Part shown: piece after piece, positions 1 to 64,000 of the stretch | How positions within the stretch are numbered: the stretch's first letter is position 1 | Layout: the number at the start of each line of letters is the position of its first letter | Assembly: GCF_002854065.1 (NCBI RefSeq) | Contig: NZ_CP024147.1 | Length of the DNA stretch: 64,000 nucleotides | Source of the DNA: Escherichia coli | GTDB lineage: Bacteria > Pseudomonadota > Gammaproteobacteria > Enterobacterales > Enterobacteriaceae | Direction: 5' to 3' (one strand) | Made by a program: the position numbers and the translations under genes | Notes under the pieces: model-generated | The model's database searches: none | Seen by the model: only the letters and a program-made list of their open reading frames with translations | What the model was told of the DNA's origin: nothing

Positions 1-36
1 GTTGGTAAAAAAGACCAGCCCGGACAAAATCATTGA
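1..36 (+). CDS. acrZ: 3' end of acrZ (AcrAB-TolC accessory small membrane protein), partial
   Basis: Frame 1 translates to VGKKDQPGQNH then TGA at 34..36; matches recalled AcrZ C-terminus; lies upstream of modA as in K-12. Confidence 0.7.
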   Translation, partial: VGKKDQPGQNH

Positions 37-43
37 TTCCCTG

Positions 44-75
44 AATGCCCGCTTAGTCGGGCATTTTCTTTTTCT
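44..75 (+). terminator. Rho-independent terminator after acrZ
   Basis: GC stem AATGCCCG / CGGGCATT followed by T-run. Confidence 0.6.
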
Positions 76-159
76 CAACTTCCTGCTTTTCCTGCCGATA
101 TTTTTTCTTATCTACCTCACAAAGGTTAGCAATAACTGCTGGGAAAATTCCGAGTTAGT

Positions 160-183
160 CGTTATATTGTCGCCTACATAACG
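160..183. promoter_or_regulatory. ModE operator in modA promoter
   Basis: Palindromic CGTTATATTGTCGCCTACATAACG immediately upstream of modA; matches recalled ModE site. Confidence 0.7.
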
Positions 184-202
184 TTACATTAAGGGGTTAC
201 CA

Positions 203-976
203 ATGGCTCGTAAATGGTTGAACTTGTTTGCCGGGGCGGCACTCTCTTTCGCTGTTGCTGGCAATGCACTGGCAGATGAAGGGAAAATCACGGTGTTCGC
301 CGCCGCATCACTGACTAACGCAATGCAGGACATTGCTACGCAGTATAAAAAAGAGAAAGGCGTGGATGTGGTTTCTTCTTTCGCTTCGTCATCTACTCTC
401 GCCCGTCAGATTGAAGCGGGTGCGCCTGCGGATCTGTTTATTTCTGCCGATCAGAAATGGATGGATTATGCGGTTGATAAAAAAGCGATCGATACAGCTA
501 CGCGTCAGACACTGCTCGGCAATAGCCTGGTCGTTGTAGCACCGAAAGCCAGCGAGCAGAAAGATTTCATCATCGACAGCAAAACTAACTGGACTTCGCT
601 GCTGAATGGCGGTCGCCTCGCGGTTGGCGATCCGGAACATGTCCCTGCTGGCATTTATGCAAAAGAAGCACTGCAAAAACTGGGCGCATGGGATACGCTC
701 TCCCCGAAACTGGCTCCGGCGGAAGATGTTCGTGGCGCGCTGGCGTTGGTCGAACGCAATGAAGCGCCGTTGGGCATTGTTTACGGTTCTGACGCAGTTG
801 CCAGCAAAGGGGTAAAAGTGGTTGCCACCTTCCCGGAAGATTCACATAAAAAAGTGGAATATCCGGTTGCTGTTGTGGAAGGGCATAACAATGCGACAGT
901 GAAAGCATTTTATGATTATCTGAAGGGACCGCAGGCAGCGGAAATCTTTAAACGTTACGGATTTACAACCAAGTAA
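203..976 (+). CDS. modA: Molybdate ABC transporter periplasmic binding protein
   Basis: 257 aa ORF with signal peptide; recognised ModA sequence; first gene of modABC. Confidence 0.95.
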   Translation: MARKWLNLFAGAALSFAVAGNALADEGKITVFAAASLTNAMQDIATQYKKEKGVDVVSSFASSSTLARQIEAGAPADLFISADQKWMDYAVDKKAIDTATRQTLLGNSLVVVAPKASEQKDFIIDSKTNWTSLLNGGRLAVGDPEHVPAGIYAKEALQKLGAWDTLSPKLAPAEDVRGALALVERNEAPLGIVYGSDAVASKGVKVVATFPEDSHKKVEYPVAVVEGHNNATVKAFYDYLKGPQAAEIFKRYGFTTK

Positions 977-1665
977 TGATACTGACCGATCCAGAATGGC
1001 AGGCAGTTTTATTAAGCCTGAAAGTTTCTTCCCTGGCTGTGCTGTTTAGCCTGCCGTTTGGGATCTTTTTTGCCTGGTTACTGGTGCGTTGCACGTTTCC
1101 GGGCAAATCTCTGCTCGACAGCGTACTGCATCTACCGCTGGTGTTACCGCCCGTGGTCGTCGGTTACTTATTATTAGTTTCGATGGGGCGGCGCGGATTT
1201 ATCGGTGAACGTCTGTATGACTGGTTTGGTATAACCTTCGCCTTTAGCTGGCGCGGCGCGGTTCTCGCTGCCGCCGTCATGTCGTTTCCGCTGATGGTGC
1301 GGGCAATTCGTCTGGCGCTGGAAGGGGTTGATGTCAAACTGGAACAGGCCGCAAGAACACTGGGGGCCGGGCGCTGGCGCGTTTTCTTTACTATCACGTT
1401 ACCGCTGACCTTACCGGGAATTATTGTTGGTACGGTACTGGCTTTTGCTCGTTCTCTCGGTGAATTTGGCGCAACCATCACCTTTGTGTCGAACATTCCT
1501 GGTGAAACGCGAACCATTCCTTCTGCCATGTATACCCTGATTCAGACCCCCGGCGGGGAAAGTGGCGCAGCGAGACTGTGCATTATTTCTATTGCGCTGG
1601 CGATGATCTCCCTGTTGATTTCAGAATGGCTGGCCAGAATCAGCCGTGAACGGGCGGGGCGCTAA
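976..1665 (+). CDS. modB: Molybdate ABC transporter permease
   Basis: 229 aa polytopic membrane ORF; start overlaps modA stop (TAATG). Confidence 0.95.
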
Positions 1666-1667
1666 TC

Positions 1668-2726
1668 ATGCTGGAACTGAATTTTTCCCAGACGTTGGGC
1701 AACCATTGCCTGACTATTAATGAAACGCTGCCCGCCAATGGCATCACTGCTATCTTTGGCGTCTCCGGTGCCGGAAAAACTTCGCTGATTAACGCCATCA
1801 GTGGACTGACGCGCCCGCAAAAAGGGAGGATTGTCCTCAATGGTCGGGTACTAAATGATGCCGAAAAAGGTATCTGCCTGACGCCAGAAAAGCGTCGCGT
1901 TGGCTATGTTTTTCAGGATGCGCGGCTGTTTCCGCATTACAAAGTGCGTGGCAATCTGCGCTACGGCATGGCGAAAAGCATGGTCGATCAGTTCGATAAG
2001 CTGGTGGCGCTTTTAGGCATTGAACCGTTGCTTGACCGTTTACCAGGCAGCCTGTCCGGAGGCGAAAAACAGCGCGTAGCGATTGGGCGGGCTTTGCTGA
2101 CGGCACCAGAATTGCTGTTGCTGGATGAACCGCTGGCGTCACTGGATATTCCGCGTAAACGCGAACTGTTGCCTTATCTGCAACGTCTGACGCGGGAAAT
2201 CAACATCCCGATGTTGTATGTCAGCCATTCGCTGGATGAGATCCTCCATCTGGCAGACAGAGTGATGGTACTGGAAAACGGTCAGGTGAAAGCCTTTGGC
2301 GCGCTGGAAGAAGTCTGGGGTAGTAGCGTGATGAATCCGTGGCTGCCGAAAGAGCAACAAAGTAGCATTCTGAAAGTGACGGTACTTGAGCATCATCCGC
2401 ATTACGCGATGACTGCGCTGGCGCTGGGCGATCAGCATTTGTGGGTCAATAAGCTGGACGAACCGCTGCAAGCTGCGCTACGTATCCGCATTCAGGCTTC
2501 CGATGTTTCTCTGGTTTTACAACCGCCGCAGCAAACCAGCATTCGTAACGTATTGCGGGCAAAAGTTGTTAATAGTTATGACGACAACGGCCAGGTAGAA
2601 GTGGAGCTGGAAGTCGGCGGTAAAACGCTGTGGGCGCGTATCAGCCCGTGGGCCAGGGATGAACTGGCGATCAAACCTGGCCTGTGGCTGTACGCGCAAA
2701 TTAAAAGTGTGTCGATAACCGCCTGA
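1668..2726 (+). CDS. modC: Molybdate ABC transporter ATP-binding protein
   Basis: 352 aa; Walker [13 protein letters not shown] signature LSGGEKQR, C-terminal Mop-like domain. Confidence 0.95.
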
Positions 2727-3545
2727 TTAAATCAGGTGGCTATAAATGAACTGGGCAATGCTGTCGGTGGTGTTATCACCAATCACAATGTTGGCGCGCG
2801 CTTTTACCGCGTCATCGGCGTTGCCCATCGCCACGCCTGTACCAGCGGCCTCCAGCATACTGATATCATTAAAGTTATCGCCGAACGCCACGACGTTCTC
2901 CATCGACCAGCCTTGCGCCTCAACCCATTTCGTCAAACGTTTACCTTTGCTGTTGCCGCCGCGTGCAATATCAACCTGATCGTGCCAGGACCATTCACAC
3001 TCCAGTCCCAGTTCATGTTCGACATGCTTACCAAAATGCTGCAATTGCGGCAGGTCATCGTGCGTCAGGGCGAACTTCCATACGGCGTTAACTTGTTGCG
3101 CCGTTTCAGCCAGAGAAGCGACTTGTGTGAAAGTCGGACGCTGTTCCGGCGGCAGGGTTTGCGCCCAGTTAGACGTGCGAATGACATGCCCGGTCGGGTG
3201 CTCATAGACCATTGCATCATCCACATACATCAGACCGTGAATGTGGTGTTCATTCAGCATCTCAATGAGTTGCAGGGCTTTATTAACGGGCATTGGGTCC
3301 GCTTCCAGCACGGTTTTTGCATGATAATCATACAAATAGGTGCCATTACAGCAAATAGCAGGTGTATCCAGCGCCAGCGCCTGATAAAAAGGATGAATAG
3401 CGACGTGATGGCGACCTGTGACGATGATTAATTGATAGCCTGCTTCGCGAGCGCGGGCCAGGGCTTCTATCGATGAAGGAAGCAGGGTCTTTTTCGGGGT
3501 CAATAAGGTGCCGTCTAAGTCGAGAGCAATCACGCGTGTGGTCAT
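2727..3545 (-). CDS. ybhA: HAD-family phosphatase (pyridoxal phosphate phosphatase YbhA)
   Basis: HAD motif DLDGT at N-terminus; start chosen at MTTRVIALDLDGT (272 aa) rather than the longer ORF-track start. Confidence 0.9.
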   Translation of the reverse strand: MTTRVIALDLDGTLLTPKKTLLPSSIEALARAREAGYQLIIVTGRHHVAIHPFYQALALDTPAICCNGTYLYDYHAKTVLEADPMPVNKALQLIEMLNEHHIHGLMYVDDAMVYEHPTGHVIRTSNWAQTLPPEQRPTFTQVASLAETAQQVNAVWKFALTHDDLPQLQHFGKHVEHELGLECEWSWHDQVDIARGGNSKGKRLTKWVEAQGWSMENVVAFGDNFNDISMLEAAGTGVAMGNADDAVKARANIVIGDNTTDSIAQFIYSHLI

Positions 3546-3663
3546 GGCGTATTCCAGATTAAGGTTAAGAATTTTCGTCTGCGCGAATGGTACACCGATA
3601 CCACTATCGGACAAAATTCTGCGTTTTAATTCAGCATTCACCGCCAAAAGCGACTAATTTTAG

Positions 3664-4695
<1,032 letters not shown>

Positions 4696-4707
4696 CCGCT
4701 GATTTAC

Positions 4708-4731
4708 CCGGCGCAGTCTCTCCTGCGCCGG
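4708..4731. terminator. Hairpin between convergent pgl and ybhD, possible bidirectional terminator
   Basis: CCGGCGCAG / CTGCGCCGG inverted repeat; weak U-tract. Confidence 0.4.
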
Positions 4732-4735
4732 TGTA

Positions 4736-5689
4736 TTAACCTATCTCCTGTAACGCATGTCTCTGGCGTTCGACGATATTGGTCCACAAATTGTCTTTAT
4801 CGTCAGTCCACAAATTAATCAGCAAGGCAAAAAAGCGTTCAGCTGCCGGAGAAAGCACGGCATCTTTGCGGCGAATAATCCCCAATGTCCGACGTATAAC
4901 GGGTTCCACCAGTGGGATACCAATAATCGAAGAATAGGGCGCATGGGGCATTGCCAGACCAGGAAGCGCTGAAATCCCCAGTCCTGCCTCCACCAGTCCT
5001 AATGACGTCGAAAGATGACGCACTTCGTAAAACCAGTCCAGCTTCCAGGGCTTGTCGGCTAGCTGTTGTTCTATCAACAGTCGGTTGCCGCTGGAGGAGC
5101 GTACGCCAATCATTTTGTAACCCACTAACTCCTGCCATTCTACAAGCTGCTTTTTGGCCAATGGATGGTCACGCCGACAGGCCAGCACGAACGGCTCGTT
5201 GACCAGTGGGCTAAAATCAATGGATGAATTTGTGACGTTGTTCATGTTTATGCCAAAGTCTGATTCGTTACATAGCACCGATTCCATGCAATTATTCGTG
5301 CCTTGTTCCAGAATCCGCACTTTAATATTGGGATACAGCTCATTAAATTTACCGATTGCCAGCGGTAAAAAATAAAATACTGCGGTCGGAATACACGCTA
5401 ACGTCACCATACCACGATGATAAGCATTCATATCACGAATATTAAAAAGCGTTTCATCGAATTTCTTTATTAATTCCCGCGCCTCCGGGAGCAACCTTTT
5501 TCCTGCTTTTGTTAACGTAACCTTGCGAGTTGTACGCTCAAATAGTTGAATATGTAAATCTTCCTCCATCTTTTTTATTCTTCGCGTTAATGCAGGTTGC
5601 GTAATGTTGAGTAATTTAGCGGCATTGTTAAATGAACTGGACTCTGCCAGTATGACAAATGCCTTCATACTTGATAATTCATGCTTCAT
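4736..5689 (-). CDS. ybhD: LysR-family transcriptional regulator
   Basis: N-terminal HTH typical of LysR; start chosen at MKHELSS (317 aa) with GGAG Shine-Dalgarno. Confidence 0.88.
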   Translation of the reverse strand: MKHELSSMKAFVILAESSSFNNAAKLLNITQPALTRRIKKMEEDLHIQLFERTTRKVTLTKAGKRLLPEARELIKKFDETLFNIRDMNAYHRGMVTLACIPTAVFYFLPLAIGKFNELYPNIKVRILEQGTNNCMESVLCNESDFGINMNNVTNSSIDFSPLVNEPFVLACRRDHPLAKKQLVEWQELVGYKMIGVRSSSGNRLLIEQQLADKPWKLDWFYEVRHLSTSLGLVEAGLGISALPGLAMPHAPYSSIIGIPLVEPVIRRTLGIIRRKDAVLSPAAERFFALLINLWTDDKDNLWTNIVERQRHALQEIG

Positions 5690-5733
5690 TATTACTCCGG
5701 AAAATGGAAGCGTTGATTTTGGGTGGCTGGCCG

Positions 5734-5746
5734 TTAAAAATTTTAA
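5734..5746. promoter_or_regulatory. Candidate LysR-type T-N11-A box in ybhD/ybhH divergent region
   Basis: Palindrome TTAAAAATTTTAA in the divergent intergenic region. Confidence 0.35.
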
Positions 5747-5872
5747 CTGCATTTAGCCAACTTAAATTAATGAAAAAATGTTATTAATCGTTGAGCTAAA
5801 GTCATTAGAGATGCTTTGCCCTTAATGTAACCATATCGCAATAAGTTATATTTTTAAATTGAGGGCATTATT

Positions 5873-6925
5873 ATGAAAAAAATACCCTGCGTGATGATGC
5901 GAGGTGGAACCTCGAGGGGCGCGTTCCTGTTAGCGGAACATTTACCCGAAGATCAAACGCAGCGCGATAAAATATTGATGGCAATTATGGGTTCCGGTAA
6001 CGATCTGGAAATTGACGGTATTGGCGGCGGTAATCCGCTGACCAGTAAAGTCGCCATTATTAGCCGTTCCAGCGATCCGCGTGCTGATGTCGATTATCTG
6101 TTTGCTCAAGTTATCGTCCATGAGCAACGTGTCGATACCACGCCTAACTGCGGCAATATGCTGTCTGGCGTTGGGGCATTCGCCATTGAAAATGGTTTGA
6201 TTGCAGCGACTTCGCCAGTTACCCGCGTACGTATCCGCAACGTCAATACGGGTACGTTTATCGAAGCTGATGTGCAAACACCAAATGGTGTTGTCGAGTA
6301 CGAGGGTAGCGCCAGAATTGACGGCGTACCGGGTACTGCCGCACCGGTTGCGCTCACTTTCCTGAATGCCGCTGGAACGAAAACCGGAAAAGTTTTCCCG
6401 ACTGATAATCAGATTGATTATTTTGACGATGTCCCGGTGACCTGTATCGATATGGCGATGCCAGTCGTCATTATTCCGGCTGAATATCTGGGAAAAACAG
6501 GCTATGAATTACCGGCGGAACTGGATGCCGACAAAGCATTATTAGCCCGCATTGAATCTATCCGTCTACAAGCGGGTAAAGCAATGGGCTTAGGTGATGT
6601 CAGTAATATGGTTATCCCTAAACCTGTGCTTATTTCTCCAGCGCAGAAAGGCGGGGCAATTAATGTGCGTTATTTTATGCCGCATTCTTGCCATCGCGCG
6701 TTGGCGATAACCGGTGCTATTGCTATTTCCAGTAGTTGTGCATTGGAAGGCACCGTCACCCGACAAATCATCCCTTCTGTAGGATATGGCAATATCAATA
6801 TTGAACCCCCCAGTGGTGCGCTCGACGTTCATTTAAGTAATGAAGGTCAGGATGCCACGACGTTACGCTCATCTGTTATTCGGACGACCAGAAAAATATT
6901 TTCCGGTGAAGTTTATCTTCCCTGA
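5873..6925 (+). CDS. ybhH: PrpF/AcnD-accessory-like isomerase family protein
   Basis: 350 aa; recognised YbhH sequence. Confidence 0.85.
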   Translation: MKKIPCVMMRGGTSRGAFLLAEHLPEDQTQRDKILMAIMGSGNDLEIDGIGGGNPLTSKVAIISRSSDPRADVDYLFAQVIVHEQRVDTTPNCGNMLSGVGAFAIENGLIAATSPVTRVRIRNVNTGTFIEADVQTPNGVVEYEGSARIDGVPGTAAPVALTFLNAAGTKTGKVFPTDNQIDYFDDVPVTCIDMAMPVVIIPAEYLGKTGYELPAELDADKALLARIESIRLQAGKAMGLGDVSNMVIPKPVLISPAQKGGAINVRYFMPHSCHRALAITGAIAISSSCALEGTVTRQIIPSVGYGNINIEPPSGALDVHLSNEGQDATTLRSSVIRTTRKIFSGEVYLP

Positions 6926-7000
6926 AAAGATTCGTTGTCAGGATAAGGACAATCAATAAAGGACTTCTGTATGAGTCATACAGAAAGAACAGGATTTTAA

Positions 7001-8434
7001 ATGAATAAGAAATCGTTATGGAAGCTAATTCTGATATTAGCGATCCCATGTATTATTGGCTTTATGCCAGCTCCGGCAGGATTAAGCGAACTGGCGTGGG
7101 TGCTTTTTGGTATTTACCTGGCGGCCATTGTGGGGCTGGTTATCAAGCCTTTCCCGGAACCTGTCGTACTGTTAATTGCCGTTGCTGCCTCCATGGTGGT
7201 GGTCGGTAACTTATCCGACGGTGCGTTTAAAACCACCGCCGTATTAAGCGGTTACTCTTCAGGTACTACCTGGCTGGTGTTCTCGGCGTTTACCTTAAGC
7301 GCCGCATTTGTGACCACCGGTTTAGGTAAACGTATTGCCTATCTGCTGATTGGTAAAATCGGTAACACCACGCTGGGTCTGGGTTACGTTACGGTATTCC
7401 TCGATCTGGTACTGGCTCCGGCAACACCGTCTAACACCGCGCGTGCGGGCGGCATTGTGTTACCGATCATCAACAGCGTGGCGGTAGCTTTGGGGTCCGA
7501 ACCGGAAAAAAGTCCGCGTCGTGTCGGACATTACCTGATGATGTCCATTTACATGGTCACCAAAACCACCAGCTATATGTTCTTTACCGCAATGGCGGGG
7601 AACATTCTGGCGCTGAAAATGATCAACGACATTCTGCACCTGCAAATTAGCTGGGGTGGATGGGCGCTGGCCGCCGGATTGCCGGGCATCATTATGCTGC
7701 TGGTCACCCCGCTGGTGATTTACACCATGTATCCACCAGAAATTAAGAAGGTGGATAACAAAACCATCGCTAAAGCGGGCCTTGCCGAACTGGGACCGAT
7801 GAAAATCCGCGAAAAAATGCTGCTCGGTGTCTTTGTGCTGGCGCTGCTGGGCTGGATTTTCAGTAAGTCTCTGGGGGTTGATGAATCCACCGTGGCAATC
7901 GTTGTTATGGCGACCATGCTGCTGCTGGGTATCGTTACCTGGGAAGACGTGGTTAAAAATAAAGGCGGCTGGAATACCTTAATCTGGTACGGCGGTATTA
8001 TCGGCTTAAGCTCCTTATTATCGAAAGTTAAATTTTTCGAATGGTTAGCTGAAGTCTTTAAAAATAACCTGGCATTTGATGGTCACGGTAACGTTGCTTT
8101 CTTCGTTATTATTTTCCTCAGCATCATCGTGCGTTATTTCTTCGCTTCCGGTAGTGCCTATATCGTTGCTATGTTACCTGTATTTGCCATGCTGGCGAAC
8201 GTCTCCGGCGCACCGTTAATGTTAACCGCGCTGGCACTGTTGTTCTCCAACTCCTATGGCGGCATGGTTACTCACTATGGCGGCGCGGCAGGTCCGGTCA
8301 TCTTTGGCGTGGGTTACAACGATATTAAATCCTGGTGGTTGGTCGGTGCGGTACTGACGATATTAACCTTCCTGGTGCATATCACCCTCGGCGTATGGTG
8401 GTGGAATATGCTGATCGGCTGGAACATGCTGTAA
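7001..8434 (+). CDS. ybhI: DASS-family (di/tricarboxylate-type) inner membrane transporter
   Basis: 477 aa polytopic membrane protein; recognised YbhI. Confidence 0.88.
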   Translation: MNKKSLWKLILILAIPCIIGFMPAPAGLSELAWVLFGIYLAAIVGLVIKPFPEPVVLLIAVAASMVVVGNLSDGAFKTTAVLSGYSSGTTWLVFSAFTLSAAFVTTGLGKRIAYLLIGKIGNTTLGLGYVTVFLDLVLAPATPSNTARAGGIVLPIINSVAVALGSEPEKSPRRVGHYLMMSIYMVTKTTSYMFFTAMAGNILALKMINDILHLQISWGGWALAAGLPGIIMLLVTPLVIYTMYPPEIKKVDNKTIAKAGLAELGPMKIREKMLLGVFVLALLGWIFSKSLGVDESTVAIVVMATMLLLGIVTWEDVVKNKGGWNTLIWYGGIIGLSSLLSKVKFFEWLAEVFKNNLAFDGHGNVAFFVIIFLSIIVRYFFASGSAYIVAMLPVFAMLANVSGAPLMLTALALLFSNSYGGMVTHYGGAAGPVIFGVGYNDIKSWWLVGAVLTILTFLVHITLGVWWWNMLIGWNML

Positions 8435-8440
8435 ATATAC

Positions 8441-8566
8441 TCGTCATACTTCAAGTTGCATGTGCTGCGTCTGCGTTCGCTCACCCCAGTCACTTACTTA
8501 TGTAAGCTCCTGGGGATTCACTCGCTTGTCGCCTTCCTGCAACTCGAATTATTTAGAGTATATCCA
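8441..8566. repeat. ERIC/IRU intergenic repeat
   Basis: Contains CGCTCACCCCAGTCACTTACTTATGTAAGCTCCTGGGGATTCAC, reverse complement of the ERIC core as recalled. Confidence 0.75.
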
Positions 8567-8616
8567 TTTATTATCTTTCTGCGCACTTCACGGTGCGCAG
8601 ATATCTGGAGCATTTA

Positions 8617-10878
8617 ATGATCAAGTTATCTGAAAAAGGCGTGTTTCTCGCCAGTAATAACGAAATAATTGCCGAAGAACATTTCACCGGCGAAATTAAA
8701 AAAGAAGAAGCCAAAAAAGGCACTATTGCCTGGTCTATTCTCTCTTCTCATAATACGTCCGGAAATATGGATAAACTTAAAATTAAGTTTGATTCATTAG
8801 CCTCTCACGATATTACCTTTGTTGGTATTGTACAGACCGCTAAAGCGTCCGGTATGGAACGTTTCCCGCTGCCGTATGTGCTGACCAACTGCCATAACTC
8901 ACTTTGCGCCATCGGCGGCACCATTAACGGTGATGACCATGTTTTTGGTTTATCGGCGGCTCAGCGTTATGGCGGTATTTTTGTGCCTCCGCATATTGCG
9001 GTCATCCATCAATATATGCGTGAGATGATGGCAGGTGGCGGCAAAATGATCCTCGGGTCAGACAGTCACACCCGTTACGGTGCATTAGGGACAATGGCAG
9101 TCGGTGAGGGCGGCGGCGAGTTGGTAAAACAATTGCTTAATGACACCTGGGATATCGACTATCCGGGAGTTGTTGCGGTGCATCTGACCGGAAAACCAGC
9201 GCCGTATGTGGGGCCGCAGGATGTGGCGCTGGCTATCATCGGTGCCGTGTTCAAAAACGGCTACGTCAAAAACAAAGTGATGGAATTCGTAGGTCCCGGT
9301 GTTGCTGCGCTCTCTACCGATTTCCGTAACAGCGTTGACGTTATGACCACTGAAACGACCTGTTTAAGTTCTGTCTGGCAAACCGATGAAGAAGTCCATA
9401 ACTGGCTGGCGCTGCACGGTCGCGGCCAGGATTACTGCCAGCTTAACCCTCAACCGATGGCGTACTACGATGGCTGCATCAGCGTTGATTTAAGCGCCAT
9501 CAAACCAATGATTGCGCTGCCGTTCCACCCGAGCAACGTGTATGAAATCGACACACTGAACCAGAACCTGACCGACATTCTGCGTGAGATTGAAATTGAG
9601 TCCGAACGCGTGGCGCACGGTAAAGCCAAACTCTCGCTGCTGGACAAAGTGGAAAATGGTCGCCTGAAAGTGCAGCAGGGGATTATCGCGGGCTGTTCTG
9701 GCGGTAACTACGAAAACGTCATCGCGGCGGCGAATGCACTGCGCGGTCAATCCTGTGGCAATGACACCTTCTCGCTGGCGGTTTACCCGTCATCACAGCC
9801 GGTGTTTATGGATTTAGCCAAAAAAGGTGTGGTAGCAGATTTGATTGGCGCAGGCGCAATTATCAGAACCGCGTTCTGCGGCCCATGCTTTGGCGCGGGC
9901 GATACGCCAATCAACAACGGTTTGAGTATTCGCCACACCACGCGTAACTTCCCGAACCGCGAAGGCTCTAAGCCAGCTAATGGGCAGATGTCAGCGGTGG
10001 CGTTGATGGACGCTCGTTCTATCGCTGCGACTGCGGCAAACGGTGGCTATTTAACCTCTGCCAGCGAACTCGATTGCTGGGACAACGTGTCGGAGTACGC
10101 CTTCGATGTAACGCCGTATAAAAATCGCGTCTATCAAGGCTTTGTGAAAGGGGCGACCCAGCAACCGCTGATTTACGGACCGAACATTAAAGACTGGCCG
10201 GAATTGGGTGCGCTGACTGACAATATCGTCCTCAAAGTGTGCTCGAAGATCCTCGACGAAGTGACCACCACCGACGAATTGATTCCTTCCGGTGAAACCT
10301 CTTCTTATCGTTCAAATCCGATTGGTCTGGCGGAGTTTACCCTGTCACGCCGCGATCCAGGTTATGTTGGCAGAAGTAAAGCGACTGCTGAGCTGGAAAA
10401 TCAGCGTCTGGCGGGGAATGTCAGCGAGCTGACAGAGGTGTTTGCGCGCATTAAGCAGATTGCTGGTCAGGAGCATATTGATCCGCTGCAAACTGAAATT
10501 GGCAGCATGGTCTATGCGGTGAAACCAGGCGATGGTTCTGCGCGTGAACAGGCGGCGAGCTGCCAGCGTGTGATTGGCGGTCTGGCGAATATTGCCGAGG
10601 AGTACGCGACTAAACGCTACCGTTCTAACGTCATCAACTGGGGGATGTTACCTTTGCAGATGGCGGAAGTGCCAACCTTTGAAGTGGGGGATTACATTTA
10701 CATCCCTGGCATTAAAGCGGCGCTGGATAATCCGGGTACGACGTTTAAAGGTTATGTGATCCATGAAGATGCGCCGGTAACGGAAATTACGCTCTATATG
10801 GAAAGTCTGACTGCTGAAGAGCGCGAGATTATCAAGGCGGGTAGTTTGATTAACTTCAATAAAAACCGTCAGATGTAA
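8617..10878 (+). CDS. ybhJ: Aconitase-family protein (aconitase X-like)
   Basis: Start chosen at MIKLSEKG (753 aa) with GGAG Shine-Dalgarno; recognised YbhJ. Confidence 0.88.
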
Positions 10879-10884
10879 AAAGCA

Positions 10885-11010
10885 CCATGTGAATGTAGGT
10901 CGCATTCGGCACTTATTGTCGGATGCGATGCTGGCGCATCTTATCCGACCTACAAATCGCATCGAACCGTAGGCCGGATAAGGCGTTTACGCCGCATCCA
11001 GCAAATAGTT
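10885..11010. repeat. REP/BIME palindromic repeats
   Basis: GCCGGATAAGGCGTTTACGCCGCATCC and CGGATGCGATGCTGGCGCATCTTATCCG units between convergent ybhJ and ybhC. Confidence 0.8.
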
Positions 11011-11018
11011 AATAGCTC

Positions 11019-12302
11019 TTACTTCTTCGCCTCTGCAACCACTTTGCTACCCACGCCGCGGTTATTGTATTCCCACATGCGGTTGTAGTTAGTGTCATTC
11101 AGATTGCGCTGTATTTCGTCGCTATCGTCAACGCTGCCGGTATTACCCGCAAACGGACGATTAGAGATCACCGCATCGCCCCACGGTTTAACCGTGTTAA
11201 AACCTTCGTTGATGGCGCTATCACGGATCACCACCTGACCGTTGGTATTGGCATCAACATCCAGCGAGCGGCCCAGTTGCGCCACGCCATCACCGGAAGC
11301 ATTGAAACGGCTGTTTACGGCGAGGAAACCGTAATAGATGTTGGACAGCGTAGCCGGTGCAAACACATACGCTTCTTGCTGAGTACGTGAGTTCACCACG
11401 CGGAATTCGGTGTTATCGAACACCACTGCACCGCGACCAGAAACGATATCCACATCCCCTTCAATATAGCTGTTGGTCACCAGCGTACGCGGCTGACGAT
11501 TCGTTTCCAGACGGTTCTGCACACCGCTGTTGGTGACAAAGAAGGTGTTCTGACGACCGAGAATGTTAACGTTGTTAATCTGTACCTGGTCACCGTCAGT
11601 ACGCAGTGCCACCGCCGGATGGTTACCCGCATCTACGCTATCACCCAGCGTGTTTTCGATGGTCAGGTTTTGCAGTTGCAGGCCATTATTTTGTGACCAG
11701 AAGACCGCAGAACACAGAACACCGATACTGTCGCTGCGTTTGCTCTGGCAGCTATCGTACATATACCACGCTGGTTTACCTGGCATATATTTGCCGCGCG
11801 GGTTGACGTCGTGACGCCAGTCGGCAGGGCTCATGCCCCCATCAAGGGAAAGCCCAATCTTCACATCAATCGGTTTTTCACCTGTACCGTACAGAGTAAT
11901 TCCACCTGGAGCAGCAGGGACATACACCGTTCCCTGATACTCACCAGGCATCACGGCAATATACTGGCGCTTGTTAGTGCGCTTGATAATTGCCGCATCT
12001 ACCGCCGCCTGAATCGTGGTATGCGTTACACCTTGAGTACCCGCCGGGCCGACAACAAAGTCAGGTTGCGCAGGCAGGGTTATCGGGGACGGATTCCACG
12101 CTGCAGCACCTGGTGTCAGGGATGCAAAATAGTGTTGAGCATCGAAATTCTGCGCTTCTTTTGCCGACAGAATCGGGCGAGAAGAGGTACCAGGCGCAGT
12201 TTGATCAGAAGGACGTTGATCGGGTGGTGTTGAGCTACAGGCGGTCAGCGTCACGCCAAAAGCCAATGCCAGCGCCAGACGGGAAACTGAAAATGTGTTC
12301 AC
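11019..12302 (-). CDS. ybhC: Outer-membrane lipoprotein, pectinesterase-like fold
   Basis: 427 aa; lipobox LTAC in signal peptide; recognised YbhC. Confidence 0.9.
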   Translation of the reverse strand: MNTFSVSRLALALAFGVTLTACSSTPPDQRPSDQTAPGTSSRPILSAKEAQNFDAQHYFASLTPGAAAWNPSPITLPAQPDFVVGPAGTQGVTHTTIQAAVDAAIIKRTNKRQYIAVMPGEYQGTVYVPAAPGGITLYGTGEKPIDVKIGLSLDGGMSPADWRHDVNPRGKYMPGKPAWYMYDSCQSKRSDSIGVLCSAVFWSQNNGLQLQNLTIENTLGDSVDAGNHPAVALRTDGDQVQINNVNILGRQNTFFVTNSGVQNRLETNRQPRTLVTNSYIEGDVDIVSGRGAVVFDNTEFRVVNSRTQQEAYVFAPATLSNIYYGFLAVNSRFNASGDGVAQLGRSLDVDANTNGQVVIRDSAINEGFNTVKPWGDAVISNRPFAGNTGSVDDSDEIQRNLNDTNYNRMWEYNNRGVGSKVVAEAKK

Positions 12303-12453
12303 AGGTTGCTCCGGGCTATGAAATAGAAAAATGAATCCGTTGAAGCCTGCTTTTTTATACTAACTTGAGCGAAACGGGAAGGTAAAAAGACAAAAAGTTG
12401 TTTTTAATACCTTTAAGTGATACCAGATAGCATTGCGCCATCTGGCAGAGTGA

Positions 12454-12930
12454 TTAACTAAACATCGCGGTAATCGATGCGCTTGCCAGAGAGTGGAAAT
12501 GAACGTTAAACCCGACCATCGCGCCGCTGGCTCCTTTATCGACATCAATACGCTCTACATCCAGCGCGTGAACGGTAAAAATGTAGCGATGGGTTTCGCC
12601 TTTCGGCGGCGCTGCGCCATCGTATCCGGTTTTACCAAAATCGGTACGCGTCTGCAAAACGCCGTCTGGCATTGCTACCAGACCAGAGCCAAACCCTTGC
12701 GGTAATACGCGGGTATCAGCGGGTAAATTAACAACTACCCAGTGCCACCAGCCGGAGCCGGTTGGCGCATCCGGGTCGTAGCAGGTGACAACAAAACTTT
12801 TCGTTCCCGCAGGAACATCATCCCACGCCAGATGCGGTGAAATATTATCGCCATCGTAACCCATGCCGTTAAAGACATGACGATGCGGCAACTTATCGCC
12901 ATCGCGCAGATCGTTACTGATGAGTTTCAT
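12454..12930 (-). CDS. ybhB: PEBP/kinase-inhibitor family protein
   Basis: 158 aa; recognised YbhB; only 58 bp after bioA stop, so likely cotranscribed. Confidence 0.9.
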   Translation of the reverse strand: MKLISNDLRDGDKLPHRHVFNGMGYDGDNISPHLAWDDVPAGTKSFVVTCYDPDAPTGSGWWHWVVVNLPADTRVLPQGFGSGLVAMPDGVLQTRTDFGKTGYDGAAPPKGETHRYIFTVHALDVERIDVDKGASGAMVGFNVHFHSLASASITAMFS

Positions 12931-12988
12931 GAACCCTCCTTTCTAGTTTGCAGAAAGTGTAGCCAGAAACCCTCACGCTGACTTCCCG

Positions 12989-14278
12989 TTATTGGCAAAA
13001 AAATGTTTCATCCTGTACCGCGCGGTTAACCGCTGCGGTCAGACGCTGCAACTGTTGCGGGAGAATAATATAGGGCGGCATCAGGTAAATCAGTTTGCCA
13101 AAAGGCCGGATCCAGACACCCTGTTCGACAAAGAATTTTTGCAGCGCCGCCATATTCACCGGACGAGTGGTTTCGACCACACCGATTGCCCCCAGTACGC
13201 GCACATCGGCAACCATTTCGGCATCACGGGCTGGTGCCAGTTGCTCGCGCAGCTGTACTTCAATAGCCGCCACCTGCTGCTGCCAGTCGCCAGATTCGAG
13301 AATCGCCAGGCTGGCGTTTGCTGCCGCGCAGGCCAGCGGATTACCCATAAAAGTTGGCCCATGCATAAAGCAGCCGGCTTCGCCGTTACTGATGGTTTCC
13401 GCAACCTCGCGCGTGGTGAGCGTGGCGGAAAGGGTCATTGTGCCGCCGGTTAAGGCTTTACCGAGGCACAAAATGTCCGGCGCGATTTCTGCATATTCAC
13501 AGGCAAACAGTTTGCCGGTACGACCAAATCCGGTGGCGATCTCGTCGGCAATCAGCAAGATACCTTCGCGATCGCACATTTTGCGGATTCGTTTTAACCA
13601 TTCCGGATGGTACATGCGCATCCCGCCTGCGCCCTGGACAATCGGTTCAATGATCACCGCCGCGATTTCATGACGATGCGCCGCCATCAGGCGGGCAAAG
13701 CCCACCATATCGCGCTCATCCCATTCACCATCCATGCGGCTTTGCGGGGCGGGAGCAAACAAGTTTTCTGGCAGATAGCCTTTCCACAGGCTGTGCATTG
13801 AGTTGTCCGGATCGCACACCGACATCGCGCCAAAGGTATCGCCATGATAACCATTGCGGAAGGTCAGAAAACGCTGGCGCGCTTCGCCTTTGGCCTGCCA
13901 GTACTGCAACGCCATTTTCATCGCCACTTCCACCGCTACGGAGCCGGAGTCCGCGAGAAAAACGCATTCCAGCGGTTGCGGCGTCATCGCCACCAGTTTG
14001 CGGCACAGCTCAATGGCTGGCGCATGGGTGATACCGCCAAACATCACATGCGACATGGCATCAATTTGCGACTTCATCGCCGCATTAAGCTGCGGGTGAT
14101 TGTAACCGTGGATCGCCGCCCACCAGGACGACATACCGTCAACCAGGCGTCTGCCGTCAGACAAAATTAGCTCGCAACCTTCGGCGCTCGCCACCGGATA
14201 AACCGGTAGCGGGGAGGTCATGGATGTGTATGGGTGCCAGATATGGCGTTGGTCAAAGGCAAGATCGTCCGTTGTCAT
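12989..14278 (-). CDS. bioA: Adenosylmethionine-8-amino-7-oxononanoate aminotransferase
   Basis: Start chosen at [17 protein letters not shown] (429 aa); divergent from bioB. Confidence 0.93.
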
Positions 14279-14285
14279 AATTGAC

Positions 14286-14320
14286 TTGTAAACCAAATTG
14301 AAAAGATTTAGGTTTACGAG
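14286..14320. promoter_or_regulatory. bio operator (BirA site) with divergent bioA/bioB promoters
   Basis: Inverted repeat TTGTAAACC ... GGTTTAC in the 86-bp bioA/bioB spacer. Confidence 0.7.
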
Positions 14321-14364
14321 TCTACACCGAATTAACAACAAAAAACACGTTTTGGAGAAGCCCC

Positions 14365-15405
14365 ATGGCTCACCGCCCACGCTGGACATTGTCGCAAGTC
14401 ACAGAATTATTTGAAAAATCGTTGCTGGATCTGCTGTTTGAAGCGCAGCAGGTGCATCGTCAGCATTTCGATCCTCGTCAGGTACAGGTCAGCACTTTGC
14501 TGTCGATTAAAACCGGAGCTTGTCCGGAAGATTGCAAATACTGCCCGCAAAGCTCGCGCTACAAAACCGGGCTGGAAGCCGAGCGGTTGATGGAAGTTGA
14601 ACAGGTGCTGGAGTCGGCGCGCAAAGCGAAAGCGGCAGGATCGACGCGCTTCTGTATGGGCGCGGCGTGGAAGAATCCCCACGAACGCGATATGCCGTAC
14701 CTGGAACAAATGGTGCAGGGGGTAAAAGCGATGGGGCTGGAGGCGTGTATGACGCTGGGCACGTTGAGTGAATCTCAGGCGCAGCGCCTCGCGAACGCCG
14801 GGCTGGATTACTACAACCACAACCTGGACACCTCGCCGGAGTTTTACGGCAATATCATCACCACCCGCACTTATCAGGAACGCCTCGATACGCTGGAAAA
14901 AGTGCGCGATGCCGGGATCAAAGTCTGTTCTGGCGGCATTGTGGGCTTAGGCGAAACGGTAAAAGATCGCGCCGGATTATTGCTGCAACTGGCAAACCTG
15001 CCGACGCCGCCGGAAAGCGTGCCAATCAATATGCTGGTGAAGGTGAAAGGCACCCCCCTTGCCGATAACGATGATGTCGATGCCTTTGATTTTATTCGCA
15101 CCATTGCCGTAGCGCGGATCATGATGCCGACCTCTTACGTGCGCCTTTCTGCCGGACGCGAGCAGATGAATGAACAGACTCAGGCAATGTGCTTTATGGC
15201 TGGCGCAAACTCGATTTTCTACGGTTGCAAACTACTAACCACGCCGAATCCGGAAGAAGATAAAGACCTGCAACTGTTTCGCAAACTGGGGCTAAATCCG
15301 CAGCAAACTGCCGTGCTGGCAGGGGATAACGAACAACAGCAGCGTCTGGAGCAGGCACTGATGACCCCGGACACTGACGAATATTACAACGCGGCAGCAC
15401 TATGA
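14365..15405 (+). CDS. bioB: Biotin synthase (radical SAM)
   Basis: 346 aa; CPEDCKYC radical-SAM cysteine motif. Confidence 0.95.
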
Positions 15406-16556
15406 GCTGGCAGGAGAAAATCAACGCGGCGCTCGATGCGCGGCGTGCTGCCGATGCCCTGCGTCGCCGTTATCCAGTGGCGCAAGGAGCCGGACGCTGG
15501 CTGGTGGCGGATGATCGCCAGTATCTGAACTTTTCCAGTAACGATTATTTAGGTTTAAGCCATCATCCGCAAATTATCCGTGCCTGGAAGCAGGGGGCGG
15601 AGCAATTTGGCGTCGGTAGCGGCGGTTCCGGTCACGTCAGCGGTTATAGCGTGGCGCATCAGGCGCTGGAAGAAGAACTGGCCGAGTGGCTGGGCTATTC
15701 GCGGGCACTGCTGTTTATCTCTGGTTTTGCCGCTAATCAGGCGGTCATTGCCGCGATGATGGCAAAAGAGGACCGCATTGTCGCTGACCGGCTAAGCCAT
15801 GCCTCATTGCTGGAGGCTGCCAGTTTAAGCCCGTCGCAGCTTCGCCGTTTTGTTCATAACGATGTCACTCATCTGGCGCGACTGCTTGCTTCCCCCTGTC
15901 CGGGGCAGCAACTGGTGGTGACAGAAGGCGTGTTCAGCATGGACGGCGATAGTGCGCCACTGGGGGAAATCCAGCAGGTAACGCAACAGCACAATGGCTG
16001 GTTGATGGTCGATGATGCCCACGGCACGGGCGTTATCGGGGAGCAGGGGCGCGGCAGCTGCTGGCTGCAAAAGGTAAAACCAGAATTGCTGGTAGTGACT
16101 TTTGGCAAAGGATTTGGCGTCAGCGGGGCAGCGGTGCTTTGCTCCAGTACGGTGGCGGATTATCTGCTGCAATTCGCCCGCCATCTTATCTACAGCACCA
16201 GTATGCCGCCCGCTCAGGCGCAGGCATTACGTGCGTCACTGGCGGTCATTTGCAGTGATGAGGGTGATGCACGGCGCGAAAAACTGGCGGCACTCATTAC
16301 GCGTTTTCGTGCCGGAGTACAGGATTTGCCGTTTACGCTTGCTGATTCATGCAGCGCCATCCAGCCATTGATCGTCGGTGATAACAGCCGTGCGTTACAA
16401 CTGGCAGAAAAACTGCGCCAGCAAGGCTGCTGGGTCACGGCGATTCGCCCGCCAACCGTACCCGCTGGTACTGCGCGACTGCGCTTAACACTAACCTCCG
16501 CGCATGAAATGCAGGATATCGACCGTCTGCTGGAGGTGCTGCATGGCAACGGTTAA
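15402..16556 (+). CDS. bioF: 8-amino-7-oxononanoate synthase
   Basis: 384 aa PLP enzyme; start overlaps bioB stop. Confidence 0.95.
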
Positions 16557-17298
16557 TAAACAAGCCATTGCAGCGGCATTTGGTCGGGCAGCCGCGCACT
16601 ATGAGCAACACGCAGAGTTACAGCGCCAGAGTGCTGACGTCTTACTGGCAATGCTCCCACTGCGTAAATACACCCACGTACTGGACGCGGGGTGTGGGCC
16701 AGGCTGGATGAGCCGCCACTGGCGAGAGCGTCACGCGCAGGTGACGGCGTTAGATCTCTCGCCGCCAATGCTTGCGCAAGCCCGCCATAAAGATGCCGCA
16801 GATCATTATCTGGCGGGAGATATCGAATCCCTGCCGTTAGCGACTGCGACGTTCGATCTTGCATGGAGCAATCTCGCGGTGCAGTGGTGCGGTAATTTAT
16901 CCACGGCACTCCGCGAGCTGTATCGGGTGGTGCACCCCGGAGGCGTGGTCGCGTTTACCACGCTGGTGCAGGGATCGTTACCCGAACTGCATCAGGCGTG
17001 GCAGGCGGTGGACGAGCGCCCGCATGCTAATCGCTTTTTATCGCCAGATGAAATCGAACAGTCACTGAACGGCGTGCATTATCGACATCATATTCAGCCC
17101 ATCACGCTGTGGTTTGATGATGCGCTCAGTGCCATGCGTTCGCTGAAAGGCATCGGTGCCACGCATCTTCATGAAGGGCGCGACCAGCGAATATTAACGC
17201 GTTCACAGTTGCAGCGATTGCAACTGGCCTGGCCGCAACAACAGGGGCGATATCCTCTGACGTATTATCTTTTTTTGGGAGTGATTGTTCGTGAGTAA
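16543..17298 (+). CDS. bioC: Malonyl-ACP O-methyltransferase
   Basis: Start at MATVNKQ (251 aa) overlapping bioF end; SAM-methyltransferase motif LDAGCGPG. Confidence 0.9.
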
Positions 17299-17968
17299 AC
17301 GTTATTTTGTCACCGGAACGGATACCGAAGTGGGGAAAACTGTCGCCAGTTGTGCACTTTTACAAGCCGCAAAGGCAGCAGGCTATCGGACGGCAGGTTA
17401 TAAACCGGTCGCCTCTGGCAGCGAAAAGACCCCGGAGGGTTTACGTAATAGTGACGCGCTGGCGTTACAGCGCAACAGCAGCCTTCAGCTGGATTATGCA
17501 ACGGTAAATCCTTACACCTTCGCAGAACCCACCTCACCGCACATCATCAGCGCGCAAGAGGGCAGGCCGATAGAATCATCGGTAATGAGCTCCGGATTAC
17601 GCGCGCTTGAACAACAGGCTGACTGGGTGTTAGTGGAAGGCGCTGGCGGCTGGTTTACGCCCCTTTCTGACACTTTCACTTTTGCGGATTGGGTAACACA
17701 GGAACAACTGCCGGTAATACTGGTGGTTGGCGTGAAACTTGGCTGCATTAATCACGCGATGTTGACGGCACAGGCGATACAACACGCCGGGCTGACTCTG
17801 GCGGGTTGGGTGGCGAACGATGTCACGCCTCCGGGAAAACGTCACGCTGAATATATGACCACGCTCACCCGCATGATTCCCGCGCCGCTGCTGGGAGAGA
17901 TCCCCTGGCTTGCAGAAAATCCAGAAAATGCGGCAACCGGAAAGTACATAAACCTTGCCTTGTTGTAG
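17291..17968 (+). CDS. bioD: Dethiobiotin synthetase
   Basis: GTG start giving (M)[16 protein letters not shown] with P-loop; 225 aa. Confidence 0.9.
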
Positions 17969-17981
17969 CCATCCTGTATTT

Positions 17982-18029
17982 GGTTAAATTGCGAGCGAGA
18001 TCGCGTCTTCGATTGACTGCAATTTAACC
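17982..18029 (+). terminator. Hairpin after bioD, putative bio operon terminator
   Basis: GGTTAAATTGC / GCAATTTAACC inverted repeat just downstream of bioD stop. Confidence 0.4.
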
Positions 18030-18127
18030 AATTAAATTCTAAAATAATCACGAAAAAAATTTTACTTCCGCATCATGCGGCGAATGTGGGAATTGCCCAA
18101 GCGGCGGGGGATAGGGGCTGCAGACAG

Positions 18128-18150
18128 TTATCCACTATTCCTGTGGATAA
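18128..18150. promoter_or_regulatory. Inverted pair of DnaA boxes upstream of uvrB
   Basis: TTATCCACT and TGTGGATAA (9-mer DnaA box matches) in opposite orientation. Confidence 0.6.
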
Positions 18151-18452
18151 CCATGTGTATTAGAGTTAGAAAACACGAGGCAAGCGAGAGAATACGCGGC
18201 TTGCACGCGAATTGGCGTTAAAGACGGCTCAAAGAAATATCTTTTATTTTTTAACTGGTTAGATAATTGCAATGGCAGTCACTGAACAGGCATCTCTTGC
18301 CATAAAACTGACATCACTCATCTTGACAAATGTTAAAAAAGCCGTTGCTTTGGGGATAACCCGGTAAGGTCCGAGTTTTATCTCGCCACAGAGTAAATTT
18401 TGCTCATGATTGACAGCGGAGTTTACGCTGTATCAGAAATATTATGGTGATG

Positions 18453-18472
18453 AACTGTTTTTTTATCCAGTA
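18453..18472. promoter_or_regulatory. LexA box (SOS operator) of uvrB with adjacent -10
   Basis: AACTGTTTTTTTATCCAGTA (CTG-N10-CAG) followed by TATAAT. Confidence 0.85.
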
Positions 18473-18546
18473 TAATTTGTTGGCATAATTAAGTACGACG
18501 AGTAAAATTACATACCTGCCCGCCCAACTCCTTCAGGTAGCGACTC

Positions 18547-20568
18547 ATGAGTAAACCGTTCAAACTGAATTCCGCTTTTAAACCTTCTGGCGATCAGCCA
18601 GAGGCGATTCGACGTCTCGAAGAGGGGCTGGAAGATGGCCTGGCGCACCAGACGTTACTTGGTGTGACTGGTTCCGGGAAAACCTTCACCATTGCCAATG
18701 TCATTGCTGACCTTCAGCGCCCTACCATGGTACTTGCGCCCAACAAAACGCTGGCGGCCCAGCTGTATGGCGAAATGAAAGAGTTCTTCCCGGAAAACGC
18801 GGTGGAATATTTCGTCTCCTACTACGACTACTATCAGCCAGAAGCCTATGTACCGAGTTCCGACACCTTCATTGAGAAAGATGCCTCGGTAAACGAACAT
18901 ATCGAACAGATGCGTTTGTCCGCCACCAAAGCGATGCTGGAGCGGCGTGATGTGGTTGTGGTCGCGTCTGTTTCCGCGATTTATGGTCTGGGCGATCCTG
19001 ATTTATATCTCAAGATGATGCTCCATCTCACGGTCGGTATGATTATCGATCAGCGCGCGATTCTGCGCCGACTGGCGGAGCTACAATACGCTCGTAATGA
19101 TCAAGCATTCCAGCGTGGTACTTTCCGTGTTCGTGGCGAGGTGATTGATATCTTCCCGGCAGAATCGGATGACATTGCACTTCGCGTGGAACTGTTTGAC
19201 GAGGAAGTGGAACGATTGTCGTTATTTGACCCGCTAACCGGGCAGATTGTTTCCACCATTCCACGTTTTACCATCTACCCGAAAACGCACTACGTCACAC
19301 CGCGCGAGCGCATCGTACAGGCGATGGAGGAGATCAAAGAAGAGCTGGCCGCCAGACGCAAAGTGCTATTGGAAAACAACAAACTGCTGGAAGAGCAGCG
19401 GCTGACCCAGCGTACCCAGTTTGATCTGGAGATGATGAACGAGCTGGGCTACTGTTCGGGGATTGAAAACTACTCGCGCTTCCTCTCCGGTCGTGGACCG
19501 GGTGAGCCACCGCCGACGCTGTTTGATTACCTGCCTGCCGATGGGCTGCTGGTGGTCGATGAATCTCACGTCACCATTCCACAAATTGGCGGCATGTATC
19601 GCGGTGACCGGGCGCGTAAAGAGACACTGGTGGAGTACGGCTTCCGCCTGCCATCAGCGCTGGATAACCGTCCGCTGAAATTTGAAGAGTTCGAAGCATT
19701 AGCGCCGCAAACCATCTATGTTTCGGCGACGCCAGGTAATTATGAGCTGGAAAAATCCGGCGGCGATGTGGTGGATCAGGTGGTGCGTCCAACCGGATTG
19801 CTTGATCCGATTATCGAAGTGCGGCCAGTGGCGACACAGGTTGATGATCTTCTTTCGGAGATTCGTCAGCGAGCGGCAATTAACGAACGCGTACTGGTCA
19901 CCACACTGACCAAGCGAATGGCGGAAGATCTTACCGAATATCTCGAAGAACACGGTGAGCGCGTGCGTTATCTTCACTCAGATATCGACACCGTCGAGCG
20001 TATGGAGATTATCCGCGACTTGCGTCTGGGTGAGTTCGACGTGCTGGTGGGGATCAACTTACTGCGCGAAGGTCTGGATATGCCGGAAGTTTCGCTGGTG
20101 GCGATCCTCGACGCTGACAAAGAAGGCTTCCTGCGTTCTGAACGTTCGTTGATCCAGACCATTGGTCGTGCGGCACGTAACGTTAACGGTAAAGCGATTC
20201 TCTACGGCGATAAGATCACCCCATCAATGGCGAAAGCGATTGGCGAAACCGAACGTCGCCGCGAGAAACAGCAGAAGTACAACGAGGAACACGGCATTAC
20301 GCCGCAAGGCTTGAACAAGAAAGTGGTCGATATCCTGGCGTTGGGGCAGAACATTGCTAAAACCAAAGCGAAGGGCAGAGGAAAATCGCGCCCGATTGTT
20401 GAGCCGGATAATGTGCCGATGGATATGTCGCCTAAAGCGTTGCAGCAGAAGATCCATGAACTGGAAGGGTTGATGATGCAACACGCGCAAAATCTGGAGT
20501 TCGAAGAAGCGGCACAAATTCGTGACCAGTTGCATCAGTTGCGTGAATTGTTTATCGCGGCTTCGTGA
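18547..20568 (+). CDS. uvrB: Excinuclease ABC subunit B
   Basis: 673 aa; Walker A GVTGSGKT; recognised UvrB. Confidence 0.97.
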
Positions 20569-20599
20569 CAGGATAACGAAGAAGACAGATGACAAAAGC

Positions 20600-20710
20600 A
20601 AAATTGCCTGATGTGCTACGCTTATCAGGCCTACATGATTCTGCAATACATTGAATTAGCGCGGTTTGTAGGCCGGATAAGGCGTTCACGCCGCATCCGG
20701 CATAAACAAC
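20600..20710. repeat. REP/BIME repeats
   Basis: TGTAGGCCGGATAAGGCGTTCACGCCGCATCCGGC and related units after uvrB. Confidence 0.8.
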
Positions 20711-20758
20711 GCGCACTTTGTCTTCAATAGGAAGCCGGAATTTTCCTTCGGATTTCCG

Positions 20759-21727
<969 letters not shown>

Positions 21728-21924
21728 TTAACCTGCCAATATTGAGGATACAAACTATTTTCTTCTACCTCTAAAGGACGATGTGCGCTATGCCTCCCTG
21801 ATGATGTATATCAAAGTAAAACCGCCATTTTCCCTTATTCTGTAGCGAAATAGCACGATCATGACGCTATATACATGATTACATAGCGAAAGTGTGGATG
21901 GTAAAAATCTCGTTTACACGCTAG

Positions 21925-22063
21925 TATCGGCTTAACCACTAAACACTCTAGCCTCTGCACCTGGGTCAACTGATACGGTGCTTTGGCCGTGACAATGCTC
22001 GTAAAGATTGCCACCAGGGCGAAGGAAGAAATGACTTCGCCTCCCGTATCTGGAAAGGTGTAC
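21925..22063 (+). ncRNA. Putative molybdenum-cofactor (Moco) riboswitch in moaA 5' UTR; borders approximate
   Basis: Structured GC-rich leader directly upstream of moaA with CCUCCC near the start codon; position matches the known Moco RNA motif of moaABCDE. Confidence 0.5.
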
Positions 22064-23053
22064 ATGGCTTCACAACTGACTGATGCATTTGCGCGTAAGT
22101 TTTACTACTTGCGCCTGTCGATTACCGATGTGTGTAACTTTCGTTGCACCTACTGCCTGCCGGATGGCTACAAACCGAGCGGCGTCACCAATAAAGGCTT
22201 TCTGACCGTCGATGAAATTCGCCGGGTTACGCGCGCCTTCGCCAGTCTGGGCACCGAAAAAGTCCGTCTGACAGGTGGTGAGCCGTCTTTACGCCGCGAC
22301 TTTACCGATATCATCGCCGCTGTGCGAGAAAATGACGCTATCCGCCAGATTGCGGTCACCACCAATGGTTACCGTCTGGAACGCGATGTGGCGAACTGGC
22401 GCGATGCTGGACTTACTGGCATCAACGTCAGCGTTGATAGTCTGGACGCCCGCCAGTTTCACGCTATTACCGGGCAGGATAAATTCAACCAGGTGATGGC
22501 AGGGATTGATGCTGCATTTGAGGCTGGTTTTGAGAAGGTCAAAGTCAATACCGTGCTGATGCGTGATGTGAATCATCACCAGCTCGACACCTTTCTGAAC
22601 TGGATCCAGCATCGCCCTATCCAGCTGCGTTTCATCGAACTGATGGAAACGGGCGAGGGCAGCGAGCTCTTCCGTAAGCATCACATCTCTGGTCAGGTTC
22701 TGCGTGACGAGCTACTGCGTCGCGGCTGGATCCACCAATTACGTCAACGCAGCGACGGTCCCGCGCAAGTCTTTTGTCATCCGGATTACGCCGGAGAGAT
22801 TGGCCTTATCATGCCGTATGAAAAAGACTTCTGCGCCACTTGCAACCGTCTGCGCGTTTCCTCCATTGGTAAACTCCATCTCTGCCTGTTTGGTGAAGGC
22901 GGCGTTAACCTGCGCGATCTGCTGGAAGACGATACCCAGCAACAGGCGCTGGAAGCGCGTATTTCAGCGGCGCTGCGGGAGAAGAAACAGACCCATTTCC
23001 TGCATCAAAACAACACCGGTATTACGCAAAACTTATCGTACATTGGCGGCTAA
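22064..23053 (+). CDS. moaA: GTP 3',8-cyclase (radical SAM)
   Basis: Start at MASQLTDAF (329 aa); CNFRCTYC motif. Confidence 0.95.
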
Positions 23054-23074
23054 AACGTCAAAAGGAGAGATCAG

Positions 23075-23587
23075 ATGAGTCAGGTAAGCACTGAATTTAT
23101 CCCGACCCGTATTGCTATTCTTACGGTTTCTAATCGTCGCGGTGAAGAAGACGATACCTCCGGTCACTATTTGCGCGATTCGGCGCAAGAAGCGGGCCAT
23201 CACGTTGTCGATAAAGCCATTGTGAAAGAAAACCGCTACGCTATTCGCGCTCAGGTATCTGCGTGGATCGCCAGCGACGATGTACAAGTGGTGTTGATTA
23301 CGGGGGGGACTGGCCTGACGGAAGGTGATCAGGCTCCCGAAGCATTGCTGCCGTTGTTCGACCGTGAAGTTGAAGGTTTTGGTGAAGTGTTCCGTATGTT
23401 GTCGTTTGAAGAGATTGGCACTTCCACGTTGCAATCTCGTGCGGTAGCGGGCGTCGCTAACAAAACGCTGATTTTCGCCATGCCGGGTTCGACCAAAGCG
23501 TGCCGTACCGCATGGGAAAATATCATCGCGCCGCAGCTGGATGCCCGTACGCGTCCGTGTAATTTCCATCCACATTTGAAGAAATAA
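23075..23587 (+). CDS. moaB: Molybdenum cofactor biosynthesis protein B
   Basis: 170 aa; recognised MoaB. Confidence 0.93.
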
Positions 23588-23589
23588 GT

Positions 23590-24075
23590 ATGTCGCAACT
23601 GACCCATATCAACGCCGCTGGCGAAGCGCACATGGTGGATGTCTCCGCCAAAGCGGAAACCGTGCGTGAAGCGCGGGCGGAAGCCTTTGTCACCATGCGC
23701 AGCGAGACGCTGGCGATGATTATTGATGGTCGCCACCACAAAGGCGACGTATTTGCCACTGCGCGTATTGCCGGTATTCAGGCGGCAAAACGCACCTGGG
23801 ATCTGATCCCGCTGTGTCATCCGCTGATGCTCAGCAAAGTTGAAGTCAATTTACAGGCCGAGCCGGAGCACAATCGGGTGCGTATAGAAACCTTATGCCG
23901 CCTGACCGGGAAAACCGGTGTCGAAATGGAAGCGTTAACCGCGGCCTCCGTGGCGGCGCTGACCATTTATGACATGTGCAAAGCGGTGCAAAAAGATATG
24001 GTGATTGGTCCGGTACGTTTGTTGGCAAAGAGCGGCGGCAAGTCAGGTGACTTTAAGGTGGAAGCGGATGATTAA
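23590..24075 (+). CDS. moaC: Cyclic pyranopterin monophosphate synthase
   Basis: 161 aa; recognised MoaC. Confidence 0.95.
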
Positions 24076-24313
24076 AGTTCTTTTTTTCGCCCAGGTGCGC
24101 GAGTTGGTGGGAACAGATGCAACCGAAGTGGCTGCGGATTTCCCAACCGTTGAAGCGTTACGCCAGCACCTGGCTGCGCAGAGTGATCGCTGGGCGCTGG
24201 CGCTGGAAGATGGCAAATTACTGGCTGCCGTCAACCAGACGCTGGTGAGTTTTGACCATCCGCTGACTGACGGCGACGAAGTAGCTTTCTTCCCGCCGGT
24301 AACCGGAGGTTAA
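24068..24313 (+). CDS. moaD: Molybdopterin synthase sulfur-carrier subunit
   Basis: Start at [12 protein letters not shown] (81 aa), ends in GG; overlaps moaC end. Confidence 0.92.
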
Positions 24314-24314
24314 G

Positions 24315-50348: not shown

Positions 50349-52570
50349 AGCGTTGGCTCCCCCGGCGGCAGCGGTTCAGCCGGGGTCGCGCCCGGAGCAG
50401 GCAGCACCTGATAAGTCTGCACTGGCGCGCGAACGCCCGCCAGGTCGAAATGTTTTTTCACCTGGCTGTCGAGGGCAAAGCGTACCGTCCACTGTTTGAG
50501 CGGCAGCGTAGTGAACGAAACACGCAGTGTAAACGCGGTATTGCTTAAGCCGACAATCCCGGCAAAGTTCGGTTCACCAATAATCAGCCCACGAATTTCT
50601 TCGTTTTCCATTAATTCCGCTACCGCATCTTTCAGTGCCTGATTGGCTTTATCAGCATCTTCATGGCGATCAACATCGTAGTTTGCCACTACCGAACCAA
50701 TGCCGCGGACAAAGTTGGCAAAGGTGGTAATCGAAGACCACGGAATGATGTGGTACGCCCCGGTATCCTGGCGTACGCCCACGGAGCGAATCGACATCCG
50801 TTCCACAGTGCCGGTCAACGGCCCGATAGTCACCAAATCTCCAGTGTTCATGCCGTTTTCAAACTGAATAAATACCCCGGTGATAATATCTTTCACCAGC
50901 GTTTGCGAACCAAACGAGATAGCCAGACCTAATGCCCCGGCACCTGCCAGCAATGGCGCGATATTGACGCCGATTTCCGACAACACAATCATGATGGTGA
51001 TGGTACTGATAATCACCGCCAGCGCGTTACGAAACAGCGTAAGCAGGGTACGCGTGCGGGCGCTGGGTAGCGGGCGGCCATGAATATCCGAAGCCAGCCG
51101 GTTTTCGATCAAACTGGCGAGCACCGTCCAGCCAACCGCCGAGAAGAAAAGAATGAGTGCGATACGGATCAGGATATCTACGGTTTTCTGCCCCGCGCCG
51201 TTTTGCAGCCAGTTCCAGAAATCGAACAATCCCCATGCGCTCAACAGCAGCATTACCGCCACGCAGACGGTCAGAATACGCGCCGTTTTCAGCGCCGCCG
51301 AAAGCCAGCCATTCAGCCGTTTTTGCAACTCCGGATAGTTACGCTGAGTATGTGGCGAGAGAGTGATGGTTTTTGCCAGCCAGCGGGAAAACATACCGGA
51401 AACAAATGCTGCGATACCAATAATCGCCAGGCTGCGCACTGTTGCACCCATCATAAATTTCAGGCTGTTGCCCGGATCGAACAACGAAAAGAAAAACAGC
51501 ACGATAAAATAGGCGCTTGCCAGCCAGTGCCACACCAGCGCAAAGGCGCGGATAAACAGGCTGAAAAAGGCCAGCGAATGCTCCGCAAAGTTGAGCAAAT
51601 GCTGGGTAATCTCTTTTTTATTACGAAAGATCAGGTACAACGCCCAGACGGTCATGCACAGCATAATGATGACGTTCGCCAGCGCACCTATCTGTACATT
51701 CACCTGATTAGAGATAATCGGCACGGCCACAATCAGGCCATAACCTATCAAACTGCTTAACCAGCTCAGGCGACGACTCCAGTAACGGGCGCTCTCGTCC
51801 TGAATCGTGAACGGGCGCAGTTCCGCCACGTTTGGGCAAAAAATCAGGCGTAGTACGGCTTTGAAAAATTCAATCAGGGCAAAGGCGTTGAGAAACAAAC
51901 TTTGTTGGAAAGCGATGGTGCGACTGCCTGCATTCAGGTTGTCGCTTAATACCTGGCCGACAAATAATGTCAGGGCCAGTAACAGCAGGTCGATAATAAA
52001 CGCCCCGATAATCATCGCCGGAAGCTGCAACCAGTTACTGCGCTCACGATTTTTTTGCCGCGCCCACTGGCCCATTTTGCGATACAGCGGCAGTGCGCAC
52101 AGACGAATCAGCCAGTAAAAACCAAACACTAATACCGCTAACATTGAAAAATGGGTCAGCGCATTACTGAAGGTTTGTGGATTAAACGGCTTATGCGGGG
52201 AGCCGGTGATATTGCGATAAAGCTGCCCGAAGCGGGCGGAAAGGGCCTCACCATAATGGCGGCTGAATTCGGTGACCTTTTGCAGCACGGTTTGCTCTTC
52301 AACCAGCGTCGGCGGCACGATCTTCGGGACCGGTTCAGCAGGTGGCGTCGCGGCGACGGTGCGCAACTGGTCGATCAACTCTTTACGCGAGGTGTCATTA
52401 TCCAGCACATCCGCCAGTGCGCCATAGGCCGCTTTTTTTTGTTCGATATCCGGTTCCGGGGCCGGTTCAGTCGTTGAGTCCGTTGTCGTTGTGGTTGTAA
52501 CGCCGGGTATGGATACCGCGTGGGCAGGTGCGCCCAGCAGGCAGAAGAGGATGAACAGGATCCACCGCAT
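50345..52570 (-). CDS. ybiO: MscS-family mechanosensitive channel
   Basis: Start at [18 protein letters not shown] (741 aa); signal peptide then multiple TM segments. Confidence 0.9.
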
Positions 52571-52686
52571 GACTCCTCCAGTGAGAAAACAGAGCAAAAA
52601 GATAAGTATAGATGCTGGGGGAGGGGCGATTTTAAATGAGAGGAATCTGGTGTACCTCCCTTTCGGGTGAAAGGGAGGCTGAGAAG

Positions 52687-53409
52687 TTAAGAGACGTGTT
52701 GCAAAAATTCCTGCAAGCGCTGGCTCGGCGGATTTTTGATCAACACCTGCGGATCGCCATCTTCCGCAATCCGGCCTTTGTCGATAAAGATCAGGCGCGA
52801 AGCTACTTTCTCGGCAAAACCGATTTCGTGGGTCACGATCACCATCGTCATCCCTTCTTCAGCCAGATCTTGCATAACCTTCAGCACTTCATGGCGCAGT
52901 TCCGGGTCAAGAGCGGAAGTCGGTTCATCAAACAGCATCATTTTCGGCTTCACCGCCAGCGCGCGGGCAATCGCCACACGCTGCTGTTGACCACCAGAAA
53001 GTTCGGAAGGGTAGTGATGTGCACGTTCTGCCAGACCGACTTTCGCCAGCAGCTCACGCGCCAGTTTTTCCGCCTCTTCTTTGTTCGCGCCACGCACGCG
53101 TAGCGGGCCAAACATGACGTTTTCCAGCGCCGTCAGATGCGGGAAGAGGTAAAACTGCTGGAACACCATACCTGCTTCCTGGCGAATCAGGCGCTCGTCA
53201 ACTTTCGGATCGTTAACCTTCAGGCCATCGACAATCAGATCGCCGGAGGTGATTTCTTCCAGTTTGTTGATGCAGCGCAGCAGGGTCGATTTACCGGAAC
53301 CGGACGGCCCGATAATCACCACGACTTCGCCCTGGGCAATGTTCAAATCGATATTGTGCAGCACCTGGGTTGGGCCAAAGTGCTTGGAGACGTTTTTAAA
53401 TTCAATCAC
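52687..53409 (-). CDS. glnQ: Glutamine ABC transporter ATP-binding protein
   Basis: 240 aa; Walker [10 protein letters not shown], signature LSGGQQQR. Confidence 0.95.
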
Positions 53410-54065
53410 AGGATTTTCATCCTTCTTTCCAGACGACGCAGAATAAAGCTCAGCACCAGGGTAATAATCAGATAGAACACCGCCACGGCGCTCCAGATCT
53501 CAAGGGCGCGGAAGTTACCGGCAATAATTTCTTGCCCCTGACGGGTCAGTTCCGCCACGCCGATAACAATAAACAGCGAGGTGTCTTTAATGCTGATGAT
53601 CCACTGGTTACCCAGCGGCGGCAGCATACGACGCAGTGCCAGCGGTAAAATGACGTAGCGAATGGTTTCCCAACGTGAAAGACCGAGCGCCAGTCCTGCT
53701 TCACGAAAACCTTTGTGGATAGACAGCACCGCACCACGCGTGATTTCCGCAATGTACGCGCCGGAGTTGATCATGATGGTGACCACCGCCGCAGTAAATG
53801 GGTCGATGCGTAAGTCGTTAAACGCCATCGGCAGGGCGAAATAGATAAACATCACCTGGACGACGATAGGTGTGCCGCGGATCACTTCAATAAAGACCAG
53901 CGCGACGTGGTTGGCTATCCAACCACCGAAGGTGCGTGCAAAACCTGCCAGCAATCCGATTACCAGACCGCCAGCCAGACCGAGGACCGATATCCACAGG
54001 GTCATTTTGGCACCTTCAATCAGAAGCGGAATGGCAGGCCAGATAGCACTCCAGTCAAACTGCAT
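53406..54065 (-). CDS. glnP: Glutamine ABC transporter permease
   Basis: 219 aa; overlaps glnQ start. Confidence 0.95.
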
Positions 54066-54117
54066 ATGTTGTTCCTGTTACCGTGGTGTAAATAATCAAA
54101 TTCAGGGTAATTAATGG

Positions 54118-54185
54118 CCCCGGAGCGGGTTTGCGCCCCTCACCCTAATCCTCTCCCCAGAGGGGAGAGGGAACTGCCAGTGCGC
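54118..54185. repeat. GC-rich palindromic intergenic element between glnH and glnP
   Basis: CTCTCCCCAGAGGGGAGAG perfect palindrome within GC-rich context. Confidence 0.6.
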
Positions 54186-54203
54186 TTTACAGGTGTAGCG
54201 TTA

Positions 54204-54965
<762 letters not shown>

Positions 54966-54999
54966 CTATCCACGGGACGATCCCCTGCGTGACATTCAC

Positions 55000-55020
55000 A
55001 TATATGAAAAAATCGTGCCA
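55000..55020 (-). promoter_or_regulatory. sigma54-type promoter (glnHp2-like)
   Basis: Minus-strand TGGCAC-N5-TTTCA upstream of glnH. Confidence 0.55.
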
Positions 55021-55093
55021 GTTTTGCAACTCATTGATTTTTCGAGATGCGGCAAAAACGTGATGCACGATTTATAGGGCAATACCCTGAAGA

Positions 55094-55137
55094 TGCACCA
55101 TTCTGGGGCACCAAACTGGTGCGCTAAAAATGTGCAC
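55094..55137. promoter_or_regulatory. NtrC (NRI) enhancer sites
   Basis: TGCACCATTCTGGGGCACC and TGGTGCGCTAAAAATGTGCA, matching TGCACC-N5-GGTGCA half-site pattern. Confidence 0.65.
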
Positions 55138-55353
55138 TCAATACAGTGATTATTTAGCGTAAAACCTGATGAAAAAACAATCTTTATGTAACGATTGTGT
55201 GATGATGTGGATACAAAAAATTTACTTAATCAGCTGGGGATAGCAGATGGATGCACTAAATAAGTGCGTTGAGGCGGGCTGCAAAACAAAACGGCCTCCT
55301 GTCAGGAAGCCGCTTTTACCGTGTACTAAAGTTCTGCACCATCAGCGATGGAT

Positions 55354-56001
<648 letters not shown>

Positions 56002-56117
56002 TTAGATATATTGATAAGAACAATTCTTATTTATTTACTCGCCAGGAATTTTCGGAATAAATATGCTTTTGCATAATTCGATATATAAAGACGGTGTAGA
56101 GGAAAAGTAGCGAGAAA

Positions 56118-56147
56118 TTCTGCATGGTTATGCATAACCATGCAGAA
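56118..56147. terminator. 30-bp perfect palindrome downstream of rhtA (terminator or operator)
   Basis: TTCTGCATGGTTATG|CATAACCATGCAGAA; minus-strand T-rich tract follows. Confidence 0.5.
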
Positions 56148-56155
56148 ATGTAAAT

Positions 56156-57043
56156 TTAATTAATGTCTAATTCTTTTATTTTGCTCTCTTTGCGTACTGT
56201 CAGCGTAGAACCCATTGAAGCGGCGATAATTGCGCCGAGCGCCAGCAGCTGTATGGGTGTCAGTGTTTCTCCGAGGAAAATCATCCCGGAAACGGCAGCC
56301 AGCGCCGGTTCCATGCTCATCAGCGTACCAAATGTCCGTGTTGGCAAACGGGTGAGGGCAATCATTTCCAGCGAATAAGGCAGAGCGGTCGAGAGAATAG
56401 CGACCGCCAGACCCAATGGAATAACCGACCAGTGCCAGAGTGCTTCACCAGCCTGAAGCGCTCCAATTGGCACGAAAATTAACGCTGCAATCAACGAACC
56501 AATTGCCACCGTCGCAGGGCCATGTTCCGCTCCTGCGCGTTGCCCACTTAAAATGTAAATAGCCCAACAAGCCCCGGCCCCCAGTGCCAGCGCACAGCCG
56601 GTTAAATCGACATGGGAAACGTCTTGCCCCAGCGGTAGCAGGAACCACAGACCAAGAACCGCCAGCACAACCCAGACGAAATCTACCGGGCGACGAGAAG
56701 AGAACAGCGCCACCGCCAGTGGTCCGGTGAACTCCAGCGCCACCGCAATACCCAGCGGTACCGTCTGAATAGAGAGATAAAAAAGATAATTCATCCCACC
56801 CAGCGAAACGCCGTAAAACAACAGCGGTAACCGTTGCTCTTTGGCAAAGCGCAGTCGCCATGGCTTAAAGAACGCGATGAGGATCAGCGTTCCTAATGCC
56901 AGGCGCAGTGCAGTGACACCCGGTGCGCCCACCAGAGGAAAAAGTGACTTAGCTAACGAGGCTCCACCCTGAATAGACGCCATGGCAACGAGCAATATGA
57001 CTATTGGTAACCAGACCGGCATTTTACGTAATGAACCAGGCAT
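56156..57043 (-). CDS. rhtA: Threonine/homoserine exporter (DMT family)
   Basis: Start at MPGSLRKMPVWLPIV (295 aa); 10-TM pattern. Confidence 0.9.
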   Translation of the reverse strand: MPGSLRKMPVWLPIVILLVAMASIQGGASLAKSLFPLVGAPGVTALRLALGTLILIAFFKPWRLRFAKEQRLPLLFYGVSLGGMNYLFYLSIQTVPLGIAVALEFTGPLAVALFSSRRPVDFVWVVLAVLGLWFLLPLGQDVSHVDLTGCALALGAGACWAIYILSGQRAGAEHGPATVAIGSLIAALIFVPIGALQAGEALWHWSVIPLGLAVAILSTALPYSLEMIALTRLPTRTFGTLMSMEPALAAVSGMIFLGETLTPIQLLALGAIIAASMGSTLTVRKESKIKELDIN

Positions 57044-57395
57044 CCTTTCTCCCACAAATATCTAGACTTAAGTAAAGCGTGGAGTGTACTGGATATACCC
57101 AATGCTGGTTGAGCATTTGTTGAAAAAATTTTCCCCCGTTTTGACTAAAATGCGCCAGGATTGATGGAATCATTAGTCTGGTGATTAGGAATAATCTGGA
57201 TGAATGACAGGGAAAACATGCGTAATACTTACGCAGTTCTCTGAAAAAGTGATTTAAATTTAGATGGATAGCGGTGTATGGAAACGTTCTGTTACATGAA
57301 ATGGCCCGTTAGACATCACAAATCGCGAAGAGTTTCCCATTAATTTTTGATATATTTAAAACTTAGGACTTATTTGAATCACATTTGAGGTGGTT

Positions 57396-57911
57396 ATGAA
57401 AAAAATTGCATGTCTTTCAGCACTGGCCGCAGTTCTGGCTTTCACCGCAGGTACTTCCGTAGCTGCGACTTCTACCGTAACTGGCGGTTACGCACAGAGC
57501 GACGCTCAGGGCCAAATGAACAAAATGGGCGGTTTCAACCTGAAATACCGCTATGAAGAAGACAACAGCCCGCTGGGTGTGATCGGTTCTTTCACTTACA
57601 CCGAGAAAAGCCGTACTGCAAGCTCTGGTGACTACAACAAAAACCAGTACTACGGCATCACTGCTGGTCCGGCTTACCGCATTAACGACTGGGCAAGCAT
57701 CTACGGTGTAGTGGGTGTGGGTTATGGTAAATTCCAGACCACTGAATACCCGACCTACAAACACGACACTAGCGACTACGGTTTCTCCTACGGTGCTGGT
57801 CTGCAGTTCAACCCGATGGAAAACGTTGCTCTGGACTTCTCTTACGAGCAGAGCCGTATTCGTAGCGTTGACGTAGGCACCTGGATTGCCGGTGTTGGTT
57901 ACCGCTTCTAA
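57396..57911 (+). CDS. ompX: Outer membrane protein X
   Basis: Start at MKKIACLSALAAVLAFTAGTSVA (171 aa); ends ...GYRF. Confidence 0.95.
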   Translation: MKKIACLSALAAVLAFTAGTSVAATSTVTGGYAQSDAQGQMNKMGGFNLKYRYEEDNSPLGVIGSFTYTEKSRTASSGDYNKNQYYGITAGPAYRINDWASIYGVVGVGYGKFQTTEYPTYKHDTSDYGFSYGAGLQFNPMENVALDFSYEQSRIRSVDVGTWIAGVGYRF

Positions 57912-57925
57912 TCGCTTTGGTGATA

Positions 57926-57960
57926 TAAAAAATCCGCCTCTCGGGGCGGATTTTTTGTTT
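57926..57960. terminator. Bidirectional terminator between ompX and opgE
   Basis: AAAAAATCCGCC...GGCGGATTTTTTGTTTT. Confidence 0.8.
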
Positions 57961-59543
57961 TAAGGTTTCGGGTCGAAAATATCGGTTCCGAGATGGTTAT
58001 AATCCACCTTCTGTAACTGGAAGTTGGTGATGTATATTGGCCCGGCTTTCTTCTCAGATATAAACGGGTATTTGATGTTAATTTCCTTCGCTTTAATTCC
58101 CGTCCACTGCGAGAAAAAGCCTAAGAAGTCATTGGCTGAGCGGCGGGCTTTAATCACCCGATGCGCTTTATCGTCGCTGGAAATGACCATAAAAGGCACC
58201 TGGAAATTTTGCTGATACTTATCATCATGGGCAAGGTATTGCACGTCTTTGCCGCGCTCTTTAAAGGCCAGACCGTGGTCAGAAAAGTAAACCAGCGAGA
58301 AGCTGCTGCCGCTGTTGCGTAACTGATCGTACAGCTTGCGCAGTAAATCGTCCGTTTGCGTCATAGTATAGAGATAGCACGACGTTTCTTTCGATTGTAC
58401 AAAGGTTTCATATTTGCCTTGTGTCCGGTCGCAGGCCTGCGGATGCGAGCCCATCAGATGCAGAACAATCAGCTGCGGTTGCGAGTGCTCTTGCGCCAGC
58501 ACTTGAGCGGTCATATCCAGTAACGCTTCGTCTTTCGTGTTTTTATCTGCTTCAAAATTACCTTCTTTCAGGAAGTACACTTCATCTGCTCGTTTGGCGA
58601 TGCTGGCGATAGCGGTATCGTATTCGCCGATTTGACCCTGGTTGGAAAACCACCAGGTCTGGAAGCCCGCGCGATTTGCCAGGGTGACAAAGTTATCCTG
58701 AAACTGTGGCTTGCCATCGACAACGCGATTGAGCGTTAAGCCAAGCGATTTCTGCGTGGAGCCACTGGCGGCAATGTAGTCAGCAAATATCAAACCGTTA
58801 ACGCTGCTGGCAAACGGGGTATTGTCCCAGTGACCGCCAAAGGCACCGAGGGCATCGCGACGCGCGCTTTCACCGATCACCACCACATAGGTCTGATACT
58901 TCGGCTTAACGGCAGTGACCGTCCAGGTATCTTTCATTCCGGAAAGTTTTGCCATCCGTTCTTGCTCTTCAATCACCTCGTTATTATTGACGATGACATC
59001 CTTAGCAAAACGAAATACCGGATAGCCAGTATCTTTCAGTTTAAATACGCCACCCCAGGCCAGGTTTTGCACGGGAGCAACAAAAAATGTCGCCACACTG
59101 AATACCAGACACAGGCTGTCGAAGGTATTCCAGCGCGCTTTTTCATTCTCTTTTTTTCGCCTGATTGCTATTACGCCGAGCGCAAAAATAAATAAGCCGA
59201 CCAGGTAGCTGTACCACGGAAAAATCGTCAGGATTTCGGTCGACTCTTCCATATTGGTGGAGTGCAATGCCAGCAATGTATTGAAATTAGGCGCGCCGTA
59301 GGCCTGAGCAAAAGGGAAATAACAAGCCGCCACCAGCGAACTGACACCGACCAGAACTTTTTGTACGCGAGGCAATGTTCGCCATAGCAAAAGCAAAATA
59401 GCCGTAAACGCAGCGGTGTAGAGCAAACTGAAGGGGTAACCTAAGCCGAGGTTAATTAATAGCGACTGTAAAAAGTAGAACGCAGTCCACGGGCTAAATA
59501 CCCGGCTACGGGTAACAAGCGATTCTTTGAGGGTTAAATTCAT
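57960..59543 (-). CDS. opgE: Phosphoethanolamine transferase for osmoregulated periplasmic glucans
   Basis: 527 aa; N-terminal TM region plus sulfatase-like domain. Confidence 0.9.
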   Translation of the reverse strand: MNLTLKESLVTRSRVFSPWTAFYFLQSLLINLGLGYPFSLLYTAAFTAILLLLWRTLPRVQKVLVGVSSLVAACYFPFAQAYGAPNFNTLLALHSTNMEESTEILTIFPWYSYLVGLFIFALGVIAIRRKKENEKARWNTFDSLCLVFSVATFFVAPVQNLAWGGVFKLKDTGYPVFRFAKDVIVNNNEVIEEQERMAKLSGMKDTWTVTAVKPKYQTYVVVIGESARRDALGAFGGHWDNTPFASSVNGLIFADYIAASGSTQKSLGLTLNRVVDGKPQFQDNFVTLANRAGFQTWWFSNQGQIGEYDTAIASIAKRADEVYFLKEGNFEADKNTKDEALLDMTAQVLAQEHSQPQLIVLHLMGSHPQACDRTQGKYETFVQSKETSCYLYTMTQTDDLLRKLYDQLRNSGSSFSLVYFSDHGLAFKERGKDVQYLAHDDKYQQNFQVPFMVISSDDKAHRVIKARRSANDFLGFFSQWTGIKAKEINIKYPFISEKKAGPIYITNFQLQKVDYNHLGTDIFDPKP

Positions 59544-59814
59544 ATGCCACTATCGTAACAAACGCCATGTGCTTACCCTGGCGTCAAGGGTCAATACCTG
59601 CAAGAGTGCGTGAAGAGGGGAAAGGGGTCCGCATCCGCGAGCCGCAATATACGCAGGGCTGCAAGAAGATAGAGCGAGCCGCCGTTCAGGTCAACTACTG
59701 ACGAACAAATCTTTTGCGAAGGGGATTGCAAATCCGACAAAAAGTGGGGTTTTTCAGACCAAAACGCGTTATGCCTGCATGAAAGCAGGAGGGAAGCGGC
59801 GTACCGCGACGCCG

Positions 59815-59943
59815 CTATTTATCGGAAGGTTTATCTTGCTGCGGTTTGTTGTTGACCATATCGCACAACATAGAGAGCAGCATTAACCGTACTTTAAAGG
59901 GAGAATGACTAAACACGCGCATACACCTCTTGAACTCATTCAT
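59815..59943 (-). CDS. mntS: Small protein MntS (42 aa)
   Basis: Minus-strand translation MNEFKRCMRVFSHSPFKVRLMLLSMLCDMVNNKPQQDKPSDK*; below the ORF-track size cutoff. Confidence 0.8.
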   Translation of the reverse strand: MNEFKRCMRVFSHSPFKVRLMLLSMLCDMVNNKPQQDKPSDK

Positions 59944-60002
59944 AAGACCTCCTGACTTGCTAATCCCGTCGATCCTTGAGGGATGATTGCATTACATACA
60001 GA

Positions 60003-60037
60003 TATAGCACAGGCTATATTATTTAGCTATTGCTAAA
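60003..60037. promoter_or_regulatory. Two MntR operator palindromes in mntS promoter
   Basis: ATATAGCACAGGCTATAT and TTTAGCTATTGCTAAA upstream of mntS. Confidence 0.65.
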
Positions 60038-60128
60038 ACGTTAATTTTTTGTACCTTCGCAACTCTGGTTTACAATGTGCGCACGAAATGAGAACGCTAT
60101 GTATGCGTCACCATAATGAGGAAGCACA

Positions 60129-60596
60129 ATGAGTCGTCGCGCAGGTACGCCAACAGCAAAAAAAGTGACGCAGTTAGTGAACGTGGAAGAGCACGTTGAA
60201 GGGTTCCGCCAGGTCAGAGAGGCGCATCGGCGCGAGCTTATTGATGATTACGTTGAGCTGATTTCTGACTTGATCAGGGAAGTGGGGGAAGCTCGTCAGG
60301 TAGACATGGCTGCTCGTTTGGGAGTTTCGCAACCGACGGTGGCTAAAATGCTTAAGCGACTGGCAACTATGGGGCTGATTGAAATGATCCCCTGGCGTGG
60401 CGTGTTTTTAACGGCAGAAGGAGAGAAGCTGGCGCAGGAAAGCCGCGAGCGACATCAGATAGTCGAAAATTTCTTGTTGGTGTTGGGCGTCAGTCCGGAA
60501 ATCGCCCGTCGCGACGCGGAAGGCATGGAGCACCATGTTAGTGAAGAGACGCTCGACGCTTTTCGTTTGTTTACCCAGAAACACGGTGCCAAATGA
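60129..60596 (+). CDS. mntR: Mn(II)-responsive transcriptional regulator (DtxR family)
   Basis: 155 aa; recognised MntR. Confidence 0.93.
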
Positions 60597-61711
60597 GCCT
60601 GCCTTTTTTACGCACGCTGCAAGGCGATCGTTTTTTTCAGTTATTAATTCTTGTTGGTATCGGATTAAGTTTTTTCGTTCCCTTTGCACCGAAATCCTGG
60701 CCTGCTGCTATCGACTGGCACACCATCATCACCTTAAGCGGCCTGATGCTGCTGACCAAAGGTGTGGAGTTAAGCGGTTATTTTGATGTGCTGGGGCGCA
60801 AAATGGTGCGCCGCTTTGCTACGGAGCGTCGGCTGGCGATGTTTATGGTGCTGGCGGCGGCGCTGCTTTCTACCTTTCTGACCAACGATGTCGCGCTGTT
60901 TATTGTTGTTCCGCTGACTATCACGCTAAAAAGACTGTGTGAGATCCCGGTTAATCGGCTGATTATTTTTGAGGCGCTGGCAGTCAATGCTGGTTCGCTA
61001 CTGACGCCAATTGGCAACCCGCAAAATATTCTTATCTGGGGACGTTCTGGTCTTTCGTTTGCCGGATTTATTGCCCAAATGGCACCGCTGGCTGGTGCAA
61101 TGATGCTGACACTCCTGCTGTTGTGCTGGTGTTGTTTCCCTGGAAAGGCGCTGCAATACCATACGGGGGTGCAAACGCCGGAGTGGAAACCGCGGCTGGT
61201 GTGGAGTTGTCTGGGACTGTATATCGTCTTTCTGACGGCGCTGGAGTTAAAACAAGAGCTGTGGGGACTGGTGATTGTGGCGGTGGGCTTTGCGCTGCTG
61301 GCACGTCGCGTGGTGTTGAGTGTGGACTGGACGCTGCTGCTGGTGTTTATGGCGATGTTTATCGACGTCCATTTACTGACCCAGCTTCCAGCGTTGCAAG
61401 GCGTGTTGGGTAACGTGAGTCATTTATCTGAACCCGGATTATGGTTAACGGCAATCGGTTTATCGCAGGTGATCAGTAACGTGCCGAGTACCATATTGTT
61501 GCTGAACTATGTGCCGCCGTCTTTATTACTGGCATGGGCGGTAAACGTAGGTGGCTTTGGGTTATTACCCGGATCGCTGGCAAATTTGATTGCGCTACGT
61601 ATGGCGAACGATCGCCGCATCTGGTGGCGTTTCCATCTCTATTCAATACCGATGCTGTTGTGGGCGGCGCTGGTGGGATATGTTTTGTTGGTTATGATCC
61701 CGGCCTGGTAA
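60593..61711 (+). CDS. ybiR: Putative anion permease (ArsB/NhaD superfamily)
   Basis: 372 aa polytopic membrane protein; overlaps mntR stop. Confidence 0.88.
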
Positions 61712-61723
61712 GGTCTGGCAAAT

Positions 61724-61756
61724 AAAAAAGGCGGATTATGAGTCCGCCTTTGTTTT
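61724..61756. terminator. Bidirectional terminator between ybiR and ldtB
   Basis: AAAAAAGGCGGA...TCCGCCTTTGTTTT. Confidence 0.8.
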
Positions 61757-61768
61757 ACGTTTTGACGA

Positions 61769-62689
61769 TTAATTCAGACGAACCGGCATCCCGGAACGAT
61801 TTTTGATCGCTTCATCAAGAACAACCTGGTCAACATCTGGCTGACCGGTCACTGTCTGCACGCTCTTCGTCAGGGTAATTGGCACAATTTCCTGACCTTC
61901 AAACTGGGCTTCGGTGGTAGACAGCGGATTATGGACTTCAATATAACGGCTGCCGTCTGGCTCGGTGGTCGCTTTTACCGGCTCATCAATAAACTGTACG
62001 CGGGTACCGACCGGTACTTTCTCGAACAGGAATTTGATGTCTTCGTTACGCAGACGCACACAACCATGACTTACACGCAGACCGATACCGAAGTTGGCGT
62101 TGGTGCCATGGATAGCATACAGGCGACCGATGTAGAGTGCATACAGCCCCATCGGGTTATCCGGACCTGCCGGAACGACAGCCGGAAGCGGTTCGCCCGC
62201 AGCGCGGTACTCTGCGTGCATTTTGGCGGTCGGCGTCCAGGTCGGGCCTGCTTTCTTACGCTCAACTTTGGTGGTCCAGTTGATAGGCGTATCTTTGCCT
62301 AACTGACCAATGCCGATCGGCAGCACGATAACGGTGTTGGTCCCTTTCGGATAGTAATACAGACGCATCTCTGCACTGTTAATGACGATGCCTTCATGAA
62401 CGGTATCCGGCAGGATCAGCTGCTGCGGAATGTTCAGTACAGTACCGCCTTTCGGCAGGAAGGTATCCACACCCGGGTTCGCTTCCATCATATTGGAAAG
62501 CCCCATCTGGTACTCCGCGGCAAAATACTCCAGCGGCTGAGTGTTACCTTCAGGAATGGTGATCACCTGATTCTGACCAACCAGGCGACTCCCGTCGGTT
62601 GGCAGAGGATAAGTTACCGCAGAGGCGGTACTGCAAAAGCCGACAACAGCGAAGGCCGCTGCGAATAATGTTTTCAATTTCATATTCAT
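61769..62689 (-). CDS. ldtB: L,D-transpeptidase (YkuD domain)
   Basis: 306 aa; signal peptide; catalytic SHGCVR motif. Confidence 0.92.
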
Positions 62690-62907
62690 GTTAAGCGAGA
62701 TTTTGTGCCTGGCAGGCCATTGGGTTGAGAATATTAGAGTATTGGAAGCGCATTATAAGTTCATTCCAGCTCACAGTGAAATCAGATGTGTACGAAATCA
62801 CATTTTTTGCCTTTGGCTTGAGTGTAGACCTTAAGCGAGGAGCAGGATCTTCTTTCAGACTTATGGCATAATGCGCGGTTTGTCATATCTCTTTTCAGGA
62901 TACGCCT

Positions 62908-64000: not shown

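What the first reader, a model, noticed from the sequence alone, without database searches (positions are those of the whole stretch)
4736..10878. ybhD with divergent ybhH-ybhI-ybhJ: a cryptic organic-acid utilisation module
A LysR-type regulator is divergently transcribed from three genes encoding a PrpF/AcnD-accessory-like isomerase, a DASS-family carboxylate transporter and an aconitase-family protein. This gene combination suggests uptake and isomerisation/hydration of a tricarboxylate-like substrate. A T-N11-A palindrome (TTAAAAATTTTAA, 5734..5746) lies in the divergent promoter region. To my knowledge the substrate is not established.
Basis: partly seen in the sequence, partly recalled or inferred. 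Interest (0 to 1): 0.45.

Follow-up and report, generated by a model that had tools for sequence, protein, structure and literature searches.

The report
E. coli ybhD-ybhHIJ organic-acid gene cluster

Summary
The four genes are real and sit where stated: ybhD (LysR, 4736..5689, minus strand), ybhH (PrpF/LigU-family isomerase), ybhI (DASS carrier) and ybhJ (aconitase-family Fe-S hydratase, 8617..10878). The cluster is present in 5316 of 5426 complete E. coli genomes. No substrate is published. A ybhD deletion de-represses ybhH (Rodionova 2022).

A different box, ATTAAT-N11-ATTAAT (5766..5788), occurs once in each of 9 enterobacterial ybhD-ybhH intergenic regions.

New here:
- YbhJ keeps the Fe-S cysteines and the catalytic residues.
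- Its 66-73% identical orthologues in gut Clostridia lie in operons with citrate synthase plus isocitrate dehydrogenase, or with citrate lyase.
- Some of these operons also carry a PrpF isomerase, a carboxylate carrier and a LysR gene.
- In Klebsiella and Enterobacter the cassette abuts the citrate-fermentation island.

Best reading: uptake, allylic isomerisation and hydration of an aconitate-type tricarboxylate to citrate or isocitrate, repressed by YbhD. The substrate and DNA binding remain untested. The kind of system is ordinary, the hypothesis is testable, and interest is moderate to low.

The parts
4736..5689 (-). ybhD, a LysR-type transcriptional regulator (317 aa)
   Evidence: RefSeq coordinates. 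Full-length LysR-family hits. Orthologues carry PF00126 and PF03466. A ybhD deletion de-represses ybhH (PMC9068703).
5690..5872 (.). Divergent ybhD/ybhH intergenic control region (183 bp, 68% A+T)
   Evidence: Aligned across 9 Enterobacterales.
5734..5746 (.).
   Evidence: Present. P about 0.13 by shuffling. Found only in E. coli and E. albertii.
5766..5788 (.). Conserved LTTR-type box ATTAAT-N11-ATTAAT, the candidate YbhD recognition site
   Evidence: The pattern ATTAAT-N11-ANNANT occurs exactly once in each of 9 of 9 orthologous intergenic regions, with its centre 81-100 nt from the regulator's ATG. The first half-site is invariant. It is the only exact match in the 64-kb window.
5798..5808 (.). 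Conserved block AAAGTCATTAG; possibly an activation-site or -35 region (inferred)
   Evidence: Identical in 7 of the 9 taxa; the two Klebsiella sequences differ.
5826..5834 (.). Conserved block TGTAACCAT; possibly the -10 region of the ybhH promoter (inferred)
   Evidence: No TSS data were available.
5873..6925 (+). ybhH, a PrpF/LigU-family 1,3-allylic isomerase (350 aa). This window carries a rare H311P change at 6803..6805.
   Evidence: PDB 6OTV is E. coli YbhH. It matches LigU at E = 1e-91, and the LigU catalytic residues Lys66 and Cys100 are kept as K59 and C93. H311P.
6964..6986 (+). Perfect 11-bp-arm palindrome or hairpin between ybhH and ybhI, with no T tract after it
   Evidence: Only partly conserved.
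7001..8434 (+). ybhI, a DASS-family di/tricarboxylate carrier (477 aa)
   Evidence: TIGR00785 at 553.9 bits. 35.7% identical to the spinach 2-oxoglutarate/malate translocator (PMC9068703 supplement).
8438..8566 (+). ERIC/IRU dispersed repeat inserted between ybhI and ybhJ
   Evidence: Contains both ERIC primer sequences. Median of 11 copies per E. coli genome. Long hairpin with z = -7.9. Absent in Citrobacter and Edwardsiella.
8579..8600 (+). Conserved stem-loop CTGCGCAC-N6-GTGCGCAG just upstream of the ybhJ Shine-Dalgarno sequence
   Evidence: 4 of 7 predicted pairs show compensatory changes across 7 taxa.
8617..10878 (+). ybhJ, an aconitase-family [4Fe-4S] hydratase (753 aa)
   Evidence: PRK11413 at 1538 bits. 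Cys360, Cys421 and Cys424, the DSH motif, His131, Glu246, Arg443, Arg448, Arg565, Ser641 and Arg643 are all kept. Orthologues sit in citrate synthase/IDH and citrate-lyase operons.
10881..11016 (.). REP/BIME elements after the ybhJ stop codon, marking the end of the unit
   Evidence: Sub-threshold naRNA4 (REP-derived) hits and the sequence itself.

Best explanation
ybhD/ybhHIJ is a normally silent catabolic cassette controlled by a LysR-type regulator. It acts on an unsaturated tricarboxylate, most probably aconitate: plant or dietary trans-aconitate, and/or cis-aconitate.

Proposed steps (all inferred):
1. YbhI, a DASS carrier, takes the acid up, possibly by exchange.
2. YbhH, a PrpF/LigU-fold enzyme that uses a Lys/Cys pair, performs a 1,3-allylic proton shift that turns the trans isomer into the cis isomer.
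3. YbhJ, an oxygen-labile [4Fe-4S] aconitase-type enzyme, hydrates the cis isomer to citrate or isocitrate.
4. The product enters the TCA cycle through Icd or, anaerobically, the citrate-lyase fermentation route.

YbhD represses ybhH without inducer. I infer that it binds the conserved ATTAAT-N11-ATTAAT box at 5766..5788, about 96 nt upstream of the ybhH ATG and 88 nt upstream of its own ATG.

What is shown: gene identities, intact catalytic residues, cassette conservation and mobility, de-repression of ybhH in a ybhD mutant (published), and the genomic association of YbhJ orthologues with citrate enzymes.

What is inferred: the substrate, the reaction order, the operator, and co-transcription of ybhJ.
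For: 1. Cassette integrity. LysR / PrpF - DASS - aconitase-family genes are kept together in Escherichia, Citrobacter, Intestinirhabdus, Edwardsiella, Klebsiella and Enterobacter, at three different chromosomal sites.

2. Link to citrate fermentation. In Klebsiella and Enterobacter the cassette directly abuts the citrate-fermentation island citAB-oadGAB-citS.

3. An intact YbhJ active site. It keeps the three Fe-S cysteines, the DSH motif, His131, Glu246, Arg443, Arg448, Arg565 and Ser641/Arg643. It shares His64 and the SSxRSN arginine with PRK07229-type aconitate hydratases.

4. Context of YbhJ orthologues. Orthologues 66-73% identical occur in species-representative genomes of gut anaerobes.
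- They lie in ybhJ-citrate synthase-IDH operons in L022, L024, L025, L031, L032, L049 and L052, and divergently in L051. Citrate synthase alone is adjacent in L034, L035, L043 and L059.
- They lie next to citrate lyase genes in L017, L021, L027, L040, L061 and L062. L061 shows CitD and CitE before its contig ends, and L062 shows CitE and CitF. CitG and CitC follow in L021 and L027.
- These assignments rest.

5. A near-complete parallel operon. L021 (Lacrimispora amygdalina) reads LysR | CitMHS/MatC carrier - PrpF - YbhJ - CitDEFGC. L061 has the same start. L038 and L009 have PrpF - YbhJ next to a beta-decarboxylating dehydrogenase.

6. Family precedent. PrpF-family enzymes are the known aconitate isomerases (TarA, TbrA, Ais, Adi1, PrpF). 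The tar system is likewise LysR plus isomerase plus importer (PMC11495376; PMC5690661).

7. Regulation. ybhH is strongly up in a ybhD deletion (PMC9068703).

8. Operator candidate. The conserved box is present in 9 of 9 taxa at a fixed distance from the regulator gene.

9. A possible Icd link. A ybhJ deletion lowers NADPH, as does an icd deletion (PMC4054840). This fits a supply of isocitrate to Icd, but the evidence is weak.
Against: - No biochemical or growth evidence exists for any substrate.
- YbhH is most similar to LigU, the (4E)-oxalomesaconate isomerase (about 50% identity by my estimate from the alignment, not a reported figure). It passes NCBI's equivalog cut-off for that enzyme. It is not orthologous to the PrpF genes that sit next to YbhJ in Firmicutes, which are 33-40% identical.
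- The literature treats YbhJ as contributing no aconitase activity. Krisko 2014 calls it 'catalytically inactive', citing Blank 2002.
- The family replaces aconitase Asp100 with Cys and Ser643 with Ala.
- Enteric YbhJ proteins form a sister clade to the Firmicutes clade. They are not nested inside the citrate synthase/IDH-linked subclade.
- Some anaerobes carry a canonical PRK07229 aconitase beside a YbhJ-type gene, so the two types may not be redundant.
- The only published phenotype of a ybhD mutant involves L-malate.
- The single ChIP-exo peak for YbhD lies inside yihP, not in this intergenic region.
- In E. coli an ERIC element separates ybhI from ybhJ, and the source paper speaks of a 'ybhHI' cluster plus ybhJ, so co-transcription of ybhJ is unproven.
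Confidence: 0.4

Rival explanations
1. An oxalomesaconate-type route. YbhH would be a true LigU/GalD orthologue that isomerises 4-oxalomesaconate, or a close analogue released by gallate or protocatechuate ring cleavage in the gut. YbhJ would replace the LigJ/GalB hydratase, and the hydrated product would be split by a housekeeping aldolase.
For: YbhH scores 508.7 bits on the OMA_tautomer equivalog model (cut-off 440), matches LigU structures at E = 1e-91, and keeps the catalytic Lys and Cys. In L056 and L030, YbhJ-family or PRK07229-type aconitase genes sit with an RraA/LigK-like aldolase, and L056 also has a PrpF gene nearby.
Against: The locus has no ring-cleavage dioxygenase, LigJ/GalB or LigK/GalC. 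Its neighbours are pgl, ybhA, ybhC and ybhB. E. coli YbhJ groups with the orthologue clade tied to citrate enzymes, not with the paralogues next to the aldolase, which are about 48% identical. The Klebsiella cassette sits by the citrate-fermentation genes.
Confidence: 0.15
2. Another unsaturated di- or tricarboxylate, such as itaconate, mesaconate or citraconate derivatives, methylitaconate/dimethylmaleate, or homoaconitate. It would be isomerised and hydrated in the manner of the Mii plus dimethylmaleate hydratase pair in Eubacterium barkeri nicotinate fermentation.
For: YbhH matches 3-methylitaconate isomerase at E = 6e-66. UniRef names one Edwardsiella YbhJ a '2,3-dimethylmalate dehydratase large subunit'. 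That a PrpF-fold isomerase feeds an aconitase-family hydratase in that pathway is established knowledge recalled from memory. Divergent 388-393 aa dehydrogenases of unclear specificity accompany PrpF-YbhJ in L038 and L009.
Against: The recurrent neighbours of YbhJ orthologues are citrate synthase, an IDH-like dehydrogenase and citrate lyase, which points to C6 tricarboxylates of the citrate family. YbhJ keeps the arginines that bind three carboxylates in aconitase.
Confidence: 0.15
3. An L-malate or C4-dicarboxylate-related function, as proposed by Rodionova et al. 2022. YbhI would be a malate/2-oxoglutarate-type exchanger, and YbhH and YbhJ would act on a malate-derived acid.
For: A ybhD deletion shows a growth phenotype in glycerol M9 only when L-malate is added. 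YbhI is 35.7% identical to the plant 2-oxoglutarate/malate translocator.
Against: The phenotype is indirect: 238 genes are differentially expressed in the mutant. Neither a PrpF-fold isomerase nor an aconitase-type hydratase has an obvious role on malate. DASS carriers often exchange a tricarboxylate for a dicarboxylate, so a malate effect also fits the main explanation.
Confidence: 0.1
4. A decaying or non-enzymatic remnant. YbhJ would be catalytically inert, or act only as an Fe-S/redox sensor or RNA binder in the way apo-aconitases do, and the cassette would have no catabolic role in E. coli.
For: YbhJ is described as catalytically inactive, and a ybhJ deletion is H2O2-sensitive with low NADPH (PMC4054840). 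Truncated 598-648 aa YbhJ variants occur in some E. coli. ybhI is split in Edwardsiella tarda. There is an IS1 insertion in one strain. This window carries a rare H311P change in YbhH.
Against: All Fe-S ligands and catalytic residues are conserved across phyla at 66-86% identity. The cassette is intact in 98% of complete E. coli genomes. Truly degenerate relatives such as P0148 and P0154 look quite different.
Confidence: 0.12
5. An AcnD/PrpF-type 2-methylcitrate-cycle module for propionate catabolism.
For: PrpF scores 181 bits on YbhH.
Against: YbhJ scores 63 bits on the AcnD model (cut-off 1420), and YbhH is below the PrpF cut-off (181 against 440). No prpB or prpC genes lie nearby. That E. 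coli already uses PrpD is established knowledge.
Confidence: 0.03

Closest known systems
tarRAB trans-aconitate assimilation system of Bacillus velezensis FZB42 (PMC11495376)
   Same: It has a LysR-type regulator, a PrpF-superfamily isomerase and a dedicated importer, and the product enters the TCA cycle.
   Different: The importer there is an MFS protein, not a DASS carrier. TarR is an activator, whereas YbhD behaves as a repressor. The tar system has no dedicated aconitase-family hydratase. Identity between TarA and YbhH was not measured here. No activity is shown for YbhH.
AcnD-PrpF pair of the 2-methylcitrate cycle (Shewanella oneidensis; PMC5690661)
   Same: An aconitase-family Fe-S dehydratase works with a PrpF-fold isomerase on an unsaturated tricarboxylate.
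   Different: YbhJ is not an AcnD orthologue (63 bits against a 1420 cut-off). There are no prpB or prpC neighbours. YbhH is nearer to LigU than to PrpF.
LigU/GalD (4E)-oxalomesaconate delta-isomerase of the protocatechuate 4,5-cleavage and gallate pathways (PDB 6P3H/J/K)
   Same: This is the closest characterised homologue of YbhH. The fold is the same, the Lys/Cys catalytic pair is conserved, and YbhH passes NCBI's equivalog cut-off.
   Different: The E. coli context lacks the dioxygenase, the LigJ/GalB hydratase and the LigK/GalC aldolase. An aconitase-type hydratase and a DASS carrier are present instead.
3-methylitaconate isomerase (Mii, PDB 3G7K) plus dimethylmaleate hydratase in Eubacterium barkeri nicotinate fermentation (pathway recalled from memory)
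   Same: A PrpF-fold allylic isomerase is followed by an aconitase-family hydratase.
   Different: The substrates there are dicarboxylates and the hydratase has two subunits. Citrate-enzyme neighbours are not a feature of that pathway.
PRK07229/TIGR01342-type bacterial aconitate hydratases
   Same: This is the best non-self family match for YbhJ (343 bits). The two share domain order, Fe-S ligands, His64, Arg565 and the catalytic Ser and Arg.
   Different: YbhJ is about 100 residues longer. It has Cys for the Asp that precedes the catalytic His, and Ala for the second Ser of the GSSRE motif. It falls below the family cut-off (343 against 612).

Membership tests
LysR-type transcriptional regulators (YbhD) | An N-terminal winged-helix HTH plus a C-terminal periplasmic-binding-protein-like effector domain, about 300 aa in total | tested here: met
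   Full-length hits to many LysR models over residues 5-295. Orthologues carry PF00126 and PF03466. SUPERFAMILY domains are listed in the PMC8464067 supplement.
LysR-type transcriptional regulators (YbhD) | Divergent transcription from the target operon, with a T-N11-A dyad box in the shared control region | tested here: met
The divergent arrangement is shown. A conserved ATTAAT-N11-ATTAAT box lies at 5766..5788 and is present in 9 of 9 taxa.
LysR-type transcriptional regulators (YbhD) | Direct, effector-modulated binding to the target promoter | not testable with these tools
   Only RNA-seq de-repression of ybhH is available. The single ChIP-exo peak lies elsewhere, inside yihP.
PrpF / LigU / Mii isomerase family, PF04303 (YbhH) | The diaminopimelate-epimerase-like fold, with the catalytic Lys in PLTSK and Cys in NCGN | tested here: met
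   PDB 6OTV is YbhH itself. K59 and C93 align with the LigU positions that are mutated in 6P3H and 6P3K.
4-oxalomesaconate tautomerase/isomerase proper (LigU/GalD) | A score above the curated equivalog cut-off | tested here: met
   NF033377 scores 508.7 bits against a cut-off of 440.
4-oxalomesaconate tautomerase/isomerase proper (LigU/GalD) | Pathway context: a ring-cleavage dioxygenase, an OMA/KCH hydratase (LigJ/GalB) and a CHA aldolase (LigK/GalC) | tested here: not met
   The neighbours are modC, ybhA and pgl on one side and ybhC, ybhB and bioA on the other. No such genes occur in the Klebsiella, Edwardsiella or Intestinirhabdus cassettes either.
DASS (divalent anion:Na+ symporter) family (YbhI) | A full-length match to the family model above its cut-off | tested here: met
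   TIGR00785 scores 553.9 bits against a cut-off of 198.6, covering residues 23-468.
Aconitase / IPM isomerase superfamily (YbhJ) | Three Cys ligands for a [4Fe-4S] cluster, together with the DSH motif, the catalytic Ser and the substrate-binding Arg residues | tested here: met
   C360, C421, C424, D149-S150-H151, H131, E246, R443, R448, R565, S641 and R643 are conserved.
Aconitase / IPM isomerase superfamily (YbhJ) | The Asp-His pair (pig mitochondrial aconitase Asp100-His101) | tested here: not met
   The whole family reads N-C-H-N, with Cys92 in place of Asp. PRK07229 aconitases keep L-D-H.
Aconitate hydratase (EC 4.2.1.3) proper | A score above the curated cut-off of a named aconitase model (AcnA, AcnB, mitochondrial or PRK07229) | tested here: not met
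   The best is PRK07229 at 343 bits against a cut-off of 612. AcnA models score 79-96 bits and AcnB 31-51 bits.
Aconitate hydratase (EC 4.2.1.3) proper | Operon association with citrate synthase and isocitrate dehydrogenase, or with citrate lyase | tested here: met
   This holds for orthologues 66-73% identical in gut anaerobes: 12 loci with citrate synthase, 10 with an IDH-like gene of 332-364 aa, and 6 with citrate lyase genes. It does not hold in E. coli itself. In Klebsiella and Enterobacter the cassette lies next to the citrate-fermentation genes.
Aconitate hydratase (EC 4.2.1.3) proper | Measured citrate/isocitrate/cis-aconitate interconversion | not testable with these tools
   The literature, via Krisko 2014 citing Blank 2002, reports no attributable activity. 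The primary paper is not held.
AcnD (Fe/S 2-methylisocitrate dehydratase) | A match to the equivalog model, with prpB and prpC neighbours | tested here: not met
   TIGR02333 scores 63.1 bits against a cut-off of 1419.85. No prp genes are nearby.

The most novel reading that the evidence does not exclude
YbhJ would not be an inert aconitase paralogue. It would be a working member of a distinct, mostly anaerobe-borne aconitase clade (signature NCHNS...GSARE) that serves as the citrate/isocitrate/aconitate hydratase of many gut Clostridia, with orthologues also in Collinsella, where no metabolic neighbours were seen. Enterobacteria would then carry this enzyme packaged with a LigU-like isomerase, a DASS carrier and a LysR repressor. 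Together these would form a dedicated trans-aconitate or cis-aconitate salvage or detoxification module feeding citrate fermentation or Icd. That would give E. coli a third true aconitase.
Probability: 0.3. Interest if true: 0.5.

Novelty: new member of a known kind. Interest (0 to 1): 0.33.

Why it matters
Four conserved E. coli K-12 genes of unknown function would gain a pathway. That includes an aconitase-family protein currently dismissed as inactive, and a protein whose crystal structure (6OTV) has no assigned reaction.

If the aconitate reading holds, three things follow:
- It explains how enteric bacteria handle trans-aconitate, which is known from the literature (recalled, not checked here) as a plant-derived aconitase inhibitor.
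- It corrects the RefSeq name '4-oxalomesaconate tautomerase'.
- It identifies the aconitase used in citrate synthase-IDH operons of many gut Clostridia.

The practical gain is modest. This is an ordinary kind of LysR-controlled catabolic operon, and the cluster is already in the literature.

Tried and rejected
Rejected on a shuffle test (P about 0.13) and on lack of conservation outside Escherichia.
- ChIP-exo cross-check. The only published YbhD peak lies inside yihP and contains no ATTAAT box. It neither supports nor refutes the new box.
- The AcnD/PrpF analogy. Rejected by model scores.
- Distant YbhJ-like representatives P0148 and P0154. They lack the cysteines and the DSH motif and sit in uninformative contexts, so I excluded them from the profile.
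- The Collinsella orthologues, the largest single group among the 80 loci. They lie among heat-shock genes (hspR, dnaJ, dnaK, clpB) and give no metabolic clue.
- Literature searches for a substrate of ybhH, ybhI or ybhJ, and for LigU structure details, found nothing decisive. Blank et al. 2002 is not held. The trans-aconitate papers did not test YbhH.
- Rfam. There are only sub-threshold hits, explained by the ERIC and REP repeats or by coding-sequence similarity.
- Promoter and terminator scan. It found no convincing promoter in the intergenic regions and no plus-strand terminator between the three genes.
- CRP and Nac sites. CRP genomic SELEX lists ybhH as a predicted target, and Nac control is cited from EcoCyc. 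I looked only by eye, found no clear consensus site, and did not pursue it.
- The first consensus fold upstream of ybhJ failed because the Klebsiella-group sequences are not homologous there. I redid it without them.

Full report
WHAT IS THERE

The window region 4736..10878 is the Escherichia coli ybhD / ybhH-ybhI-ybhJ locus. A megablast of 4500..11100 finds at least 80% of it in 5316 of 5426 complete E. coli genomes. RefSeq annotation of a 99.9% identical genome maps to these window coordinates:
- ybhD 4736..5689 (-)
- ybhH 5873..6925 (+)
- ybhI 7001..8434 (+)
- ybhJ 8617..10878 (+)

The locus is flanked by pgl and ybhA on one side and by ybhC and ybhB on the other. The mechanical ORF list over-extends ybhD to 5752 and ybhJ to a GTG at 8593.

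- YbhD gives full-length LysR hits.
- YbhH passes the '4-oxalomesaconate tautomerase' equivalog (508.7 bits, cut-off 440). It hits PrpF more weakly (181 bits).
- YbhI is a DASS carrier (553.9 bits, cut-off 198.6).
- YbhJ is the type member of PRK11413 'hydratase'. Its secondary hits are to aconitase, IPMI and homoaconitase models. It is nowhere near AcnD (63 bits against 1420).

WHAT IS ALREADY KNOWN

- E. coli YbhH has a solved structure, PDB 6OTV, labelled 'putative isomerase'.
- Rodionova et al. 2022 (PMC9068703) described the same cluster. They showed that ybhH is strongly up-regulated in a ybhD deletion, noted Nac control from EcoCyc, and suggested a link to L-malate from a growth phenotype.
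- Gao et al. 2021 tagged YbhD for ChIP-exo. The only peak (signal/noise 3.57) lies inside yihP. Direct binding of YbhD to its own intergenic region has therefore not been shown.
- Krisko et al. 2014 call ybhJ a 'catalytically inactive paralog' of aconitase, citing Blank et al. 2002. They report that a ybhJ deletion is H2O2-sensitive with low NADPH.
- Full-text searches found no paper that assigns a substrate to any of the three structural genes.
- CRP genomic SELEX lists ybhH among predicted targets.

THE PALINDROME

TTAAAAATTTTAA is at 5734..5746, inside the 183-bp, 68% A+T intergenic region. Three results argue against it as the operator:
- A perfect 6-N1-6 palindrome arises in 13% of dinucleotide-preserving shuffles of that region.
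- Bare T-N11-A occurs 25 times there.
- I aligned the regulator-isomerase intergenic regions of E. coli, E. albertii, Intestinirhabdus alba, two Citrobacter, two Edwardsiella and two Klebsiella.

A different dyad is conserved instead: ATTAAT-N11-ATTAAT at 5766..5788.
- As ATTAAT-N11-ANNANT it occurs exactly once in each of the nine regions.
- Its first half-site is invariant.
- Its centre lies 81-100 nt from the regulator's start codon.
- It is the only exact match in the 64-kb window. One further match appears when a single mismatch is allowed, against 0.21 expected at that setting.

Two more blocks are conserved in 7 of the 9 taxa: AAAGTCATTAG (5798..5808) and TGTAACCAT (5826..5834).

This spacing would fit the classical LysR layout, with a recognition site near -65, an activation site near -35 and then the -10. 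I have no transcription-start data, so this is inference.

THE CASSETTE TRAVELS AS A UNIT

The same order, LysR | PrpF-family - DASS - aconitase-family, is found at three kinds of chromosomal site:
- Between pgl and ybhC in Escherichia, Citrobacter and Intestinirhabdus.
- At another site in Edwardsiella, where ybhI is split in E. tarda.
- Beside the citrate-fermentation island citAB-oadGAB-citS in Klebsiella aerogenes and K. oxytoca, with an extra DASS gene. An Enterobacter-like contig shows ybhJ directly next to the same citrate island, but it ends just upstream of ybhJ, so the rest of the cassette is unseen there.

G+C content of ybhD-ybhH is 41-48%, against 51-54% in the flanks. This mildly suggests acquisition from elsewhere.

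YbhJ IS NOT DEGENERATE

I aligned YbhJ to pig mitochondrial aconitase and to PRK07229-type aconitate hydratases.
- It keeps the three cluster cysteines (C360, C421, C424).
- It keeps Asp-Ser-His 149-151, His131, Glu246, Arg443, Arg448, the domain-4 arginine in SSYRSN (R565), and Ser641/Arg643.
- It departs from the family at Cys92 for the Asp that precedes the catalytic His, at Val for Asn258, and at Ala for the second Ser of GSSRE.
- Truly degenerate relatives (P0148, P0154) have lost the cysteines and the DSH motif.

WHERE THE FAMILY LIVES, AND WITH WHAT

An exhaustive profile-free search shows few full-length clusters above 40% identity. A scan of one genome per species confirmed 596 relatives. 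The best 80 include the enterics, but most are 66-73% identical proteins from gut anaerobes. These are Lachnospiraceae, Enterocloster, Hungatella, Clostridium, Butyrivibrio, Megasphaera, Erysipelotrichaceae, Synergistales and Collinsella.

I clustered the neighbouring ORFs and named them with NCBIfam or Pfam. Two patterns recur.
- ybhJ - citrate synthase - IDH. The citrate synthase matches PRK14032 at 574 bits (cut-off 426). The dehydrogenase is an isocitrate-dehydrogenase-like protein of about 333 aa scoring about 440 bits. The pattern occurs in L022, L024, L025, L031, L032, L049 and L052, and divergently in L051. Citrate synthase alone is adjacent in L034, L035, L043 and L059. IDH alone is adjacent in L017 and L019.
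- ybhJ beside citrate lyase genes CitD, CitE and CitF, in L017, L021, L027, L040, L061 and L062. L061 and L062 show only two of the three genes. CitG and CitC follow in L021 and L027.

The Lacrimispora amygdalina locus L021 reads LysR | CitMHS/MatC carrier - PrpF - YbhJ - CitD-E-F-G-C. That is the same logic as the E. coli cassette, with the downstream enzyme attached. L061 starts the same way. L038 and the metagenomic L009 have PrpF - YbhJ next to a divergent beta-decarboxylating dehydrogenase.

A neighbour-joining tree puts the enteric proteins in one clade, sister to the whole anaerobe clade. The loci linked to citrate synthase and IDH form a subclade within the anaerobe clade.

Three caveats apply:
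- Some genomes also carry a canonical PRK07229 aconitase beside a YbhJ-type gene (L030, L056, L058, L060, L009).
- The PrpF genes next to YbhJ in Firmicutes are only 33-40% identical to YbhH.
- The Collinsella copies have no metabolic neighbours.

MECHANISM PROPOSED

Taken together, the best-supported reading is a repressed catabolic cassette for an aconitate-type tricarboxylate. This reading rests on inference from genomic context, not on any assay.
1. YbhI imports the acid.
2. YbhH carries out the 1,3-allylic shift that interconverts trans and cis isomers. The LigU catalytic residues Lys66 and Cys100 are conserved as K59 and C93. PrpF-family enzymes are the known aconitate isomerases.
3. YbhJ hydrates the cis isomer to citrate or isocitrate.
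4. YbhD represses the operon until an inducer appears, probably through the 5766..5788 box.

I give this reading 0.4.

The main rival (0.15) takes the YbhH-LigU similarity at face value and proposes an oxalomesaconate-type substrate. Against it stand the absence of every other gene of that pathway and the citrate-enzyme context of YbhJ orthologues.

The other rivals are a different unsaturated acid (0.15), a malate-related role (0.10), a non-enzymatic or decaying remnant (0.12), and an AcnD/PrpF methylcitrate module (0.03, effectively excluded by model scores).

CO-TRANSCRIPTION

No plus-strand terminator-like site lies between the three genes.

The 75-bp ybhH-ybhI gap holds a perfect 11-bp-arm palindrome at 6964..6986, with no T tract after it. 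It is only partly conserved.

The 182-bp ybhI-ybhJ gap is mostly an ERIC/IRU repeat at 8438..8566.
- It contains both ERIC primer sequences.
- It has a median of 11 copies per genome.
- It folds into a long hairpin with z = -7.9.
- It is absent from Citrobacter and Edwardsiella, where the gap is about 65 bp.

A short stem-loop at 8579..8600, just before the ybhJ ribosome-binding site, is conserved with compensatory changes in 4 of 7 pairs.

ERIC elements are typically transcribed (recalled knowledge). Co-transcription therefore remains plausible but unproven, and the published description separates 'ybhHI' from ybhJ.

VERDICT

The functional guess is reasonable and now better focused. The proposed operator is probably wrong. 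The cluster itself is already described in the literature.

It is an uncharacterised member of a familiar kind of system: a LysR-controlled organic-acid operon with a PrpF-fold isomerase and an aconitase-fold hydratase. Interest is moderate to low (0.33). The main value is a concrete, cheap test of aconitate isomerase and hydratase activity for proteins that are annotated otherwise or dismissed as inactive.

Noticed in passing
window 6803..6805 (ybhH codon 311): This window's YbhH has Pro (CCC) where all 12 other PrpF-family proteins compared, including LigU, have an invariant His in the motif (I/V)(E/G)H(P/A)xG. PDB 6OTV (E. coli YbhH) also has His at this position. The Pro allele occurs in 1 of 5426 complete E. 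coli genomes (strain AR_0085), against 5301 with His. It creates a run of six C, so it could be a real, possibly inactivating variant or a homopolymer sequencing error.
   Followed up: yes
window 8438..8566: An ERIC/IRU dispersed repeat is inserted between ybhI and ybhJ. It has a median of 11 copies per E. coli genome and folds into a long RNA hairpin (-62.8 kcal/mol for the 182-nt gap, z = -7.9). It is present in E. coli and E. albertii but absent in Citrobacter and Edwardsiella. The sub-threshold Rfam hits V_AS5 and isrH on the minus strand are probably derived from it.
   Followed up: yes
window 8579..8600: A stem-loop CTGCGCAC-TTCACG-GTGCGCAG lies immediately upstream of the ybhJ Shine-Dalgarno sequence. 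It is conserved in the 7 enteric taxa where ybhJ follows ybhI, and 4 of 7 pairs show compensatory changes. Its function is unknown; mRNA processing, mRNA stability or translational control are possibilities.
   Followed up: partly
window 6964..6986: A perfect palindrome with 11-bp arms, CTTCTGTATGA-g-TCATACAGAAG, lies between ybhH and ybhI. No T tract follows it on the plus strand, and it is only partly conserved in other genera.
   Followed up: partly
window 10881..11016: REP/BIME elements lie between the convergent ybhJ and ybhC genes (sub-threshold naRNA4 hits). They account for part of the many extra megablast 'places' per genome; the ERIC repeat at 8438..8566 contributes most of them.
   Followed up: partly
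L004/L005 7483..8912 (Edwardsiella tarda): The ybhI orthologue is split into two tblastn segments and no gene is called there. This suggests the carrier is a pseudogene in E. tarda, while E. hoshinae keeps it intact.
   Followed up: partly
(other E. coli strains): One strain (100416) has an IS1 element inside the region. Several E. coli protein clusters hold truncated YbhJ of 598-648 aa, some on up to 27 contigs. This shows occasional decay of the cassette within the species.
   Followed up: no
L056, L030, L009 (gut-anaerobe and metagenome loci): Some loci combine two or three aconitase-family genes (YbhJ-type plus PRK07229-type) with one or more of a PrpF isomerase, an RraA/LigK-like aldolase, a GltD-like oxidoreductase and a divergent 388-393 aa beta-decarboxylating dehydrogenase. 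This hints at a larger, undescribed tricarboxylate pathway in anaerobes.
   Followed up: partly
L063-L091 (Collinsella): The YbhJ orthologue (67% identical) sits between the hspR/dnaJ/dnaK heat-shock genes and clpB in many Collinsella genomes, with no metabolic neighbours.
   Followed up: no
window 7466..7717 (-): A sub-threshold Rfam hit to the Yersinia antisense sRNA Ysr283 (40.6 bits, gathering threshold 58) lies opposite ybhI. It most likely reflects coding-sequence homology rather than an RNA gene.
   Followed up: no

Follow-up and report, generated by a model that had tools for sequence, protein, structure and literature searches.

The spacer between the ybhI and ybhJ genes of Escherichia coli contains a palindromic repeat, and the question raised by this locus is what the repeat does, if anything, to the expression of the genes on either side of it. 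The locus was analyzed in a 64,000-nucleotide stretch of the E. coli chromosome (the window) that is, in this region, approximately 99% identical to K-12. The repeat was found to belong to the ERIC family, which has been known since 1990–91 and is best known as a target for PCR typing. The ERIC, IRU, or RU-1 elements of the Enterobacteriaceae were reportedly described by Sharples and Lloyd in 1990, Hulton et al. in 1991, and Wilson and Sharp in 2006. The copy between ybhI and ybhJ is an ordinary member of this family, and both the kind of element and the mechanism proposed for it below are already known.

Gene Cluster and Transcription Signals

The first gene of the cluster is ybhH (5873–6925, + strand), which encodes an isomerase of the PrpF family and was assigned from the list of open reading frames, the K-12 annotation, and synteny in five species. 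It is followed by ybhI (7001–8434, + strand), which is annotated in K-12 and in other E. coli, encodes an anion permease of the DASS family, and ends with a TAA stop codon at 8432–8434. The third gene, ybhJ (8617–10878, + strand), encodes a hydratase of the aconitase family with 753 residues, as in K-12; its ribosome binding site and start (8607–8619, + strand) were read from the sequence as GGAG at 8607–8610 and ATG at 8617–8619. The gene for the regulator, ybhD, is found on the – strand. The spacer between ybhI and ybhJ is 182 nt long, the same length as in K-12. The order ybhD, ybhH-ybhI-ybhJ is kept across five enterobacterial species, and the initial annotation correctly placed the repeat between two co-directional genes of one cluster. 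YbhD represses the cluster, and a study of a ybhD deletion lists ybhH and ybhI as derepressed and leaves ybhJ unnamed (PMC9068703).

A scan of positions 5600–11200 for promoters and terminators detected neither kind of consensus within the spacer (8435–8616). The combination of a GC-rich stem and a U tract that marks an intrinsic terminator is absent from 8435–8616, and a hairpin at 8578–8601 is followed by UAUCUGGAG. Since the ERIC has neither a promoter nor a terminator of its own, it is most likely co-transcribed as part of a ybhH-ybhI-ybhJ message. The 3′-end tables of Adams (2021) list no end at the junction, and their sole entry here is an antisense end inside ybhJ on the – strand (K-12 position 805363). 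The SMRT-Cappable-seq tables make no mention of ybhH, ybhI, or ybhJ, and the supplements to the ybhD-deletion paper give no numbers for these three genes.

Several other features of the region were recorded. Sigma-70-like hexamers were detected by the promoter scan at 8726–8754 (+ strand), inside ybhJ, and an antisense sRNA candidate, ECS012, has been reported within ybhJ on the – strand (PMC3175480). The remaining literature on ybhJ was set aside as irrelevant; it consists of strain genotypes, a misprint for YhbJ, and an RNA polymerase occupancy list for an rpoZ mutant. The convergent spacer between ybhJ and ybhC, on the 3′ side of ybhJ, holds a REP/BIME block (GCCGGATAAGGCGTTTACGCCGCATCC...) at 10879–11018, and the cluster therefore has an ERIC partway along it and ends with a BIME on the 3′ side. 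The 93-nt unit of this BIME is present once in the window, about twice in K-12, and 5.1 times in E. albertii (contig L002, 6287–6760). Elsewhere in the window, a molybdenum cofactor (Moco) riboswitch was located upstream of the moa genes at 21932–22076 (+ strand, 103 bits), and a match to Rfam naRNA4 (nucleoid-associated ncRNA 4) at 44677–44747 (– strand, 78 bits) is presumably a REP-derived element. YbhJ itself is 66–74% identical in amino acid sequence to proteins of Lachnospiraceae, Clostridia, Collinsella, and Megasphaera, where ybhH and ybhI neighbors are almost never present. Their near-absence suggests that the hydratase gene was transferred between phyla and that the cluster was put together in the enterobacteria.

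Identity and Anatomy of the Element

The initial annotation had described a full-length ERIC-like palindrome at 8441–8566. The object was correctly recognized, and its ends were misplaced by 4–5 nt. From the family alignment, the ERIC/IRU element occupies 8436–8562, lies on the – strand in the published consensus orientation, and is 127 nt long when both flanking TA dinucleotides are included. These dinucleotides, at 8436–8437 on the left and 8561–8562 on the right, are the two copies of a target-site duplication, as judged from the empty site of strain GF4-3 (see below). All 127 positions were aligned end to end with 71 other ERIC members. The conserved central core at 8478–8521 comprises the sites of primers ERIC2 and ERIC1R; it is the exact reverse complement of ERIC2 followed by ERIC1R at 44 of 44 positions, a match that was obtained in none of 100 shuffled sequences. 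The two primer sequences co-occur in 246 papers. The spacer element is a genuine full-length ERIC (IRU) miniature inverted-repeat element. In its length of 127 nt, exact core, palindromic terminal inverted repeats (TIRs), TA duplication, intergenic location, and multiple copies, it shows no difference of substance from the described ERIC/IRU/RU-1 elements.

The symmetric region extends over 8435–8563. The left TIR arm (8435–8460) is 26 nt long and 81% complementary to the right arm (8538–8563), which is the 3′ TIR in a transcript that runs from ybhI to ybhJ. The motif GAAUU at 8546–8550 (+ strand), where the 3′ TIR is AU-rich and only weakly paired, resembles RNWUU, the consensus for RNase E. 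The extended hairpin proposed earlier for this palindrome was recovered on folding: the predicted free energy of the + strand RNA is –43.8 kcal/mol (z = –6.3, with none of 200 shuffles as good), and that of the – strand RNA is –57.1 kcal/mol (z = –9.8). The element starts 1 nt past the TAA of ybhI, and the ybhI to ybhJ transcript carries its reverse (R) form.

A search with the core found just this one copy in the 64-kb window, and similar copies occur at a median of 6 and a maximum of 11 places per E. coli genome by megablast. Rfam has no ERIC family as such. The – strand of the element aligned over its full length with V_AS5 (Vibrio RNA AS5, RF02818; model positions 1–129, E = 3e-9) at 46.9 bits, below the gathering score of 96, and the window ERIC is therefore not a member of V_AS5, which is itself probably a transcribed Vibrio relative of ERIC.

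Insertion Site, Frequency, and Alleles in E. coli

A synthetic junction lacking the ERIC was searched against 5,426 complete E. coli genomes. The empty site was found in exactly one of them, that of strain GF4-3, isolated from guinea fowl (NZ_CP053258.1; contig L082, 4056–4075). The spacer of this strain is 125 nt shorter and reads CTGTAAATA/TCC (TAAATA/TCC), and its precise ERIC-less junction is CTGTAAATATCC. Because the empty site is shorter by exactly 125 nt, the element is deduced to have inserted, with duplication of the dinucleotide, into a TA located 1 nt after the ybhI stop codon. A TA target-site duplication and 5′-TA-3′ termini are documented for ERIC (PMC2229807, Table 1). The 3′ end of ybhI was present in 5,336 genomes, and 5,321 covered at least 80% of the 521-nt junction query, a coverage that is achievable only with the ERIC in place. 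With one empty site among 5,322 resolvable junctions, this copy is close to fixation in E. coli. Strain E06, which covers 96% of the junction, was considered as a possible ERIC variant and rejected; its ERIC is intact, and the deletion lies inside ybhI.

The flanks of the GF4-3 junction were compared with the window as a probe of whether the empty site had come in on a divergent tract. They are 97–100% identical to the window, and ybhD alone is divergent (approximately 88%). Two substitutions, 8566 A>C and 8569 T>C, lie 4 and 7 nt past the junction and occur in no ERIC-bearing E. coli genome; the C at 8569 is the state found in E. ruysiae and Citrobacter. The empty site could have arisen by excision followed by faulty repair, could have been imported on a very short tract, or could be an allele that survives from before the insertion.

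The alleles of the element differ in the stem. An A>T change at 8439, carried by K-12 and many other strains, breaks a basal pair. A CTC>TGA replacement at 8507–8509 was found in about 594 E. coli records (approximately 11% of genomes). Its three changes make the right half of the apical stem fully complementary to the left half, so that the stem becomes a perfect 14-bp helix and the predicted free energy moves from –43.2 to –54.1 kcal/mol. From its pattern, this allele looks like the "correction" of a quasi-palindrome by template switching.

Two other E. coli elements are nearly identical to the ybhI-ybhJ copy. The copy between cusC and cusF (contig L087) differs from it by 1 nt and that between pgk and fbaA (contig L129) by 2 nt, and it is nearer to both of these than to the C. 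freundii copy described below. Over 98% of the complete E. coli genomes carry each of the two. By sequence comparison, the ybhI-ybhJ copy belongs to an E. coli-specific, near-identical subfamily that is 10 nt from the family consensus.

Evolution across Escherichia and Citrobacter

In E. albertii, the ERIC was found at the same site in nine of nine contigs, as three alleles. These differ from the window copy at 0–1 of 127 positions, compared with 39 of 600 in the adjacent coding flank, and 27% of the third-codon positions of ybhI differ from the window. E. ruysiae, whose ybhH-ybhI sequence diverges less from that of E. coli (5.4%), lacks the element in four of four contigs and has a 67-nt spacer, TAAATACTCAAAAATATCC... 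(contigs L209/L216–L219). The T at 8569 is derived and shared by E. coli and E. albertii, with C in E. ruysiae, GF4-3, and Citrobacter. This shared derived T makes an exchange of the ERIC-bearing allele between E. coli and E. albertii a better account of their identical 172-nt tract than extreme purifying selection. A search for E. coli alleles that would bridge the gap to those of E. albertii found none. In the one other divergent orthologous ERIC pair available, the ERIC changes at about half the rate of its flanks.

In C. freundii, the equivalent TA is occupied by a different ERIC, which has the same orientation. This element differs from the E. coli copy at 14 of 127 positions and from the family consensus at 6 of 127, and comparison with the empty site of C. 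youngae again reveals a TA duplication. Empty sites were found in C. youngae, two other Citrobacter species, and Edwardsiella hoshinae. For this distribution, two independent insertions and one transfer are more parsimonious than one ancient insertion with at least four precise losses; that scenario, or concerted evolution, is a less likely alternative. The arrival of a second ERIC at the same TA in the same orientation argues that insertion at this site has not been indifferent. Against a function, the ERIC-less E. ruysiae, the three Citrobacter species, Edwardsiella, and GF4-3 all retain the gene order, and the element is therefore dispensable.

Two further observations were made on E. ruysiae. 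The TACTC that follows TAAA in its spacer matches the bases with which the ERIC begins and could be an excision footprint, a resemblance of the target site, or chance. One contig (L210) matches E. ruysiae exactly as far as the equivalent of position 7670 or so and is E. coli-like, with the ERIC, from there on. Either natural recombination or chimeric assembly would account for it, and it was treated as a possible chimera because a second contig (L211), which is E. ruysiae-like throughout and without the ERIC, shares both its sample and its contig ends.

Orientation, Folding, and Motif Content of the Family

Metagenome contigs were scanned with the core pattern, and 120 loci were recovered, of which 97 were near full length and 79 distinct. 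Nine of the 97 near-full-length loci are the ybhI-ybhJ junction itself. A 72-sequence alignment was built from the 79 distinct loci, and the orientation of each element was designated H (the published consensus) or R (its reverse). Copies in the R orientation were located within 6 nt of an upstream stop codon at 16 of 27 loci, compared with 5 of 37 for the H orientation (Fisher p = 1.6e-4). Since the TA target is symmetric, a bias of this kind at stop codons would not readily arise without selection.

The two orientations also differ as RNA. All 79 elements fold better as the H strand, with a mean predicted free energy of –56.9 versus –45.5 kcal/mol, such that the R strand is worse by approximately 11 kcal/mol. 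G·U pairs on one strand of the family become A·C mismatches on the other, and this strand asymmetry in folding is an RNA-level signature. In the 72-sequence alignment, 95.5% of the pairs are canonical, and many of the changes are compensatory; UA/AU and CG/GC swaps are found in the apical stem, and one basal pair occurs as CG, UA, AU, or GC. An RNWUU motif is present in the 3′ TIR of 59 of the 72 members when these are read in the R orientation and of 9 of the 72 when they are read as H.

An Older Stem-Loop Upstream of ybhJ

A perfect 9-bp stem-loop, TCTGCGCAC-n6-GTGCGCAGA, is found at 8578–8601 (+ strand), 5 nt upstream of the ybhJ Shine-Dalgarno sequence. It is present in the ERIC-less E. 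ruysiae, GF4-3, and C. youngae, as well as in C. freundii, and on this distribution it predates the ERIC. C. youngae shows two compensatory pairs, one E. albertii lineage has a C>U change that gives a G·U pair, and the variation falls mostly in the loop. The stem-loop is probably a selected RNA structure. The same palindrome was considered as a YbhD operator and rejected; the window has no second occurrence of the motif, and the ybhD-ybhH spacer in particular lacks it.

Proposed Effect on the ybhHI and ybhJ Messages

The closest described counterparts of this copy are the "B" ERICs of Yersinia enterocolitica (De Gregorio et al. 2005, J Bacteriol 187:7945). Reviews consistently summarize that work: Yersinia ERICs that are co-transcribed with the flanking genes lower the upstream transcript relative to the downstream one. 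The effect is described there as dependent on orientation and as acting through an RNase E site that is unmasked in the 3′ TIR, with ribosomes proposed as the trigger of the unmasking. These "B" elements share with the ybhI-ybhJ copy a position next to a stop codon and between co-directional genes. The copy also has the orientation that the present survey finds enriched at stop codons, in which the AU-rich 3′ TIR contains a candidate RNase E site, as judged by its match to the motif. We infer that the R orientation used here corresponds to the "B" orientation. The two cases differ in species and subfamily, and the apical loop of the window copy is TTAC...GTAA rather than ATAG...CTAT. An effect on mRNA is reported for Yersinia and is predicted for the window copy. 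The mechanism was demonstrated in Yersinia and not in E. coli.

Given the position 1 nt past the stop codon, the stop-adjacent orientation, and the GAAUU motif, the likeliest reading of the ybhI-ybhJ ERIC is the ribosome-gated RNase E mechanism of the Yersinia class, to which we assign a probability of roughly 40%. The element inserted with TA duplication 1 nt after the ybhI stop codon and is now almost fixed. By analogy, the following steps may be envisaged. The element would be transcribed within the ybhH-ybhI-ybhJ message in the R form, whose predicted hairpin is the less stable of the two. On reaching the ybhI stop codon, a terminating ribosome would cover the first 12 nt or so of the element and melt the basal stem, which in turn would free the AU-rich 3′ arm with its RNase E-type site at GAAUU. 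After cleavage there, 3′ exonucleases would gain access to the ybhHI segment, and the ybhJ segment would persist, its start just upstream of the stable older stem-loop, which would then sit near the new 5′ end of that segment. The net result would be a level of ybhHI mRNA that is lowered relative to ybhJ and coupled to the translation of ybhI. It is thus plausible that the decoupling of ybhJ from ybhHI suggested in the initial annotation takes the form of a decrease in ybhHI rather than an attenuation of ybhJ. The listing of ybhH and ybhI, and not ybhJ, as targets of YbhD is a weak hint in favor of this reading.

Alternative Explanations

The ERIC may instead be a passive passenger, a relic of transposition that is co-transcribed without a meaningful effect on ybhHI or ybhJ. 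Its frequency would then reflect an old insertion followed by drift or hitch-hiking, and its conservation a recent spread by recombination. This is a possibility to be taken seriously, if a tentative one, as the cluster works without an ERIC in E. ruysiae, three Citrobacter species, Edwardsiella, and GF4-3, the derived T at 8569 common to E. coli and E. albertii points to allele exchange and not to slow evolution, and the predicted hairpins of the E. coli alleles vary widely in strength, which would be odd for a finely tuned element. It is harder to reconcile with a single empty site in 5,322 resolvable junctions, with the nine of nine sampled E. albertii contigs that carry the element, with the independent, like-oriented ERIC at the equivalent TA in C. 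freundii, and with a family-wide orientation bias at stop codons that is difficult to account for without selection.

The opposite polarity has also to be considered, in which the hairpin serves as a partial terminator, a roadblock to polymerase or ribosomes, or a protector of the ybhHI 3′ end, so that ybhJ is expressed at a lower level than ybhHI. The hairpin is strong relative to shuffled sequences, the approximately 19 nt that follow it are U-rich (UCCAUUUAUUAUCUUUCU), the reported YbhD targets are ybhH and ybhI only, and REP/BIME repeats have been described in a review as stabilizers or attenuators. Like the ERIC, the REP/BIME repeats within operons such as malE-malF are repeated intergenic hairpins that may set the stabilities of mRNA segments; however, they form an unrelated sequence family, whose GC-rich REPs of about 35 nt protect the upstream RNA, and the ERIC class is reported to do the opposite. 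Reviews call this ERIC class destabilizing for upstream RNA rather than protective. With an AU-rich basal stem, a terminator scan that is empty in the spacer, and transcription in the weaker-folding orientation, attenuation of ybhJ is unlikely.

A stronger version of the ribosome-gated RNase E reading can be framed in evolutionary terms. The TA after the ybhI stop codon would be a recurrently selected landing site for ERICs, with independent gains in the same orientation in Escherichia and C. freundii, a transfer between E. coli and E. albertii that went to fixation and bypassed E. ruysiae, and an adaptive uncoupling of ybhHI from ybhJ through ribosome-gated RNase E cleavage. As a whole, this scenario is rather improbable.

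The insertion could, alternatively, have abolished a translational coupling. In the ERIC-less spacer, UCCA/CUUCA lies 7 nt past the ybhI stop codon, where ribosomes that finish ybhI could expose the ybhJ ribosome binding site; 125 nt of inserted sequence would move this anti-Shine-Dalgarno out of reach and uncouple ybhJ from the translation of ybhI. The minimum-energy fold does pair UCCA at 8563–8566 with UGGA at 8606–8609 across the base of the 8578–8601 hairpin, and GF4-3 and C. youngae have analogous pairings. However, the pairing contributes little to the folding energy and is missing in three other ERIC-less species. It is also not robust, as a longer context or a constraint for ribosome occupancy re-pairs the Shine-Dalgarno sequence elsewhere, and we regard lost coupling as very unlikely.

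Finally, a role for the palindrome at the DNA level, as a protein-binding, cruciform, or recombination site, is highly improbable in view of the approximately 11 kcal/mol strand asymmetry in 79 of 79 members and the strong orientation bias relative to genes, both of which are RNA-level signatures, even though covariation in a palindrome cannot by itself separate DNA pairing from RNA pairing.

Implications

The genes affected make up a poorly characterized transporter/isomerase/hydratase cluster under YbhD repression, and the practical consequence is small unless the ybhHIJ pathway proves to be important. What is added here is a sharper prediction, which specifies the direction of the effect, a candidate cleavage site, and a dependence on translation, together with natural alleles on which it can be examined. 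The biology of ERICs in E. coli is still largely untested, and this copy provides an unusually clean natural test set that consists of the near-fixed insertion, the empty site of GF4-3, the ERIC-less sister species E. ruysiae, two stem alleles, and the same-site insertion of C. freundii. The ERIC junctions between cusC and cusF and between pgk and fbaA are candidates for the same kind of test.

Follow-up and report, generated by a model that had tools for sequence, protein, structure and literature searches.

DnaA boxes and a LexA operator upstream of Escherichia coli uvrB: the DARS1 core in its promoter context

What is the function of the DnaA boxes upstream of Escherichia coli uvrB? A first-pass annotation of the window (the whole stretch of DNA analysed here, 64,000 nucleotides) had noticed an inverted pair of DnaA 9-mers at this locus, about 300 bp upstream of a LexA box, and took the arrangement to couple uvrB to both SOS and replication-initiation state. 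The window contains the E. coli bioBFCD-uvrB region, with the gene order bioB-bioF-bioC-bioD, a 578-bp spacer, uvrB, yvcK and moaA. The spacer was found in 5,424 of 5,426 complete E. coli genomes, at 95–100% identity.

A trio of DnaA boxes between bioD and uvrB

The elements around the DnaA boxes, in window coordinates, are these:

17969–18546: spacer between bioD and uvrB, 578 bp
18128–18136, plus strand: DnaA box I, TTATCCACT, one mismatch to TTWTNCACA (at position 9); DnaA-box7 in the uvrB promoter numbering
18137–18141: spacer between box I and box II, ATTCC, 5 bp
18142–18150, minus strand: DnaA box II, TGTGGATAA, which reads TTATCCACA on the minus strand; perfect consensus; DnaA-box6
18154–18162, minus strand: DnaA box III, TGTGTATTA, which reads TAATACACA on the minus strand; one mismatch to TTWTNCACA; DnaA-box5
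18163–18206: conserved flank of the core (TTAGAAAAC ... GCGAGAGAATACGCGGCTTGC), recognised as a conservation footprint
18547–20568, plus strand: uvrB coding sequence, 673 aa

The inverted pair lies exactly where it had been annotated, at 18128–18150. Both of its boxes are present, but the arrangement is really a trio, and box III at 18154–18162 had been missed. Box III starts 3 bp beyond box II in the same orientation, while box I is opposite to both, making a head-to-head pair with box II. Box II is the sole TTATNCACA of the window.

This is the published layout of DARS1. The DARS1 core is described as three DnaA boxes, with box I opposite box II across a 5-bp space and box III in head-to-tail orientation (PMC6868365, PMC5742627, PMC11724364), and box II as the only complete-consensus box of the element (PMC6868365, PMC11724364). 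The review "The DnaA Tale" locates DARS1 in the uvrB promoter region. A ChIP-seq table lists a DARS1 'double DnaA box', cTAATACACAtggTTATCCACAg (PMC11317965), which is the minus strand of window positions 18141–18163 and thus boxes II and III, and the DARS1-deletion primers of PMC4585315 bracket window positions 17981–18423. In the window we found three boxes with an opposed box I, spacers of 5 bp (I–II) and 3 bp (II–III), a location between bioD and uvrB, and identity to K-12 that includes the stimulatory flank: the core and approximately 45 bp of flank match MG1655 base for base. Compared with DARS1 of E. coli K-12 (Sugiyama et al. 2019, PMC6868365), the locus and the order, orientation and spacing of the boxes are the same and the element itself is without differences. 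The strain of the window differs from MG1655 by 8 substitutions elsewhere in the 578-bp spacer, none of them within 18123–18266 and none in the last 110 bp, where the LexA box and the proximal promoters lie.

The 35 bp at 18128–18162 are therefore very probably the core of DARS1 (DnaA-reactivating sequence 1) in the E. coli uvrB upstream region. This identification draws on sequence identity to K-12, box geometry and deep conservation, all computed here, together with published binding, ADP release and promoter effects. DnaA sites upstream of uvrB were reportedly described in 1985, and DARS1 is said to have been defined by Fujimitsu et al. in 2009. The inverted DnaA-box pair is thus already known and already explained, and adds nothing new. 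Its value as an observation is that reading the sequence alone picked out a real regulatory node, with its main function, the recharging of DnaA, unrecognised.

As for that function, release of ADP by the core in the window would follow from published work with the identical K-12 sequence. ADP-DnaA would first bind the consensus box II, as published for exactly this sequence (PMC6868365, PMC5742627). The protomer on box II would recruit a second to box I through a head-to-head AAA+ contact that needs Gln208, and a third protomer would be recruited to box III, head-to-tail and in a Leu290-dependent manner. ADP would be lost from the head-to-head pair, and the nucleotide-free DnaA would then leave DARS1 and bind ATP, yielding ATP-DnaA for the next initiation. 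DiaA stimulates the DARS1 reaction moderately, and E. coli DARS1 needs neither IHF nor Fis (PMC6868365, PMC5742627, PMC11724364). In the published element a stimulatory flank, given as 42 bp after the last box or as a regulatory region of about 50 bp, enhances ADP release in vitro (PMC4585315, PMC5742627). Judged by its position, the conserved segment at 18163–18206 corresponds to this flank, and would enhance the ADP-release reaction in vitro. To our knowledge, no in vivo role has been assigned to the approximately 50-bp flank of DARS1.

Footprinting had been named as the check on DnaA binding to the inverted pair, and published experiments provide it: ATP-DnaA strongly protects DARS1 from DNase I in vitro (PMC6015884). 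Deletion of DARS1 lowers the origin-to-mass ratio and reduces fitness (PMC4585315). The best-established function of the trio is to act on DnaA itself, and not the regulation of uvrB. As DARS1 recharges DnaA, the coupling to replication runs mainly from the DNA to DnaA, and not only from DnaA to uvrB.

The second DnaA-reactivating sequence, DARS2 (Kasho et al. 2014, PMC4245941), resembles DARS1 in having box I opposite box II across a similar 5-bp spacer, followed by box III, and both elements release ADP from ADP-DnaA. The I–II spacers in the DARS2 region of MG1655 are TTTTC and CTTTC. Unlike E. coli DARS1, DARS2 has weaker boxes and needs IHF (bound at IBS1-2) and Fis. Upstream of mutH in MG1655 we observed two DARS-core-like arrangements, 316 bp apart (L003:636–670 and L003:952–986). 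In both, a third box accompanies a head-to-head pair spaced by 5 bp, and each appears as a separate double box in the ChIP-seq table (PMC11317965).

The LexA operator and the uvrB promoters

The trio sits within a cluster of promoters. The elements that bear on transcription of uvrB are the following:

18128–18180 (approximate), plus strand: promoter uvrBp3, DnaA-repressed
18453–18472: LexA (SOS) box AACTGTTTTTTTATCCAGTA, LexA-box1; five mismatches to TACTGTATATATATACAGTA, with a CTG-N10-CAG core and an AT-rich centre
18463–18471, plus strand: weak DnaA-box-like 9-mer TTATCCAGT, inside the LexA box, two mismatches
18471–18476, plus strand: TATAAT, overlapping the LexA box by 2 bp
18480–18508, plus strand: candidate uvrBp1, TTGGCA, 17 bp, TAAAAT, from a promoter scan, 10/12 matches

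The LexA box with its abutting TATAAT had been placed at 18453–18476, some 300 bp downstream of the DnaA boxes. These positions are exact, the two motifs sharing 2 bp and the distance from the end of box II (18150) to the start of the LexA box (18453) being 303 bp. The proposal that this is a multi-promoter control region also agrees with the published map, in which uvrB has three promoters, uvrBp1, uvrBp2 and uvrBp3, and LexA-box1 lies between the –35 and –10 elements of uvrBp2 (Wurihan et al. 2018, PMC6015884). The LexA box in the window is the published uvrB 20-mer (PMC6015884). Compared with that promoter cluster we found no difference, the LexA box in the uvrBp2 spacer being identical and the trio corresponding to boxes 5–7 on uvrBp3.

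The TATAAT at 18471–18476 is likely to be the –10 element of uvrBp2. Eight base-pairs after the end of the LexA box begins the –35 hexamer of a uvrBp1-like promoter. This TTGGCA-17-TAAAAT promoter is likely to be uvrBp1 itself, with a start near 18514–18515, an assignment consistent with the numbering of the published fragments, where +33 adjoins the ATG (PMC6015884). The 9-mer TTATCCAGT is probably the published DnaA-box1, which LexA-box1 is reported to overlap (PMC6015884). No comparable hexamer pair was recognised for uvrBp3: a σ70 consensus scan of 18100–18200 gave no match of 9/12 or better over the core.

The features expected of a LexA operator are thus present, namely a 20-bp box with CTG-N10-CAG and overlap with core promoter elements. 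In published footprints the uvrB box is protected at the lowest LexA concentration (PMC6015884). A strong LexA box that occupies the uvrBp2 spacer and the first two bases of its –10 element, just upstream of uvrBp1, would make uvrB SOS-inducible. Read from the cross-species loci described below, the operator is well conserved, with CTG-N10-CAG less than 200 bp from uvrB in 64 of 66 Enterobacterales. In the Aeromonadales-like loci we found no strict match, whether in the 200 bp next to uvrB or anywhere from the core to uvrB. The looser pattern CTGT-N8-CCAG occurs 4 times in the window against 1.28 expected; alone it is uninformative, and we did not count it as above chance.

The interplay of DnaA and LexA at the uvrB locus was published in 2018 (PMC6015884). 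DnaA boxes 5–7, which are DARS1, sit on uvrBp3, and DnaA represses this promoter (PMC6015884). Because uvrBp3 overlaps the core, DnaA bound there also acts as its repressor, and may face competition at this site from RNA polymerase or LexA. Could the boxes then be a transcriptional operator only, tying uvrB expression to replication state through repression of uvrBp3? The transcriptional effects are substantial: a TG-to-CA mutation in box 6, the consensus box, derepresses uvrBp3 5.9-fold, and uvrB mRNA is more than threefold up in dnaA(A345S) cells (PMC6015884). Against this reading, the head-to-head I/II pair with its fixed 5-bp spacer is the DARS signature, common to DARS2, which lies upstream of the unrelated gene mutH. 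Deletion of DARS1 alters initiation mass as well as fitness, and ADP release by the isolated fragment is already published. We consider it very unlikely that the boxes are an operator and nothing else; the operator role is real but additional. Of the first-pass annotation, the uvrB control region with its several promoters, the LexA operator and the DnaA sites stand, while the role of DARS1, and with it the main direction of the coupling, from DNA to DnaA, had been overlooked.

Between the trio and the LexA box lies a segment, CTTGACAAATGTTAAAAA at 18322–18339, whose conservation is confined to Enterobacteriaceae and Erwiniaceae. A perfect TTGACA is part of it, and the segment can be read as an imperfect inverted repeat (TTGACA-AA-TGTTAA). 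We found no –10 hexamer at a sensible spacing from this TTGACA.

Conservation of the core

Single motifs carry little weight at this locus. With one occurrence of the DnaA 9-mer TTATNCACA in the window where 2.46 are expected, this motif is not above chance. The inverted pair with 5-bp spacing gave one match in the window, with 0 mismatches, even when 3 mismatches were allowed, against 0.16 expected. It is the conservation of the core that establishes the observation as real. Of 5,424 E. coli genomes, 5,421 share exactly the same 60-bp segment around the core. The next 60 bp upstream, by contrast, have an identical copy in only 4 E. coli genomes, and megablast detected them in only 618.

For comparison across species we used 80 species representatives obtained in an unbiased search anchored on UvrB, a set without Vibrionales, Pasteurellales and Salmonella/Klebsiella. 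The full trio was present upstream of uvrB, on the uvrB strand, in all 66 Enterobacterales representatives, from Escherichia to Proteus, Photorhabdus, Yersinia, Serratia, Edwardsiella and Arsenophonus, and likewise in 8 of 10 Aeromonadales-like loci. The I–II spacing is invariant in 74 species and the spacer ATTCC is about 90% conserved. A control sequence of 469 kb contained only one further trio, 1.7 kb upstream of uvrB in a Rheinheimera. In Rheinheimera faecalis (L082:1256–1290), the DARS-core-like trio 1.7 kb upstream of uvrB is accompanied by an IHF-like 13-mer at +119. The other Rheinheimera loci, and those of Thalassotalea and Colwellia, had no DARS-core-like trio within the DNA fetched.

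Across the Enterobacterales the trio lies 330 to 545 bp upstream of the uvrB start codon (median 418), with or without bioD as a neighbour. A fixed strand and a position of 330–545 bp upstream of uvrB, kept even where bioD is not the neighbour, would also suit an operator of uvrB. Where a gene separates bioD and DARS1, DARS1 stays with uvrB and not with bioD. Such an extra gene, on the minus strand between bioD and DARS1, was seen in many Enterobacterales, at loci with a bioD-uvrB gap of 1.4–1.9 kb; in Enterobacter cloacae (L013:1527–2249) it is a 240-aa ABC-ATPase-like ORF.

The Aeromonadales point the other way. There a tRNA-Asn gene separates the retained module from uvrB, and no strict CTG-N10-CAG lies in between, which speaks against a purely transcriptional role of the boxes and argues for a module that does not depend on the SOS promoter. 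The tRNA-Asn(GTT) gene is on the minus strand, between the DARS1-like module and uvrB, in Aeromonas, Tolumonas, Oceanisphaera and Zobellella (L070:2701–2776, L076, L077, L083), and starts about 24 bp after a distal DnaA box that is described in the next section.

Boxes I and II also form a 9-bp inverted repeat (18127–18151) that could act as a hairpin in RNA, either as an intrinsic terminator or attenuator of bio read-through or as some other RNA structure. It was flagged by a terminator scan, with a 9-pair stem and a 7-nt loop, and folds at –16.5 kcal/mol. The folding z-score is only –1.72, however, with 10 of 200 shuffled sequences folding at least as well; G-C accounts for only four of the nine pairs, and the tail CATGTGTATT does not qualify as a U-tract. 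In seven species a change in one arm lacks a compensating change in the other, for example in Aeromonas (TTACCCAC versus GTGGATAA) and Arsenophonus (TTATCCCC), which indicates selection on each box and not on their pairing. Moreover, the repeat persists where bioD is absent, it has no Rfam match, and RNAalifold finds no conserved structure immediately downstream, in 18163–18365. An intrinsic terminator was rejected on the grounds that the stem is not G+C-rich, that there is no U-tract and that pairing is not maintained, and we regard a hairpin function of any kind as extremely improbable. The DARS1 core is the reading that we retain for the repeat.

A different hairpin, at 17980–18031, lies directly 3′ of the bioD stop codon. 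It has a 14-pair outer stem, TTGGTTAAATTGC...GCAATTTAACCAA, and a folding z-score of –2.96. It is without a U-tract, is poorly conserved beyond Escherichia, and may be a 3′ end structure of the bio operon. A search of 17900–18600 against RNA families (Rfam) gave no match; the sole sub-threshold hit, to a miRNA model, fell on this unrelated hairpin and is spurious.

A possible extended DARS1 module

Downstream of the core and its flank, two further elements in the window became apparent from comparison with relatives:

18248–18260, plus strand: degenerate IHF-like site, TTTTAACTGGTTA, two mismatches, at approximately +120 from box I; the same in K-12
18351–18359, minus strand: distal DnaA-box-like 9-mer, TTATCCCCA, one mismatch, +223 bp from box I, oriented like boxes II and III

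The IHF consensus WATCAANNNNTTR, on the plus strand and at +119 to +121 from box I, is matched with at most one mismatch in 47 of 67 Enterobacterales sequences, 21 of them perfectly, while every other offset gave 10 hits or fewer. Every core-bearing Aeromonadales-like locus also has a site matching the consensus, usually AATCAAATAGTTA, and so does the Rheinheimera copy. As a control, the same scan was applied to DARS2, where it returned two 13-mers, 3 bp apart, at +93 and +109, the published geometry of IBS1-2. The window itself has no match to the IHF consensus with one mismatch or fewer. The 13-mer TTTTAACTGGTTA is probably the decayed remnant of an IHF-consensus site, one that would bind IHF in relatives. 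Its decay would match the published IHF-independence of E. coli DARS1. Compared with DARS2, the window version of DARS1 thus has an IHF-like site at a comparable offset, but a degenerate one.

The distal box keeps its distance from the core, at 223.6 ± 1.5 bp from box I in 60 sequences, whereas anything from 39 to 196 bp separates it from the LexA box. In other genera its variants come closer to the DnaA consensus (TTATCCACC); the Aeromonadales have TTATCCACT as their distal box, roughly one helical turn farther from the core, at +233 to +236. The intervening 70-bp spacer shows 29% identity among 11 genera, which is the random level. The footprint was read over window positions 18163–18365, offsets +35 to +237 from box I, in loci L004–L078, L082 and L083. 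Over the same interval, on the plus strand of 38 species, RNAalifold predicted 0 pairs. Nor did any frame stay consistently open from the core to the distal box: the shortest "longest stop-free run" was 11–16 codons in every frame. With both searches negative, neither conserved RNA structure nor a conserved small ORF explains the constant spacer length.

Published ChIP-seq data bear on the distal box in another way. The DARS1 peak is given at coordinate 813,331 (PMC11317965, Table 1), which maps to window position 18352, on the distal TTATCCCCA box, roughly 200 bp away from the core. For DARS2, strong boxes are found no more than about 50 bp from each of the three peaks. The paper states that NC_000913.2 was used, but its coordinates fit NC_000913.3, since the DARS2 peaks fall on the DARS2 boxes in the latter. 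The offset at DARS1 may arise because the peak is broad and weak, or because the distal site is really occupied. No feature of the sequence speaks against the identification of the trio as DARS1; this peak coordinate, some 200 bp downstream of the core, and the lack of a strong σ70 match over the core are caveats.

Taken together, the comparisons suggest a tentative extension of DARS1, which we hold to be possible rather than probable. Ancestrally, DARS1 may have been a module of approximately 235 bp with fixed geometry, consisting of the head-to-head core, an IHF-consensus site at +120 and the distal DnaA box, and so larger than the published 101 bp. DARS1 and DARS2 would then share a plan of core, IHF site and distal site. 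In the Escherichia/Citrobacter lineage the IHF site would have decayed. DARS1 has been treated as self-sufficient within 101 bp, requiring no protein cofactor (PMC5742627, PMC11724364). If the extended module exists, DARS1 would be IHF-dependent, and perhaps timed in the cell cycle, in most other Enterobacterales and in Aeromonas, with the distal box contributing to the loading of DnaA or to feedback. The arrangement predicts that IHF controls the activity of DARS1 in many pathogens, among them Yersinia, Serratia, Proteus and Aeromonas.

An IHF site and a distal box at fixed distances would also give DARS1 the same design as DARS2, datA and oriC. In datA and oriC, the layout of DnaA box, IHF site and DnaA box resembles the extended module of the relatives. 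The activities differ, datA promoting ATP hydrolysis and oriC unwinding, and both are head-to-tail arrays in contrast to the head-to-head pair of the DARS elements. The extended layout was not found described in the DARS1 literature searched, which did not include the original DARS paper of 2009. It is a modest lead, and the sole part of the present findings that might be new.

Two further regulatory elements in the window lie outside the bioD-uvrB spacer. Upstream of moaA, at about 21930–22075, is a molybdenum-cofactor riboswitch, according to the RefSeq annotation of an E. coli genome with an identical bioD-uvrB spacer; it is unrelated to DARS1. A second SOS box, TATTGGCTGTTTATACAGTA, is found at 40125–40144, with five mismatches to the LexA 20-mer consensus. 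It is the LexA operator of dinG, and lies 15 bp upstream of the annotated dinG start.

What the first reader, a model, noticed from the sequence alone, without database searches (positions are those of the whole stretch)
21925..22063. Structured leader upstream of moaA consistent with the Moco riboswitch
moaA is preceded by a long leader downstream of divergent ybhK (396-bp spacer) with GC-rich paired segments and a CCUCCC stretch close to the start codon. Position and size match the molybdenum-cofactor RNA motif known to control moaABCDE. The borders given here are approximate.
Basis: partly seen in the sequence, partly recalled or inferred. Interest (0 to 1): 0.3.

Follow-up and report, generated by a model that had tools for sequence, protein, structure and literature searches.

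The report
Known E. coli moaA Moco riboswitch

Summary
The window is E. coli chromosome (uvrB, ybhK/yvcK, moaABCDE). Rfam family RF01055 (Moco RNA motif) matches 21932..22076 (+) over the full model at 103.4 bits (gathering score 36, E 1e-24). No other family matches this interval. RefSeq annotates the same coordinates as "molybdenum cofactor riboswitch". The 396-bp ybhK-moaA spacer and the CCUCCC stretch (22040-22045) are as described.

I tested the structure independently. A full-length element sits against the moaA start in 79 of 80 gamma-proteobacterial moaA loci. About 80-83% of cells pair, against 34-44% when the partners are slid. 26-29 of 41 pairs show compensatory changes, and no shuffle of 500 reaches the observed values.

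The ribosome-binding site (AAGGUG, 22055-22060) lies in the 3' strand of P1, 3 nt before the AUG at 22064. This fits a translational OFF switch. The window differs from K-12 MG1655 at one unpaired base of the element, so the published genetics (Regulski et al. 2008) apply directly. Published extra layers are CsrA activation, Rho-dependent termination, and ModE/FNR promoters.

Still open in the field: direct Moco binding has never been shown in vitro. Novelty: already known. Interest: low.

The parts
20759..21667 (-). ybhK / yvcK, the divergent upstream gene that bounds the 396-bp spacer
   Evidence: RefSeq CDS at L001 2160..3068, offset +18599; ORF
21801..21814 (+). FNR-like site ATGAT-GTAT-ATCAA (13 of 14 matches to TTGAT-N4-ATCAA), upstream of the S2 promoter
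   Evidence: Pattern search. There were 6 matches in the window against 2.7 expected, so the match alone is weak. Its position fits the FNR box drawn upstream of S2 in Regulski 2008 Fig. 2A. The assignment is inferred.
21846..21846 (+). approximate S2 (FNR-dependent) transcription start, at -87 relative to S1
   Evidence: Computed from the numbering quoted in PMC2408646 (S1 = +1, S2 = -87; 131 nt from S1 to the start codon). Inferred, good to a few nt. The promoter scan found no sigma-70 consensus here.
21865..21888 (.). ModE-operator-like inverted repeat CGCTATATA-N6-TACATAGCG, upstream of S1
   Evidence: The only inverted repeat found in the spacer. Its position fits the ModE box upstream of S1 in Regulski 2008 Fig. 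2A. Its resemblance to the ModE operator is from my own knowledge. Binding was not tested here.
21933..21933 (+). approximate S1 (ModE-dependent) transcription start. A TAGTAT -10-like hexamer lies at 21922-21927.
   Evidence: 131 nt between S1 and the moaA start codon (PMC2408646), so 22064-131. The published constructs '138 moaA' and '149 moaA' map to 21934..22071 and 21934..22082 and fit P1 = 21943..22061. The hexamer was read. Inferred.
21932..22076 (+). Moco riboswitch, full extent of the Rfam RF01055 match and of the RefSeq 'riboswitch' feature
   Evidence: My own model R1 gives 21933..22076 at 116.3 bits.
21943..21948 (+). P1, 5' strand (ACAC-u-C; U21947 bulged)
   Evidence: Pairs listed. 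P1 is the least well supported helix: 62-67% of cells pair.
21951..21987 (+). P2 hairpin: base helix 21951-21961/21977-21987 with an internal loop of U.U, C.U, U.U (21954-56/21982-84); tetraloop-receptor-like bulge CCUGGG...UACGG; distal helix 21965-67/21972-74
   Evidence: 9 of 11 base-helix pairs show compensatory changes.
21989..22014 (+). P3 hairpin (GUGAC...GCCAC), the stem whose presence marks the Moco-type rather than the Tuco-type RNAs
   Evidence: 5 of 5 pairs show compensatory changes and 95-99% of cells pair. The P3 disrupt/restore mutants M1/M2 are in PMC2408646.
22017..22042 (+). P4 hairpin with GAAA tetraloop at 22028-22031. It contains the GGA at 22024-22026, a candidate CsrA site.
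   Evidence: GAAA in 80 of 80 sequences. 8 of 11 pairs are compensatory. GGA positions. The P4 GGA is present in only 29 of 80 orthologues.
22043..22053 (+). P5 mini-hairpin, CC (22043-44) paired with GG (22052-53).
   Evidence: 98-99% of cells pair.
22055..22060 (+). Shine-Dalgarno core AAGGUG, of which GGUG (22057-60) is part of the 3' strand of P1 (22057-22061)
   Evidence: Sequence, pairs. GGAAAGGUGU is invariant or nearly so in 21 species. 'RBS within P1' is stated in PMC2408646.
22064..23053 (+). moaA (GTP 3',8-cyclase), the regulated gene. Its AUG lies 2 nt after the end of P1.
   Evidence: RefSeq CDS, ORF. A start codon follows GGUGU by 1-6 nt in 77 of 80 orthologues.
23075..24767 (+). 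moaB, moaC, moaD, moaE (23075-23587, 23590-24075, 24068-24313, 24315-24767), the rest of the operon
   Evidence: RefSeq CDSs, ORFs

Best explanation
This is the E. coli moaA molybdenum-cofactor riboswitch, a member of Rfam RF01055. It is a cis-acting 5'-leader RNA of about 120 nt (P1-bounded 21943..22061) that folds into five helices around a multi-stem junction. A GAAA tetraloop on P4 is expected to dock into a bulge of P2. There is no separate expression platform. The Shine-Dalgarno purines GGAAAGGUG (22052-22060) are themselves the 3' strands of P5 and P1, and the AUG follows 2 nt after P1. When Moco is plentiful, ligand binding is thought to lock the junction and P1. That hides the ribosome-binding site and lowers moaA translation, giving feedback repression of the first steps of Moco synthesis. 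Reduced translation then probably exposes the mRNA to Rho-dependent termination. CsrA, which binds two sites in the aptamer, counteracts the sequestration. Transcription enters from an FNR-dependent promoter (S2, about 21846) and a ModE-dependent promoter (S1, about 21933). Shown here: identity, borders, helices, covariation, conservation of position relative to the start codon, and identity to the tested K-12 sequence. Taken from the literature: repression by Moco synthesis, dependence on P3 pairing, the moeA/mogA/modC requirement, mobA independence, tungstate insensitivity, CsrA activation, and the Rho effect. Inferred and never directly shown: physical binding of Moco to the RNA.
For: Rfam RF01055 matches the full model 1-135 at 103.4 bits against a gathering score of 36, E 1.2e-24, and it is the only family at E<=1. 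RefSeq has a 'molybdenum cofactor riboswitch' feature at the same bases. The element is present in 5424 of 5426 complete E. coli genomes, at >=99% identity in 5396. All 20 diverse moaA loci tested (Escherichia to Vibrio, Aeromonas, Haemophilus, Moritella) have a full-length RF01055 hit of 82-103 bits ending at the moaA start. My own model finds it in 79 of 80 loci, always on the + strand relative to moaA. Covariation on a structure-naive MAFFT alignment: 80.5% paired against 36-44% slid, 26 of 41 pairs compensatory, covariation score 0.344 against 0.193, 0 of 500 shuffles. On 80 sequences: 82.5% against 34-43%, 29 of 41 pairs, 0 of 500. RNAalifold independently recovers P2 and P4. The many conserved G-U pairs (for example GU in 77-79 of 80 at the bases of P2b and P4) fix the strand as +. 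GAAA tetraloop in 80 of 80. GGAAAGGUGU is invariant, and a start codon follows within 1-6 nt in 77 of 80. There are 4 differences from MG1655 in 21668..22200, and only 21932 lies in the element, unpaired. Experimental literature on this RNA is in PMC2408646. CsrA binding at two sites in the aptamer, activating translation: PMC7652899. The moaA fusion is more than 2-fold higher in rhoR66S: PMC7815308.
Against: Direct binding of Moco to the RNA has not been demonstrated, because the cofactor is too unstable (PMC2408646). A 2024 paper states that the exact regulating Moco metabolite has still not been identified (PMC10845959). Single-sequence thermodynamics do not favour the aptamer fold in E. 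coli: consensus -26.6 kcal/mol (-33.2 when enforced and extended) against an MFE of -42.0, z-score only -1.57. P1, the helix on which the mechanism depends, is the weakest comparatively (62-67% of cells paired, mostly invariant or one-sided change). The three outermost Rfam pairs are not supported (46%). The SD core is predicted to be paired even in the unconstrained ensemble, so how the ON state arises is not explained by folding alone. The E. coli receptor bulge departs from the canonical 11-nt motif.
Confidence: 0.92

Rival explanations
1. The conserved RNA is real, but it is not itself the Moco sensor. A protein (a Moco-carrier or Moco-binding protein, or CsrA with changed availability) reads the cofactor status and binds the structured leader, so the RNA is a protein-binding platform rather than a riboswitch.
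For: Direct Moco-RNA binding has never been shown (PMC2408646; PMC10845959). CsrA does bind two sites inside the aptamer and changes translation (PMC7652899). Two GGA motifs lie in the aptamer at 22024 and 22052.
Against: No such protein has been found since the regulation was described. Per PMC2408646, the motif occurs in Clostridia, Actinobacteria, Deinococcus-Thermus and delta-Proteobacteria, with different expression platforms including intrinsic terminators, and P3 presence tracks Mo versus W metabolism; this is typical of a direct metabolite sensor. The most conserved nucleotides cluster at the junction, not at the GGA of P4, which is present in only 29 of 80 orthologues. CsrA activates rather than mediating Moco repression.
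Confidence: 0.05
2. The switch acts mainly on transcription (premature termination in the leader) rather than on translation initiation.
For: Rho-dependent 3' ends are associated with moaA, and the fusion is more than 2-fold higher in a rho mutant (PMC7815308). Other members of the family carry intrinsic terminators.
Against: There is no intrinsic-terminator-like site between the aptamer and the AUG. The only such hit in 21600..22150 is at 21652-21665, inside ybhK. The aptamer overlaps the SD and ends 2 nt before the AUG, which leaves no room for a terminator platform. Regulation was measured with a translational fusion driven by lacUV5. CsrA changes translation without changing moaA mRNA levels (PMC4347634). 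Rho termination is most simply a consequence of blocked translation.
Confidence: 0.02
3. The interval is coding: an N-terminal extension of MoaA from TTG 21983 (356-aa ORF), or the 68-aa ORF on the minus strand (21859..22065).
For: Both ORFs appear in the mechanical ORF list. 30 in-frame codons are open upstream of the ATG in the window.
Against: In 37 of 80 orthologous loci an in-frame stop lies within 27 codons upstream of moaA. P2-loop and P3 lengths vary by amounts that are not multiples of 3. Variation follows base-pair covariation, not codon patterns. RefSeq starts MoaA at 22064, and the conserved start codon follows the SD.
Confidence: 0.005
4. It is the tungsten-cofactor (Tuco/Wco) variant of the motif rather than the Moco-sensing type.
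For: RF01055 covers both types under one model.
Against: P3 is present (21989-22014) and well supported. P3-containing RNAs associate with Moco metabolism, and this RNA is not repressed by tungstate (PMC2408646).
Confidence: 0.005

Closest known systems
Moco RNA motif / molybdenum cofactor riboswitch, Rfam RF01055: the E. coli K-12 moaA representative (Regulski et al. 2008, PMC2408646)
   Same: The same locus and the same RNA. All helices P1-P5, the GAAA tetraloop, the junction nucleotides, the SD-in-P1 arrangement and the moaABCDE context are identical. Only the unpaired base 21932 differs from MG1655.
   Different: Nothing functional. The window comes from a non-K-12 E. coli with 3 further substitutions in the promoter region (21784, 21785, 21912).
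Tuco/Wco-type Moco RNAs lacking P3 (58 of the 176 original representatives)
   Same: They share the P1, P2, P4 and P5 core and the junction, and fall under the same Rfam model.
   Different: They lack P3 and associate with tungsten-cofactor genes. The window's RNA has P3 and does not respond to tungstate.
Moco RNAs with intrinsic-terminator expression platforms (for example in Clostridia and delta-Proteobacteria)
   Same: The same aptamer.
   Different: They act through a downstream terminator hairpin. Here there is none, and the SD is inside the aptamer.
Other E. coli translational OFF riboswitches followed by Rho-dependent termination (thiM/thiC TPP, btuB adenosylcobalamin); the comparison is from my own knowledge and from PMC7815308 and PMC11162775
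   Same: They are coenzyme-sensing 5' leaders that hide the SD, with secondary Rho-dependent effects and extra trans-acting regulators (sRNAs or CsrA).
   Different: The aptamer folds and ligands are unrelated. In those cases ligand binding has been shown in vitro and structures exist, whereas for Moco it has not been shown in the literature I could read.

Membership tests
Rfam RF01055 Moco/Tuco riboswitch | Covariance-model score at or above the curated gathering score (36 bits), over the full model | tested here: met
   103.4 bits, model positions 1-135 of 135, E 1.2e-24. It is the only family at E<=1 in 21600..22200.
Rfam RF01055 Moco/Tuco riboswitch | Up to five helices P1-P5 around a multi-stem junction, supported by covariation | tested here: met
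   All five map onto the window. P2, P3, P4 and P5 pair in 78-99% of cells, with 26-29 of 41 pairs compensatory and 0 of 500 shuffles reaching the observed values. P1 is weaker at 62-67%. The three outer Rfam pairs are unsupported (46%).
Rfam RF01055 Moco/Tuco riboswitch | GNRA (GAAA) tetraloop closing P4 | tested here: met
   GAAA at 22028-22031; 80 of 80 orthologues.
Rfam RF01055 Moco/Tuco riboswitch | Tetraloop receptor centred in a bulge of P2 | tested here: inconclusive
   The bulge is present at the right place, but in E. coli it reads CCUGGG...UACGG instead of the canonical 11-nt CCUAAG...UAUGG. Only 7 of 80 orthologues have the canonical form. Docking cannot be tested with these tools.
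Rfam RF01055 Moco/Tuco riboswitch | Highly conserved junction nucleotides | tested here: met
   Invariant or nearly invariant columns include AGCC, GGCCG, CCAGGG, CUCCCG and GGAAAGGUGU.
Rfam RF01055 Moco/Tuco riboswitch | Located in the 5' leader of Moco biosynthesis, molybdate transport or molybdoenzyme genes, on the same strand | tested here: met
   Directly upstream of moaABCDE on the + strand. The same position holds in 79 of 80 moaA loci.
Moco-type subclass (as opposed to Tuco-type) | Presence of the P3 stem | tested here: met
   P3 at 21989-21993/22010-22014. 5 of 5 pairs are compensatory across species. The criterion comes from PMC2408646.
Translational OFF riboswitch | Ribosome-binding site included in a ligand-stabilised helix (P1) | tested here: met
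   GGUG of the SD (22057-22060) lies in the 3' strand of P1, and the AUG is at 22064. The spacing is conserved. That ligand stabilises P1 is inferred.
Riboswitch (general definition) | Gene expression responds to the metabolite through the RNA in vivo | not testable with these tools
   Shown in the literature for a sequence identical in all helices: more than 3-fold repression on induction of moaABCDE, lost in P3 mutant M1 and restored in M2; requires modC, mogA and moeA but not mobA (PMC2408646).
Riboswitch (general definition) | Direct, protein-free binding of the ligand to the RNA | not testable with these tools
   Not demonstrated in any paper I could read. Moco was too unstable to test, and the regulating metabolite is still described as unidentified in 2024.

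The most novel reading that the evidence does not exclude
In the Escherichia/Citrobacter clade specifically, the ligand-free leader might rest in a non-aptamer fold. In it the 5' strand of P2 (21956-21962) pairs with the SD/P1 3' strand (22056-22062), and the receptor strand GAUACGG (21972-21978) pairs with CCGUAUC (22044-22050). The SD would then be hidden with or without Moco, and CsrA, rather than absence of ligand, would supply the ON state. This would make the element a three-state Moco/CsrA device. It would also fit the published observation that P2 is poorly formed in in-line probing without ligand. The evidence is weak. The fold is 9-15 kcal/mol better in the nearest-neighbour model, but it shows no covariation above shuffles and is the MFE in only 9 of 80 orthologues.
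Probability: 0.08. Interest if true: 0.3.

Novelty: already known. Interest (0 to 1): 0.07.

Why it matters
For the scan, it matters only as a positive control. A reader working from raw sequence recognised a genuine riboswitch to within about 10 nt, and the check it proposed confirms it. Biologically, the element is the feedback valve of molybdenum-cofactor synthesis in E. coli and is already in Rfam, in RefSeq annotation and in the experimental literature. The one open question attached to it cannot be advanced by sequence analysis of this window: whether the RNA binds Moco directly and in which chemical form, and how CsrA and Rho are integrated with it.

Tried and rejected
(1) Single-sequence folding as evidence. 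The z-score is -1.57 on the + strand and -2.47 on the - strand, and the MFE differs from the consensus fold. It is uninformative for this multi-junction RNA, so I did not use it.

(2) RNAalifold on the MAFFT alignment recovered P2 and P4 but mispaired the P3 3' strand with the P1 3' strand, because MAFFT misaligns the variable P3 and shifts the P1 5' strand. I replaced it with explicit pair counts and a model-based alignment.

(3) A conserved alternative ligand-free fold. It is pairable in 80% of cells, but compensatory changes are no better than shuffles (4 pairs, 293 of 500). It is in the MFE of only 5-9 of 80 orthologues, against 66-77 of 80 for P2-P4. Rejected as a general feature.

(4) A coding extension from TTG 21983, or the minus-strand 68-aa ORF: not conserved.

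(5) The sigma-70 promoter scan of 21600..22150 found nothing. The S1 and S2 positions therefore rest on the numbering quoted in PMC2408646, not on a consensus match.

(6) The FNR pattern match is not significant on its own (6 found against 2.7 expected).

(7) The primary papers Anderson 2000 (PMC94831), Patterson-Fortin 2013 (PMC3710303) and Studholme & Pau 2003 are not held. The exact CsrA footprints and ModE/FNR coordinates could not be checked against them.

(8) My first related-loci run failed because I had the moaA start off by one. I corrected it to 22064 from the annotation.

(9) The three outermost Rfam pairs (21934, 21935, 21937 with 22070, 22069, 22067) pair in only 46% of cells. I do not count them as part of the structure.

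Full report
**What is there.** The window is Escherichia coli chromosome. A 601-base query across the finding (21600..22200) matches 5424 of 5426 complete E. coli genomes, three of the listed ones at 100% identity. Transferring the RefSeq annotation of one identical genome (offset +18599) gives these features:
- uvrB, ending at 20568
- ybhK/yvcK at 20759..21667 on the minus strand
- a feature "riboswitch - molybdenum cofactor riboswitch" at 21932..22076
- moaA at 22064..23053
- moaB-E up to 24767

CCUCCC lies at 22040-22045.

A scan of the whole window against Rfam 15 at gathering thresholds gives two hits. One is RF01055 (Moco RNA motif) at 21932..22076 on the + strand: 103.4 bits against a gathering score of 36, E 1.2e-24, all 135 model positions. 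A permissive scan of 21600..22200 on both strands returns no other family at E<=1. Its borders (21925..22063) are within about 10 nt of the real ones.

**Independent test of the structure.** Single-sequence folding is not informative. The z-score is -1.57 on the + strand and -2.47 on the - strand, and the MFE is not the consensus fold. So I collected 80 moaA loci from one genome per species, spanning Escherichia, Citrobacter, Enterobacter, Pantoea, Erwinia, Yersinia, Serratia, Dickeya, Proteus-group genera, Vibrio, Photobacterium, Aeromonas, Moritella and Pasteurellaceae.
- All 20 diverse loci I scanned with Rfam carry a full-length RF01055 hit of 82-103 bits ending at the moaA start.
- On a MAFFT alignment of these 21 sequences, made without structural information, the Rfam structure projected through the window row pairs 80.5% of cells, against 36-44% when the 3' partners are slid by 1-3 columns.
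- In that alignment, 26 of 41 pairs have compensatory changes, and no shuffle of 500 reaches the observed pairing, compensatory-change or covariation values; only the count of further pair types is reached, by 2 of 500.
- RNAalifold on the same alignment recovers P2 and P4 by itself.
- A covariance model built from my alignment finds one element in the window (21933..22076, 116 bits) and one in 79 of the 80 loci, always on the moaA strand and abutting the start.
- On that 80-sequence alignment, 82.5% of cells pair against 34-43% slid, and 29 of 41 pairs are compensatory.
- Conserved G-U pairs (for example 77-79 of 80 at the bases of P2b and P4) fix the strand as +.
- The three outermost Rfam pairs are not supported (46% paired). 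P1 proper is the weakest helix (62-67%).

**Anatomy in window coordinates.**
- P1: 21943-21948 with 22057-22061
- P2: 21951-21961 with 21977-21987, including an internal loop of three non-canonical pairs, plus a distal helix 21965-67 with 21972-74
- P3: 21989-93 with 22010-14
- P4: 22017-27 with 32-42, closed by GAAA (22028-31)
- P5: CC 22043-44 with GG 22052-53

The purine tract GGAAAGGUG (22052-22060) is therefore shared out between P5, the P5/P1 junction and P1. The SD core AAGGUG ends 3 nt before the AUG at 22064. GGAAAGGUGU is invariant or nearly so in the 21 species. A start codon follows it by 1-6 nt in 77 of 80 sequences. There is no intrinsic terminator between the aptamer and the gene.

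**Link to the experiments.** Over 21668..22200 the window differs from K-12 MG1655 at four positions (21784, 21785, 21912, 21932). Only 21932 is inside the element, and it sits in the unpaired 5' flank. The constructs of Regulski et al. 2008 are described as starting 9 nt before P1 and ending 10 or 21 nt after it. They map to 21934..22071 (138 nt) and 21934..22082 (149 nt), which fits P1 = 21943..22061 exactly. The paper's "131 nt between S1 and the start codon" puts the ModE-dependent start S1 at about 21933 and the FNR-dependent S2 (-87) at about 21846.

That paper reports the following:
- The 149-nt leader represses a lacUV5-driven translational lacZ fusion more than 3-fold when the moa operon is induced.
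- Disrupting P3 abolishes the repression, and restoring P3 brings it back.
- modC, mogA and moeA are required, but mobA is not.
- Tungstate does not substitute for molybdate.
- Presence of P3 tracks Moco rather than tungsten-cofactor metabolism.

Later work adds that CsrA binds two sites in the aptamer and activates translation (PMC7652899, PMC4347634), and that a moaA fusion rises more than 2-fold in a rho mutant (PMC7815308). The aptamer contains exactly two GGA triplets, at 22024 in P4 and at 22052 in P5/SD. These are my candidates for the CsrA sites, but I could not read the primary paper to confirm it. The P4 GGA is present in only 29 of 80 orthologues, whereas the SD-proximal one is nearly universal.

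**Upstream DNA sites.** The only inverted repeat in the spacer is CGCTATATA-N6-TACATAGCG at 21865-21888. An FNR-like ATGATGTATATCAA lies at 21801-21814. Both sit where the published map draws the ModE and FNR boxes. The FNR pattern match is not significant by itself, and the promoter scan finds no sigma-70 consensus. That is expected for activator-dependent promoters but gives no independent support.

**Mechanism.** The best-supported reading is a translational OFF switch without a separate expression platform. Ligand binding stabilises the junction and P1, the SD is hidden, and moaA translation falls. Rho termination follows from reduced translation, and CsrA opposes the sequestration. Membership and architecture are shown here, and the in vivo response is shown in the literature. 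Direct Moco binding remains an inference: the cofactor was too unstable to test, and in 2024 the regulating species was still called unidentified.

**A lead I followed and dropped.** In E. coli the nearest-neighbour model prefers a different fold, at -42.0 kcal/mol against -26.6 for the consensus pairs (-33.2 when they are enforced and extended). In it the P2 5' strand pairs with the SD strand, and GAUACGG pairs with CCGUAUC. Regulski's in-line probing had found P2 poorly formed without ligand. Across 80 sequences these helices remain pairable (80%). But compensatory changes are no better than shuffles, and the fold is the MFE in only 5-9 of 80 orthologues, mostly Escherichia and Citrobacter, whereas P2-P4 are predicted in 66-77 of 80. 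It is not a conserved feature. I keep it only as the low-probability novel reading.

**Rivals.**
- A protein-mediated sensor cannot be excluded formally, but the motif's breadth, its varied platforms and the Mo/W split argue against it.
- Transcription termination as the primary mode is contradicted by the anatomy.
- A coding reading is contradicted by in-frame stops in 37 of 80 orthologues.
- A Tuco-type assignment is contradicted by P3.

**Verdict.** It is useful as a positive control for the scan and is of low interest otherwise.

Noticed in passing
window 44677..44747 (-): Rfam RF02564 naRNA4/CssrE hit at 78.4 bits. It lies in the region of the hcxB, ybiE and ybiJ genes. An 801-bp query spanning it matches a median of 17 places per E. 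coli genome, so it is a dispersed REP/BIME-type repeat rather than a unique gene.
   Followed up: partly
L067 1271..1491 (Rosenbergiella gaditana): This is the only one of the 80 moaA loci with no Moco element. The best score is 5.8 bits with filters off. A divergent 304-aa ORF (356..1270, the same length class as ybhK, not identified) and a 221-nt spacer are still present. It looks like a lineage-specific loss of the riboswitch.
   Followed up: partly
window 21960..21978: The E. coli tetraloop-receptor bulge reads CCUGGG...UACGG instead of the canonical 11-nt CCUAAG...UAUGG. Only 7 of 80 orthologues have the canonical form, although the GAAA loop is invariant. The A-A platform position is GG, AC or GU in many lineages.
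   Followed up: partly
L050 1307..1513; L032 1322..1504: The distal loop of P2 varies from 3 to 78 nt and the P3 hairpin from 14 to 30 nt across species. One metagenome-assembled Enterobacteriaceae genome has a 207-nt element with a large insertion in P2.
   Followed up: no
window 21934..21937 with 22067..22070: The three outermost base pairs of the Rfam consensus, which would pair the 5' flank with codons 2-3 of moaA, form in only 46% of cells across 80 sequences. They are probably not part of the structure in these gamma-proteobacteria.
   Followed up: yes
E. coli genome collection: Two matches to the moaA leader lie on records typed as plasmids, a few genomes have two copies, and 2 of 5426 genomes have no match.
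   Followed up: no
window 21784, 21785, 21912, 21932: These are the four differences from MG1655 in the spacer and early moaA. 21912 lies between the ModE-like repeat and the -10-like hexamer of S1, and 21932 is adjacent to the inferred S1 start. The effect on promoter strength is unknown.
   Followed up: no
L083 (NC_000913.3 816600..817200): The MG1655 reference record carries no riboswitch feature in front of moaA, whereas the PGAP-annotated genomes shown do. This is an annotation inconsistency, not a sequence difference.
   Followed up: no
L002 63..104 (-) (Escherichia albertii): Rfam RF02751 ES036/CssrF sRNA hit at 43.1 bits, about 1.3 kb upstream of moaA.
   Followed up: no
window 21859..22065 (-): A 68-aa ORF runs antisense across the whole aptamer. 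It is a mechanical ORF with no support.
   Followed up: no

Follow-up and report, generated by a model that had tools for sequence, protein, structure and literature searches.

The 30-bp perfect inverted repeat between rhtA and dps in Escherichia coli is very likely the DNA template of a 3'-terminal stem-loop of the rhtA mRNA. This reading rests on the structure itself, on its compensatory conservation in Enterobacteriaceae, on the preference for the rhtA-sense strand and on a published in vivo 3' end. The hairpin is an ordinary terminator-type element, and both the repeat and its 3' end have been published before; a function at the rhtA 3' end is now assigned to a repeat that the dps literature treats as a DNA target of Dps. 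In the mechanism that we propose, the transcript would fold into a 13-bp stem located 8 nt past the stop codon once RNA polymerase has passed the end of rhtA, and the rhtA transcripts would have their ends 7 nt beyond the stem, within a short pyrimidine tail, UUUCUCG. The hairpin would set the rhtA 3' end, shield it from 3'-to-5' exonucleases and limit read-through into the dps regulatory region. We infer that in E. coli the end arises by weak intrinsic termination at the hairpin and UUUCUCG, which we favor over Rho-dependent termination followed by trimming, and the insulation of dps would be the benefit for which the hairpin has been selected.

A perfect palindrome between rhtA and dps

In the window (the whole 64,000-nucleotide stretch of E. 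coli DNA that was analyzed), the repeat consists of TTCTGCATGGTTATG followed directly by CATAACCATGCAGAA, two arms of 15 nt that are 100% complementary with a spacer of 0. The first-pass annotation of this DNA had described a perfect 15+15 inverted repeat 3' of rhtA and upstream of the dps promoter region, and both parts of the description are borne out: the repeat is exact at 56118-56147 and far beyond chance, and the gene coordinates confirm its placement (Table 1). No other palindrome in the 64-kb window combines a zero spacer with arms of at least 8 nt. Arms of 15 nt were obtained in 0 of 200 first-order Markov shuffles of the window, in which the longest arm was 14 nt and was seen once, and by our own arithmetic the expected number of such palindromes is about 6×10−5 per 64 kb. 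A search for the same palindrome elsewhere, which had been proposed as a check, gave no further copy in the 64-kb window with up to 3 mismatches allowed and a single site per genome in 5420 of the 5426 complete E. coli genomes, 5421 of which carry the rhtA-dps spacer; the genome search returned two places per genome, and these were taken as both strands of one palindrome. The palindrome corresponds to 849172-849201 in MG1655 (NC_000913.3), where window coordinates are converted by adding 793054.

As RNA in the rhtA sense, the palindrome forms a hairpin with 13 bp in the stem and 4 nt in the loop (−18.7 kcal/mol, z = −4.0). The 5' arm is formed by 56135-56147, the 3' arm by 56118-56130 and the loop, UGCA, by 56131-56134. 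As in intrinsic terminators, a stable stem-loop is thereby found directly downstream of the transcription unit, and only 5 of its 13 pairs are G-C. The plus strand folds equally well, because any perfect palindrome must, and the zero-spacer perfection has no meaning at the RNA level because the central bases must form the loop. The palindrome is remarkable as DNA symmetry, not as RNA stability; the earlier remark that typical terminators are shorter and less perfect therefore holds for the symmetry of the DNA and fails for the stability of the RNA.

The first base of the palindrome lies 8 nt past the rhtA stop codon. Relative to the dps start site, inferred from the −10 hexamer, the palindrome is about 221-250 bp upstream. 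More than 150 bp separate it from the core dps promoter region. Within the core region, the block at 55939-55958 is highly conserved in the spacer conservation profile, and we take this block to be a putative OxyR site. Another conservation island is located at 56059-56064 (73-98% over 61 Enterobacteriaceae spacers), about 165 bp upstream of the inferred dps start; the rhtA-dps spacer around it is variable, and neither the hairpin nor the core promoter accounts for this island.

A scan of 55000-57500 against Rfam 15, with E values up to 10, gave no match overlapping 56085-56175. Weak matches to ctRNA_p42d (E = 0.0046), STnc70 and isrD were seen downstream of dps at 55281-55371. The matches coincide with the dps intrinsic terminator (55280-55316), the 3' end of which is mapped at 848334-848340 (window 55280-55286), and are probably look-alikes of the terminator hairpin and not sRNA genes.

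Table 1. Features at the rhtA-dps junction, in window coordinates
Feature	Position	Strand	Basis or remark
rhtA CDS, threonine/homoserine exporter	56156-57043	minus	stop codon TAA at 56156-56158
Palindrome, very likely the rhtA 3' stem-loop	56118-56147	minus	fold, covariation, same fold printed in the TRS table
Tail UUUCUCGCU	56109-56117	minus	contains the mapped rhtA 3' terminus
C-rich, G-poor 60 nt after the hairpin	56058-56117	minus	14 C and 5 G by hand count
Core dps promoter region	55858-55958	minus	−10 hexamer TATACT at 55904-55909; block CTATTAGTGTGATAGGAACA at 55939-55958
dps CDS, next gene downstream of rhtA on the same strand	55354-55857	minus	

Conservation of the hairpin in Enterobacteriaceae

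A Dps query against one genome per species gave 80 Enterobacteriaceae loci, and rhtA is immediately upstream of dps in 77 of them, which represent 76 distinct sequences. In 70 of these 76 distinct loci, an RNAfold window scan found a hairpin of −12 kcal/mol or lower within 75 nt past the rhtA stop; in several loci, bulged stems escaped an ungapped hairpin finder, and the RNAfold window scan is taken as the reliable count. The mean hairpin energy over the loci is −18.4, compared with −7.0 in shuffles. An ungapped stem was identified in 53 loci whose spacers measure 270-330 nt, and in these the distance from the rhtA stop to the hairpin is 5-15 nt (median 8). The other six of the 76 loci show no strong hairpin after rhtA, and all of them have short spacers of 115-217 nt (115-130 nt in loci L013, L015, L045, L059 and L068, and 217 nt in L007). 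It is among these loci that Pseudocitrobacter, Trabulsiella and Klebsiella indica are found, with spacers that are much shorter. In the genera that lack the hairpin, rhtA may read through toward dps or may use another mode of termination.

In Escherichia, Salmonella, Citrobacter, Enterobacter, Lelliottia and their relatives, conservation of the outer arms, (TA)TTCTGCATG and CATGCAGAA(TA), is 90% or more. The inner stem and the loop vary between genera (e.g., GGTT/AACC, GGC/GCC and GATG/CATC), and the spacing of the conserved arms ranges from 8 to 10 nt. Identity to E. coli is 74% in the arms, 47% in the inner stem and loop, and about 30% in the flanks. Kosakonia and Phytobacter keep a related stem through double changes, such as CAGCATG/CATGCTG and TGGCATG/CATGCCA, and unrelated hairpins are found at the same position in Buttiauxella, Cedecea, Raoultella and Klebsiella. 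In an alignment of 42 sequences, 15 of 16 pairs are changed on both sides and the core 10 pairs are almost always paired. Paired cells in this alignment amount to 86%, compared with 30-43% when the partner is slid by 1-3 columns, and 0 of 500 shuffles matched the observed covariation on any measure, with the proviso that the sequences are related and that independent events are fewer than the counts of covarying cells suggest. RNAalifold gives the same stem. The covariation, the variable arm spacing and the islands of conservation in the arms thus show the pattern of base-pairing selection and not that of a fixed-geometry dimeric DNA-binding site.

The two strands were also compared. When the stability of the hairpin alone is considered, the rhtA-sense strand is better in 51 loci, the antisense strand in 12, and the two are equal in 13. 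Similarly, 39 G·U pairs in the sense strand stand against 22 A·C pairs, some of which are at terminal positions and are not real pairs. A comparison of whole 60-nt segments was noisier owing to pairing of the flanks (43 vs. 31, P = 0.18, Wilcoxon test), and the hairpin-only comparison was adopted in its place. The strand test is supportive and not conclusive, because the related sequences are not independent.

Zero-loop perfection of the palindrome is found only in Escherichia, which has GGTT-ATGCAT-AACC, whereas Citrobacter relatives have GGTT-TGCAT-AACC or GGTT-GCAT-AACC. Judging from these sequences, the perfect palindrome probably arose when a change of one loop base gave the Escherichia lineage the self-complementary ATGCAT. 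The symmetry also varies within E. coli. The common variant 56118 T>A, present in three of the four variant strains sampled, breaks the outermost pair, reduces the palindrome to 14+14 and gives a tail with a longer U run, AUUUUCUC. In another E. coli strain (L002), a change in the flank makes the palindrome grow to 17+17.

The 3' end of rhtA transcripts

A "Primary" rhtA 3' terminus on the minus strand is given at 849163-849170, with 849165 as the dominant position, in the TRS table (PMC10687069, Supplementary Data 3), the register of which was verified against the thrL entry. This peak is at 56109-56116 in the window, and 849165 is 56111, a G located 7 nt after the last paired base, 56118. 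The transcript end is then ...CCAUGCAGAAUUUCUCG, and the in vivo 3' ends of the TRS data agree with the distance of about 7-9 nt after the stem that characterizes intrinsic terminators. The rhtA entry of PMC10687069 prints exactly the same fold at −18.7 kcal/mol. Its signal is 0.91, and the adjusted P values are 0, 0.19 and 0.003, so that two of the three LB replicates are significant; the entry probably comes from the LB RNAtag-seq data set. The gene is weakly expressed (PMC10687069, Supplementary Data 4), and the 3'-end evidence is thin. No 3' end at the palindrome is found in the curated Term-seq list of Adams 2021 (PMC7815308) under its three conditions, a list that includes the dps and ompX 3' ends. 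This absence may be due to the low expression of rhtA, which could likewise hide a Rho region. Literature searches on the terminator, UTR and intergenic region of rhtA gave nothing relevant to the element. The mapped rhtA 3' ends lie 2-9 nt after the stem, an outcome that the first-pass annotation had named beforehand as refuting a special role of the palindrome.

The tail after the stem, UUUCUCGC, contains 4 U in 8 nt in K-12, short of the U-tract of about 7-9 nt of intrinsic terminators; written further, it is UUUCUCGCUACUUUUCC. The TRS table (PMC10687069) gives a maximum U-tract of 4 for the rhtA entry, and the site escaped a consensus terminator scan that asks for at least 5 T in 8. Since this tail is U-poor, the hairpin is at best a weak intrinsic terminator. 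It had also been suggested to be a strong bidirectional RNA hairpin. Covariation and 3' ends sustain an RNA hairpin on the rhtA-sense strand only, and bidirectional termination was rejected: both flanking genes are on the minus strand with no convergent gene, no plus-strand 3' end near the palindrome is present among the Adams 2021 or TRS entries listed, and the U residues of the plus-strand tail, AUGUAAAUUUAAUUAAUG, do not form a contiguous tract.

How the end arises could also be explained without intrinsic termination. Polymerase would read through the hairpin, Rho would terminate transcription downstream, and exonucleases would trim the transcript back to the protective hairpin. This is possible, and on the whole we consider it unlikely. 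It would fit a conserved hairpin that lacks a U-tract and is followed by a C-rich and G-poor tail. Among the 53 orthologues, the tail has no more than 4 U in 8 nt in 50 and at least 6 in none, and Enterobacter tails are essentially without a U run. The orthologue tails average 23.3% C and 10.9% G, with C exceeding G in 50 of 53, and on base composition the 60 nt after the E. coli hairpin could serve as a Rho-loading (rut-like) region. The skew is modest, however, as C also exceeds G in the remainder of the spacer (19% vs. 15%). Moreover, none of the bicyclomycin-defined Rho regions of Adams 2021 (supplementary file 2) is located at 8490xx-8492xx, and the E. coli end at +7 in UUUCUCG is where intrinsic termination is expected. 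Weak intrinsic termination at the hairpin is for these reasons the reading that we prefer in E. coli.

Several other hairpins in the window coincide with published 3' ends. Between the convergent genes ompX (plus strand) and opgE (minus strand), a GC-rich hairpin at 57927-57956, with a 12-bp stem and a 6-nt loop, is flanked by an A run and a T run; in the T run, the window has one T more than the MG1655 sequence in the Adams table. Published 3' ends flank this hairpin, that of ompX at 851011 on the plus strand (about window 57957) and that of opgE at 850979 on the minus strand (about window 57925), and it looks like a true bidirectional intrinsic terminator. Between glnP and glnH, a GC-rich imperfect palindrome, ccctcaccctaatcctctccccagaggggagaggg, occupies 54114-54175, and a strong "orphan" 3' end has been reported within it at 847200 on the minus strand (window 54146). 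Its appearance is that of a repeated extragenic element that serves as a 3' end or stabilizer within the operon. Furthermore, the "orphan" plus-strand 3' ends 850273 and 850293 of Adams 2021 fall at a short hairpin, TGCGTAATACTTACGCA, at 57219-57239, which precedes the small ORF yliM by about 40-60 nt and ompX by about 160-180 nt. These ends suggest premature termination or processing in the ompX leader.

DNA-level readings and likeness to known systems

The repeat has also been viewed as an element of the DNA, in which a duplex or cruciform palindrome would be a preferred contact of the nucleoid protein Dps and would help to shape the topology and positive autoregulation of the dps promoter. 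We think it quite improbable that this explains the palindrome, although a DNA-level role of Dps could coexist with the RNA role. In the passages of PMC5553809 that concern the repeat, it is the center of a footprint made by Dps in vitro, the authors consider that it might act through topology in the autoregulation of dps, and a Dps ChIP signal is present at the locus. The same passages describe a Pdps-gfp reporter that is down 1.5-fold in a dps-null strain, with the repeat unmutated; the authors, however, credit this effect mainly to Fis competition at a proximal site. The corresponding passages of Melekhov 2015 (PMC4433220) mark repeats in a scheme of the dps regulatory region and report an affinity of Dps for branched DNA, but the repeat-bearing distal fragment bound Dps less well there than the promoter-proximal fragment did. 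The single-stranded DNA of the arm has a folding energy of −13.3 kcal/mol (z = −6.2), which is in favor of a DNA structure. In contrast, the DNA used for the footprint was linear, and cruciforms do not extrude from linear DNA. The G·U wobbles and the sense-strand bias fit RNA and not a symmetric duplex DNA, and the position of the hairpin follows the rhtA stop (5-15 nt) and not the dps promoter.

A combination of both levels appears more doubtful still. The RNA would end the rhtA transcript, and the DNA, with a palindrome that is perfect only in Escherichia, would be a structural or cruciform contact of Dps with positive feedback on the dps promoter. Because the stem is only 8 nt past the rhtA stop, a ribosome at the stop could occlude it, and with such occlusion termination, and hence read-through into dps, would depend on the translation of rhtA.

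It had been proposed as well that the palindrome is the binding site of a dimeric regulator. An operator for a sequence-specific dimeric transcription factor regulating dps or rhtA would account for the perfect dyad symmetry and for the strong conservation of the outer arms TTCTGCATG and CATGCAGAA from Escherichia to Enterobacter. This is nevertheless highly improbable and the proposal is not supported, since the arm spacing varies between 8 and 10 nt where half-sites should be at a fixed spacing, compensatory substitutions occur, and distant genera have unrelated hairpins at the same place. The site is also 221-250 bp away from Pdps, on the downstream side of rhtA; it has a single copy, nothing similar occurs in the window, and the passages on the dps region in PMC5553809 and PMC4433220 name only Dps as a regulator there. 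A REP/BIME-like repeated extragenic palindrome or the remnant of a mobile element has hardly any chance of being the explanation, for although the palindrome is intergenic, 5420 of 5426 E. coli genomes have a single site each and not many copies, and the palindrome is AT-rich unlike REP, matches no Rfam family, and is syntenic and vertically inherited across genera.

The assignment to the rhtA 3' end calls for caution in reading Dps footprints or reporter constructs that contain this distal fragment. The conserved 3' hairpins of Enterobacteriaceae that lack a U-tract also gain one more member, and this class bears on the share of bacterial 3' ends arising from non-canonical termination or trimming.

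Compared with known systems, the rhtA hairpin shares with E. coli intrinsic terminators, such as those of dps and ompX/opgE in the window, a stable stem-loop just past the stop codon at the end of a transcription unit. Its energy of −18.7 is comparable with, and no stronger than, those of the dps (−20.1) and opgE (−15.2) terminators in the TRS table (PMC10687069). Unlike these terminators, its stem starts only 8 nt past the stop codon, and according to the part of PMC4824070 that deals with this arrangement, poor function is expected of a terminator at so short a distance from a translated gene. The distance of 7 nt between the stem and the in vivo 3' end is again as in intrinsic terminators, whereas the AU-rich stem and the tail UUUCUCGC in place of a run of 6-9 U are not.

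A second likeness is to Rho-dependent transcripts that are trimmed back to protective 3' stem-loops, as Dar and Sorek in 2018 are said to have described. The rhtA hairpin resembles such stem-loops in being conserved without a U-tract, in the C-rich and G-poor RNA that follows it and in having 3' ends a few nucleotides past the stem. It is unlike them in that Adams 2021 has no bicyclomycin-sensitive region at the rhtA site.

Finally, the "30 bp inverted repeat" in the relevant passages of Melekhov 2015 and Antipov 2017 is the same element, as the footprint 216-281 bp upstream of Pdps fits 56118-56147. Neither paper mentions rhtA, and those passages do not link the repeat to hairpins or 3' ends. 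They present it as a structural contact of Dps on the DNA, whereas the comparative and 3'-end evidence given here points to a role in the RNA.

Follow-up and report, generated by a model that had tools for sequence, protein, structure and literature searches.

The window, by which we mean the whole 64,000-nt stretch of Escherichia coli DNA that was analysed, carries the small gene mntS on the minus strand, divergent from the neighbouring mntR and ybiR across an mntS-to-mntR spacer of 185 bp. The coding features of the locus are as follows:

59815..59943, minus strand: mntS coding sequence from the ORF list, ATG start, 42 aa and a TAG stop
59953..59948, minus strand: Shine-Dalgarno sequence AGGAGG, 4 nt 5′ of the mntS ATG, read from the sequence
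60129..60596, plus strand: mntR, manganese-dependent DtxR-family regulator (NCBIfam NF008273, 269 bits against a cut-off of 153)
60593..61711, plus strand: ybiR, putative anion transporter (Pfam CitMHS), overlapping the mntR stop by 4 nt

In the six-frame ORF list of the window, the mntS ORF translates to MNEFKRCMRVFSHSPFKVRLMLLSMLCDMVNNKPQQDKPSDK. Its DNA is base for base that of b4705 of K-12, which the MG1655 annotation places at 852869..852997 on the minus strand, within the ncRNA rybA (b4416). The protein scored 96 bits against the equivalog model NCBIfam NF033226 (small_MntS; cut-off 36), with residues 1-39 lying on profile positions 1-40/41, and a Pfam search yielded no model for MntS. 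The first-pass annotation, made from the sequence alone, had read this 42-codon minus-strand ORF as MntS, and the identity with b4705 and the NF033226 match bear this out. Comparison with annotated mntS genes, which could have placed the gene elsewhere or on the other strand, agreed as well: in a strain with a 100% identical 441-bp segment, RefSeq mntS occupies the window equivalent of 59815..59943 on the same strand. Among 5426 complete E. coli genomes, 5421 matched a query of these 441 bp, with mntS and mntR annotated beneath the match.

The similarity to K-12 extends over the whole locus, since 1201 bp around mntS are 99.25% identical without a gap, and the neighbours opgE, mntR, ybiR and ldtB, the strand and the 5′UTR are the same in both. 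K-12 coordinates were transferred to the window as L004 position + 54445, without gaps. The mntR product contains the Pfam domains Fe_dep_repress and Fe_dep_repr_C, and mntR and ybiR both lie on the plus strand, so that the divergence of mntS from an mntR-ybiR unit, also proposed from the raw sequence, was found as described. The locus is the characterised, already known E. coli mntS with its two MntR palindromes.

mntS is maintained as a coding sequence across Enterobacteriaceae

An MntR scan with one genome per species provided 80 Enterobacteriaceae mntR loci, of which 77 carry an intact mntS ORF running from ATG to stop over 41-44 codons and divergent from mntR. The three exceptions are two contigs that end before mntS and one replacement, in Citrobacter sp. 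R56. The ATG, the stop codon and the Shine-Dalgarno sequence are retained in 78/78 sequences, and CAGGAGG is conserved in the alignment of the mntS 5′UTRs. Divergence against the window sequence has a median pS of 0.60 and pN of 0.105, and the variable columns number 27, 21 and 42 at codon positions 1, 2 and 3, respectively. The mntS ORF is thus under purifying selection as a protein, with a pN/pS of ~0.18. The consensus of 67 distinct proteins (41-44 aa) reads MNEFKRC..VFsHSPFkVRLmLlnMLCDm with an invariant SPF, and the window protein shows the features of the family, namely ~42 residues, a conserved N-terminal polar segment, the SPF motif and a central hydrophobic helix, as described by Wright et al. 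(bioRxiv 10.1101/2023.06.02.543501). It has also been reported that silent changes predominate in mntS, that frameshift alleles at F11 and F16 lose the phenotype, and that tagged MntS protein is detected during manganese limitation (PMC4361602).

The mntS promoter and the RybA transcript

The K-12 annotation and the alignment of the upstream region place the following features on the mntS transcript, the two promoter hexamers being putative assignments:

59671..60010, minus strand: RybA/mntS transcript, K-12 ncRNA b4416 (852725..853064) mapped gap-free, with its 5′ end at 60010
60044..60039, minus strand: putative mntS -35 hexamer TTAACG, present in 67 of 74 distinct sequences
60023..60018, minus strand: putative mntS -10 hexamer, AATAAT in the window and TATAAT in K-12
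59965..59983, minus strand: 5′UTR stem-loop with a 6-bp stem and the loop A(A/C)GGATC
59796..59815, minus strand: GC-rich, terminator-like hairpin GCGGCGT-CGCGGT-ACGCCGC, whose first base is also the final one of the mntS stop codon

Shimada 2014 gives the mntS promoter as TTAACG-16-TATAAT (PMC3946193), whereas the spacer between the same hexamers was counted here as 15 nt. Across genera the -10 hexamer reads TA..AT. A different -10 hexamer, TAATAT at 60021..60016 with a 17-nt spacer, was considered and dropped because the alignment with K-12 reveals a consensus hexamer, TATAAT, lying two bases further upstream; in addition, TAATAT is freely variable in its first base from genus to genus. A generic promoter scan did not call the mntS promoter, because its hexamers fall below the 9-of-12 rule.

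Northern blots have revealed RybA species from 205 to ~400 nt with a common 5′ end (PMC4361602). A transcript ending right after the hairpin behind the stop codon is predicted to be ~221 nt long, against the reported 205 nt. Of 76 distinct downstream sequences, 73 retain this hairpin, and in 55 of these 73 it is followed by 6 or more T within 10 nt. Most genera have a T-run at this place, whereas in Escherichia the tract reads TTCCCTCC or TTCACTCC; the window carries the degraded form TTCCCTCC, with 4 T in the 10 nt after the hairpin, and a terminator scan called none at this hairpin. The degraded Escherichia T-tract may explain the long read-through RybA species.

Within the 5′UTR, the stem-loop was specified by hand and evaluated in 35 species: 90% of the cells are paired, compensatory changes occur in 4 of 6 pairs, and the observed covariation score was reached by 0 of 500 shuffles. 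RNAalifold gave no convincing consensus fold for the 35 mntS 5′UTRs (-1.4 kcal/mol), and a search of 59000..61000 against Rfam had no match at E<=1. RybA is thus present as an annotated transcript, and a curated RNA model with conserved structure is absent from Rfam at this threshold; covariation is confined to the short 5′UTR hairpin.

Two further elements were seen on either side of the transcript. A conserved promoter-like sequence, TTGACC-17-TATCTT, which the promoter scan did pick up, lies upstream of opgE at 59666..59694; like mntS it is on the minus strand, and it contains the annotated RybA 3′ end (59671). An imperfect inverted repeat, TTTGCAATCCCCTTCGCAAA, likewise conserved, stands before this sequence. 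Between the mntS -35 hexamer and mntR, a 12-mer at 60059..60070, TGGTTTACAATG (CATTGTAAACCA on the mntS strand), is nearly invariant in Enterobacteriaceae.

Two tandem palindromes with an MntR-type core lie over the mntS promoter

Two palindromes had been pointed out ahead of mntS. Both are present in the sequence, the first starting at 60002 and not, as had been given, at 60003:

60002..60019: operator P1, ATATAGC-ACAG-GCTATAT, perfect 7-bp arms and a 4-nt spacer
60022..60037: operator P2, TTTAGC-TATT-GCTAAA, perfect 6-bp arms and a 4-nt spacer

Their centres are 19 bp apart. The 5′ end of K-12 rybA maps to the centre of P1 (60010), and relative to this start P1 covers -9..+9 and P2 covers -27..-12. 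With the hexamers placed as above, the two palindromes would lie over the core promoter, a position compatible with repression.

A perfect palindrome by itself is not rare in the window, in which 27 such sequences with 6-bp arms and a 4-nt spacer were counted against ~16 expected. P1 and P2 are, however, the sole pair of them separated by no more than 40 bp. Three copies of the core TAGCNNNNGCTA were counted in the 64 kb against 0.52 expected, and 1 of 100 shuffles reached this number. Two of the three TAGC-N4-GCTA cores belong to P1 and P2, and the third lies upstream of dps. The latter, TAGCACCGGCTA at 55908..55919, is embedded in ACATAGCCGGTGCTATAC on the minus strand, ~56 nt before the dps ATG (55857, minus strand). 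Repression of dps by manganese-loaded MntR is reported by Yamamoto 2011, as cited in PMC5553809, and in the curated data of PMC4207228, so that all three cores of the window stand upstream of genes reported as MntR-repressed. In K-12, a motif search detected TAGC-N4-GCTA upstream of mntH (one site, within AAACATAGCAAAGGCTATGTTT) and of mntP (two sites), and P1 and P2 both carry the half-site (A/T)TAGC and the 4-nt spacer of the mntH upstream site.

A dyad weight matrix was built solely from the sites upstream of mntH, mntP and dps, 4 sites with 8 half-sites in all. Over the ~64,000 positions of the window, P1 ranked 2 and P2 ranked 24, and the only position that scored above P1 was the dps site, which is itself in the training set. 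In view of these ranks, P1 is a strong and P2 a moderate match. Another match, at window position 1890 (score 18), was rejected as a chance hit with a single good half-site, apparently in the coding sequence of the mod operon. A full-text literature search for the literal operator sequences retrieved unrelated papers only.

The conservation of the intergenic region was determined from 74 distinct Enterobacteriaceae mntS-mntR spacers. By far the most conserved stretch extends from the -35 hexamer through P2 and P1 to about +22. In P1, the mean majority fraction is 0.99 with 14 of 18 columns invariant. In P2, it is 0.93 with 8 of 16 columns invariant, and these are exactly the eight core positions TAGC/GCTA, which do not vary while the spacer and the flanks do. 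In the rest of the upstream spacer, it is 0.75 with 13 of 84 columns invariant. Moreover, 73 of the 74 sequences have two intact cores at a distance of exactly 19 bp, and the remaining one carries a single core mismatch. P1 and P2 are conserved beyond the background, although this is partly confounded with the overlapping -10 elements of two promoters. The proposal that the palindromes fit the MntR operator architecture therefore holds, both in the core common to the sites upstream of mntH, mntP and dps and in the conservation of both sites.

Outside the operators, a block at 59989..60001 (+10..+22 of the mntS 5′UTR) has a mean of 0.96 with 9 of 13 columns invariant. Two loci of the sample are rearranged in this region. 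In Citrobacter sp. R56 (L015), mntS is absent and similarity ends inside the first palindrome (...TAATATAGC), beyond which there is unrelated AT-rich DNA with a Cys- and His-rich ORF; the locus seems to have undergone a replacement or an insertion that broke within the operator. In Leclercia adecarboxylata (L040), a GC-rich, repeat-like insertion of ~250 bp lies between the mntS -35 hexamer and the operators with the -10 hexamer, ~90-350 nt 5′ of mntR; the mntS ORF and P1 remain intact there, and the core of P2 carries one mismatch.

Proposed regulation of mntS and competing explanations

Upon manganese treatment, MntR represses mntS (Waters 2011, as curated in PMC4207228), and with a PmntS-egfp fusion this repression by manganese was observed only when mntR was present (PMC9806134). 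MntS binds and inhibits the exporter MntP and self-associates in the presence of manganese (bioRxiv 10.1101/2023.06.02.543501, later in Mol Microbiol 2024). The binding and inhibition of MntP, and likewise the manganese sensitivity upon overproduction, were published for K-12 MntS, whose sequence is identical to that of the window (PMC4361602; bioRxiv 10.1101/2023.06.02.543501). To these reports the present analysis adds, as direct observations, the gene identity, the purifying selection, the match to the core, the position over the promoter and the conservation of the sites. The best explanation, in which we place high confidence, is that the region holds E. coli mntS (rybA) under a promoter controlled by MntR.

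The arrangement of the sites suggests the following course of events. At high cytoplasmic Mn2+, Mn-loaded MntR dimers would bind directly to the two adjacent inverted repeats P1 and P2. P1 would cover the transcription start together with the end of the -10 hexamer, and P2 would fill the spacer between the -35 and -10 hexamers, reaching the first bases of the latter, so that occupancy of both may exclude RNA polymerase from the mntS promoter. Neighbouring MntR dimers, 19 bp from centre to centre, may cooperate. When Mn2+ drops, MntR would be released, the RybA/mntS mRNA would be made, and the 42-aa MntS would be translated from the strong ribosome-binding site. MntS bound to MntP would then inhibit export, and scarce manganese would therefore be retained. 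The exact occupancy of P1 and P2 by MntR and the occlusion of the promoter are deduced from the sequence.

Two other explanations of the locus were weighed against this one. The 42-codon ORF could be incidental to a non-coding small RNA, given that K-12 annotates the ncRNA rybA across the same stretch, that one study (Gerstle 2012, as cited in PMC11878033 and PMC4361602) reports an Hfq-independent repression of aroF and aroL by RybA during peroxide stress, and that the 5′UTR hairpin of mntS shows compensatory changes. A purely RNA role would, however, not account for a pN/pS of ~0.18, for third codon positions being the most variable, or for a start, a stop and a Shine-Dalgarno sequence in all 78 sequences. 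Moreover, frameshift alleles lose function and the protein has been detected (PMC4361602), whereas the locus has no Rfam family at E<=1 and RNAalifold finds no strong consensus in the 5′ region. The selection pattern and the frameshift data largely refute an RNA-only role of RybA, and we give it hardly any credence. A dual role, with MntS as the protein and RybA as a regulatory RNA, is conceivable.

The other explanation concerns the palindromes, which could have arisen by chance in an AT-rich promoter or could be the sites of a regulator other than MntR. That the window holds 27 perfect palindromes with 6-bp arms, that P2 owes its perfect symmetry to a rare SNP, and that the conservation of the palindromes overlaps that of the -10 elements would all fit such an origin. 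Against this explanation stand the core shared with the sites upstream of mntH, mntP and dps, the second rank of P1 in the window under a matrix from which P1 was left out, the eight invariant core positions of P2 and the fixed 19-bp spacing, the adjoining mntR, and the mntR dependence of the repression (PMC9806134). Because of this shared core, matrix rank, fixed spacing, adjoining mntR and mntR-dependent repression, both versions of this explanation are very improbable, and we retain the MntR-controlled mntS promoter as the reading of the locus.

Possible shared control of mntR-ybiR

P1 and P2 could in addition act on a compact bidirectional promoter and repress mntR-ybiR (autoregulation) besides mntS, which would extend the main explanation rather than replace it. 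The promoter scan predicts a divergent promoter on the other strand:

59991..60020, plus strand: predicted mntR-ybiR promoter ATTACA-18-TATATT, overlapping P1
59991..59996, plus strand: predicted mntR -35 hexamer ATTACA
60015..60020, plus strand: predicted mntR -10 hexamer TATATT, with a start that would fall inside P2

If this promoter is real, the overlap of its -10 hexamer with P1 and of its start with P2 would mean that the two operators also confer autoregulation on mntR. The promoter scan and Shimada 2014 agree on the mntR hexamers, and the mntS-mntR spacer is listed there in the table of RpoD-holoenzyme constitutive promoters (PMC3946193). Furthermore, ATTACA belongs to the block 59989..60001, whose conservation almost equals that of the operators even though the block lies outside them. 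This block could instead serve as the initial transcribed region of mntS. In addition, the implied mntR leader would be ~100 nt long, promoter-like matches nearer to mntR exist in the scan (e.g. ATGAGA-18-CATAAT), the mntR start is a predicted one, and our literature search found no report of mntR autoregulation. Shared control of mntR-ybiR is a tentative extension that we consider less likely than not. A Fur box and a further, degenerate MntR site were also considered as reasons for the conserved block and set aside by eye in favour of the predicted mntR -35 hexamer.

A rare allele in the promoter and operator at 60023

At position 60023 of the plus strand, the window has T where K-12 has A, and it is because of this rare allele that P2 is a perfect palindrome. 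In K-12 and nearly all E. coli, P2 reads TATAGC-TATT-GCTAAA, in which 5 of 6 arm positions are complementary. On the mntS strand, K-12, the E. coli species representative, two cryptic Escherichia lineages and E. albertii have GCTATA, and the window has GCTAAA. Among 5327 complete E. coli genomes with a match, just two, those of strains 100416 and CUWW06, have the exact 61-mer of the window around 60023; the last 25 kb of the window are ~100% identical to these two strains.

With 60023 T, the putative mntS -10 hexamer reads AATAAT instead of TATAAT and the P2 half-site TTAGC instead of ATAGC, and the matrix score of P2 falls from 9.3 to 7.0. By weakening the -10 hexamer and altering the half-site, the allele may lower or re-tune mntS expression and the manganese set-point. 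The combined proposal, that Mn-MntR shuts both mntS and mntR-ybiR via P1 and P2 and that 60023 T lowers or re-tunes mntS and the manganese set-point in the 100416/CUWW06 lineage, is speculative, and we would sooner bet against it than for it.

Comparison with known manganese-responsive systems

The closest counterpart is K-12 mntS/rybA with the divergent mntR-ybiR, which has the same coding DNA, strand and neighbours and differs in the promoter and operators at 60023 alone. The repeat upstream of mntH (AAACATAGC-AAAG-GCTATGTTT), which we take to be the MntR box described by Patzer and Hantke (2001), has the same inverted-repeat design and TAGC-N4-GCTA core as the mntS sites. It is, however, a single site with 9-bp arms, whereas mntS has two shorter sites, with 7- and 6-bp arms, 19 bp apart. 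Upstream of mntP, sites with the same core are paired (TAGCCAAAGCTA and TAGCTTAGGCTA), as at mntS, although their centres are 40 bp apart instead of 19 bp and they lie ~370-420 bp before the mntP start codon; at mntP, MntR activates and does not repress (PMC4207228; PMC8632737). For Bacillus subtilis, PMC11275975 and PMC8632737 describe MntR acting at mneP through several neighbouring operators with a cooperative response, and this system activates an exporter gene, unlike the repression of mntS. Against the Bacillus-type model, E. coli MntR scored 87 bits (cut-off 138), as a distant relative.

MntS itself is reported to be homologous to the 40-45-residue signal peptides of a SitA subclade, with a shared PF motif, and an origin of MntS from such a signal peptide has been proposed; SitA is the periplasmic subunit of the manganese importer SitABCD, from which MntS would have inherited its linkage to mntR (Wright et al., bioRxiv 10.1101/2023.06.02.543501). 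In contrast to SitA, MntS is free-standing, has lost both the mature SitA domain and the AXA cleavage motif, and is less hydrophobic (bioRxiv 10.1101/2023.06.02.543501). The alignment made here recovers the invariant SPF of MntS and the N-terminal MNEFKRC.

The gain for biology is small, as the literature already covers mntS, its regulation by MntR and the effect of MntS on MntP, and RefSeq has the gene at these coordinates. As a positive control, the reading of the raw sequence recovered a true 42-aa gene and its operators beneath a 60-aa ORF cut-off. What remains of some value is the allele at 60023, which is rare and affects promoter and operator alike, and a possible joint control of mntR.

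Other small genes of the window

The first-pass annotation had also pointed out that further small proteins of fewer than 60 aa could be missed in the window, and the 60-aa cut-off does hide at least two more annotated micro-ORFs: ybiE (19 aa, 44592..44651, plus strand) and yliM (21 aa, 57278..57343, plus strand), whose DNA is identical to that of K-12. The DNA of the small RNA zbiJ (44524..44620, minus strand) is also identical to that of K-12, and positions 1..36 of the window are the last 36 nt of acrZ (49 aa). The segment ~37257..40063 (rhlE to ybiA) is not collinear with K-12, measuring ~2.8 kb in the window against ~0.74 kb.
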